Positions 1 through 24,000 of a DNA stretch of 24,000 bases are shown one piece after another. Numbering within the stretch: position 1 is the stretch's first letter; the number at the start of each line of letters is the position of its first letter. The notes below the pieces were generated by a model, which was not told where the DNA came from, did not search any database, and saw only the letters and a program-made list of their open reading frames with translations. A program made the position numbers and the translations under genes. Source of the DNA: an uncultured Clostridiaceae bacterium (GTDB lineage Bacteria; Bacillota; Clostridia; TANB77; CAG-465); contig CAZXLZ010000012.1 in the NCBI GenBank assembly GCA_964642045.1, forward strand, positions 2,820 to 26,819. The letters run 5' to 3'.

Positions 1-2
1 TA

Positions 3-812
3 TCTGGATATAAATTTGATTTAAATTTACATGCAGTAGGTGAAATTATAGATGATAAATATGCATTATATGAAGTTCTAAAATCCAAGAATATTAATAC
101 TGCTGAACATAGAATAGTATATAGTAAAAATAATAAATTAGATTATGCAGTAGGATGTAATACATATGAATATGTAAAGGATTACTTTAGGGATAATAAA
201 AATAATATAGTATTAAAACCAAATAGTGGTACATGTGGAATTGATGTATATAATGTGAGTGATATAAATGAAATTAATAATATACTGGATAAATTATTTG
301 AAAAAAATCATTCTATTAGTATATCTCCATTTTATGACATAAAGCATGAATATAGGGTAATAATGTTAAATGGTAAGGTAAAGCTCATATATGTAAAAAA
401 GTTACCTATAGTAATTGGTGATGGAAAGAAAACTATAAGAGAGCTTCTTATTTCATTTAATGAGGGCTTTTTTATAGATAAATTACAAGATAAAAAGTAT
501 GACATAGTGCTTAAAGAAGGTGAAAGTTTTAAATATAATTGGAAGTTTAACTTATCTCAAGGCTCAGTAGCAAGAAGAGTAGAAGATAATATTTTGCTAG
601 AAAAACTATCTTTAATTGCAAAACATGCATCAGATGAAATAAATCTAAATTTTGGTAGTATTGATATAATAGAAACTGTAGATGGTGAATTCTTGATTTT
701 AGAAATAAATAGTGGTGTAATGCTAGAAAATTATATAAGACTTAATCCTAATGATTATCATATTGCTAAGGATATTTATAAAGAGGCAGTAGATAGTTTA
801 TTTGATAAATAA
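3..812 (+). CDS. ATP-grasp family ligase (RimK/glutathione-synthetase-like), partial; the 5' end lies outside the window
   Basis: The reading frame is open from base 3 (SGYKFDLNLHAVGEIIDDKYALYEVL...). So the gene starts upstream of the listed Met at 255. Motifs 'IVLKPNSGTCGIDVY', 'NLSQGS' and 'GSIDIIETVDGEFLILEINSG' resemble ATP-grasp nucleotide-binding and Mg-binding segments. Stop codon TAA at 810..812. Confidence 0.6.
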   Translation, partial: SGYKFDLNLHAVGEIIDDKYALYEVLKSKNINTAEHRIVYSKNNKLDYAVGCNTYEYVKDYFRDNKNNIVLKPNSGTCGIDVYNVSDINEINNILDKLFEKNHSISISPFYDIKHEYRVIMLNGKVKLIYVKKLPIVIGDGKKTIRELLISFNEGFFIDKLQDKKYDIVLKEGESFKYNWKFNLSQGSVARRVEDNILLEKLSLIAKHASDEINLNFGSIDIIETVDGEFLILEINSGVMLENYIRLNPNDYHIAKDIYKEAVDSLFDK

Positions 813-845
813 AAACATACCGATCAAATAGTGGTCGGTATGTTT
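813..845. terminator. Bidirectional hairpin terminator between convergent genes
   Basis: AAACATACCGA (813..823) pairs with TCGGTATGTTT (835..845) around an 11-nt loop. A-rich and T-rich tracts flank the stem. Confidence 0.6.
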
Positions 846-857
846 AAATTTTTATTA

Positions 858-1844
858 TTAACTATTCCTTTTTATGAAAGTGTCAGTATCAATCTCACCA
901 TCACTATCAAGAATTAAAACTTCTTTGTGAAGAGTTATATTAAAGAGTTCTTTTATTTTATTAATAGAATATGAAAATAGTTTAGCAACATCTTTATCGT
1001 TTGTATTTGTACCTGTTATAAAAAATCTGCTACCATAATCACTATATTTTGCACCATTATAATTACAATTAAAACAGTCATTTTCTCTTACTATATCTGG
1101 AAAAGATTTGCCTATTTGTTTTCTTAAATGTGCATTTGACCATAAAGAGCCTGCACATCCTTCTTCAAAACCAAATTTTAGTGAAGTACTTCTTTTATTT
1201 ATCTGTTCATTATATTTTTTCTTTACTAACTCTTTCCCAATAAATTCAGATTTTAATATAACTTCTTTTACAAAATATCTAGTTTTATATCTATTTTCTC
1301 TTTTTATAAAGCTATCTCTATCACCAAAGAAATTTTCATCAGGTTTAACTGTAATTTCTTTTCCTTCTTTAAAGTCATATAAAGTTATTTCTTGTACATA
1401 GTCGCTAAAGCTTTTTTTAGTAGGATTCCAACCAGAGTTACCAACTACTCCTGAACCAATCATTCCTGGGATTCCTGTAAAAGCTGCAAAATCATATCCC
1501 ATTTCCATTGTATAATTTACAAACTTTGATACTATAACGTTACTTGTAATTTTAAAAGTATTATTTTCTTTGTCAAAAATTATGGTGTCATTTTTAGGAC
1601 TAATATCTACAAAAAGGCCATCATAGCCATTATCTGTTATATATAAATTTGTATGAAGTCCAAATATTTTAAAAGATATATCTTTCTTGTATAGCTCATG
1701 AAGTGCATCTAAATCCATTTCTAAACCTTCATTAAATATTAACTGATAATAATATTTTGCATTTCCAGCTTTTTTCTTAAACCCATGTTTATTTGATAAG
1801 TTATAATCGCATTCTATTTTGTGACTAAAATTTACGTTTAACAT
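858..1844 (-). CDS. Divergent MurB-like (UDP-N-acetylenolpyruvoylglucosamine reductase family) FAD-dependent oxidoreductase
   Basis: 'FTGIPGMIGSGVVGNSGW' resembles the MurB 'GIPGxVGGAxxMNAG' motif. 'GCAGSLWSN' resembles 'PSAGSxFKNP'. The C-terminal pattern (NTNDKDVAKLFSYSINKIKELFNITLHKEVLIL) resembles the MurB C-terminal domain. Strong RBS: TAGGAGGAAATATG. Confidence 0.5.
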   Translation of the reverse strand: MLNVNFSHKIECDYNLSNKHGFKKKAGNAKYYYQLIFNEGLEMDLDALHELYKKDISFKIFGLHTNLYITDNGYDGLFVDISPKNDTIIFDKENNTFKITSNVIVSKFVNYTMEMGYDFAAFTGIPGMIGSGVVGNSGWNPTKKSFSDYVQEITLYDFKEGKEITVKPDENFFGDRDSFIKRENRYKTRYFVKEVILKSEFIGKELVKKKYNEQINKRSTSLKFGFEEGCAGSLWSNAHLRKQIGKSFPDIVRENDCFNCNYNGAKYSDYGSRFFITGTNTNDKDVAKLFSYSINKIKELFNITLHKEVLILDSDGEIDTDTFIKRNS

Positions 1845-1901
1845 ATTTCCTCCTAATTAATTACATAAAGATGATATCATAATATTTATTTTTATACAAG
1901 A

Positions 1902-1945
1902 AAAACACTACTAAAATATGTTTAATCATATTTTAGTAGTGTTTT
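1902..1945 (-). terminator. Rho-independent terminator with a 19-bp perfect stem, downstream of the lipoprotein gene
   Basis: AAAACACTACTAAAATATG (1902..1920) pairs with CATATTTTAGTAGTGTTTT (1927..1945) around the loop TTTAAT. A/T runs lie on both sides. Confidence 0.75.
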
Positions 1946-1950
1946 AAAAA

Positions 1951-2721
1951 TTATTTTAGGAAAAATTCCTCGGCTGTAATATCATTTATATAAAGATCTC
2001 CATTTTCAGTTAAGCTATATACAGCGCAGGCATTTGAAGAGTTTTGATAGAACCTTACTTTATAAAGGTAAAGTGAATTCATCTTTTTAGAAAGATCTTC
2101 TAAAAAAGCATTTTCAGCTATACCGTAGTTTTGATGAGTATAATCTTCATATGATTTTTGAAGTTCATCTAAGCTATCAGGAATTGAGGGCAAATCTTCC
2201 ATATATATTGAGTTTGATACTTTTAAATCTGTTTCATTACCATCTATAACAAGATGCATATCATGATTTGTCCATATTATGCTTATTTCATCATCTACTA
2301 TAACAAATCTCGGTTCATTCTCAATTTTGTCTTGAAATTTGATAAGTAAATTGTATGTTTCTTCTGATGGTGATTTAAATCCATCACTTAATGCTTTCGC
2401 GTAGGCAGCTTCAAAATTTCCATCTATTACAGTTGGTAATAACTGGTGATTAAAAGAGGGCTGTGTATTTTCATAGTCATCTATCAAATATTCACATGAA
2501 TTAAAAAATGTTTCATTGATAGCAGTGCTATAACTTTCTGTAGTTGTTTCTACAGGAATTATAGAGTGTGCTTCAGAAGTATAACTTTCATATACATCAT
2601 ATGAATTAGTAATTGCTATTTGCATATCACTATTATTTATAACAGTATTGCTGTTTGTACATCCTGTAATAATAAGCACAAGCGCTAAAACAATAGATGT
2701 AATAATAATTTTAGATTTCAT
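1951..2721 (-). CDS. Putative lipoprotein of unknown function
   Basis: The N-terminus MKSKIIITSIVLALVLIITGCTNS has a signal peptide and an L-I-I-T-G-C lipobox. RBS: TTGGAGGTAACAATTAATG. Confidence 0.7.
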   Translation of the reverse strand: MKSKIIITSIVLALVLIITGCTNSNTVINNSDMQIAITNSYDVYESYTSEAHSIIPVETTTESYSTAINETFFNSCEYLIDDYENTQPSFNHQLLPTVIDGNFEAAYAKALSDGFKSPSEETYNLLIKFQDKIENEPRFVIVDDEISIIWTNHDMHLVIDGNETDLKVSNSIYMEDLPSIPDSLDELQKSYEDYTHQNYGIAENAFLEDLSKKMNSLYLYKVRFYQNSSNACAVYSLTENGDLYINDITAEEFFLK

Positions 2722-2863
2722 TAATTGTTACCTCCAAATTTTTCAGTTTTTATTTGACCTAGTTTTAGTCAAATTACATTGTTTTAATTTGTGTAATTAT
2801 ATCATAATTTACATAAAATGTAAAGACCAACTTAAAATGAGTAGCAATTTTTGTATAATTTTG

Positions 2864-2893
2864 TTGATAAAAATAGACTTTTGTGTTATAAAG
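2864..2893 (+). promoter_or_regulatory. Candidate sigma-A promoter for the ABC exporter operon
   Basis: TTGATA (2864..2869), a 17-nt spacer, then TGt-TATAAA. It lies about 30 nt upstream of the RBS and ATG at 2924. Confidence 0.45.
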
Positions 2894-2923
2894 ATACAAG
2901 CGTAGATGTAAAGAGGAAATAAT

Positions 2924-4684
2924 ATGAAAAATAGTTTTTTTGGAAGAACTCTAAAAGGTGCAAAATTGTATTTAGCAAGTGCAATCATATTAAGTATTGC
3001 ATATTCCAAACTTTTGATATATGTCCCAATGTTTATAAAGTATGCTCTTGATGGTGTCATAATGGGAAATGAGAGTGTAATACCGTGGATAATAAGTAGT
3101 TTATTTTACTTAGATAATAAAGTATATAAAATAGTAATTCTTGCACTAACTTTAATAGTGGTCAACATACTTATATTCATTGTAAATTATTTAAAAAGCA
3201 AGGTTAATACAAAGTTTAATTTAAGGATAAACAGGAATGTTAAGAACATAATTTTAGAGCATATACCTAAGATAGAGTATATGGAGTTTAGTAAAATTGA
3301 TAAATCTAATGTAATACAAAGAGTTAATAATGATGCTGCTACATATGCAGAGTTTTTTAATTCTCAAATAAATATTTTCTTTGATACAATATTTATAATA
3401 ATATTTGCTGTAGCTGAGACTTTAAAATTAAATGTTACAGTTGGGATATTTATTGCTATAATTTGCATGCTAATAGTTATAATTTCAATTTGGTTTTTTA
3501 GGGTTTCTAAGCCTCTAGTAGAAGATACAGTTGAAATGAATAAAGAAGTAATTAATAAAACTACAATAGCTGTAGAAGAATCTAAAATGCTGAAGATATT
3601 TAACAGACAAGATAAAGAAATATCAGATTTTATAAATATGAATAATGAATATAAGAGAAAAGATATAAAGCTTGCAAGACTAAAAGTAATATACGGAATA
3701 ACAACACATAATTTAAGAAATTTTAAAGAGCCTTTTATATTGCTTTTTGGTGGAATTTTAGTTGTAAAAGGAGAGCTTACTTTAGCTGGAATATCAATAC
3801 TTTTAACATATAGTACAAAAATACTTGAGTATGTATATAAATCTGTGGATAAACTAAAAGAAATTAATGAATTTATAGTTGCATACAAAAAATTATCTGA
3901 TCTTATGAAGTTAGATGAAAATACTTGTGAAAATCCTTATGTAAGGCTAGATGGTAATATTACTTTTAAAAATGTATCAGTAGAAATAAATGGTAGTATG
4001 ATACTAGAAAACTTAAATTTTACTATTAATAAAGGTGAAAATGTAGCTATAATAGGAGATAATGGCTCAGGAAAGACTATCATTTCAAAAACACTATTTG
4101 GTTTTTATAATTATACAGGAGATATTTATATAGGTGAGAATAATATAAAAAATGTAAATAGAAAGAGTATTACAGACTATATTGGAGTAGTTCTTCAAGA
4201 TACATATCTATTTACAGATACAGTAAAAAATAATATAAATATAACAAATAGGAAAGTTAGTGATAAAAAAGTAATAGAGGTTTTAAAATTATCTGAAATG
4301 TATGAAGATGTTCTCAAGTTTGACGATAAGCTAAATTATATGATAGGAAAAGGTGGAAATAATATTTCAGGCGGGCAGAAACAAAGAATAGCTATAGCAA
4401 GAAGTTTAATTAAAGAAAATAGTTTTATTATTTTTGATGATTCACTATCAAAACTTGATACTAAGACAAAACTTAGTATACTAAACAATATTATAAAAAT
4501 GAAAATGGGTAGCATCATTATATCACATGATAAAGAAGCTTTAAAAAAATGTGATAAGGTTTTATTTATACGTGATAAAACTATAAAAACAGGGACACAT
4601 GATGAGTTAATGGAAAATGATAGTCTATATAAAGATATTATAGATGTCCATAATAATAAAATTTTAGAGGAAGAGGAAATATAA
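2924..4684 (+). CDS. ABC exporter half-transporter (fused permease and ATPase); the subunit carrying the degenerate ATPase site
   Basis: An N-terminal multi-TM domain is followed by Walker A GDNGSGKT, Q-loop VLQDTYLF and canonical signature ISGGQKQRIAIARSL. Walker B is IIFDDSLS, so Asp-Asp (4436..4441) replaces the usual Asp-Glu. H-loop is ISHD. RBS: AAGAGGAAATAATATG. Confidence 0.9.
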   Translation: MKNSFFGRTLKGAKLYLASAIILSIAYSKLLIYVPMFIKYALDGVIMGNESVIPWIISSLFYLDNKVYKIVILALTLIVVNILIFIVNYLKSKVNTKFNLRINRNVKNIILEHIPKIEYMEFSKIDKSNVIQRVNNDAATYAEFFNSQINIFFDTIFIIIFAVAETLKLNVTVGIFIAIICMLIVIISIWFFRVSKPLVEDTVEMNKEVINKTTIAVEESKMLKIFNRQDKEISDFINMNNEYKRKDIKLARLKVIYGITTHNLRNFKEPFILLFGGILVVKGELTLAGISILLTYSTKILEYVYKSVDKLKEINEFIVAYKKLSDLMKLDENTCENPYVRLDGNITFKNVSVEINGSMILENLNFTINKGENVAIIGDNGSGKTIISKTLFGFYNYTGDIYIGENNIKNVNRKSITDYIGVVLQDTYLFTDTVKNNINITNRKVSDKKVIEVLKLSEMYEDVLKFDDKLNYMIGKGGNNISGGQKQRIAIARSLIKENSFIIFDDSLSKLDTKTKLSILNNIIKMKMGSIIISHDKEALKKCDKVLFIRDKTIKTGTHDELMENDSLYKDIIDVHNNKILEEEEI

Positions 4685-4795
4685 AAGTGTTAAAAGAAAT
4701 TTTAAAAGACTATAAAAAGCAGGTAGTAAAGGTAGCAGTTCGGCTGCACCTTAGCTAGTATTACAATTGTTGCTTTTATAGCCTATACAATAGTA

Positions 4796-6379
4796 ATGGT
4801 AGAATATGCAATACCTAGTAAAAATATAAATTTAATAATTATGCTTGGCCTTAGTTACTTTGGCATTAATATCTTAAGAGCTATTTTTACATTTTTTGAA
4901 GATCTTACTTATGATAGCCTTGTAAAAGAAATTAGTGCAGACTATCGTGAGAAAATATATGTAAAATTGCAAAATCTGAATCAGAGCAGTATAGATAAGA
5001 TAAAAGTAGGAGAGATACTAGAAAATATAGTGAATGATACTAAAGAACTTCCAAGATGGTATACAACTGGAATATGTAGACCATCTTTCATGGGTTTAGT
5101 TAGGCTTATAGGTACTCTTGTAGTTTTAGCTTATCTAGATATACCAATCGTTATAATAACGCTCGCTATATACATGCTAGGCTTTTTTGTAGCACATATA
5201 TTTAATAAAAAATCTATAAAATATACTAAATTAAAAAGGGAAGCAAATGCTAAGATACTTAACTTTTCTAATGAGCAAGTGCAAGGTTGTTCGACAATAA
5301 AGGCACTAGAAATAGAAAAGGAAAGATTAAAAGAGTTAAAAGAGCTTTTATCAAAGTATGAAAAGGTAACTGATAAACTAGAAAAAAATATTAGAATATA
5401 TAACTGTTTATATGATTTTATAGTATCTTTTGTTGGAGTAACAAACATATTTATAGGATCTATTAGTGTACAAAGTGGTATAATAGCATATAGCGCAATG
5501 ATAATACTTGCAAGATATATATCATCTCCTGAAACTTATGCCAAGTGGGTAATAGAAGGTTTTCAGTATAGGAATGTTGGCAGAATATCTTATGAAAGAA
5601 TAAGAAATATTTTAACAAAAGAAGAGGAAAATGTTGATATAGGGGAAAACTTAACCAAAGTTGACACAATAAAATTTAACAATGTGAGTTTTTCTTATGA
5701 TGGAATAAGTAATGTTCTTAATGGTATATCATTTGAGGTAAATAGGAATGAGAGTATTGCTTTAATTGGTAGGACTGGAAGTGGAAAGACAAGTTTGGTA
5801 AATCTACTTTGTAGATTTTATGAAGTAGATAAAAATAATATGATTGAAATAAATGGAAGAGATTATAAAGATTATAGTATAAGAAGTCTTAGAAGTAAAA
5901 TAGGATATATAATGCAAAAAGTAGTAATATTTGATGGTACAATTTATGAGAATATAAATTATGCAGATAAGGATATTTCTAAAGATGAGATAATAAGAGT
6001 TTGTAAAAGATTAAATTTACATGATAAGATTAGTAGCTTAAAAAATGGATATGATACAAAAATTAGTAGTGATACCGATATATTTTCAGCTGGTGAAAAA
6101 CAGTTATTAAATTTCGCTAGAGTTATGATATTTAATCCTGAAATAATAATATTAGATGAAGCAACATCATCTCTTTCATATAAGTCAGAAATGATGGTAA
6201 GAAAAGCAGTAGAAGAAATAACAAAAGGAAAGATTAGTTTTATTATTGCACACAGACTTTCTACAATCAAAAATTGTGATAAAATATTACTTATGAAAGA
6301 AGGATGTGTGATAGAAGAAGGAACACATGATGAGCTTATGAAAAAGCAAGGAGAGTATTATAATTTAGTTTGTGCATAA
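4796..6379 (+). CDS. ABC exporter half-transporter (fused permease and ATPase); the consensus-site subunit. The 5' end appears frameshifted and the likely original start is GTG 4687.
   Basis: Walker A GRTGSGKTS, Q-loop IMQKVVIF, non-canonical signature FSAGEKQ (6083..6103), Walker B IIILDEATSSL, H-loop IAHRLST. ATG 4796 has no RBS. GTG 4687 lies 3 nt after the upstream stop and behind GAGGAAGAGGAAAT, but that frame stops at 4756..4758. The main frame is open from 4736. Confidence 0.85.
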   Translation: MVEYAIPSKNINLIIMLGLSYFGINILRAIFTFFEDLTYDSLVKEISADYREKIYVKLQNLNQSSIDKIKVGEILENIVNDTKELPRWYTTGICRPSFMGLVRLIGTLVVLAYLDIPIVIITLAIYMLGFFVAHIFNKKSIKYTKLKREANAKILNFSNEQVQGCSTIKALEIEKERLKELKELLSKYEKVTDKLEKNIRIYNCLYDFIVSFVGVTNIFIGSISVQSGIIAYSAMIILARYISSPETYAKWVIEGFQYRNVGRISYERIRNILTKEEENVDIGENLTKVDTIKFNNVSFSYDGISNVLNGISFEVNRNESIALIGRTGSGKTSLVNLLCRFYEVDKNNMIEINGRDYKDYSIRSLRSKIGYIMQKVVIFDGTIYENINYADKDISKDEIIRVCKRLNLHDKISSLKNGYDTKISSDTDIFSAGEKQLLNFARVMIFNPEIIILDEATSSLSYKSEMMVRKAVEEITKGKISFIIAHRLSTIKNCDKILLMKEGCVIEEGTHDELMKKQGEYYNLVCA

Positions 6380-6395
6380 GGTAAAGAAAGAGTAT

Positions 6396-6436
6396 AAAAA
6401 TAAAGAATACTAAATTTTTTAGCATTCTTTATTTTT
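6396..6436. terminator. Bidirectional terminator between the ABC operon and the convergent NTPase operon
   Basis: AAAAATAAAGAAT (6396..6408) pairs with ATTCTTTATTTTT (6424..6436) around a 15-nt loop. Confidence 0.65.
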
Positions 6437-6441
6437 TTATC

Positions 6442-7125
6442 TTATTTATCACTCCATATATCTTTGTTTATAAACTGAGTAAGAGCCATGATAAAAGCAG
6501 ACTTTGTTAAATCTATTCTGGTAATTTGACCATTTGTTAAATTACCAATTCCGCCAACAGAACTTTTAAGATCTTTTTCGTCAAATATCTTGTCCATAAC
6601 TGTTCCAAGCTCTGTAGATATTATTTCATCTACATATTTTAAAGGAACAGGGTAGGCAGGACCTACGCCGACACTTTCATAACCGCTATTATCTTTTATA
6701 ACAGCAACGTTCATGATAACCCATTTTCCAAATAGGTTTACAATGCCTGATTCTACAGCTAAGAAATAATCTGCATGTAATTTGTGTTTTTTAGCATATT
6801 TAATTAGGTTATCTACACGGTTTTTAGCACCTTGATAAGTTTCATCATTAACAGGCTCATTACTTACACCAGAATCTACAGGGATGCCTTCTATTTCTAC
6901 AGTTTCAAAGTAGAGCTTGAAAGCTTCCATTGCTCCTTCTATTTTTCCAGGATTTTTGGTACCTATTAGAAGATTAGTAGTATGTATTAGAATATTAGTA
7001 GTAGGAAATGCCTCAATTCCTTCTCTTACAGGTGTAATATATAGAGGTTTATATGGTGGATCTGATCTTCTCATAGGTCTGGGTTTCCTCGGCAAAATAT
7101 GTCTTCTATCATGAATCATTCTCAT
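6442..7125 (-). CDS. Inosine/xanthosine triphosphatase-like NTPase (YjjX/DUF84 family) with an N-terminal ~50-aa extension. The extension is the third copy of the small-protein repeat.
   Basis: The ~175 C-terminal residues (LLIGTKNPGKIEGAMEAF...VDSGVSNEPVNDETYQGAKNRV...FLAVESGI...GGIGNLTNGQITR) match the YjjX-type NTPase pattern. No ATG, GTG or TTG occurs at the point where that domain begins. The N-terminus M(RM)IHDRRHILPRKPRPMRRSDPPYKPLYITPVREGIEAFPTT is paralogous to the two upstream small ORFs. The RBS AAAGGAG suits ATG 7119 (9-nt spacing) better than ATG 7125. Confidence 0.75.
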   Translation of the reverse strand: MRMIHDRRHILPRKPRPMRRSDPPYKPLYITPVREGIEAFPTTNILIHTTNLLIGTKNPGKIEGAMEAFKLYFETVEIEGIPVDSGVSNEPVNDETYQGAKNRVDNLIKYAKKHKLHADYFLAVESGIVNLFGKWVIMNVAVIKDNSGYESVGVGPAYPVPLKYVDEIISTELGTVMDKIFDEKDLKSSVGGIGNLTNGQITRIDLTKSAFIMALTQFINKDIWSDK

Positions 7126-7300
7126 TTTCTCCTTTTTCTTCTTTTTTATCTTTTAGCCTATCAAAAGTGGGAAATGCTTTATTTCCTGCTCTTGTAGGTG
7201 TAATATATGGAGGCTTATGATTTTCTTTTATTACAACTTTACTATCATCTCTACGTTGTAATCTACAATTATCCAAAGTATCATAATGTTTTATAGACAT
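7109..7300 (-). CDS. Small protein (63 aa), paralog B of the tandem triplet; function unknown
   Basis: Strong RBS: TTAAGGAGGGTAAGTATATG. The core HKPPYITPTRAGNKAFPTF is shared with the neighbouring copies. Differences between copies in conserved codons are mostly synonymous. The 3' end overlaps the start of the next cistron. Confidence 0.7.
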   Translation of the reverse strand: MSIKHYDTLDNCRLQRRDDSKVVIKENHKPPYITPTRAGNKAFPTFDRLKDKKEEKGENENDS

Positions 7301-7313
7301 ATACTTACCCTCC

Positions 7314-7505
7314 TTAACTGTTATTTTTAGTGCTAGTTATAGGATTAGTAGTTACATTTTTTAGAATTCTAGAAACAGGAAACGCCTTGTTTCCTTCTCT
7401 TGTAGGTTCCATATATTTAGGTTTGTGCATTTCTTTTTGTATAGGTCTTTCACGGACACTCCAAATTCCTTTACGAACTCCTTTAAAAGCATTGTAGTGC
7501 TTCAT
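7314..7505 (-). CDS. Small protein (63 aa), paralog C of the tandem triplet; function unknown
   Basis: I prefer the internal Met (MKHYNAFKG...) at 7505 over the ORF-track start at 7604. It lies 19 nt after the zinc-ribbon stop, follows AAAGGATGG, and gives the same 63-aa length as paralog B. The core is HKPKYMEPTREGNKAFPVS. Confidence 0.65.
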   Translation of the reverse strand: MKHYNAFKGVRKGIWSVRERPIQKEMHKPKYMEPTREGNKAFPVSRILKNVTTNPITSTKNNS

Positions 7506-7524
7506 AGTGTTATACCATCCTTTC

Positions 7525-7959
7525 TTACCTTGTAGGTAACTTTTCCCAATCACAAAATTCAGCAATTGGTATTTTGGAATATGTAAAAAAGTTACCATGT
7601 TCATCTTTAATTGCAGGGATAAGAGTAACCTTTAAGGTTTCATTTGATAAATCAACTATAAGCTGGTCGGTTTCTTCTACACGTATTCCAGCTTCATCAG
7701 GAACGAGAATTGATTCGGGATGTGGTACCATTCCTTTATCATTTACTTTCCATTTAGGACGAGGAATTCTTTTTCCAGTTGACCTTCCACGAACGAGTCT
7801 GCCGCACGAATCTTTTAACCAAATAAATTCATCGCATTCAAGCTCAGATTGCCTTTTTTCAGCACATTCAGCGCAGATAAGAGGAGCAGTATCAGAGTAT
7901 GGTCTCCAAAGTTTTACTTTTGATTTTCCACAAAGAGTGCAAGCATAAGAATTATCCAT
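7525..7959 (-). CDS. Zinc-ribbon (CxxC...CxxC) protein of unknown function; first gene of the operon
   Basis: The N-terminus MDNSYACTLCGKSKVKLWRPYSDTAPLICAECAEK has Cys7/Cys10 and Cys29/Cys32. I recognise no other family motif. A sampled 60-nt line (7741..7800) is 40% G+C. Confidence 0.6.
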   Translation of the reverse strand: MDNSYACTLCGKSKVKLWRPYSDTAPLICAECAEKRQSELECDEFIWLKDSCGRLVRGRSTGKRIPRPKWKVNDKGMVPHPESILVPDEAGIRVEETDQLIVDLSNETLKVTLIPAIKDEHGNFFTYSKIPIAEFCDWEKLPTR

Positions 7960-8015
7960 TATGTTTTCCTTTCTGCAAATTTGCTTTAATTTAAGATATT
8001 GCTATGATTGGCAAG

Positions 8016-8044
8016 ATTATATCATACTTTAAGCTAAATATCAA
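8016..8044 (-). promoter_or_regulatory. Sigma-A-type promoter for the zinc-ribbon / small-protein / NTPase operon
   Basis: On the minus strand: TTGATA (8044..8039), a 17-nt spacer, then TGa-TATAAT (8021..8016). It lies about 55 nt upstream of ATG 7959. Confidence 0.6.
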
Positions 8045-8074
8045 TTTAAACAGGTAGAAAAACATGGTTAATAA

Positions 8075-8554
8075 TTAATTTCTTTCGTATTCTTCTAAGG
8101 CTTCACCCAATATATTACCAAATTTTGTTAAGTAATTTTTAGTATGATCAGTCATGTTATCTGGCAATTTATCTATACCAAACCACTGAAGTTTTTTAGA
8201 CTCATTATCATTAATTTTTAAACTTCCACTATATTTCTTTACAACAATTATAGCTGTAATATCATAAAGCTCATCACCATTTGGATACTTCCTATATGTT
8301 TCTTTACCTGATAGAACTCTTGTTATTTTAGATGATATCATATCAAGATTAGTTTCTTCTTTTAATTCTCTTTGAGCAGTTTCTTCAAAACTCTCTCCAA
8401 GTTCCATGGATCCACCAGGAAATCCCCATTTGTTATAATCTGTACGAAGCTGCATAAGAACTTCTTTTTTTTCATTAAAAACAATTATACCTACTCCAGC
8501 AGTTAGAATTGGACTATGTCCAACATATTTTCTTAAATCACTAATATAACTCAT
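8075..8554 (-). CDS. Nudix hydrolase
   Basis: Nudix box GGSMELGESFEETAQRELKEETNL (Gx5Ex7REUxEExGU). I prefer the ATG at 8554 (MSYISDLRKY...) because AGGAAG lies 8 nt upstream. The ORF-track start at 8563 is a GTG inside that RBS. Confidence 0.85.
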   Translation of the reverse strand: MSYISDLRKYVGHSPILTAGVGIIVFNEKKEVLMQLRTDYNKWGFPGGSMELGESFEETAQRELKEETNLDMISSKITRVLSGKETYRKYPNGDELYDITAIIVVKKYSGSLKINDNESKKLQWFGIDKLPDNMTDHTKNYLTKFGNILGEALEEYERN

Positions 8555-8621
8555 AATTATCACTTCCTATAATAGTTATTATACAATAATTATTATGAAA
8601 TTTAAAGTTTAGAAATAAAAC

Positions 8622-8650
8622 TTTACAAGTATGAATAATTTTGGTATAAT
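8622..8650 (+). promoter_or_regulatory. Candidate sigma-A promoter upstream of the 90-aa ORF
   Basis: TTTACA (8622..8627), a 17-nt spacer, then TGg-TATAAT (8645..8650). This implies a leader of about 160 nt before ATG 8817. Confidence 0.45.
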
Positions 8651-8816
8651 ACTTATGTTTATTATATATATGTTATATTTGAATGTTAATATGTTGTATG
8701 CTTTTTACTAGTATAGTAGTGATAAAATTTATTAAATTTAATGGAGGAGGTAAAATAAATACTCATTATACATAAGGTACGCTCTTAAAAATTTACATCA
8801 AGAAAGGATAAAAATT

Positions 8817-9089
8817 ATGGAAAAAACTATAAGTAAAACTGTTAACTTTGATAATGCAAAAGCTAAAGTAACTCTTCCAAAAGGTGCAAGAAATATAAGA
8901 CTTAGCGTGAAAAATTTTGTAATTTATATTTATGCAGACTGTGATGAAAATGAAACGGATGAGGAAAGCTACTCGCTTTACTCTTTTGATAGAAAGCAGG
9001 ACTCTGCTAAAGAAGAAGGACTTATTTTCTTAAAAGAAATTTATCACCTTGCTGTCGGATATATTTATTTCTACTACAAGAAAGATTAA
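8817..9089 (+). CDS. Hypothetical protein (90 aa)
   Basis: RBS AGAAAGGATAAAAATTATG. The ORF is followed by a clean terminator. I recognise no family motif. Confidence 0.5.
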   Translation: MEKTISKTVNFDNAKAKVTLPKGARNIRLSVKNFVIYIYADCDENETDEESYSLYSFDRKQDSAKEEGLIFLKEIYHLAVGYIYFYYKKD

Positions 9090-9096
9090 TTAAAAT

Positions 9097-9131
9097 AAAA
9101 CATTGGCAAAATAATTTATTGCCAATGTTTT
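9097..9131. terminator. Bidirectional hairpin terminator
   Basis: AAAACATTGGCAA (9097..9109) pairs with TTGCCAATGTTTT (9119..9131) around a 9-nt loop, between convergent genes. Confidence 0.7.
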
Positions 9132-9136
9132 GCTTT

Positions 9137-9622
9137 TTAAACTATAAAACCTCCAGTGCAATAGAGTACGTAGATTACAGCTCCATTTTTATAAATTTTC
9201 TCTTGACCATAAAAACGGTTAAGCTCACCCTCAGCCCAAAACTTATATGTATACTCTCCATTTACAAACTCTAAAGGACCTCTAACAGGGAGAGCTAAGT
9301 CATCTTCGCCGACTTTCATAAGTGCAGGTCTTAAAATCTTATCGATTGCTTCTTCATTAAAATCGTCATCTACTGCTGTTCCGTAGTAGCTCATGCTCCA
9401 TATAGGTGCATACGAAAGCTTTGCATCATATACAATTTCTTGACCTGCAAAGCTTTTTCCGCCAACGTATGTATCATGGTAAAGCAGACCCTCTTCTAAA
9501 TCTTCAAATTCGTAATCTTTTGAGTTCAACCTAGAAGATAAAACTTTCTTTCCATTTTTCTCATCTGCATAAGTAGATTTTTTAGCAGTGATTAAGAAGT
9601 CTTTTAATCTTTCGATATCCAT
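9137..9622 (-). CDS. DUF5680 domain-containing protein
   Basis: The pattern 'AKKSTYA...YHDTYVGGKSFAGQE...PIWSMSYYG...LPVRGP...NGEYTYK...GELNRFYGQEKIY.NG..IY...C.GG' matches my recollection of DUF5680. That domain is often found C-terminal in XRE-family regulators; here it stands alone. RBS: TTGGAGGATTAATTATG. Confidence 0.6.
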   Translation of the reverse strand: MDIERLKDFLITAKKSTYADEKNGKKVLSSRLNSKDYEFEDLEEGLLYHDTYVGGKSFAGQEIVYDAKLSYAPIWSMSYYGTAVDDDFNEEAIDKILRPALMKVGEDDLALPVRGPLEFVNGEYTYKFWAEGELNRFYGQEKIYKNGAVIYVLYCTGGFIV

Positions 9623-9732
9623 AATTAATCCTCCAAATGTTAATTATATATTTTGTGTCTAATAAAAATTTATTATATTATATCAGATTAGCTATATAAT
9701 GTCAACTAGATTACATAAATAAAAATTTGCAT

Positions 9733-9761
9733 TTGACATAGAAATTTTTTTAGAGTATAAT
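9733..9761 (+). promoter_or_regulatory. Consensus sigma-A promoter of rnj
   Basis: TTGACA (9733..9738), an exactly 17-nt spacer, then TATAAT (9756..9761). The leader to ATG 9887 is about 120 nt. Confidence 0.7.
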
Positions 9762-9886
9762 AATTAAGTCTTTTGAGTGCTAAGGTACTTATAGTTGTGT
9801 TCGGGTTTTTATTATCACTTTGAGTGATTAAAGTAATTTTTATTGTTTTCATATCTATATTAGTATTATAGATAGGAGAAAAAAGT

Positions 9887-11842
9887 ATGGAAGAAAAAAT
9901 TAATAGTAGCAAAGAGAATGCTACAAATAGAAAAAATAATGTAAGAGAAAATAAATATAATTCAAAGAAAAAAAATATACAAAGTAGTGCAAATAGTACT
10001 ACTTCAGGAAAAGAACATTTTGCAAAAAATAAAAATAGAAAAGTAGAGAATATAAAAAATAAAAAAAATAGTAGCGAATTTCAATTTAAAAGAGTTGATC
10101 AAGCTCGTGAAAACAAAAGATATGAAAACAATAAAAAAATAAAAAGTTCAAGTAGTAATAGTAAATTAAAGATTATACCACTTGGTGGAATGAATGAGAT
10201 AGGAAAAAATATAACTGTATTTGAATATGAAAATGATATAGTTGTTATTGATTGTGGTGTTGCTTTCCCAGATGATGAAATGCTTGGGGTTGATTTAGTA
10301 ATACCAGATATGTCTTATTTAGAGAAAAACAAAGATAAAATAAGAGCACTTTTAATAACTCATGGACATGAGGATCATATAGGTTCAATACCATATTTCT
10401 TGAAGAAGTTTAATGTTCCAATATATGGTACAAAACTTACGCTTGGACTTATAAGGGCAAAGCTTATAGAACATAAATTAGATAAAACGGCAGATTTTAG
10501 ACTAGTTGAGCCAAGAGATATTGTTGTAATTGGAAAAATGAAATTTGAGTTCATACGTGTAACTCATTCAATAGCTGATTCTTGTGCAATAGCAATTACT
10601 ACTCCTGAAGGAGTAATAGTGCATACTGGTGATTTTAAGGTCGATTACACTCCAATAGACAATGGTTATATTGATCTTGCAAGGTTTGCAGAACTTGGAA
10701 GTGAAGGCGTTACACTTCTTATGAGCGATAGCACAAACATTGAAAGACCAGGTCATACAATGTCTGAAAGAAAAGTTGGCGCAGAATTTGATAGGCTTTT
10801 TATGAATTGCACAAAAAGGATAATAGTTGCAACATTTGCTTCAAACATACATAGAATGCAGCAAATTATAAATTCAGCTGTAAAATATAAAAGAAAAGTT
10901 GCTGTATGTGGAAGAAGTATGTTAAATGTAATAAAAGTAGGATCTGAGCTTGGATATATAACAGCACCAGAAGGGACATTAATTGATATAGACAAGATAG
11001 ATATATATAATCCAGAGCAACTTGTAATTATAACTACAGGTTCTCAAGGTGAGCCAATGGCAGCACTTTCTCGTATGTCTGCTGGAGAGCATAAAAAAGT
11101 AACAATTACAGCAGATGACTTTATAATATTTTCATCTTCACCAATACCTGGTAATGAAAAATCAGTATCAAGACTTATAGATGAACTAGAGAAGTTAGGT
11201 GCAGAGGTAATATATAACCAGCTTGCAGATGTACACGTTTCAGGGCATGCATGTCAGGAAGAACTTAAACTTATGCTTAGTTTAATAAGACCAAAATATT
11301 TTATGCCTGTTCATGGAGAATATAGATTTTTAAAACATCACGGTGAACTTGGTGTAAGTGTTGGTGTTGAAAAAGATAATATTGTCATAATGGAAAATGG
11401 TAGAGTGCTTGAAATGAAAGATGGCAAAGTAAATAAAGCATCTCAGGTTCAATCTGGTATTGTTTTAGTTGATGGTCTAGGAGTAGGAGATGTTGGTAAT
11501 ATAGTAATTAGAGATAGACAAATGCTTTCTGAAAATGGAATGATAATTGTTATAATTACTTTAGATAGAAAAACGTCAAATATTGTGGCTGGTCCCGAAA
11601 TAGTAACACGTGGATTTGTTTATGTAAGAGAAAATGAGCAGCTTATGGATGAAATAAAAACAGTTGCAAGAGAAGAACTAGAACTTTGTATAAAAAATAA
11701 ACAGTTAGAATGGTCTACTATAAAATCTAATGTAAGAGATTCAGTTACCGAGTATGTATATAGAAAGACAAAAAGAGAGCCAATGATACTTCCTATAATA
11801 TCAGAAGTAGATATTGATAGTTATATCAAATCAAATAGCTAA
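9887..11842 (+). CDS. rnj: Ribonuclease J (beta-CASP metallo-beta-lactamase RNase) with a ~95-aa Lys/Asn/Ser-rich N-terminal extension
   Basis: 'KLKIIPLGGMNEIGKN', 'HGHEDHIG', 'SDSTN', 'HVSGHA', 'PVHGEYR' and the C-terminal domain are typical of RNase J. RBS: TAGGAGAAAAAAGTATG. No alternative start codon lies between 9887 and the conserved core. Confidence 0.95.
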   Translation: MEEKINSSKENATNRKNNVRENKYNSKKKNIQSSANSTTSGKEHFAKNKNRKVENIKNKKNSSEFQFKRVDQARENKRYENNKKIKSSSSNSKLKIIPLGGMNEIGKNITVFEYENDIVVIDCGVAFPDDEMLGVDLVIPDMSYLEKNKDKIRALLITHGHEDHIGSIPYFLKKFNVPIYGTKLTLGLIRAKLIEHKLDKTADFRLVEPRDIVVIGKMKFEFIRVTHSIADSCAIAITTPEGVIVHTGDFKVDYTPIDNGYIDLARFAELGSEGVTLLMSDSTNIERPGHTMSERKVGAEFDRLFMNCTKRIIVATFASNIHRMQQIINSAVKYKRKVAVCGRSMLNVIKVGSELGYITAPEGTLIDIDKIDIYNPEQLVIITTGSQGEPMAALSRMSAGEHKKVTITADDFIIFSSSPIPGNEKSVSRLIDELEKLGAEVIYNQLADVHVSGHACQEELKLMLSLIRPKYFMPVHGEYRFLKHHGELGVSVGVEKDNIVIMENGRVLEMKDGKVNKASQVQSGIVLVDGLGVGDVGNIVIRDRQMLSENGMIIVIITLDRKTSNIVAGPEIVTRGFVYVRENEQLMDEIKTVAREELELCIKNKQLEWSTIKSNVRDSVTEYVYRKTKREPMILPIISEVDIDSYIKSNS

Positions 11843-11857
11843 TATAATTAATAAAGT

Positions 11858-11887
11858 ATGTCATATAGAAAAAACTCTATATGATAT
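11858..11887 (+). terminator. Rho-independent terminator of rnj
   Basis: ATGTCATATAG (11858..11868) pairs with CTATATGATAT (11877..11887), including one G-U pair. The loop is 8 nt and ATTTTATTTT follows. Confidence 0.65.
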
Positions 11888-11971
11888 ATTTTATTTTAAA
11901 TAAATGTTGAAAAGATAACATAATATGTGGTATAATATAATTACACTAAATTTTTTATTGGAGGTATTATT

Positions 11972-12157
11972 ATGCTTCAAGCACTTGTAGGATTTTTTTC
12001 GGCAGTAGGCGTAAGCTTAGGCTGGCCAGCAACAATTGTTATTCTTATGATAATGTTTGGTGCTGCTTCTACTAAGAAATTGAAGTATAAAATTACGGAA
12101 GTAGAAAAAGAGGACGGAAAAAAAGAATATAATGTATATAAATATGATGATAAATAA
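11972..12157 (+). CDS. Small membrane protein (61 aa): one TM helix and a charged C-terminal tail
   Basis: RBS TTGGAGGTATTATTATG. Upstream promoter TTGAAA (11907..11912), 18-nt spacer, TGg-TATAAT (11931..11936). Hydrophobic N-terminus LVGFFSAVGVSLGWPATIVILMIMFGAA. A terminator follows. Confidence 0.6.
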   Translation: MLQALVGFFSAVGVSLGWPATIVILMIMFGAASTKKLKYKITEVEKEDGKKEYNVYKYDDK

Positions 12158-12163
12158 AATTTT

Positions 12164-12193
12164 AAATGCATAGCAGATTTTTGCTATGCATTT
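12164..12193. terminator. Bidirectional hairpin terminator
   Basis: AAATGCATAGCA (12164..12175) pairs with TGCTATGCATTT (12182..12193) around a 6-nt loop. Confidence 0.7.
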
Positions 12194-12544
12194 TTATGCC
12201 CTATTTGGCATCATGGAGGAAATTACCCCATATATTGCTGCTGCAATAAAACTAGATATGAGGGATATAGTATATCCAGCTATGAAAAACTGGGACATAT
12301 ATATAAATATACTAGCAGAGGTAAAGCCTACTATTCCTCTGCCTAAAGGAATATCGTGTATTCCTGTTACAACTGACATAAAGTAATCTAAACATATTAT
12401 AAATAAGCTAGATAAAACAAGCATAGGAAAAGAGGATATATTAAAATTTGGTGTAAAAAATACTGTTAATGTAAATACTGAAACTGCTACCAGTAATTTT
12501 ATACTAAATTCTTTTAATCTTAAAAAATCTATATTTTCTTTCAT
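12194..12544 (-). CDS. Integral membrane protein (about 4 TM segments), family not recognised
   Basis: RBS AAGAGGTTGAAATTATG. Hydrophobic segments run throughout. The overlapping + strand ORF 12186..12386 lacks an RBS and is judged spurious. Confidence 0.6.
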   Translation of the reverse strand: MKENIDFLRLKEFSIKLLVAVSVFTLTVFFTPNFNISSFPMLVLSSLFIICLDYFMSVVTGIHDIPLGRGIVGFTSASIFIYMSQFFIAGYTISLISSFIAAAIYGVISSMMPNRA

Positions 12545-12615
12545 AATTTCAACCTCTTTTTATATTGTTTGTATAAGTTTAAAAAATATGCAGAAAATAC
12601 GTTTAGGTGATAAAA

Positions 12616-13257
12616 ATGTTAGTTGTTTTTTTTAGAGCTTTAATTTTATATATAGTTGTGTTTTTAGTTATAAGAATAATGGGAAAGAGGGAACTTTCAA
12701 AAATTCAGCCATTTGAGCTTGTAATTTTGATACTTGTAGCAGATCTTGCTTCTTCTCCGATGTCATCAAGAGGTATAAGTATATTTGATGGTATAGTCCC
12801 TATATTTACACTTCTTTCTTGTTATATAATAATTACATTTTTTAATAAAACAAGTACAAAATTTCAAGAAGGATTATGTGGAAAAAATGTAGTAATTATA
12901 CAGGACGGAAAGCTTTTAGAAAAAGAATTTAGAGAGCAGGAGTATACAGTGTCTGATATAATGTCTCAGCTAAGAGATAAAGATGTTTTTAAAATACAAG
13001 ATGTAAAATATGGAATATTAGAAACTAATGGAATATTAAACGTAATAACTATGGATAAACAGGAAAATGGTTTGCCACTTAATATTATAGAAGATGCAAA
13101 GATAAATTATATAAATATGAATTTACTTAACTTAACAGAAAAATCGGTAAATGATTTACTTAAACAAAAGAAGCTTAAGATGAAAGATGTGCTTCTAGGT
13201 ACAATAGATGAAAGGGGAGATTTTATCTATCAGCTTAAAGAGGAGGCAAATAAATGA
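12616..13257 (+). CDS. DUF421 (YetF-like) membrane protein
   Basis: 'IRIMGKRELSKIQPFELVILILVADLA' and the C-terminal soluble domain are typical of DUF421/YetF. I prefer ATG 12616 (AGGTGA 5 nt upstream) over the ORF-track GTG 12607. Confidence 0.75.
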   Translation: MLVVFFRALILYIVVFLVIRIMGKRELSKIQPFELVILILVADLASSPMSSRGISIFDGIVPIFTLLSCYIIITFFNKTSTKFQEGLCGKNVVIIQDGKLLEKEFREQEYTVSDIMSQLRDKDVFKIQDVKYGILETNGILNVITMDKQENGLPLNIIEDAKINYINMNLLNLTEKSVNDLLKQKKLKMKDVLLGTIDERGDFIYQLKEEANK

Positions 13258-13634
13258 AGGATTTTATAGTATTATTAGTTATTCTTATGTGTATAATAGG
13301 CATGGGAATGTGGCAGGTTTCATACCTTGGTGAAAGTAGTAATTATATAAAAACAGATTTAGCATATATTGACTATTACATAAATTTAGAAAAATACAAA
13401 GAGGCTGAACAAGAAATAAAAAGAGTAGAAAATACATGGGATAGTATAAAAGATACATGGGGACTTTTTATTCATCATGAAGATATTGAATATATAGAAA
13501 TTGCAATAGATCAGATAAAATCATATATAAAAGATGAAGCTAAAGAAGATGCAAGAGCAGAAATTGCAGGACTTATTTCAAATATAGACTATACTGTTGA
13601 ATGTGAAAAAATAAAACTCGAAAACATATTCTAA
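13254..13634 (+). CDS. DUF4363 family protein
   Basis: ATGA start/stop overlap with the DUF421 gene. RBS AGAGGAGG. One N-terminal TM helix and the 'W..I...W....H.E.D.I' pattern. DUF421-DUF4363 pairs are common in Clostridia. Confidence 0.65.
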   Translation: MKDFIVLLVILMCIIGMGMWQVSYLGESSNYIKTDLAYIDYYINLEKYKEAEQEIKRVENTWDSIKDTWGLFIHHEDIEYIEIAIDQIKSYIKDEAKEDARAEIAGLISNIDYTVECEKIKLENIF

Positions 13635-13638
13635 AAAT

Positions 13639-13667
13639 TTGAATAATATATACATTTATGTTATAAT
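13639..13667 (+). promoter_or_regulatory. ssrA promoter
   Basis: TTGAAT (13639..13644), a 17-nt spacer, then TGt-TATAAT (13662..13667). The -10 element ends 10 nt before the tmRNA 5' GGGGG. Confidence 0.7.
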
Positions 13668-13677
13668 GTATATATAC

Positions 13678-14043
13678 GGGGGCGTAAGGTTTCGACGGCT
13701 ATTTTGATACATGAATTGCAAGTAGTGGATGGTTGCTTTGGCCACTATAAAAAAGCAAGTTAAATTTAAACGCAGATAATAGAGAATTTGCACTTGCTGC
13801 TTAATTTTTTTAAGCAGCTTGCTACTTAGAGTTTGCTAGAGGCTCTTTTTGTAGCATCATTTATCTAGCTAACAAGTTAAAGTCTTTGGTTACTGGATTT
13901 TAATGGTATTTTTAGTAACTAAACTAGAGCATGTTTTGGTGCACATTAGATTGCTTTAGTTTTATTTTAAATGTGTACTAAACTTGTAGATATTCATGAG
14001 GATGAATTTTCGGACGCGAGTTCAACTCTCGCCGCCTCCACCA
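13678..14043 (+). ncRNA. ssrA: tmRNA (transfer-messenger RNA, SsrA)
   Basis: The 5' GGGGGCGTAAGGTTTCGACGG and the 3' GGACGCGAGTTCAACTCTCGCCGCCTCCACCA form a tRNA-Ala-like acceptor and T-arm. This includes the G3:U wobble and a CCA end. The internal tag frame is GCA GAT AAT AGA GAA TTT GCA CTT GCT GCT TAA (13772..13804). It gives (A)DNREFALAA; the exact resume codon is uncertain. Confidence 0.95.
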
Positions 14044-14051
14044 AATTTTAA

Positions 14052-14077
14052 CCTTGATATTTTTTGTAATCTCAAGG
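14052..14077 (+). terminator. Possible ssrA terminator hairpin (weak U-tract)
   Basis: CCTTGA (14052..14057) pairs with TCAAGG (14072..14077), and two more pairs form after a single mismatch. It is followed by CTTT. Confidence 0.35.
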
Positions 14078-14350
14078 CTTTGTCAATATTTCTAAAAAAA
14101 GATGAAGTCTTGATTTTATGTCTAGTAGAATAGATTTGAATATTTTTATATCTCTGCATGGCTTTTTAGTTTTACACTTTTTTTATAAATCTTGTTTATA
14201 ACTTTTTCATTGAAGAAACCTTTTTATAATATACCAATATATTATTTTATATACAATCTTCATATTTTATTTTCTATATTTCTATTCTATCATCAAGAAA
14301 TTAAATATATAATAAAAATAATATAATATTAGTATGGTCAGGAGAGAAAA

Positions 14351-14719
14351 ATGAATAAAAAGATAGGAAAAATTACTAAAAAAGTGATAGAAACATTAGA
14401 ATTAGATATAGAAGAAGATACACCAATTTTTATAAGTGAAAGAAACATAGAACATATAAAAAATAAACATTATAAAGATTATGAAAAATATTTTAATCAA
14501 ATTTGCAATATTATTGAAAATCCAACTTATGTTGCAAGGCATCCTGATAAAACTTCAATAGAGTACATAAAACAATACATCCTTAATAATGAATATGTTC
14601 TAGTTGCAGTTAGGGTAAGTAGTAATAATGTAAATTTTGCTAGAACAATGTTTGTTATGACAGAAAAGAAAGTTGAAATTTACAAAAATATGCGGATATT
14701 TCAAAAAAATATAATTTGA
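14351..14719 (+). CDS. Putative PBECR-like (Barnase/EndoU/ColicinE5-D/RelE-fold) nuclease-domain protein; possible toxin
   Basis: RBS CAGGAGAGAAAAATG. The 122-aa pattern 'ISERNIEHIKNKHYKDYEKYF..I..IIENPTYV..HPDKTSIEYIK.....EYVLVAVRV......FARTMFVM' resembles small Firmicute PBECR-family proteins as I recall them. The call is from memory only. Confidence 0.4.
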   Translation: MNKKIGKITKKVIETLELDIEEDTPIFISERNIEHIKNKHYKDYEKYFNQICNIIENPTYVARHPDKTSIEYIKQYILNNEYVLVAVRVSSNNVNFARTMFVMTEKKVEIYKNMRIFQKNII

Positions 14720-14744
14720 CAAATAAAAAAATGTATGCTATAAT
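14716..14744 (+). promoter_or_regulatory. Consensus sigma-A promoter driving the structured-RNA candidate
   Basis: TTGACA (14716..14721, overlapping the TGA stop of the upstream gene), an exactly 17-nt spacer, then TGc-TATAAT (14739..14744). Confidence 0.65.
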
Positions 14745-14750
14745 TAAGCT

Positions 14751-14890
14751 AAGCATAATATATTAATAGAAAGCTCTGAGGTCGGAACAGGCAGCCGACA
14801 CCCACGTAAGTGTTAGGAGATGTAGAAAGGTCAATCTACCTAGCTTTCTGACTATAAGTGGGAATAGATGTAAAAGTCTATTCTCTTTTT
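14751..14890 (+). ncRNA. Candidate structured small RNA or riboswitch-like leader; family not recognised
   Basis: Hand count gives 40/80 G+C for 14771..14850, well above the AT-rich flanks. An 8-bp closing helix joins AGAAAGCT (14768..14775) to AGCTTTCT (14842..14849). It encloses three hairpins: GTCGG/CCGAC (14781..14799), CAC-GTAA-GTG (14803..14812, a GNRA loop) and GTAGA/TCTAC (14822..14839). A terminator follows: GAATAGA (14862..14868) / TCTATTC (14877..14883) plus CTTTTT. Confidence 0.55.
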
Positions 14891-15047
14891 GTATGTAAAA
14901 TGGAGGAAATTTTATAATACTGATTTTACATATAATATGATAATCAGTTATGCTTTAAATATTTATAATACAGTAATGTTTATATTTTTACATTTTAAAC
15001 ATTTTGTAAAAATCAAAATATATGTTAAAATTATAACGGTGATAAAA

Positions 15048-15722
15048 ATGAAATTAGTTACTTTTCAAACTTTTGATGCTTTAAAGAACCTTATTAATAA
15101 TGGTGAATTAATTTGTGATGAAAATTACATTAACTTAGAAAAATCAGGCTTAGCATATAAATGGGTATTAGAAAAAATGAATAAGGTAGTCAAAAATAAT
15201 ACTAAGGCTAAATATCCAATATGGTGCTGGGCTAAATGTTATAGTGGAATTTGTCCACCAAAACATAGAGGAGAAAAAGTTAAAGGATTTGACGTCAAAA
15301 TAACATTTAATAAGCCTGAAAAAGATGTCTTTATAACAGATTTTAGAAGATATTCTTTTCTTTTAAATAATATGTATATTCCTAATACGTTAAGAGAAAA
15401 AGAACAATTCTTAAACAAAATGAAAAAACTAAATATCACATCAGAAGAATTGAAAATGTATGCAAGAACTGATAAAGATAACTTTCATAGGGAAGATAAA
15501 GAGTATTTGCAGCTTTTAAGAGAAATAAGAAAAACTTTTGATAGGTGTATAACAAAAGATAGTGATATTTTACAGGGGTGTATTTGGAATATAAAACTAT
15601 CAGAAGTAGAAAATATAGAGATTTTGCCAAACGATGGATATACATATGGATCATTAAATTATAAAAGAAGTAATGGTAAGAGAATAGATTGGCAAAAAGA
15701 TTATTATAAATTATTAAAATAA
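15048..15722 (+). CDS. DUF3841 family protein
   Basis: I prefer the start at the internal Met (MKLVTFQTFDALKNLINNGELICDE...), which resembles DUF3841 N-termini (MKLWTIQ...). The ORF-track start at 14889 is a TTG inside the upstream terminator. Confidence 0.55.
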   Translation: MKLVTFQTFDALKNLINNGELICDENYINLEKSGLAYKWVLEKMNKVVKNNTKAKYPIWCWAKCYSGICPPKHRGEKVKGFDVKITFNKPEKDVFITDFRRYSFLLNNMYIPNTLREKEQFLNKMKKLNITSEELKMYARTDKDNFHREDKEYLQLLREIRKTFDRCITKDSDILQGCIWNIKLSEVENIEILPNDGYTYGSLNYKRSNGKRIDWQKDYYKLLK

Positions 15723-15760
15723 GCTTTAAATAACTATGAAATTGAAATATGACTCATAGA

Positions 15761-15795
15761 AAACTCGAACTTTAAAAAATATAAGGTTCGAGTTT
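15761..15795 (+). terminator. Rho-independent terminator after the DUF3841 gene
   Basis: AAACTCGAAC (15761..15770) pairs with GTTCGAGTTT (15786..15795) around a 15-nt loop. CATTGTTTTT follows. Confidence 0.65.
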
Positions 15796-15880
15796 CATTG
15801 TTTTTAATTTTATGATATAATAGGCTTGCAAAATAAATTAAAATTATTTGAAAATAGCTATTAAGGAATGTGTGAAAAAT

Positions 15881-16300
15881 ATGATATATAAAGGATATAA
15901 GATTAGAGTTAGATGTATAGATTGAGAGCAAATAAGTTTATTAGACAAGTATTGGAGCTTATTTACTTCACATATTGAATCAAAAAAGTTAATTGGTTTA
16001 GGTATGAATTGGACAGAAGACTATTTATACTTTGATTATGCTATGGGAGTAATAGATGATGAAGAGACATTAAATAAAATAAAGTCTATTGATTTTTCTA
16101 ATTCAAATTTTGATACTGAATATATTGAAATTAATTTACCTAATTTTCAAAATTGGGAAACATTTAAGGGAAAAGAAAAAGATTTAAAACAAATATATGA
16201 AGAAGACATTGATTGCTATGAAAGACTTTATGGTTATGAACTAGAGTATATTGATGATAAAGGTAATTTAGAAATTAAAATTCATTTCATAGATAGTTAG
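15881..16300 (+). pseudogene. GyrI-like / AraC-effector-binding-domain protein interrupted by an in-frame TGA at 15923..15925
   Basis: ATG 15881 and the 98-aa ORF starting at 16004 are in the same frame. Joined, they read MIYKGYKIRVRCID*EQISLLDKYWSLFTSHIESKKLIGLGMNWTEDYLYFDYAMGV...LEIKIHFIDS. This has the GyrI-like pattern (GxxIxxxR...LWxxF...FDYxxGV...EIxI). The frame is open back to 15842, with a possible TTG start at 15848. Confidence 0.5.
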
Positions 16301-16384
16301 TAATTAAAAAAATATATTTTATGATAATATTTATTAAATTAAAAGGAAATATATTATAATAAAAATAATTAAAAGGAGAAATTT

Positions 16385-17194
16385 ATGTGCAAATTTTCAA
16401 TAATTATTCCATGTTACAATGAGGAAAAATATATAGAGAGATGTTTAAATAGTATATTTAATCAGACTTTAGATAAAGAAAAGTATGAAGTTATAGTAAT
16501 TGATGATGGTAGTGATGATAAATCAGTAAATATAATTAAGAAGTTTGATATAAAATTATTTAACTCAAAAAGACTGGGAGCTGGTGGAGCAAGAAATATA
16601 GGCTTAGATAATGCAAAAGGAGAATATATTATTCTTCTAGATGCTGATGATTATTTATATCAAAACGATATATTGGACAAACTAGATAAAAAGTTGGATA
16701 ATCAAGATATAGTATTTGTTAAATGTAAAGAAATATTAAATGGTATAGAGAAGGTTATAGAAGAAGATAGTAAAAATACGTTAGAAGAACAAATATATAA
16801 GTCTAGTCACTTTTGCCTAACATTAAAATGTTTTAAAGCTAAACTTGCACATGATATAAGATATAAAAATAAGAGTTATCACGAAGATATTTCATTTACA
16901 GTAGAATTAATGTGTAAAGCTAGAACATTACTGTATTTTGATGAAGCATTATATGTATATTATAAGGAACAAAATACATCAACAATAGATAATTATTCTG
17001 TGAAAAAAGCTTTAGACTTTTTGATGCAGACATTAGAGTATTTAAATTTTGCTGATAAATACAAAGATAAAAAAGCTTCTTTAATTAAGAGGATAGAACA
17101 AGAGGGATATACAGATAAAATAAATAAATTAGAAAATTGGGTTAAAAATGATAGACCATACTCATATAAAGAGTTTTTAGATAATGGAAAATAA
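16385..17194 (+). CDS. Family 2 glycosyltransferase
   Basis: 'FSIIIPCYNEEKYIERCLNSIFNQT', 'YEVIVIDDGSDDKS' and the DxD motif 'LDADD' are present. RBS: AAAAGGAGAAATTTATG. Confidence 0.9.
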   Translation: MCKFSIIIPCYNEEKYIERCLNSIFNQTLDKEKYEVIVIDDGSDDKSVNIIKKFDIKLFNSKRLGAGGARNIGLDNAKGEYIILLDADDYLYQNDILDKLDKKLDNQDIVFVKCKEILNGIEKVIEEDSKNTLEEQIYKSSHFCLTLKCFKAKLAHDIRYKNKSYHEDISFTVELMCKARTLLYFDEALYVYYKEQNTSTIDNYSVKKALDFLMQTLEYLNFADKYKDKKASLIKRIEQEGYTDKINKLENWVKNDRPYSYKEFLDNGK

Positions 17195-17243
17195 GATTTA
17201 GATAAACTATAAATTTGTAATTATTATTTAGGGAGGTAATATT

Positions 17244-17900
17244 ATGAAATGTAATATTAAATATATTGATAATAATAAAGATGTAAGTTATTGGTGTTTA
17301 TCTCATAAATCGATTGCTAGAAGCCAAGAAGGCATTCCTACTAGCTGTGAGTGTAAGTATAAAGAAAGATATGAAAACATTGTAAAGATGGAAAAGCAAG
17401 ATATAAATAGTATAAAAATAGTGTATCCTGATTTAAAGAAAGATACTAATGTAAAGTTATATATAAATGATAAAGAATTTAATGGAATACTACAAATAGA
17501 AAATAGTATAATCGATTTAAAGGACTATGGTGGACTAATGCTTTCAAAACTAAATAATGTAAATTTAGAGACAAGCAGTTGTAAGTATTGCTCTATGAAA
17601 CATACTGATAATGGGAAATTTGCCTATACTAAGCATAGTACACACTTATGTATTTATTGTGGACATTTGTATGATGTAGAAAAAGCAAATATAGGTAATG
17701 AACTAGCACTTTATTTTGATTTTCCAAATATTAATTTAAAAGATAATGTAGTGGTAGTTGGTAATAAATGTGAACTAGTGTACGACATATTTAAAGGAAA
17801 TTTAACAATAAATGGAACTTCTTGTGATAAGTTAGTAATAGATAATAATGAAATAAGTTTGGTAGAATATTTAAATAGTGCTCTAAAAGATGAATATTAA
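17244..17900 (+). CDS. Cys-rich hypothetical protein (218 aa)
   Basis: RBS TTAGGGAGGTAATATTATG. Motifs CKYCSMKH...CIYCGH (CxxC...CxxC) and an N-terminal CLSH...CEC are present. I recognise no family. Confidence 0.5.
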   Translation: MKCNIKYIDNNKDVSYWCLSHKSIARSQEGIPTSCECKYKERYENIVKMEKQDINSIKIVYPDLKKDTNVKLYINDKEFNGILQIENSIIDLKDYGGLMLSKLNNVNLETSSCKYCSMKHTDNGKFAYTKHSTHLCIYCGHLYDVEKANIGNELALYFDFPNINLKDNVVVVGNKCELVYDIFKGNLTINGTSCDKLVIDNNEISLVEYLNSALKDEY

Positions 17901-17963
17901 TTATATACATTTTATAACATATATGATATAATATAACAAATTATTTTTTAGGAGGAAATCGAT

Positions 17964-18320
17964 ATGATGAGTCAGAAAGAGCTTCATGGCTTGTTAGATA
18001 GGAAAAATAGCCTTGATGATGTGCAAGATTATATAAAAAAAGTAATAGACATAAGAGGTTTTGGAGAGCAAAAAGTAGAGCAAGAATTACTTCTTTTAAC
18101 AGAAGAAGTAGGAGAGCTTGCAAAAGCCATTAGAAAAGACAAAACAGATATGTGTATTGATAAGAATAAGATAAAAAATTATGATACAGTAGATAGTGAG
18201 ATAGCTGATGTATTTATAGTTTTAACATCTATTTGCAACACTCTTGGAATAAACCTATATGATGCTGTTTACGCAAAAGAAAAAGAGAATGTAGAAAGGA
18301 CTTGGAAAAATGACAAATAA
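17964..18320 (+). CDS. MazG-like (all-alpha) nucleoside triphosphate pyrophosphohydrolase
   Basis: 'LLLLTEEVGELAKAIRK' (ExxE/EExxE metal motif) and 'DSEIADVFIVL' are typical of MazG/YpjD-type NTP-PPases. RBS TAGGAGGAAATCGATATG. It has its own TGa-TATAAT -10 element about 30 nt upstream. Confidence 0.75.
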   Translation: MMSQKELHGLLDRKNSLDDVQDYIKKVIDIRGFGEQKVEQELLLLTEEVGELAKAIRKDKTDMCIDKNKIKNYDTVDSEIADVFIVLTSICNTLGINLYDAVYAKEKENVERTWKNDK

Positions 18321-18909
18321 GGAAATTCTTGATAAAATAAAGAGCCTTTCTGATAGTGAAAAAAGAGCTATTCCATATGTAGAGCTTGTAAGTATCATAA
18401 AAAGGCTTTCAAAAGATGAAATTATTGATCTTGCAAATATAATTGGTTATCATGTGTTCATAAGAATGTGCATGGGAGAAATAGGGCATATGGTACCTAT
18501 AATTCAAAATGGTGCAGCTGCAATAATTGTAAATGAGAAAAAAGAAATACTTCTTCAATCAAGAGCTGACAGAGATAAATGGGGACTTCCAGGAGGATGT
18601 CAGGCTATAACAGAAAGTCTTGAAGATACTGTAATTAGAGAAGTTAAAGAAGAAACAGATCTTAATGTAAAAAAAGAGGATTTAAAGTTAATTGAAAGTG
18701 TATCAGGAGAAAGTAGAAGAAATGACTATCCAAATGGTGATACAGTTTTCAACAATACCAATTTATACTACATAGATAAATATACAGGAACTCTTAAATG
18801 GGATGATGAATCAAAAGAGATGAAATTCTTTAGTATTGATAATCTTCCAGAAAATCTAATGGATAAAGATTTAATTGATGTGTACATAGAGAAAATGATA
18901 AAGAAGTAA
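18310..18909 (+). CDS. Nudix hydrolase with a ~65-aa N-terminal extension
   Basis: Nudix box GGCQAITESLEDTVIREVKEETDL. It overlaps the MazG-like gene by 11 nt. It is paralogous to the 8075..8554 Nudix; both share 'KWG.PGG', 'YPNGD' and a '[FI]D[KN]LP[DE]N[ML]' C-terminal motif. Confidence 0.85.
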   Translation: MTNKEILDKIKSLSDSEKRAIPYVELVSIIKRLSKDEIIDLANIIGYHVFIRMCMGEIGHMVPIIQNGAAAIIVNEKKEILLQSRADRDKWGLPGGCQAITESLEDTVIREVKEETDLNVKKEDLKLIESVSGESRRNDYPNGDTVFNNTNLYYIDKYTGTLKWDDESKEMKFFSIDNLPENLMDKDLIDVYIEKMIKK

Positions 18910-18917
18910 TAGCAAGT

Positions 18918-18960
18918 AAAACCAGAAAATATAAGTTTTAATAACTATATTTTCTGGTTT
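18918..18960 (+). terminator. Rho-independent terminator of the MazG-like/Nudix unit
   Basis: AAACCAGAAAATATA (18918..18932) pairs with TATATTTTCTGGTTT (18946..18960). TTTT follows. Confidence 0.8.
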
Positions 18961-19003
18961 TTTTAGATTGTATTATTATATATGTAAAGCTATTATATTA
19001 ATA

Positions 19004-19037
19004 ATATCTTGATAAATATTTACTTTTGTGATAGTTA
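19004..19037 (+). promoter_or_regulatory. Promoter/operator module, copy 1 of a 32-nt repeat
   Basis: ATATCTTGATAAATATTTACTTTTGTGATAGT (19004..19035) contains TTGATA (19009..19014), a 17-nt spacer and TGa-TAGTTA. It matches 21274..21305 at 31 of 32 positions. Confidence 0.55.
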
Positions 19038-19101
19038 TTATATATGGTATGTTATAAATTTCATGTAATAAAGTGAAAAGTTAGGAAAGGTGTAGATTAT
19101 A

Positions 19102-19728
19102 GTGGATATAACAAAAAATGTTTTAATATTTTCAGATAGAAATTGTGATAGGTACGTAAAGGGCTGTCAGATAGTTGGATTAAATCCAATAGTTAGTGAT
19201 AGTTTATCTGATTTATCATCGTTTGATGGATTAATATTAGTAGGTGGAGGAGATATAGATCCAGAGCTTTATGGACAAGCTAATATTAGTAGTGTAAAGA
19301 TTGAAAAAGAATTCGATAGGAAATGTATAAAGTGTTTAGACTATTTTACTAAAAATAACAAACCTGTTTTAGGAATATGTAAGGGAATGCAGTTAATCAA
19401 TGTATATTTTGGTGGAACTTTAAAACAAGATATAGCTAATCATAAATTCACTGAAAAGATGCATGCTCATAAGGTTATATGTAAAGGTGATTCTCCATTA
19501 ATTAGTTATTATGGAAATGAGTTTGAAGTTAATTCTTTGCATCATCAATGTGTTGATAAAGTAGGAAAAAATATTGAAATAATAGCTGTATCTGAAGATG
19601 ATGTTATTGAAGGAATAATGAAGGATAATATTATTGCTGTACAGTGGCATCCAGAAAGATTACTAAATAATGATTTTAATACATTAGAAGGTAAAAAAAT
19701 ATTTGAAATATTTAAAGAATTATTTTAG
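19102..19728 (+). CDS. Class I glutamine amidotransferase-like / peptidase C26 (gamma-glutamyl-gamma-aminobutyrate hydrolase family)
   Basis: The nucleophile-elbow motif 'GICKGMQLIN', 'HHQ' and 'VQWHPE' are present. The start is GTG, 9 nt after AGGAAAGGTG. Confidence 0.8.
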   Translation: MDITKNVLIFSDRNCDRYVKGCQIVGLNPIVSDSLSDLSSFDGLILVGGGDIDPELYGQANISSVKIEKEFDRKCIKCLDYFTKNNKPVLGICKGMQLINVYFGGTLKQDIANHKFTEKMHAHKVICKGDSPLISYYGNEFEVNSLHHQCVDKVGKNIEIIAVSEDDVIEGIMKDNIIAVQWHPERLLNNDFNTLEGKKIFEIFKELF

Positions 19729-19737
19729 GAGTAGTAT

Positions 19738-20319
19738 ATGAATTATATAATTGCTGGTACAAGTAGATGTGGAAAGACAATGCTAACTAATAAAATTGTG
19801 AAAGAATTAAATGGATTTAGTAAAATAAGCATTGACAATATTATTGGTGCTTTTGAACATTCGATTCCAGAGGCTAATATCAATTTCAAAAATGGTAAAG
19901 GAAACAAAAATTATTTACCTAAATTTATAGATAATTTTATTATAGGCGCAATGGATAAGGATAATGATATAGGATTATATTATGTACTTGAAGGTGATGG
20001 GCTTTCATTTTCTAAACTATTAGAATTAAATAAACATAAAGATATTAAATTGATTATTTTAGGAAAATCGAGCATTAGTGTAAAGGAGTATTTCGATGAA
20101 ATAAGGTACTATGAAGGTAAATATTTATATTCAGAATGGACTAAGCCTTTGAGCGATGAAACTTTGAAAATTAATTGTAAAAACTGGATAGATAGAAGTA
20201 AAGAATATAAAAAGTTATGTAATGAAAATAATATTGAATTTTATGATACCTCATATAATCAAGAATTAGTGATAGATAAAGTATTTGAAAAAATAAAAGA
20301 AAGCTTGTTAAAAAAATAA
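19738..20319 (+). CDS. P-loop NTPase / kinase-like protein
   Basis: Walker A motif 'IIAGTSRCGKTML' at the extreme N-terminus. RBS TTAGGAGTAGTATATG lies 9 nt after the upstream stop. Size and layout resemble small-molecule or nucleotide kinases. Confidence 0.6.
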   Translation: MNYIIAGTSRCGKTMLTNKIVKELNGFSKISIDNIIGAFEHSIPEANINFKNGKGNKNYLPKFIDNFIIGAMDKDNDIGLYYVLEGDGLSFSKLLELNKHKDIKLIILGKSSISVKEYFDEIRYYEGKYLYSEWTKPLSDETLKINCKNWIDRSKEYKKLCNENNIEFYDTSYNQELVIDKVFEKIKESLLKK

Positions 20320-20352
20320 TTTTGTAAATAAACTGATTAATGAGCACAAAAA

Positions 20353-20394
20353 AGACTTAGGAAAATAAAGCATATGCATATATTTCCTAAGTCT
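20353..20394. terminator. Bidirectional hairpin terminator
   Basis: AGACTTAGGAAA (20353..20364) pairs with TTTCCTAAGTCT (20383..20394), a 12-bp stem between convergent genes. Confidence 0.7.
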
Positions 20395-20405
20395 ATATTT
20401 AAATA

Positions 20406-21134
20406 TTATGCCGATATATATCTTGAAATAGCCATTCTGTGCAAATAATCATATGAAATACTAAATTTCCTTTTTGTAATGTAAAATCCTTTAACAGCTT
20501 TTACTGATTCAGGCAAATCATATAATTTTTCAAGGTCAGGCAGGTTATTCCCATGAAGCTGTCTAGAAGTGTATTTTCTACAAAGCTGATCCTCATGTCT
20601 GTTTCCTGTAATTTCGAAATAGCATTTACCAATTATACTATTTTGAGAAGATGTTTGGGCAATATATGATACTTTGTTGTCATTTTCAGAAATATCGCGT
20701 TGTATAAAGAAAAATTGTATTTCTGTTATGTCGCCACCATCTCCAAAAATATATGAGGTACCATTTTTCCCACTCATGTAATCCCTAAACATTCTTTCAA
20801 ACATAAAATTGATGGGTATGTCTAAAATAAGATGTTGTATATCTTTCAAGACATAATCCTTTTGCATTCTTTGGTCAAAACTTTGTTCAATAGAAAGATT
20901 TGTTTCATCTCCTTTTACTATATATTGATATCCAGCTCCAAAATCAAAATATTTCCCAACAGGTTTGTCATTAGAATCAAAGAGCCATGCCATTTCACAG
21001 GGAAATGCACAAAGACCAGGAATACCGTCGCCATTGTCCGTTATAAAGTTAGAATAAGGAATGTTCATTCTCATATCAAAAAGTTTTGAAAGAGAGCTAG
21101 CACCAGTAGTCTCATTTGTAATAATATCGTTCAT
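20406..21134 (-). CDS. Hypothetical protein (242 aa)
   Basis: I prefer the start at the internal Met (MNDIITNETT...) at 21134, which follows TTTGGAGGAAAAATTATG. The ORF-track start at 21185 has no RBS. I recognise no family. Confidence 0.55.
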   Translation of the reverse strand: MNDIITNETTGASSLSKLFDMRMNIPYSNFITDNGDGIPGLCAFPCEMAWLFDSNDKPVGKYFDFGAGYQYIVKGDETNLSIEQSFDQRMQKDYVLKDIQHLILDIPINFMFERMFRDYMSGKNGTSYIFGDGGDITEIQFFFIQRDISENDNKVSYIAQTSSQNSIIGKCYFEITGNRHEDQLCRKYTSRQLHGNNLPDLEKLYDLPESVKAVKGFYITKRKFSISYDYLHRMAISRYISA

Positions 21135-21273
21135 AATTTTTCCTCCAAATATGATTTTTTGCTGATAGATATTTGTATCCATCATTTTTTAGTTTGTTGT
21201 TTACATATTTTATCATATGCAGTTCTAAAAGTCAATAATTATGTAAAATGTTAAGCTGTATTAGTTAATAAAT

Positions 21274-21307
21274 ATATCTTGATAAATATTTATTTTTGTG
21301 ATAGTAT
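21274..21307 (+). promoter_or_regulatory. Promoter/operator module, copy 2 of a 32-nt repeat
   Basis: ATATCTTGATAAATATTTATTTTTGTGATAGT (21274..21305) contains TTGATA, a 17-nt spacer and TGa-TAGTAT. It lies about 29 nt upstream of ATG 21336. Confidence 0.55.
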
Positions 21308-21335
21308 GATAAAAACAGTTATAGAGGTTTAGTGT

Positions 21336-22760
21336 ATGAAACTATATATAGAATTTGTAATTATGTTATTTCGCAAGGTTATATTAAGGCAAAATACAGG
21401 GACTGTTATAAGGAAATTCTGTGAAAAAATGGGGATAGTATATATAAAATTTGCGCAAATACTAGCAACGCAGAATTATGGAAATATATTTACTGAGTCA
21501 GATAGAGAAAAACTATCAAAAATATGTGATAATTGTAACGTAATTAAATTTGAAGAAATAGAAGAAATATTAAAAGAAGAATATGGAGATAATTTATATA
21601 AAGTTTTTGAAAGTATAGAAGAAAAAGAAATTGGATCTGCCTCTGTTTCACAAGTGCATAAAGGTATTCTAAAAAATGGTAAAGAGGTTGCAATTAAGAT
21701 AAAAAGAAAAGATGTAGTAGAAAACATAGAAAAAGAGGTTAGAAGGCTAAAGAAGATAGTTCGTAGATTTGGTAAATTAATAAAATTTTCTAACTATTCA
21801 GGTGGTGATAATGCACTTGATTTGTTTGCAGAATGGATAAGGCAGGAAACAGACTTTGATCATGAAAGAAAAAATATAATTAGTTACAAAAAATTTGCAG
21901 ACTCGGTAAATGGTAAGGTAGAAAATACAAAGAAAATTAGAGTTCCAAAATTATATAAAGAATACTGCACCAAAAATGTAATAGTCATGGAATATATCAA
22001 ATATGAGACTATAAATAAGATGGAGATGTCTGAAGAAAATTATAAAAAGATTATAAAGGGAATTAATAGTTATCTAAAGCTTAGCTTTTATGCGCTACTT
22101 AATGGAAAACAAATTATATTCCATGGAGATCCACATGGTGGTAATATTTATATAGATGATAGAGGGGATATAGGCTTTTTAGATATGGGACTAATATTTA
22201 TACTATCCGAAGATGACTCTATACTTACTAGAAATCTATTTTTAGCAGCCTATTCTGGAAATTCTGAAAAACTATTTACACTTATATCAAATCTTGGACA
22301 TATGGATGGAAAGACAAAAGCTATGTTTAAAGAGGAGTGCAAAAAATATTGCTCAGAAGTAAATGGAAAAAACATAACAAATTATTTTACAGATATGATT
22401 AATATGTGTTTAAAATTTGAATTTGTACCACCAAACTTTTTATTTTGTATGGCAAAGGCTTTTGTTTGTTTAAATGGTATAGTTAAATTTTCAGATAATA
22501 AAATAAATGCTAGTGAATTATTAGGTGAGCAGGTTATGGAGTATCTACTTAAAAGGAGTTTAGAAGACTATAAAAACACAGTGTTTGACAGTATTAAAGG
22601 TGCACCTAAGATAGTAGAAGAAGTTTTAAAGTATGGGATAGAAAAGACATTTATCAAAGAAGCATCAGGAGAAAATGGAGTAAAACATGCACTTGGAACG
22701 ATGCTAAATAATGTAGAAGAAATGCTTAAAATTATGAAAATATCATATCTTCGGAAATGA
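21336..22760 (+). CDS. ABC1/UbiB (AarF) atypical protein-kinase family protein
   Basis: 'YIKFAQILATQ', 'IGSASVSQVHKGILKNGKEVAIKIKR' (the Lys-containing ATP-binding segment), 'HGDPHGGNI' and 'FLDMG' are typical of the ABC1/UbiB family. Confidence 0.85.
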   Translation: MKLYIEFVIMLFRKVILRQNTGTVIRKFCEKMGIVYIKFAQILATQNYGNIFTESDREKLSKICDNCNVIKFEEIEEILKEEYGDNLYKVFESIEEKEIGSASVSQVHKGILKNGKEVAIKIKRKDVVENIEKEVRRLKKIVRRFGKLIKFSNYSGGDNALDLFAEWIRQETDFDHERKNIISYKKFADSVNGKVENTKKIRVPKLYKEYCTKNVIVMEYIKYETINKMEMSEENYKKIIKGINSYLKLSFYALLNGKQIIFHGDPHGGNIYIDDRGDIGFLDMGLIFILSEDDSILTRNLFLAAYSGNSEKLFTLISNLGHMDGKTKAMFKEECKKYCSEVNGKNITNYFTDMINMCLKFEFVPPNFLFCMAKAFVCLNGIVKFSDNKINASELLGEQVMEYLLKRSLEDYKNTVFDSIKGAPKIVEEVLKYGIEKTFIKEASGENGVKHALGTMLNNVEEMLKIMKISYLRK

Positions 22761-22801
22761 TACTGTAAGAAATAATTATTTATAGATAGTCTGGGGGACA
22801 A

Positions 22802-23152
22802 ATGAACACTTTAATAATAATTTTCATTTTATCATTGATAGTTTTATACGTAAAACTTATATATGAGAGAAAATCAAGATTTATAGGGAAGATGACAACT
22901 ATAATTATAACCTTTTACACTTTAATAATTACACTTATAGTTTGCATATTGATACATCTTAAGCTAGAGGTAATATTAAACTTTATTTTAATTATAGATA
23001 TATCTCTTATATGCTTATGCAACATTATTTACACACTCCTTGGTATATATTCATCTAAAAGATATACATTAAGAAAAAAATATATTGTATTTGATATAGC
23101 TATTATAGTCTTAAATATTATATTACTTACGAGTATGATTATAAACTCATAA
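22802..23152 (+). CDS. Small integral membrane protein (about 4 TM segments)
   Basis: RBS CTGGGGGACAAATG. The 116-aa sequence is strongly hydrophobic. A strong terminator follows. Confidence 0.6.
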   Translation: MNTLIIIFILSLIVLYVKLIYERKSRFIGKMTTIIITFYTLIITLIVCILIHLKLEVILNFILIIDISLICLCNIIYTLLGIYSSKRYTLRKKYIVFDIAIIVLNIILLTSMIINS

Positions 23153-23157
23153 ATGAA

Positions 23158-23191
23158 AGAAGTGTTAGATTAAAGTAAATCTAATGCTTCT
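23158..23191 (+). terminator. Rho-independent terminator
   Basis: AGAAGTGTTAGATT (23158..23171) pairs with AATCTAATGCTTCT (23178..23191), a 14-bp stem including two G-U pairs. The loop is AAAGTA and TTTT follows. Confidence 0.75.
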
Positions 23192-23394
23192 TTTTAATTA
23201 ATTTTATGAATAGAAAATAAATGTGAAAATTTCAAAGAAGTATTATAATCCAATTGAACATTTTTTACGTTTATGGAAAAAATATTCAATGAAGAGAAGT
23301 TATATGAGAAAAATAAGTATCAATGATAATTTATGTTCAAATAATTATTTGCCTAGTATTATTTATATAATTAATAAAAAAGAAGCAATAGTTT

Positions 23395-24000
23395 TTAAAG
23401 TAACTCTAACGCTTCTTTTTCTATTTCTATACTTTTATCATTTAGATAATTAAGAATACTTTTTTCATCAAAATTAAATTTGTATTTATATGCAACAAGT
23501 AGCTGTTTTGATTTTTTAAATCTCTTATTTACTTCATTTTTACCGTATTTACTATCACCAATTATTTCATGATTAATTGATGCTAGATGACATCTTATTT
23601 GATGAGTTTTTCCTGTATGTAAAACTACATCTAAAATAGCATAATTTTTATCTTTATTTTGGTTTAAAACTGTGTATTCTGTAGTAATTTTTTGAGAGTA
23701 TGTTAAGTTCTTGTCTGTTATTTTTGAAAATCCTGTTTTGTTATCTTTAATTAGGTAAGCAATAAGCACCTCATGCATTTTTTGAAATTGGTAATTATTT
23801 ACATAAGCAATATAATGTTTTTCAATTTTAAAATCTGAAAAAGCTCTTTTTACTTCATTAAATACATTTTCTGATTTTGCTAAAATAACAAGCCCAGAAG
23901 TATTAGTATCCAGCCTATGGCATGCTTTTAAGAAATTTAAATGAAGATCATCTTTTATAACTTCTTCAAATGTAGGTTCTTTTTTATCTTTATTTAACTC
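23395..24000 (-). CDS. RluA-family pseudouridine synthase, partial; the 5' end lies outside the window
   Basis: The frame is open from 24000 down to the stop at 23395 (606 nt, 202 codons). It contains 'HRLDTNTSGLVILAKSE' (catalytic Asp motif) and 'HTGKTHQIRCHLASINHEIIGDSKYG'. The ORF-track Met at 23778 is therefore internal. Confidence 0.85.
   Translation of the reverse strand, partial: ELNKDKKEPTFEEVIKDDLHLNFLKACHRLDTNTSGLVILAKSENVFNEVKRAFSDFKIEKHYIAYVNNYQFQKMHEVLIAYLIKDNKTGFSKITDKNLTYSQKITTEYTVLNQNKDKNYAILDVVLHTGKTHQIRCHLASINHEIIGDSKYGKNEVNKRFKKSKQLLVAYKYKFNFDEKSILNYLNDKSIEIEKEALELL

Follow-up and report, generated by a model that had tools for sequence, protein, structure and literature searches.

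Solved and typical members of the YjjX/NTPase_I-T family (E. coli YjjX and Vibrio VC0702; PDB 1u5w, 1u14 and 1zwy) are stand-alone proteins of ~170-185 amino acids, in which a strand-loop with the motif G-[ST]-x-N-P-x-K contacts the triphosphate. Two further described systems resemble, in gene arrangement, the locus presented here. In the class I Fic antitoxins (VbhA-type), a short gene directly precedes that of an enzyme; its small protein product carries the inhibitory motif [S/T]xxxE[G/N], and the obligate partner is a Fic protein lacking an inhibitory helix of its own. Tandem RiPP precursor genes form rows of neighbouring short paralogues whose front part is conserved and whose tails vary. 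More generally, the small proteins of bacteria frequently go unannotated, and for the majority of them no function has been assigned. As for the enzyme, E. coli YjjX is an ITPase/XTPase, and its binding to EF-Tu has been reported (Zheng et al. 2005, as cited in PMC7865087).

The locus analyzed here lies within a stretch of 24,000 nucleotides, referred to as the window, and consists of four minus-strand cistrons encoding a zinc-ribbon protein, two free small proteins (copies A and B) and a third copy (C) joined to an NTPase. Unlike the solved YjjX proteins, cistron 4 carries a ~48-residue N-terminal module, which is a paralogue of the two upstream free genes, ahead of the whole domain with its G-[ST]-x-N-P-x-K strand (residues ~49-225). 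The features of the operon are as follows.

8016..8044, minus strand: predicted promoter-like site of sigma-70 type, TTGATA-17-TATAAT with an extended TG, 11/12 consensus positions
7525..7959, minus strand: cistron 1, 144-aa four-cysteine zinc-ribbon protein (CxxC...CxxC) of an unnamed family
7314..7505, minus strand: cistron 2, copy A, free 63-aa small protein, core at 7377..7427
7109..7300, minus strand: cistron 3, copy B, free 63-aa small protein, core at 7169..7219, GGAGG ribosome-binding site (RBS)
6442..7125, minus strand: cistron 4 ORF, 227 aa, copy C and NTPase in one frame
6976..7125, minus strand: copy C, N-terminal module of cistron 4 of ~48-50 residues, core at 7003..7053, without a stop codon
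6442..6975, minus strand: YjjX/NTPase_I-T domain of cistron 4 (ITPase/XTPase-type; PF01931, TIGR00258 and PDB matches)
6388..6443, minus strand: predicted A/U-rich hairpin terminator with U tracts on either side, dG -19.2 kcal/mol, z = -7.1

An earlier, sequence-only reading of this DNA had described four tightly packed cistrons, two of the small ORFs with good RBSs, opened by a 144-aa CxxC...CxxC protein and bracketed by a single promoter and a single terminator, and this layout is borne out by the features listed, with the first cistron at 7959..7525, the promoter-like site at 8044..8016 and the hairpin at 6388..6443, for which none of 200 shuffles folds equally well. The terminator probably works in both directions and serves also the convergent ABC-transporter gene, whose end lies at 6379. 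Spacings read directly from the sequence are 19 nt from the zinc-ribbon stop to the copy A start and 13 nt from the copy A stop to the copy B start, the latter preceded by GGAGG, while the copy B stop and the copy C start overlap by 11 or 17 nt. The three cores lie exactly at the positions given before, and the pair of 63-aa proteins, previously taken to be B and C, is in fact A and B. A NUDIX hydrolase gene is found directly upstream, and the window also contains a second MazG+NUDIX pair. Third-position GC of the operon genes (0.09-0.22) is in keeping with the AT-rich host, so that GC content gives no clear signal of a foreign origin.

Copy C is fused in frame to a complete YjjX/NTPase_I-T domain, with no stop between them. 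PF01931 matches with 145.3 bits (cut-off 25) over profile positions 1-162 of 162, starting at residue 55 of 227; TIGR00258 is passed narrowly (118.8 bits against a cut-off of 117.1), and the equivalog models PRK03941 and PRK05074 score below their cut-offs. Sequence matches of the domain in the PDB comprise 1zwy, 1zno, 1u14 and 1u5w at 1e-13 to 1e-17, and the N-terminal strand-loop motif is present, with LLIGTKNPGKIEG aligning with IIIASQNPAKVNA of 1zwy. On HMM and motif grounds, cistron 4 is thus assigned as a full-length family member. The copy C motif stands 17 residues before the G-T-K-N-P-G-K strand, whose counterpart in the aligned YjjX structures is their N-terminal strand, and every in-frame ATG, GTG or TTG start that spares the catalytic N-terminus retains that motif. 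Since no internal start bypasses the module, the array is made of two free small ORFs and one fused module; hence, of the three tandem small ORFs described before, the paralogy of the units stands and their separateness does not. The public gene call for cistron 4 (P0063) has 225 aa and begins at the second ATG, at 7119, which is likely the start used. An AF2 model of the fusion protein, whose alignment spanned the N-terminal module only, was unusable (pLDDT 51), and the module has no predicted secondary structure in this poor model. It should be noted that a peptide across the cistron 4 stretch ...AFPTTNILIHTTNLLIGTK would be a mark of the fusion.

Copies A, B and C are paralogues of one small-protein family, as their likeness is far above chance in pairwise BLASTP (A-B 3e-11, A-C 4e-9, B-C 5e-7). 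A and C are probably the closest pair, judging by 42% identity over 53 aa and a DNA-level tail alignment (score 20) that none of 2000 shuffles equalled. A candidate homology of the copy A tail with the first NTPase codons ('ITSTKN' vs 'LIGTKN') was discarded, the last 21 nt alone being not significant although the whole tails align significantly. Within the 18-codon core, A and B show six synonymous third-position differences, with pS 0.50, pN 0.19 and a dN/dS of ~0.27. These are the six silent differences that had been noted earlier; their existence is upheld, and their assignment to B and C has to be changed to A and B. Over the full length the A-B dN/dS rises to ~0.8, and therefore the constraint is restricted to the core. 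In A and B, the invariant residues of the family are retained completely or almost so, and frames and RBSs are intact, in a setting where we estimate that a neutral 63-codon frame at 27% GC stays open with a probability of roughly 0.004. Both also occur, as exact copies, among the called gene products of the public protein collection (P0002 for A, P0003 for B; NCBI, Logan). Their nearest outside relatives differ, namely P0072 for copy A (43% identity) and P0074 for copy B (55% identity), which points to paralogues of some age that have been maintained, and not to a recent slip. Copy C is the most divergent at family-conserved positions, with REGIEAFPTT against REGNKAFPVF (near-invariant N to I, K to E and VF to TT), and its dN is at least equal to dS in comparison with A and B. 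Decay after accidental fusion and a new function fit this divergence equally well.

The copies belong to a genuine family that is very rare and has not been described before. Searching 1.84 billion representatives exhaustively with HMMER, and 5.8 billion proteins with a profile, yields about 12 clusters only, all of them unnamed and all sharing the motif. Exhaustive HMMER was needed to reach these relatives; the first word-indexed profile search with the three copies returned the copies alone. The consensus spans ~20 residues (Y-x-x-[P/C]-x-R-E-G-N-K-A-F-P-V-F-x-x-L-K-[N/D]), with a weaker segment ahead of it ('YDxLxxCRLQRR' or 'GxWSxxExPI') and behind it a tail that is variable in the members of 56-63 aa and conserved in those of 105-108 aa, member lengths ranging from 56 to 108 aa. 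Most members are basic, with a pI of 8.8-10.9 in 11/13 and a net charge of +3 to +9 over the first 45 residues in 12/13. Two orthologue pairs elsewhere give dN/dS values of 0.11/0.36 and 0.13/0.89 (ratio 0.15-0.3), which together with the A-B core value bear out the earlier proposal that this is translated sequence under purifying selection and not a DNA or RNA repeat. The profile search from the three copies and the dN/dS over orthologous loci, both proposed as checks at that time, thus lead to an unnamed family with a conserved motif, and the small proteins are indeed unplaceable in a known family in that they match nothing in Pfam, NCBIfam, PHROGs or PDB.

No family members were found in phage, plasmid and viral collections, and plasmid, phage and E. 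coli-independent collections hold no match to the window, the small proteins or the zinc-ribbon protein. The strict DNA pattern K-P-x-Y-x-x-P-x-R-x-G-x-x-A-F-P yields, in genome, viral and metagenome collections, four chance matches in the wrong frame or with stops; it missed the relatives because most of them differ in the K-P-x-Y part. The relaxed pattern REGNKAFPV gives one doubtful contig-end match in the JGI metagenomes and none in viral contigs. Two apparent resemblances were set aside: giant surface proteins (P0067, P0068, P0070 and P0073) match through helical repeats, 'DYKPNTVxPLE', and do not have the REGNKAFP core, and the likeness of one member to bS21 (S21p, E = 0.068 in 13 scans) is at chance level.

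Concerning the family loci in other genomes, 16 were recovered (L011-L020, L026-L029), and a profile scan of their six-frame translations finds one copy per locus as against three in the window; since the foreign contigs are mostly of 1-6 kb, copy and neighbour counts hold per locus and not per genome. In L011, L014-L017 and L026-L029 the order is mfd, lipoprotein, small gene and 352-aa protein, with a Fic gene after the small gene in L014-L016. In L012 and L018 the small gene is flanked by a DACNH-like protein and an 894-aa protein with HExxH, is monocistronic with its own predicted promoter and terminator, and forms with its neighbours a triad that adjoins a serine-recombinase fragment. A diadenylate cyclase (DAC) domain that seemed visible by eye in these neighbours ('DGAxVVD...GARxN') was not confirmed by Pfam or PDB sequence search. 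A DUF6036 nucleotidyltransferase is also among the foreign neighbours. Group-1 genes sit in housekeeping surroundings (pth, mfd), these loci coming from closely related organisms and counting as one or two independent observations. In the genomes found elsewhere, the small gene stands on its own, has held its place as they diverged and evolves under purifying selection. The functional link of the small proteins to the NTPase that had been suggested is not sustained, an NTPase_I-T neighbour being absent from all 16 foreign loci and two loci being monocistronic; the proposed check for co-occurrence with the zinc-ribbon gene likewise finds none, this gene being equally absent from the 16, and the homologues of the zinc-ribbon protein lie in unrelated contexts with no motif ORFs beside them. 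As the gene is single-copy in the loci recovered elsewhere and never beside an NTPase or zinc-ribbon gene there, the array in the window is a lineage-specific triplication plus fusion and not a conserved NTPase system.

A closer look at the Fic antitoxins shows where the resemblance ends. 'TPVREG', found in 8/13 family members, fits the low-information antitoxin motif; however, the S/T position is Q or E in 5/13, the E-G being conserved. The Fic protein of L014-L016 carries its own N-terminal inhibitory motif, SNKIEG, as well as HPFLDGNGR. Fic is missing from L017, L026-L029, L012, L018, L019 and the window, and L017, a sister locus, retains the small gene. Since the S/T position is variable and pairing with Fic is not obligate, the family is not a class I Fic antitoxin.

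The best explanation as a whole, which takes description, history and mechanism together and to which we give a probability of about 0.45, is the following. In this lineage the small gene would have been amplified to three tandem copies just upstream of an NTPase gene, and the last copy would have lost its stop codon and tail, so that the NTPase would be translated from the copy C start with the motif N-terminal. As regards mechanism, a weaker and frankly doubtful proposal is that the small proteins act as adaptors, positively charged and intrinsically disordered, which dock onto a partner through their conserved linear motif; as the neighbourhoods differ between lineages, this partner would probably belong to the core components of the cell. 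A and B would then be the free forms of the adaptor in the window operon, and through copy C the house-cleaning NTPase would be bound to that partner as well, or else be modulated.

Other readings have to be weighed against this history. A and B might be dedicated regulators of the ITPase/XTPase (inhibitors, activators or specificity subunits) with copy C as a module tethered in cis, a Rosetta-stone logic that draws on the translational coupling of the cistrons within one operon, on the placing of copy C just ahead of the GTKNPGK strand and on the NUDIX hydrolase directly upstream; yet the 0/16 foreign loci with an NTPase_I-T gene near a family member argue against it, as do the unrelated neighbourhoods in which the family is kept, monocistronic in two loci, and the fact that the fused copy is the one without the family-conserved residues, while the AF2 fusion model is too poor for docking. 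We regard such regulation as unlikely. The array could also be a fortuitous local duplication without function, with copy C decaying, its start codon captured by the NTPase, and at most one of A and B functional. That three copies exist in this genome only, that A, B and C are singleton clusters from one contig, that copy C is altered at near-invariant positions with dN >= dS and that the full-length A-B dN/dS is ~0.8 would all agree with it, but A and B keep their invariant residues, frames and RBSs despite roughly 50% synonymous divergence, and their nearest outside relatives are not the same, so that a functionless array also seems rather improbable to us.

Two readings assign the locus to larger systems. 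The small proteins could be a sensor, an antitoxin-like neutralizer or a nucleotidylation target in conflict or defence modules centred on nucleotides. The operon of the window (NUDIX, zinc ribbon, A, B and C-ITPase) would be one such, acting on the nucleotide pool as the earlier reading had considered. In its broader form, the Y-x-x-P-x-REGNKAFPVF proteins would be new small modulators or nucleotidylation targets working with nucleotide-handling enzymes (candidates being ITPase and NUDIX here, and the DACNH-like protein, DUF6036 nucleotidyltransferase and Fic elsewhere), and the operon a nucleotide-pool surveillance or conflict module, in which the ITPase would hold the module in cis, the two free copies would act in trans and the zinc-ribbon protein would be a further component. 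The NUDIX, ITPase and second MazG+NUDIX pair of the window, the DUF6036 and Fic neighbours, and the conserved triad of a 'probable sensor domain' protein (DACNH-like), small gene and HExxH protein beside a recombinase fragment are in line with this. However, PADLOC-DB 2.0 matches the NUDIX alone, as a generic candidate (PDC-S07, 1.7e-10), with no match or E > 0.02 for the zinc-ribbon protein, the fusion protein and the foreign neighbours; the DACNH matches lie at or below the Pfam cut-off (26.4 and 15.3 vs 27); the family is absent from the phage, plasmid and viral collections; group-1 genes stand in a housekeeping neighbourhood; and Fic is missing from the sister locus and, where present, carries its own inhibitory motif. 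Both the defence reading and its broader form are, in our view, very unlikely. A RiPP-like precursor array, in which a conserved leader is joined to variable C-terminal cores and the neighbouring ABC transporters see to export, would account for the tandem copies with their conserved N-terminal and central part and variable tails, and two ABC exporter genes do adjoin the operon; these are, however, convergent and form a separate unit, one copy is fused to an enzyme, the group-1 tails are conserved and not hypervariable, and elsewhere the gene is single-copy and monocistronic. A weak ATP-grasp-like ORF at 255..812 (E = 4.5e-4, below cut-off) has been counted in favour of such an array, and the absence of any tailoring enzyme, leader peptidase or dedicated exporter from the operon and from all foreign loci counts against it. 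The earlier judgement that a classical RiPP cluster is unsupported is therefore shared here, and we hold this reading to be largely refuted.

What makes the locus of interest is, on the one hand, the orphan family itself, of about 12 clusters among 5.8 billion proteins, with an almost invariant 10-residue core and clear purifying selection, and on the other a natural experiment, in which the same genome holds two copies as free genes and a third joined to a house-cleaning enzyme that is well understood, within the limits set by a tiny family and by an NTPase link observed in a single genome. Should the motif be a docking peptide, its partner could be approached directly through the fusion, by comparing the ITPase with its module and stripped of it, or with A and B serving as bait, which would also test the recruitment of YjjX-type enzymes to particular cellular sites.

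A final point concerns the zinc-ribbon protein, which is a second orphan. Its family comprises about 60 homologues with 35-52% identity, none of them named, and as had been stated before it lies outside described families, all Pfam and NCBIfam matches being below their cut-offs and Foldseek finding no match to its AF2 model in PDB or BFVD. It has in common with DUF7573 (PF24458), Zn_ribbon_8 (PF09723) and FmdB (TIGR02605) an N-terminal CxxC...CxxC ribbon of ~30 residues, and with scores of 20.4 against a cut-off of 30.2, 14.4 against 34.4 and 15.7 against 31.3, respectively, it is not a member of any of the three. It belongs, by its two conserved CxxC knuckles, to the generic zinc-ribbon fold class, and metal binding is predicted. 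C7, C10, C29 and C32 vary hardly or not at all in sets of 28 and 55 sequences, the KLWRP motif is invariant, and the remaining ~110 residues form a conserved beta-rich domain that ends in W..LPTR, the whole being modelled with confidence (pLDDT 88.9, pTM 0.80).

From 8044 to 6388, the minus strand of the window carries four tightly spaced open reading frames:

7959..7525, minus strand, cistron 1, CxxC...CxxC protein of 144 aa
7505..7314, minus strand, cistron 2, small protein copy A, 63 aa
7300..7109, minus strand, cistron 3, small protein copy B, 63 aa
7125..6442, minus strand, cistron 4, 227 aa, copy C plus NTPase domain

At 8044..8016 a consensus scan predicts a promoter with a near-perfect extended -10, and past the last stop lies an A/U-rich hairpin of 19 bp with U tracts on both sides (dG -19.2 kcal/mol, z = -7.1). 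The third-position GC of the operon genes agrees with the host. The sequence-only reading had correctly spotted a real feature here, and its three motif cores (7377..7427, 7169..7219 and 7003..7053) match exactly. On the antisense strand, a terminator-like hairpin (7372-7393, plus strand, GAAACAGGAAACGCCTTGTTTC) is found inside the core of copy A only, and is probably incidental.

Similarity between the copies is significant in BLASTP (A-B 3e-11, A-C 4e-9, B-C 5e-7). The six synonymous third-position differences previously ascribed to copies B and C are real, but belong to A and B, both of 63 aa. Over the 18-codon core A and B show pS 0.50 and pN 0.19, while full-length dN/dS is ~0.8, hence constraint is concentrated in the core. 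Both appear as gene calls in the public protein collection (NCBI and Logan sources), carry ribosome-binding sites and keep intact frames at ~50% synonymous divergence; that they stayed open at 27% GC without selection is improbable, with a chance that we estimate at ~0.004 for 63 codons. Orthologue pairs from other genomes give dN/dS values of 0.11/0.36 (P0077 vs P0076) and 0.13/0.89 (P0074 vs P0069) which, together with pS vs pN in the core, bear out the proposal that this is coding sequence under selection. In copy C near-invariant residues are replaced (REGIEAFPTT), and its dN equals or exceeds its dS in comparison with either A or B. Of the three pairs, A-C is the closest, with tails that align at the DNA level. 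Within copy C a short repeat, TTN-ILIH-TTN (ACTACTAAT twice; 6976-7053, minus strand), lies directly ahead of the NTPase domain and may be left over from the fusion event.

Concerning cistron 4, copy C had been taken for a separate small ORF; it has no stop codon and continues into a complete NTPase_I-T domain, which from residue 55 matches Pfam PF01931 over profile positions 1-162 of 162 (145 bits), scores 118.8 bits against TIGR00258 (cut-off 117.1) and matches YjjX/VC0702 structures in the PDB at 1e-13 to 1e-17. Every in-frame ATG, GTG or TTG compatible with the catalytic N-terminal strand (GTKNPGK) is located upstream of the motif, and a functional enzyme must therefore carry it. In a public gene call the start is the second ATG (7119, 225 aa), where Shine-Dalgarno spacing is better. 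E. coli YjjX is reported to bind EF-Tu (PMC7865087), which counts here as a lead and not as evidence.

As the sequence-only reading had it, the small proteins cannot be placed: A and B yield zero matches in Pfam, NCBIfam, PHROGs and a PDB profile search, and a word-indexed search with a profile of the three copies recovered only those copies. When 1.84 billion representatives were searched exhaustively with HMMER, six small proteins (56-106 aa) with the same motif came up, as well as the window's own fusion protein. This search also returned four giant Gram-positive surface proteins from outside the window (P0067, P0068, P0070 and P0073), rejected as repeat-driven false positives, whose helical repeats with 'DYKPNTVxPLE' reach, through summed repeat matches, E = 1e-4 to 1e-8 with the profile of the three copies; this cautions that profiles built on short motifs also collect repeat proteins. 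Four further members came from a second profile search, and the whole family amounts to ~12 clusters in 5.8 billion proteins (NCBI, ENA and Logan assemblies), none of them named, and no weak match recurs when all members are scanned against Pfam and NCBIfam. The alignment shows invariant Y, R, G, F, P and L and nearly invariant E, N and A, with the consensus Y-x-x-[P/C]-x-R-E-G-N-K-A-F-P-V-F-x-x-L-K-[N/D]. The N-terminus comes in two forms, 'YDxLxxCRLQRR' in copy B and members P0064, P0065, P0069 and P0074, and 'GxWSxxExPI...AFPVS' in copy A and P0072; copy C lies nearest to copy A. Members of 105-108 aa have an extra conserved acidic tail ending in YQKVKK. The family is rare, under selection and undescribed.

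The small gene was recovered in 16 foreign loci. A profile scan of six-frame translations finds exactly one copy in each and three in the window, and we infer that the array is a lineage-specific triplication. The first group (L011, L014-L017, L026-L029; GC ~24%) has the order pth, mfd, lipoprotein, small gene, 352-aa protein, kept down to 53% identity between members; a Fic gene with its own inhibitory motif, SNKIEG, is inserted after the small gene in L014-L016 and is absent from L017. The second comprises two loci with a conserved block of a 427/453-aa protein, the small gene and an 894-aa HExxH protein:

L012, 883-3581, three-gene block
L018, 445-5001, three-gene block

Here the small gene is monocistronic, with its own predicted promoter and terminator, and between the two loci the flanking proteins share 32-38% identity. 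The 427/453-aa protein gives a borderline match to the DACNH 'sensor' domain, its C-terminus being DAC-like by eye; the HExxH motif reads HEISH. The block has no PADLOC or PDB match, and in L012 adjoins a serine-recombinase C-terminus. In L019 (2-3969) a DUF6036 nucleotidyltransferase precedes the small gene, and several unknown ORFs lie on the other side of the small gene; one of these ORFs has a weak nucleoside 2-deoxyribosyltransferase match and also matches phrog_289. No family members were found in viral, phage or plasmid collections.

The operon holds three copies of a rare, selected small-protein family, two of them free and one fused. The last copy would have lost its stop codon, and the NTPase would now owe to it both its start and an N-terminal extension. 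The weightiest alternative is that the small proteins are dedicated NTPase regulators, as suggested by the fusion and the shared operon; against it stand the contexts in other genomes, since all 16 foreign loci are devoid of NTPase_I-T and zinc-ribbon homologues, which confines the formerly proposed NTPase association to one genome. Next in weight comes a functionless duplication with start-codon capture, in line with the decay of copy C but at odds with the preservation of A and B. A nucleotide-centred conflict module, which ranks third, draws on suggestive neighbours, yet no test is positive for it, and PADLOC scans of the zinc-ribbon and fusion proteins gave nothing above noise. A RiPP array comes last, given that its enzymes are missing.

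Returning to the reading of a selected family with a fused copy, the proteins are short and mostly basic, no secondary structure is predicted for the module, for which the only model obtained is of poor quality, and conservation is limited to a ~20-residue stretch, a signature that hints weakly at a disordered protein with a linear docking motif. Gene neighbourhoods change from lineage to lineage, so that a common cellular component is a more likely partner than the neighbouring enzyme; here the fused module could act as a tether for the ITPase or modulate it. The family is very small, its NTPase link is seen in a single genome, and this functional role is a candidate one; the locus offers a practical way into the study of an orphan small-protein motif.

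The zinc-ribbon protein (7525-7959, minus strand) adds a second orphan to the operon, in which its presence is not a conserved feature. Its ~60 homologues (P0004-P0062; 35-52% identity, none named) conserve four cysteines, a KLWRP motif and a C-terminal W..LPTR. They neighbour TnpV and LysR in L001-L003 and MltG and aspS in L004, and L006 is an island with AAA_33, CYTH and NUDIX; no motif ORFs lie nearby in these loci. Four distant relatives occur in IMG/VR viral contigs (L022-L025). The AF2 model is confident (pLDDT 88.9, pTM 0.80) and Foldseek found it no match in the PDB or BFVD.

At 27% GC the region has the look of a Clostridia-like chromosome, and the window also holds ABC exporters, RNase J, YetF and the following:

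13678-14043, plus strand, tmRNA gene (RF00023, 146 bits)
14351-14719, plus strand, PBECR3 nuclease ORF
14771-14846, plus strand, skipping-rope RNA (RF02924, 55 bits)
14889-15722, plus strand, DUF3841 ORF
17964-18320 and 18310-18909, plus strand, overlapping MazG and NUDIX, a second nucleotide house-cleaning pair
255-812, plus strand, ATP-grasp (R2K_2)-like ORF, match below threshold (E = 4.5e-4)
858-1844, minus strand, MurB-like FAD-binding ORF adjoining the ATP-grasp-like ORF

Since tmRNA genes are common island integration sites, the stretch downstream of this one may be an island. Identity is 44% between the NUDIX of the MazG pair and the one at 8075-8563, which lies just upstream of the operon, and the ATP-grasp-like and MurB-like ORFs lie on the far side of two ABC exporter genes.

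Follow-up and report, generated by a model that had tools for sequence, protein, structure and literature searches.

In-frame fusion of a degenerate small-protein copy to a YjjX/DUF84 NTPase without its own start codon in a single clostridial genome

A four-gene block with a chimeric ORF

The window, that is, the whole 24,000-nucleotide stretch of DNA that was analysed, belongs to the genome of an uncultured gut-type Clostridiaceae bacterium known from a metagenome assembly (81% complete, 107 contigs). Its minus strand, to which the gene coordinates below refer, carries four close-packed genes that encode a zinc-ribbon protein, two small proteins (copy C and copy B) and a 227-aa ORF. A promoter-like site of the extended -10 type (8016-8044, minus strand; TTGATA, 17 nt, TG-n-TATAAT), recognized by consensus match only (11/12), stands ahead of the zinc-ribbon gene (7525-7959), which is the first of the apparent operon and encodes a 144-aa, CxxC...CxxC product of an unnamed family. 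Copy C (7314-7505; 63 aa from ATG 7505), of a G-x-W-S...R-P-I subtype like the outside protein P0191, and copy B (7109-7300; 63 aa), of a Y-D-x-L-x-x-C-R-L-Q-R-R subtype and preceded by a GGAGG Shine-Dalgarno site, are both ORFs matched by the profile of their family. The last ORF in the list (6442-7125) ends at stop codon 6442-6444 and encodes 227 aa from ATG 7125 or 225 aa from ATG 7119, the latter being the product proposed by the gene caller (P0001). An Rfam search of positions 6300-8700 of the window gave no match.

The 227-aa ORF is a chimera. Residues 1-48 (6982-7125) make up copy A, a degenerate member of the small-protein family identified by the family profile and by an 82-nt DNA repeat, and residues 50-227 (6445-6978) a complete NTPase domain of the YjjX/DUF84 type, identified with PF01931, TIGR00258, PDB sequences and an AlphaFold2 (AF2) model. 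A preliminary description of this DNA had proposed that a small-protein copy is fused in frame to the NTPase, which is borne out by a single ORF with matches to both PF01931 and the small-protein profile.

The zinc-ribbon protein (C-x-x-C...C-x-x-C, then W-K-V-N/D...E-L-P-T-R, with a weak, sub-threshold match to DUF7573) has about 60 homologous clusters and occurs in six of 40 relatives, in varied contexts. The small-protein motif was not found near its homologues in the contexts inspected, so this gene does not appear to be a general partner of the small proteins. The four-gene block (6442-7959) has a G+C content of 31-40%, versus 23-28% for the flanking ABC-exporter genes, and, among relatives, the NTPase is best matched by proteins of other families (62-66%), ahead of that of its own genus (57%); because of both the G+C contrast and these closer homologues outside the genus, arrival of the block by horizontal transfer would be compatible with the data. 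Directly upstream of the block lies a Nudix hydrolase gene (8075-8563, minus strand) with a weak PADLOC match (candidate system PDC-S07, 38.7 bits), and a Nudix-like gene also stands beside the stand-alone NTPase in three of the seven relatives' loci (L003, L006 and L008), as read from ORF translations without a family scan.

The NTPase domain and its missing initiator

Residues 55-219 match PF01931 (NTPase_I-T/DUF84) over its whole length (profile positions 1-162 of 162) with 145.3 bits against a cut-off of 25, and a six-frame search of the genome recovered the same domain. The NCBIfam inosine/xanthosine triphosphatase equivalog, TIGR00258, is also matched, its cut-off being barely passed (118.9 versus 117.1 bits). 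PDB sequence matches (E-values 1e-13 to 1e-17) were to members of this YjjX/UPF0244/DUF84 family from E. coli (1u14, 1u5w) and Vibrio (VC0702; 1zno, 1zwy), with which the window protein has in common the whole domain, the N-terminal loop of the T-x-N-x-x-K type (G-T-K-N-P-G-K) and the E-S-G motif (V-E-S-G). All 65 invariant columns of a 14-sequence alignment (A1) are conserved in the window protein, including N58, K61 and E125-S126-G127. In the AF2 model of the chimeric protein, built from a 39-row alignment, the NTPase is a confident alpha/beta domain with pLDDT > 90 from beta-strand 1 onwards (residues 47-52 of the 225-aa form).

Of the 97 columns with a conservation of 90% or more, the window protein deviates in 12, versus a median of 2, and this could favour a start-less pseudogene lying in frame with copy A by chance. 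As a sign of decay, we judged this count uninformative, because the comparison set is biased, its sequences resembling one another more than they resemble the query, and because the changes are mostly conservative. A pseudogene is also at odds with a frame that stays open for 177 codons, with the retention of all invariant motif residues and with the confident predicted fold. We infer from the sequence that the NTPase would still be an active house-cleaning enzyme. The genome additionally contains matches to a second family, of the Ham1/RdgB type (PF01725; C74:277-825 and C20:10270-10740, with 184 and 53 bits), and ITP/XTP house-cleaning by that enzyme is probably redundant with that of the DUF84 enzyme. 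Since a Ham1-type ITPase is thus encoded elsewhere, the DUF84 copy may be accessory, and the cell should be able to tolerate a change of its N-terminus.

A search of 5.8 billion proteins retrieved 2,653 homologues of the NTPase, the best of them 70% identical, with P0001 forming a one-member cluster. The family typically consists of stand-alone proteins of about 177 aa whose Met lies right before beta-strand 1 (a typical, not a strictly defining, trait), and nearly all of the 120 best homologues begin with M-K-[IV]-L-I-G-T-K-N-P-G-K. The window protein differs in having Thr50, codon ACT (6976-6978), in the column of the initiator, which is occupied by Met in 118 of the 120 best homologues (of 2,653), 114 of the 120 starting exactly there. 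In this comparison, only the window protein combines a residue other than Met at this column with a long extension, and none of the 120 best homologues has anything like its 49 disordered residues, derived from an unrelated small-protein gene.

The 45 nt located 5' of GGT-ACC-AAA, the codons for G-T-K, contain no ATG, GTG or TTG in any frame. Together with the position of Thr50 in the Met column, this agrees with the earlier observation that the NTPase has no start codon of its own. It also bears on the possibility of an assembly or sequence artefact, whereby the real copy A would end with a stop codon and the NTPase would have its own ribosome-binding site and ATG. Such an artefact could be suspected from the fragmentation of the assembly (107 contigs), and the collections searched hold no second sequence of the locus; however, restoring two separate genes needs several changes, namely two substitutions to turn ACT into ATG, plus a stop, plus a ribosome-binding site. 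As no ATG, GTG or TTG occurs in any frame within those 45 nt, no single substitution or indel can restore both the stop and the start, so that a simple sequencing error is insufficient.

A Shine-Dalgarno sequence, AAGGAG (7129-7134, minus strand), precedes ATG 7119 by 9 nt and ATG 7125 by 3 nt, with anti-Shine-Dalgarno pairing energies of -8.9 and -7.7 kcal/mol, respectively. The NTPase might instead be made separately from an ATT or ATA start near codons 45-54, and such in-frame codons do exist, ATT for I45 and ATA for I47 and I54, but they are devoid of Shine-Dalgarno pairing (-2.0, +2.9 and +2.9 kcal/mol). Met66 was discarded as a start, because a protein beginning there would lack beta-strand 1 and the phosphate loop, and because its Shine-Dalgarno-like site is just 2 nt away. 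To separate initiation, or to the chance pseudogene considered above, we give the least credence of all the explanations discussed here. Judging from these signals, production of the enzyme has to begin at ATG 7119/7125, where the sole strong Shine-Dalgarno site lies. Of the two codons, ATG 7119 is the more probable start because of its 9-nt spacing to AAGGAG, versus only 3 nt for ATG 7125. The preliminary description had left the choice between both ATG codons open; the ribosome-binding site that it reported is present, and the preference for ATG 7119 refines it to the 225-aa P0001. Further in-frame starts occur inside the extension, still before the core (TTG at codon 11 and ATG at codon 18). 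Copy B terminates at TGA 7109-7111, so that its end overlaps ATG 7119, and this overlap suggests that the chimeric ORF may be translationally coupled to the termination of copy B.

The extension, its protein family and the junction

The three small-protein copies have in common an 82-nt DNA core of 71-72% identity (71% for copy A) and the peptide core K-P-x-Y-x-x-P-x-R-x-G-x-x-A-F-P; the core of copy A, Y29-L46, corresponds to 6988-7041, and copies A and C are only about 34-40% identical. With a profile made exclusively from members outside the window, copy B scored 73.6 bits, copy C 49.0 and the extension of the NTPase 21.4 (E 3.2e-6), and no other match appeared among the 285 ORF segments of the window. 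Compared with the family, that is, copies B and C and six outside clusters, the extension retains Y-x-x-P-x-R-E-G-x-x-A-F-P-x-x-x-x-L with the same spacing; it differs by the changes of G-N-K to G-I-E and of L-K-N to L-I-H, by the loss of the N-terminal, CRLQRR-type segment and of the free C-terminal tail, and by being fused. Copy A thus departs from both traits of the family, the conserved residues (G-N-K-A-F-P and L-K-[ND]) and the free-standing form of about 56-108 aa; on these alignments it is a family member, and the most decayed of the three. The tail of about 17 aa that the preliminary description found missing after AFP is indeed shortened, but only by some 12-13 residues, since its first seven, TTNILIH, are retained and match the conserved x-x-x-x-L-K-N of the family. 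The extension is basic, with a net charge of about +6 as counted from the translation, and it is predicted to be disordered and not packed on the NTPase domain, with pLDDT < 50 for residues 1-13 and 21-42 of the 225-aa form in the AF2 model.

A word-index search with copy B returned only copy B itself. When 1.84 billion representatives were searched exhaustively with a profile, six clusters outside the window emerged (P0183, P0184, P0185, P0187, P0190 and P0191), with family loci in L028, L029, L030, L031 and L038. Four very long hits of that search (P0186, P0188, P0189 and P0192) were rejected as low-complexity false positives, because they are Ala/Lys-rich and lack the motif, two of them having a YSIRK-type signal peptide. 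The family consensus is Y-D-x-L-x-x-C-R-L-Q-R-R...Y-x-T-P-x-R-E-G-N-K-A-F-P-V-F-x-x-L-K-N. Each of the seven invariant amino acid columns of the core uses more than one codon across eight sequences, third positions varying the most (26/25/43), which indicates that conservation acts at the level of the protein and not of the DNA. The codons for G-N-K-A-F-P (7372-7395, with counterparts in copies B and A) could fold into a 6-bp hairpin, picked up by the scan as a terminator-like site on the plus strand.

We found no relatives of the small protein in phages and plasmids (tblastn), viral contigs or JGI metagenome contigs, and neither the small proteins nor the zinc-ribbon protein matched PHROGs, NCBIfam or PADLOC; the sole lead for the small protein in the ESM Atlas, to an unnamed viral cluster (0.75), is below the useful level. 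A model of copy B made with the family alignment has a mean pLDDT of 61.6 and no secondary structure, so that the family would seem to consist of disordered peptides with a short linear motif. In all, these small ORFs define a real family, rare, unannotated and unnamed, with a sharply conserved motif. It comprises two subtypes, C-R-L-Q-R-R and G-x-W-S...P-I; in our reading of the N-terminal segments in alignment A4, copy B groups with P0183, P0184 and P0187, and copy C with P0191. As each subtype has its own outside relatives, copies B and C seem to be paralogues of long standing and not the products of a recent duplication.

The junction between both halves of the chimera lies in a tandem repeat (6964-7003, minus strand; period 21, 1.9 copies, 94% matches), detected by Tandem Repeats Finder with a score of 73 and one of only six arrays scoring at least 50 in the 24-kb window. 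It encodes P-T-T-N-I-L-I / H-T-T-N-L-L-I, followed by G-T-K-N-P-G-K; its first copy corresponds to the conserved x-x-x-x-L-K-N segment of the small proteins, and its second copy comprises the codons aligning to M-K-I-L-I of the stand-alone NTPases. A junction inside a short repeat is what might be expected from a misassembly, but the exact runs common to both repeat copies are only of 9 and 8 nt, which we judged too short for a misjoin by a k-mer assembler, and the surroundings are coherent, as regards both the adjacent genes and their overlaps and ribosome-binding sites. We therefore regard an artefact as very improbable.

Between the copy C tail (7323-7352) and the NTPase 5' end (6952-6981), both on the minus strand, the DNA identity is 77%, and the corresponding peptides are T-T-N-P-I-T-S-T-K-N and T-T-N-L-L-I-G-T-K-N. 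Among the 48,000 positions of the window, this tail is the only 36-mer, besides the query, with at least 24/36 matches; in the 27 nt past the common ACTACTAATC, 15 of 27 still match, a level reached by 0.4% of positions. These values suggest that the tail of copy C could be a relic of the NTPase 5' end, in which case the fusion would be older than the split of copies A and C. Alternatively, microhomology between a C-like tail and the start of the NTPase may have mediated the join. Because the junction lies in a tandem repeat and the copy C tail resembles the NTPase 5' end, duplication or slippage seems to have been involved. The preliminary description had attributed the fusion to a deletion that joined both genes; a rearrangement is still the simplest origin, although, instead of a clean deletion scar, the junction shows a 2 x 21-bp repeat.

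Distribution and interpretation of the fusion

The fusion is private to this genome in the sequences searched. Seven of 40 relatives contain a DUF84 gene, in all cases unfused, and the small-protein motif was not found in the flanks fetched for these DUF84-bearing relatives. The small-protein family did not turn up in a search of 400 other genomes of the order, there is no DUF84 NTPase or zinc-ribbon homologue near the loci of its outside members, and the one other whole genome with a member gave no match to PF01931. The contexts of these outside members are unrelated. For instance, one has the gene order mfd, lipoprotein, small protein, Fic-domain protein, and P0191 (L031, 883-3581) has on one side a 427-aa protein that matches DACNH weakly and on the other an uncharacterised protein of 342 aa. 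A partial ORF upstream of P0191 might encode the C-terminus of a recombinase, and this locus could be a mobile or defence island. Likewise, the closest homologues of the NTPase have varied neighbours, which include no small ORFs of the copy A/B/C family. There is no close strain or species to compare with, and the singleton status of the fusion may reflect poor sampling.

According to the preliminary description, the fusion was evidence that the two modules work together physically. This was not upheld: the fusion is a singleton, both modules are unlinked elsewhere, the fused copy is the most degenerate, and the extension is predicted to be disordered. The comparative evidence speaks against a functional partnership between the small protein and the NTPase. 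A predicted complex of the NTPase domain and copy B scored 0.00 and gave no verdict, and it counts for neither side.

The case for a functional fusion would be that the NTPase carries the small-protein module as a tethered regulator, adaptor or localisation tail, and that the free copies B and C act on the same enzyme or on the same partner. The genes follow one another closely on one strand behind one promoter-like site, and B and A overlap; the frame of the extension is intact and basic; and the copy C tail, in resembling the NTPase 5' end, may place the fusion before the A/C split. Additionally, E. coli YjjX has been reported to bind EF-Tu (Zheng et al. 2005, as cited in PMC7865087), which, as far as that citation goes, is a precedent for protein partners in the NTPase family. 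Nevertheless, the singleton status of the fusion counts against this reading, and so does the loss from the fused copy of the most conserved residues, GNK and LKN, with 21 bits versus 49-74 for copies C and B. The same holds for the outside members, which never adjoin DUF84, with no PF01931 match from the sole other genome with a member, for the DUF84-bearing relatives without small proteins, and for an extension modelled as disordered and unpacked (pLDDT < 50). On balance, we consider a functional fusion unlikely.

The explanation that we find probable, if well short of certain, is that the chimera is real and private to this lineage, and results from the tolerated capture of the start codon of a decayed small-protein paralogue by an ordinary YjjX-type NTPase. 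The decayed third paralogue would have become joined in frame to a complete YjjX/DUF84 gene, which would have lost its own ribosome-binding site and ATG during the join. The enzyme would then be translated from the Shine-Dalgarno sequence and ATG 7119 of the small ORF, probably coupled to the termination of copy B, and would bear, before beta-strand 1, some 47-49 additional residues that are basic and disordered. The sequences show the in-frame fusion, the lack of an initiator, the intact catalytic domain, the family membership of the extension and the uniqueness of the fusion; that the cell tolerates it as an accident, and that it is not an adaptive coupling, we infer. It counts against an accident that, despite the AT-richness of the genome, no stop codon interrupts the 49 codons of the extension; and, if the copy C tail were a relic of the NTPase, the fusion would predate a fairly old duplication and would have been kept for long, which argues for usefulness.

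An N-terminal fusion to this fold has a counterpart in the archaeal bifunctional PPAT/NTP phosphatase (NF002250), which likewise consists of an N-terminal module and DUF84, with the NTPase at profile positions 149-320; by analogy, it shows that the DUF84 fold can tolerate N-terminal fusion. There, however, the partner is a folded enzyme, whereas in the window protein it is a short, disordered and degenerate peptide found in a single genome. Membership of the window protein in NF002250 was ruled out, because its score of 62.7 bits is far below the cut-off of 489 and only the NTPase half is matched.

There is also a more specific and rather improbable reading, whereby the small proteins would be peptides with a short linear motif whose target is the NTPase or a partner of it, the fused copy being a tethered, specialised version under selection since before the A/C duplication and the copy C tail then being a relic of an NTPase 5' end. 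Were it true, the locus would give the first clue to the function of this unnamed peptide family and would point to a regulated YjjX-type enzyme.

The main value of the locus is cautionary, in that a fusion seen in a single genome is weak Rosetta-stone evidence; as a by-product, its analysis defined a rare, unannotated family of small proteins with a sharply conserved motif. If real, tolerated start-codon capture at this locus would be a clean natural example of a start-less gene rescued via the translation signals of an upstream small ORF, and would indicate that a redundant paralogue can decay into the disordered N-terminal tail of another protein.

Follow-up and report, generated by a model that had tools for sequence, protein, structure and literature searches.

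A skipping-rope RNA encoded directly downstream of a predicted PBECR3-family RNase gene is a candidate RNA antitoxin

We analyzed a 24,000-nucleotide (nt) stretch of DNA from an uncultured Clostridiaceae bacterium (hereafter, the window; positions count from its first letter), together with a comparison set of about 300 related loci. The element at positions 14768 to 14849 is almost certainly a skipping-rope RNA (Rfam RF02924), and it follows a gene for a predicted RNase of the PBECR3 family. This names a partner for the skipping-rope RNA, solo PBECR3, with a linkage that is strict in the protein-to-RNA direction. RNA and protein very probably constitute a functional unit. The explanation that we favor, and that we hold to be about evenly poised between right and wrong, is that the RNA is an independently transcribed small RNA (sRNA) and a partner of the PBECR3 RNase, its likeliest role being that of a type III-like RNA antitoxin.

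Results

Identity and fold of the RNA

Cmscan against Rfam returned a match to RF02924 at 14771 to 14846 of the forward strand (55.2 bits, the gathering score being 36.7 bits; E = 6.9e-11) that covers the whole model (positions 1 to 80 of 80). In a permissive scan, RF02924 was again the sole significant match, and a covariance model of our own (R1) scored 65.7 bits at 14765 to 14857. The initial annotation had itself suggested an Rfam search, naming a significant family match as the finding that would speak against it; given the full-length match to RF02924, its implicit claim of "no known class" was wrong. The skipping-rope motif was described in a 2017 survey (Weinberg et al. 2017, NAR 45:10811, PMC5737381). 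Its discoverers rated it as one of four motifs for which a "sophisticated biochemical function" is likely, and they described it with an association to a particular nearby protein-coding gene (PMC5737381). The RNA studied here is a full-length member and structurally no departure; since the class has been known since 2017, the window reveals no new kind of element. In the literature that we searched, a function of the skipping-rope RNA is reported nowhere.

The core of the RNA (14768 to 14849, forward strand) consists of a closing helix, P1, around three hairpins, as indicated by cmscan, by our own model, and by covariation. P1 is a perfect 8-bp helix of 14768 to 14775 with 14842 to 14849, which can be read in the sequence and was reproduced by MFE folds. 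Hairpin 1 (14781 to 14799) has the arms GUCGG (14781 to 14785) and CCGAC (14795 to 14799) around the 9-nt loop AACAGGCAG. Hairpin 2 (14801 to 14817), a variable arm, is closed by C14801-G14817 and contains CAC-GUAA-GUG, with arms at 14803 to 14805 and 14810 to 14812 and the GNRA-type GUAA loop at 14806 to 14809. Hairpin 3 (14822 to 14839) is formed by GUAGA (14822 to 14826), the loop AAGGUCAA, and UCUAC (14835 to 14839). The closing helix and the three hairpins, one with a GUAA loop, had been drawn in the same way in the initial annotation, and these hairpins are the helices of the Rfam consensus. Shared with the skipping-rope motif are, in addition to this arrangement, the nucleotides GAGG, GGAA..GG..CC, and GAGAUG, a Rho-independent terminator directly 3', and a location outside 5' UTRs. 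A 3-bp pseudoknot pairs GGC in loop 1 (14790 to 14792) with GUC in loop 3 (14830 to 14832); the Rfam RF02924 structure line shows no sign of it.

The proposed fold, including the loop 1-loop 3 pseudoknot, is strongly supported by covariation. Across the family alignments, 87 to 90% of cells are paired, compared to 31 to 48% when the partners are slid. Double-sided changes number 422 and 598, against 167 and 198 in shuffles, and none of 500 shuffles reached the observed count; the helices thus withstood the covariation check in related loci that had been proposed for them. Double-sided changes affect 19 to 21 pairs family-wide and occur at all 9 pairs of the P1 columns. Hairpin 1 is paired in 98 to 100% of cells, its second pair varying between UA, AU, and GC, and hairpin 3 in 95 to 99.6%, with 3 to 4 covarying pairs. 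Hairpin 2 is the least conserved helix (71 to 75%) and is almost missing in some members. The pseudoknot pairs are kept in 99% of cells of alignment A1. In the set aligned by covariance model (A5), the first pair is GC in 96 of 97 sequences, the second is GC (51) or GU (45), and the third is CG (58), UA (32), or UG (3); the pseudoknot columns in loop 3 were free of any search-pattern constraint. In this kissing contact, loops 1 and 3 lock the four-helix fold.

Taken alone, the folding energy of the single sequence lacked significance (core, z = -1.05; with the terminator, z = -2.1). That the RNA is beyond chance follows from the Rfam match and the covariation, not from this energy. The G+C content of 14771 to 14850 is 40/80, exactly as first annotated, in otherwise AT-rich DNA (22.5% in the PBECR3 gene, 16.6% in the downstream spacer, and 26.9% in the whole window). 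On the forward strand, no open reading frame (ORF) of at least 20 aa fits between promoter and terminator, which agrees with the earlier reading; one 23-aa ORF is antisense. A ToxI-type repeat array was rejected because no tandem repeat was found in 14745 to 14890. The skipping-rope RNA is single-copy here, and two RNA copies are present in only 3 of 86 genome loci. A tRNA or tRNA-like RNA was also rejected: the Rfam tRNA model had no match at E ≤ 10, and ARAGORN found only the tmRNA.

Promoter and terminator of the RNA

Judged by its sequence signals, the RNA is a discrete small RNA with its own near-consensus sigma-A promoter and an intrinsic terminator. The sigma-A/sigma-70 promoter (14716 to 14744, forward strand), TTGACA-17-TGcTATAAT, matches at 12/12 positions with the extended TG, as the initial annotation had it, and is the top-scoring site within 13500 to 16000. 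The TGA stop codon of the PBECR3 gene (14717 to 14719) falls within its -35 hexamer. A promoter of at least 10/12 is located at the 3' end of the gene in 68 of 72 modules and in 0 of 72 control intervals. The PBECR3 gene has a promoter of its own of at least 10/12 in only 19 of 67 cases, the RNA promoter being far stronger. A terminator had also been claimed, and a terminator scan detected it: the intrinsic terminator (14860 to 14890, forward strand) comprises a stem-loop of 10 pairs with a 6-nt loop (14860 to 14885) and the U-tract TTTTTGT. A terminator, defined as a T-run preceded by a hairpin whose ΔG is at most -8 kcal/mol, is present after the RNA in 56 of 72 modules. One viral contig (L043) carries the RNA and its terminator alone, with 92% identity to the window.

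The PBECR3 gene

The upstream gene (14351 to 14719, forward strand) encodes a PBECR3-family predicted RNase of 122 aa, a putative toxin (Pfam PF18812; E = 2.6e-23, 82.6 bits vs a cutoff of 30). The AF2 model (pLDDT 92.9) predicts a BECR-like fold with His35 within helix 30-39, and its top match in the PDB is 7m5f_C, a CdiA-CT toxin with the BECR fold (prob 0.96, TM 0.44). No solved structure was found by sequence. Among viral proteins, the structural neighbors are MuF-C and polyvalent proteins. In the RNA-linked homologues, His35 is kept in 65 of 67 and Thr/Ser99 in 67 of 67. According to passages of Iyer, Burroughs, Anand, de Souza, and Aravind 2017, His plus Thr/Ser is the active-site configuration of active PBECR domains, and the PBECR domains of phage polyvalent/MuF proteins, with which PBECR3 shares this pattern, are effectors delivered by injection, possibly against host mRNA or CRISPR RNA (PMC5512222). 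Those passages mention no linked noncoding RNA, and the protein encoded here is a solo 120-aa protein. In PHROGs, PBECR3 matches only a family of unknown function. PADLOC gave no match for PBECR3, DUF3841, or the neighboring ORFs, and the RNA is likewise not listed there.

A two-gene module

By blastn homology, a module extends from 14314 to 14890 on the forward strand and comprises the ribosome binding site region, the toxin gene, the promoter, the RNA, and the terminator. It shares 80% nucleotide identity over 591 columns with loci L240 and L153, which have a different genomic context, and the homology reaches from 37 nt before the PBECR3 ATG to the end of the terminator U-tract. These comparisons show, at the level of sequence, a mobile two-gene module of ~580 bp with solo PBECR3 as its 5' half and the RNA as its 3' half. 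The module recurs in unrelated contexts (RecO/RecJ, SpoIIE, YlmH/radical SAM, lysin/integrase, and bAvd). The genes on both of its sides differ in every context, and a conserved protein partner was not found among them. Solo PBECR3 is often chromosomal, outside prophages. A genomic island integrated at the tmRNA was considered and rejected: a direct repeat of the tmRNA 3' end was not found downstream, so island boundaries are not demonstrable.

The DUF3841 gene at 15048 lies outside the module. The initial annotation had offered two readings, an independent sRNA of about 135 nt beside the PBECR-like toxin and a riboswitch-like attenuator of the downstream DUF3841 gene. The attenuator is extremely unlikely. 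RNA and gene share a strand, the terminator precedes the gene, and the 7-bp bulged pairing of 14834 to 14840 with 14861 to 14869 on which the proposal had relied does exist, but it is weak (-2.4 kcal/mol) and not enriched in the family. With the arms taken from the fold (TCTACC and TGGGAATAGAT), the energy is -1.9 kcal/mol (z = +0.25 vs shuffles), and over 49 unique members of the family, antiterminator pairing has a mean z of -0.09. The terminator is shared by L043, where hairpin 3 carries compensatory changes that have no match in the terminator. Furthermore, among the other ~300 loci, not one has DUF3841 beside the RNA, the module homology stops at 14890, before this gene, and 158 nt with a candidate promoter in between separate the terminator from the ATG. 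The motif is also only rarely located in 5' UTRs (PMC5737381). A riboswitch/attenuator class was rejected for the RNA in general, its downstream genes being heterogeneous and mutually exclusive pairing not being conserved. The other reading fared better: the independent sRNA beside a PBECR toxin is borne out by the linkage described below and by the promoters and terminators of the 72 modules, and its antitoxin role is one that we infer.

Linkage of PBECR3 and RNA

When sampling started from the protein, the RNA was found directly downstream, on the same strand, in 63 of 63 evaluable PBECR3 loci. Nine PBECR3 proteins, 43 to 74% identical to that of the window and collected by protein search, led to 46 loci. 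A match to the RNA model begins 42 to 59 nt past the annotated end of the gene, on the same strand, in 45 of them; in the 46th, the sequence stops 31 nt after the PBECR3 gene. The RNA also accompanies PBECR3 in 3/3 Streptococcus suis prophage records and in 15/15 evaluable viral contigs obtained with three distant seeds. These protein-first samples consist of solo PBECR3 only, the PBECR3 domains of polyvalent proteins being left out. With the window PBECR3 protein as the sole query, nothing was found in viral contigs, and isolated phage genomes contained no match to the window protein (tblastn) or RNA (blastn); a distant PBECR3 seed did reach Streptococcus prophages.

When sampling started from the RNA, PBECR3 was immediately upstream and co-oriented in 26 of 69 viral and 41 of 78 genome loci with adequate flank. 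PBECR3 is present at only 38 to 53% of the RNAs, and 47 to 62% are orphans; the difference in orphans between viral and genome loci is a trend only (Fisher p = 0.10). PBECR3 is upstream of and co-oriented with the RNA in 68 of 70 cases, and several orphan RNAs are directly preceded by fragments of PBECR3. Protein and RNA co-diverge (Mantel rho 0.69, 0/2000 permutations), as is also expected from simple linkage.

Adjacent genes and an sRNA that, from its promoter strength, should be strongly expressed would suit a type I-like repression of PBECR3 by antisense pairing of the RNA with the mRNA. This is very unlikely. Predicted pairing of the RNA with the translation-initiation region of PBECR3 was no better than that of shuffles (mean z 0.06, n = 70), with z below -2 in one case only, and we rejected antisense control on this ground. 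In addition, the RNA is on the same strand without overlapping the gene, and its conserved core would need to pair with highly divergent mRNAs.

Discussion

A small mobile two-gene unit with a predicted RNase toxin gene suggests that the RNA is the antidote of the toxin. The toxin is never found without the RNA and the RNA is often found without the toxin, an asymmetry that a toxin/antitoxin pair predicts. From this asymmetry and the lack of a conserved protein partner, we infer direct neutralization. While the linkage is directly visible in the loci, we put the chance that it reflects neutralization at even or just below. The strong promoter would provide RNA in excess over the predicted toxin, and the RNA would bind PBECR3 directly and keep the nuclease inactive. 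If RNA synthesis stopped or the RNA was degraded, for example upon phage infection or loss of the element, PBECR3 would be freed and could cleave cellular RNA.

We count the abiF motif (RF03085), from the same 2017 survey, as a precedent for an RNA antitoxin of this kind. It corresponds to RCd22, which a C. difficile prophage encodes as an RNA antitoxin against the AbiF RNase; RCd22 is transcribed from its own sigma-A promoter, ends at its own terminator, and neutralizes AbiF by binding it directly (PMC12373285). In both cases a structured RNA with its own sigma-A promoter and intrinsic terminator lies beside a predicted RNase toxin; RCd22 is located in prophage cargo near lysis genes and gives an abundant transcript of ~100 to 130 nt. 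The two differ in that RCd22 is upstream of the toxin, in the toxin's 5' UTR, and also attenuates toxin transcription. RCd22 has two hairpin motifs, whereas the skipping-rope RNA is a pseudoknotted multi-helix junction. The AbiF toxin is an Abi_2/HEPN protein, and the predicted partner of the skipping-rope RNA is a BECR protein.

Several points weigh against the antitoxin reading. The architecture is unlike that of classical type III systems (ToxIN, CptIN, and TenpIN), which also combine an endoRNase toxin with an RNA partner and are small, mobile, and located on phages and plasmids. Their antitoxin is a tandem short-repeat array, is processed by the toxin, and is encoded upstream of it with a terminator in between; the skipping-rope RNA is a single structured copy without repeats, is encoded downstream, and has its own promoter. 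About half of the skipping-rope RNAs are without PBECR3, and neither component has an entry in PADLOC. Orphan or phage-borne type III antitoxin RNAs are reportedly known from work by Blower et al. in 2012.

The strict protein-to-RNA linkage and the co-divergence would look the same if the RNA were an obligate positive partner of PBECR3, i.e., a scaffold, a specificity/guide subunit, or a processed substrate, with the RNP as the active form. A strong constitutive promoter would serve a cofactor equally, and the conserved pseudoknotted fold suggests the sophisticated function envisaged by Weinberg et al. (PMC5737381). We consider such a partnership unlikely. PBECR3 decays and the RNA stays; the RNA outlasting PBECR3, and never the reverse, fits an antidote better than a cofactor. 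Moreover, the RNA core is invariant, without a variable guide-like segment, and the BECR RNases so far characterized (barnase, RelE, and colicin E5/D families) act, to our knowledge, without RNA cofactors.

The orphans deserve separate consideration. They often follow other toxins (Abi_2, DUF3800, MazF, ParE/YafQ, and PIN), which normally have their own protein antitoxins, and a highly conserved RNA is hard to picture as a specific inhibitor of unrelated proteins. The RNA might be independent of PBECR3, a general cargo element of mobile elements whose adjacency to the gene reflects cassette history only. It could accompany toxin or abortive-infection cassettes at their 3' end, with a role in mRNA stability or insulation, or act in trans on another target. 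The share of RNAs without PBECR3 is in line with this, as is the occurrence of RNA plus terminator alone in L043. Orphans lie 7 to 130 nt after many unrelated genes, toxins are upstream of ~15 of 59, the families listed above account for 0 of 53 downstream neighbors, and most orphans are without a strong promoter of their own (present in only 13 of 80). Orphans behind varied genes, enriched for toxins and without a strong promoter, suggest co-transcription as a 3' element. Left unexplained are the fixed distance of the RNA in all 63 PBECR3 loci, at 21 to 47% protein identity and in many different contexts, and the near-consensus promoter maintained inside the end of the PBECR3 gene. We regard independence from PBECR3, in any of these variants, as rather improbable.

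With the ~580-bp module delimited, toxin and RNA can be cloned as a unit, and a toxin/RNA-antitoxin relationship is predicted for them. Were this confirmed, RNA antitoxins would gain a kind with a new structure, and the function of PBECR nucleases would become approachable for the first time. The unannotated gaps that many Clostridia, Negativicutes, and Streptococcus prophages have beside genes labeled "hypothetical" or "spbA" would be explained as well.

A broader form of the antitoxin reading, which we find quite doubtful, is that the skipping-rope RNA acts promiscuously, as an antidote to or a decoy for RNase-type toxins, and is the obligate antitoxin of solo PBECR3. It would also have been recruited behind Abi_2, DUF3800, MazF, RelE/ParE/YafQ, PIN, and NYN toxins, and it might mimic their common substrate with a tRNA-like body that lacks a cleavable anticodon loop. 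If true, Bacillota and their phages would harbor a new type III-like family, widespread among them, whose antitoxin is nonrepeat, pseudoknotted, and cloverleaf-shaped, and the hyperpromiscuous Panacea antitoxin domain would have its counterpart in an RNA.

The likeness to tRNA is one of shape only. The skipping-rope RNA differs from tRNA in that its loop contact is a 3-bp antiparallel helix and not the G18-psi55/G19-C56 elbow, its middle arm has a tetraloop or is nearly absent, its first and third loops are 9 nt long where tRNA has 7-nt anticodon and T loops, and its closing helix is variable in length, in contrast to a 7-bp acceptor stem, without a CCA end. Shared are a four-way junction (spacers of 2/1/4/0 nt) with 5-bp first and third arms, a first loop of the form AAnnGG, and a GG through which the first and third loops make a tertiary contact. 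The BECR toxins include tRNases, for example colicins D and E5 along with several CdiA-CTs (PMC8616854).

A skipping-rope RNA with its own predicted promoter and terminator

The initial annotation had described a self-contained structured RNA in the window, and its sequence features were borne out. The promoter (TTGACA-17-TGcTATAAT, 14716-14744) matches at 12 of 12 positions and has the extended TG. It is the top promoter-like site within 13500-16000 in a promoter scan, and its -35 hexamer contains the TGA stop codon (14717-14719) of the upstream ORF. The segment 14771-14850 is exactly 40/80 G+C. By comparison, the gene upstream has 22.5%, the spacer downstream 16.6%, and the window overall 26.9%. 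The two strands of the closing helix (14768-14775 and 14842-14849) are perfectly complementary and enclose three hairpins, of which the second is capped by a GUAA tetraloop. Next comes a terminator of 10 pairs (14860-14885, then TTTTTGT), and no ORF of at least 20 aa is present on the + strand from promoter to terminator.

An Rfam scan matched positions 14771-14846 to the skipping-rope RNA (RF02924) with 55.2 bits versus a gathering score of 36.7 (E = 6.9e-11, model positions 1-80 of 80). In the whole window, two matches scored above gathering, tmRNA and skipping-rope RNA. The implied claim that the RNA matches no known class does not survive this significant match: the RNA is almost certainly a skipping-rope RNA, and since it is an instance of a described family, its novelty is low. 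Weinberg et al. 2017 (PMC5737381), who described the family, saw no self-cleavage and found it compellingly associated with nearby protein-coding genes. They considered motifs such as skipping-rope improbable riboswitches because these are seldom located in 5' UTRs. No later functional study of this RNA was found in the accessible literature searched.

Covariation and a conserved loop-loop contact

The folding energy of the single sequence is unremarkable when compared to shuffles (core, z = -1.05; with terminator, z = -2.1). The argument against chance rests on comparative evidence. A degenerate search pattern derived from the RF02924 Rfam consensus was applied to viral contigs and genomes. 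At least 120 viral contigs matched; all those listed had the appearance of true members when inspected, and they comprise 77 unique RNA sequences. Among genomes, 119 loci matched the pattern. A covariance model built in this analysis (R1) confirmed 86 of these loci, which contain 89 RNA copies scoring at least 49.7 bits each; chance pattern matches in genomes score at most 24 bits. The hosts are nearly all Bacillota (Clostridia, Lachnospiraceae, Oscillospiraceae, Negativicutes, Streptococcus, and some Bacilli).

Covariation was measured on two alignments, one made with MAFFT (74 sequences) and one with the covariance model (99 sequences). Standard pairs occupy 87.2% and 89.8% of the cells, respectively, compared with 35-48% and 31-46% when the partners were slid. 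Double-sided changes numbered 422 and 598 versus 167 and 198 in shuffles, and 0 of 500 shuffles equaled the observed value in either alignment, supporting the fold. In addition, a 3-bp kissing interaction connects hairpin loops 1 and 3 (G14790-C14832, G14791-U14831, and C14792-G14830). These pairs hold in approximately 99% of the sequences, and the third one varies (C-G 58, U-A 32, and U-G 3). The loop-3 columns of this interaction had been left free by the search pattern.

At four loci (L023:5894-5988, L048, L068, and L024:5061-5156), a second RNA copy, of subtype B, apparently interrupts a subtype-A RNA within hairpin 3 or beyond it, resulting in nested or fused arrangements. Tandem skipping-rope pairs, approximately 160 nt apart, are present at three loci (L197:6042-6303, L205:3737-3996, and L209:3206-3456).

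The RNA is part of a module with PBECR3

The upstream ORF (14351-14719, + strand), initially annotated as PBECR-like, indeed encodes a PBECR3 domain protein of 122 aa (PF18812, E = 2.6e-23). When loci were collected by their RNA, PBECR3 was by far the most frequent neighbor. Where the upstream flank measured 500 nt or more, it accompanied the RNA at 26 of the 69 unique viral loci and for 41 of 78 genome RNA copies. Of 70 cases, 68 had PBECR3 directly upstream in the same orientation, and the median distance to the RNA was approximately 60 nt.

A protein search with the window PBECR3 revealed 92 solo homologs of approximately 120 aa. Contigs fetched for nine homologs (43-74% identical to the window's protein) provided 46 loci. 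At 45 of them, a same-strand RNA was detected, its model match beginning 42-59 nt past the annotated gene end; the 46th locus stops 31 nt beyond the PBECR3 gene. In a distant-seed search, all three Streptococcus suis prophage records contained the RNA between a PBECR3 homolog (annotated as 'spbA protein') and the att site, and this RNA does not match the original RF02924-derived pattern. The RNA is also present in 15 of 15 evaluable viral contigs from three further PBECR3 seeds. Altogether, 63 of 63 evaluable PBECR3 loci carry the RNA, showing that the linkage is strict in this direction, whereas only about half of the RNAs are accompanied by PBECR3. Protein and RNA distances are correlated (Mantel rho 0.69). 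In Streptococcus phage phiJH1301-1 (L286:2486-3210, KX077891.1), and likewise in L287 and L288, the unannotated RNA (72 bits) follows the 'spbA protein' gene right after the lysin gene, before the annotated att site.

Homology to modules in other contexts (loci L240 and L153) spans 14314-14890 with 80% nucleotide identity. It starts 37 nt before the PBECR3 ATG and ends with the terminator U-tract, thus excluding the downstream DUF3841 gene. The flanks vary by context (RecO/RecJ, SpoIIE, YlmH/radical-SAM, lysin/integrase, bAvd/hydrolase, and PALP), and no conserved protein partner was found among the contexts of the fetched loci. A promoter matching at least 10 of 12 positions lies between gene end and RNA in 68 of 72 modules but in 0 of 72 control intervals, and a terminator is located 3' of the RNA in 56 of 72 modules. 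The PBECR3 gene's own promoter is much weaker (at least 10 in 19 of 67), despite a larger search window. These comparisons show the RNA as a predicted separate transcription unit within a conserved, mobile module of two genes, the other of which encodes a predicted RNase.

A tmRNA gene (RF00023, 146 bits; 13678-14043, + strand; ARAGORN tag peptide ADNREFALAA) ends 270 nt before the module begins. Although genes of this kind are classic sites of integration, a repeat of the tmRNA 3' end was not found downstream in the window, and thus no island boundary emerged.

In PBECR3, the predicted catalytic residues are kept (His35 in 65 of 67 and Thr/Ser99 in 67 of 67 proteins). According to Iyer et al. 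(PMC5512222), a His plus Thr/Ser pattern is the configuration of active PBECR domains. The protein was modeled by AlphaFold with high confidence (pLDDT 92.9). The closest solved structure to this model is the BECR-fold CdiA-CT toxin 7m5f (probability 0.96, TM only 0.44); among viral proteins, it best matches MuF-C and polyvalent proteins. The BECR fold is rich in tRNases (PMC8616854), and the window RNA resembles tRNA in its four-way junction (spacers of 2, 1, 4, and 0 nt), in its first and third arms of 5 bp, and in the contact of loops 1 and 3 through GG. However, several defining tRNA features are missing, and the RNA was not recognized by any tRNA model applied. We regard this likeness as a resemblance only.

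A candidate RNA antitoxin of the PBECR3 nuclease

The RNA and PBECR3 very probably form a functional unit, in which the skipping-rope RNA would partner the nuclease, most likely as an RNA antitoxin. We give this mechanism a roughly even chance at best. It is suggested by the asymmetric linkage (the putative toxin never occurs without the RNA, and the RNA often stands alone), the lack of a protein immunity gene, the far stronger promoter of the RNA, the fragments of PBECR3 that precede several orphan RNAs (RNAs without PBECR3), and the precedent of RCd22. The latter belongs to the abiF motif, described in the same survey as skipping-rope, and proved to be an RNA antitoxin that binds its protein, the AbiF RNase (PMC12373285). 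RCd22 has its own promoter and terminator, as predicted for the window RNA, and adjoins an RNase gene.

PBECR3 fragments were detected at 9 of 94 orphan loci (tblastn, E ≤ 0.01), six of them with E ≤ 1.3e-4 and located either right before the RNA or at a locus edge. At loci L303 (1501-1750) and L304, only the C-terminal ~40 residues of PBECR3 are left and the RNA is intact (77.7 bits), exemplifying toxin decay with retention of the RNA.

A classical type III system was ruled out, because the module has no repeat array and its RNA lies downstream of the putative toxin, with its own promoter. Antisense control of the PBECR3 mRNA was unsupported (mean z 0.06). The outcome is a specific, testable hypothesis of a toxin/RNA-antitoxin module with defined boundaries, which would consist of the PBECR3 RNase and the skipping-rope RNA.

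Orphan RNAs tend to follow diverse toxin genes

The strong promoter found in modules is mostly missing in orphan RNAs (present for 13 of 80). Orphans tend to directly follow other toxin or abortive-infection genes, which account for approximately 15 of 59 upstream co-oriented neighbors (Abi_2, four; DUF3800, three; MazF, two; ParE/YafQ, two; PIN, Fic/Doc, reverse transcriptase, and NYN). These families are absent from the 25 commonest families listed for 53 downstream neighbors, where integrases, repressors, and lysis genes were listed instead. The RNA may therefore have a more general role, either accompanying toxin cassettes at their 3' end or serving as a generic decoy. Weinberg et al. (PMC5737381) connected DUF3800 with 11 further RNA motifs and, tentatively, with skipping-rope; two of the three DUF3800 orphan loci carry tandem RNA copies (L197 and L209).

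In the viral contig IMGVR_UViG_3300006217_000212 (L043:9700-9842), the RNA and terminator are 92% identical to window positions 14760-14900. The PBECR3 gene is absent, and the RNA lies just upstream of a GH25/LysM lysin. This suggests that the RNA cassette was recently exchanged by itself between a phage and a host lineage that carries PBECR3.

The downstream DUF3841 gene

The gene at 15048 encodes a DUF3841 protein, and the initial annotation had also considered the RNA as a riboswitch-like attenuator for this gene, based on an alternative antiterminator pairing. This pairing is weak (-2.4 kcal/mol for the arms proposed then; z = +0.25 for fold-derived arms) and is not enriched across 49 unique family members (mean z -0.09). 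L043 shares the terminator, yet compensatory changes in its hairpin 3 break the pairing. Since DUF3841 is furthermore absent from every other fetched locus, the attenuator idea was rejected.

Within the spacer that precedes the DUF3841 gene, a 25-nt unit (ATAATACAGTAATGTTTAAATATTT) occurs twice in tandem (14940-14990) and may serve this gene as an operator or promoter element. Further downstream, a 40-nt sequence occurs twice with 90% identity, 2270 nt apart (18996-19035 and 21266-21305). Both copies are intergenic, each upstream of a + strand ORF, and may represent a shared regulatory site.
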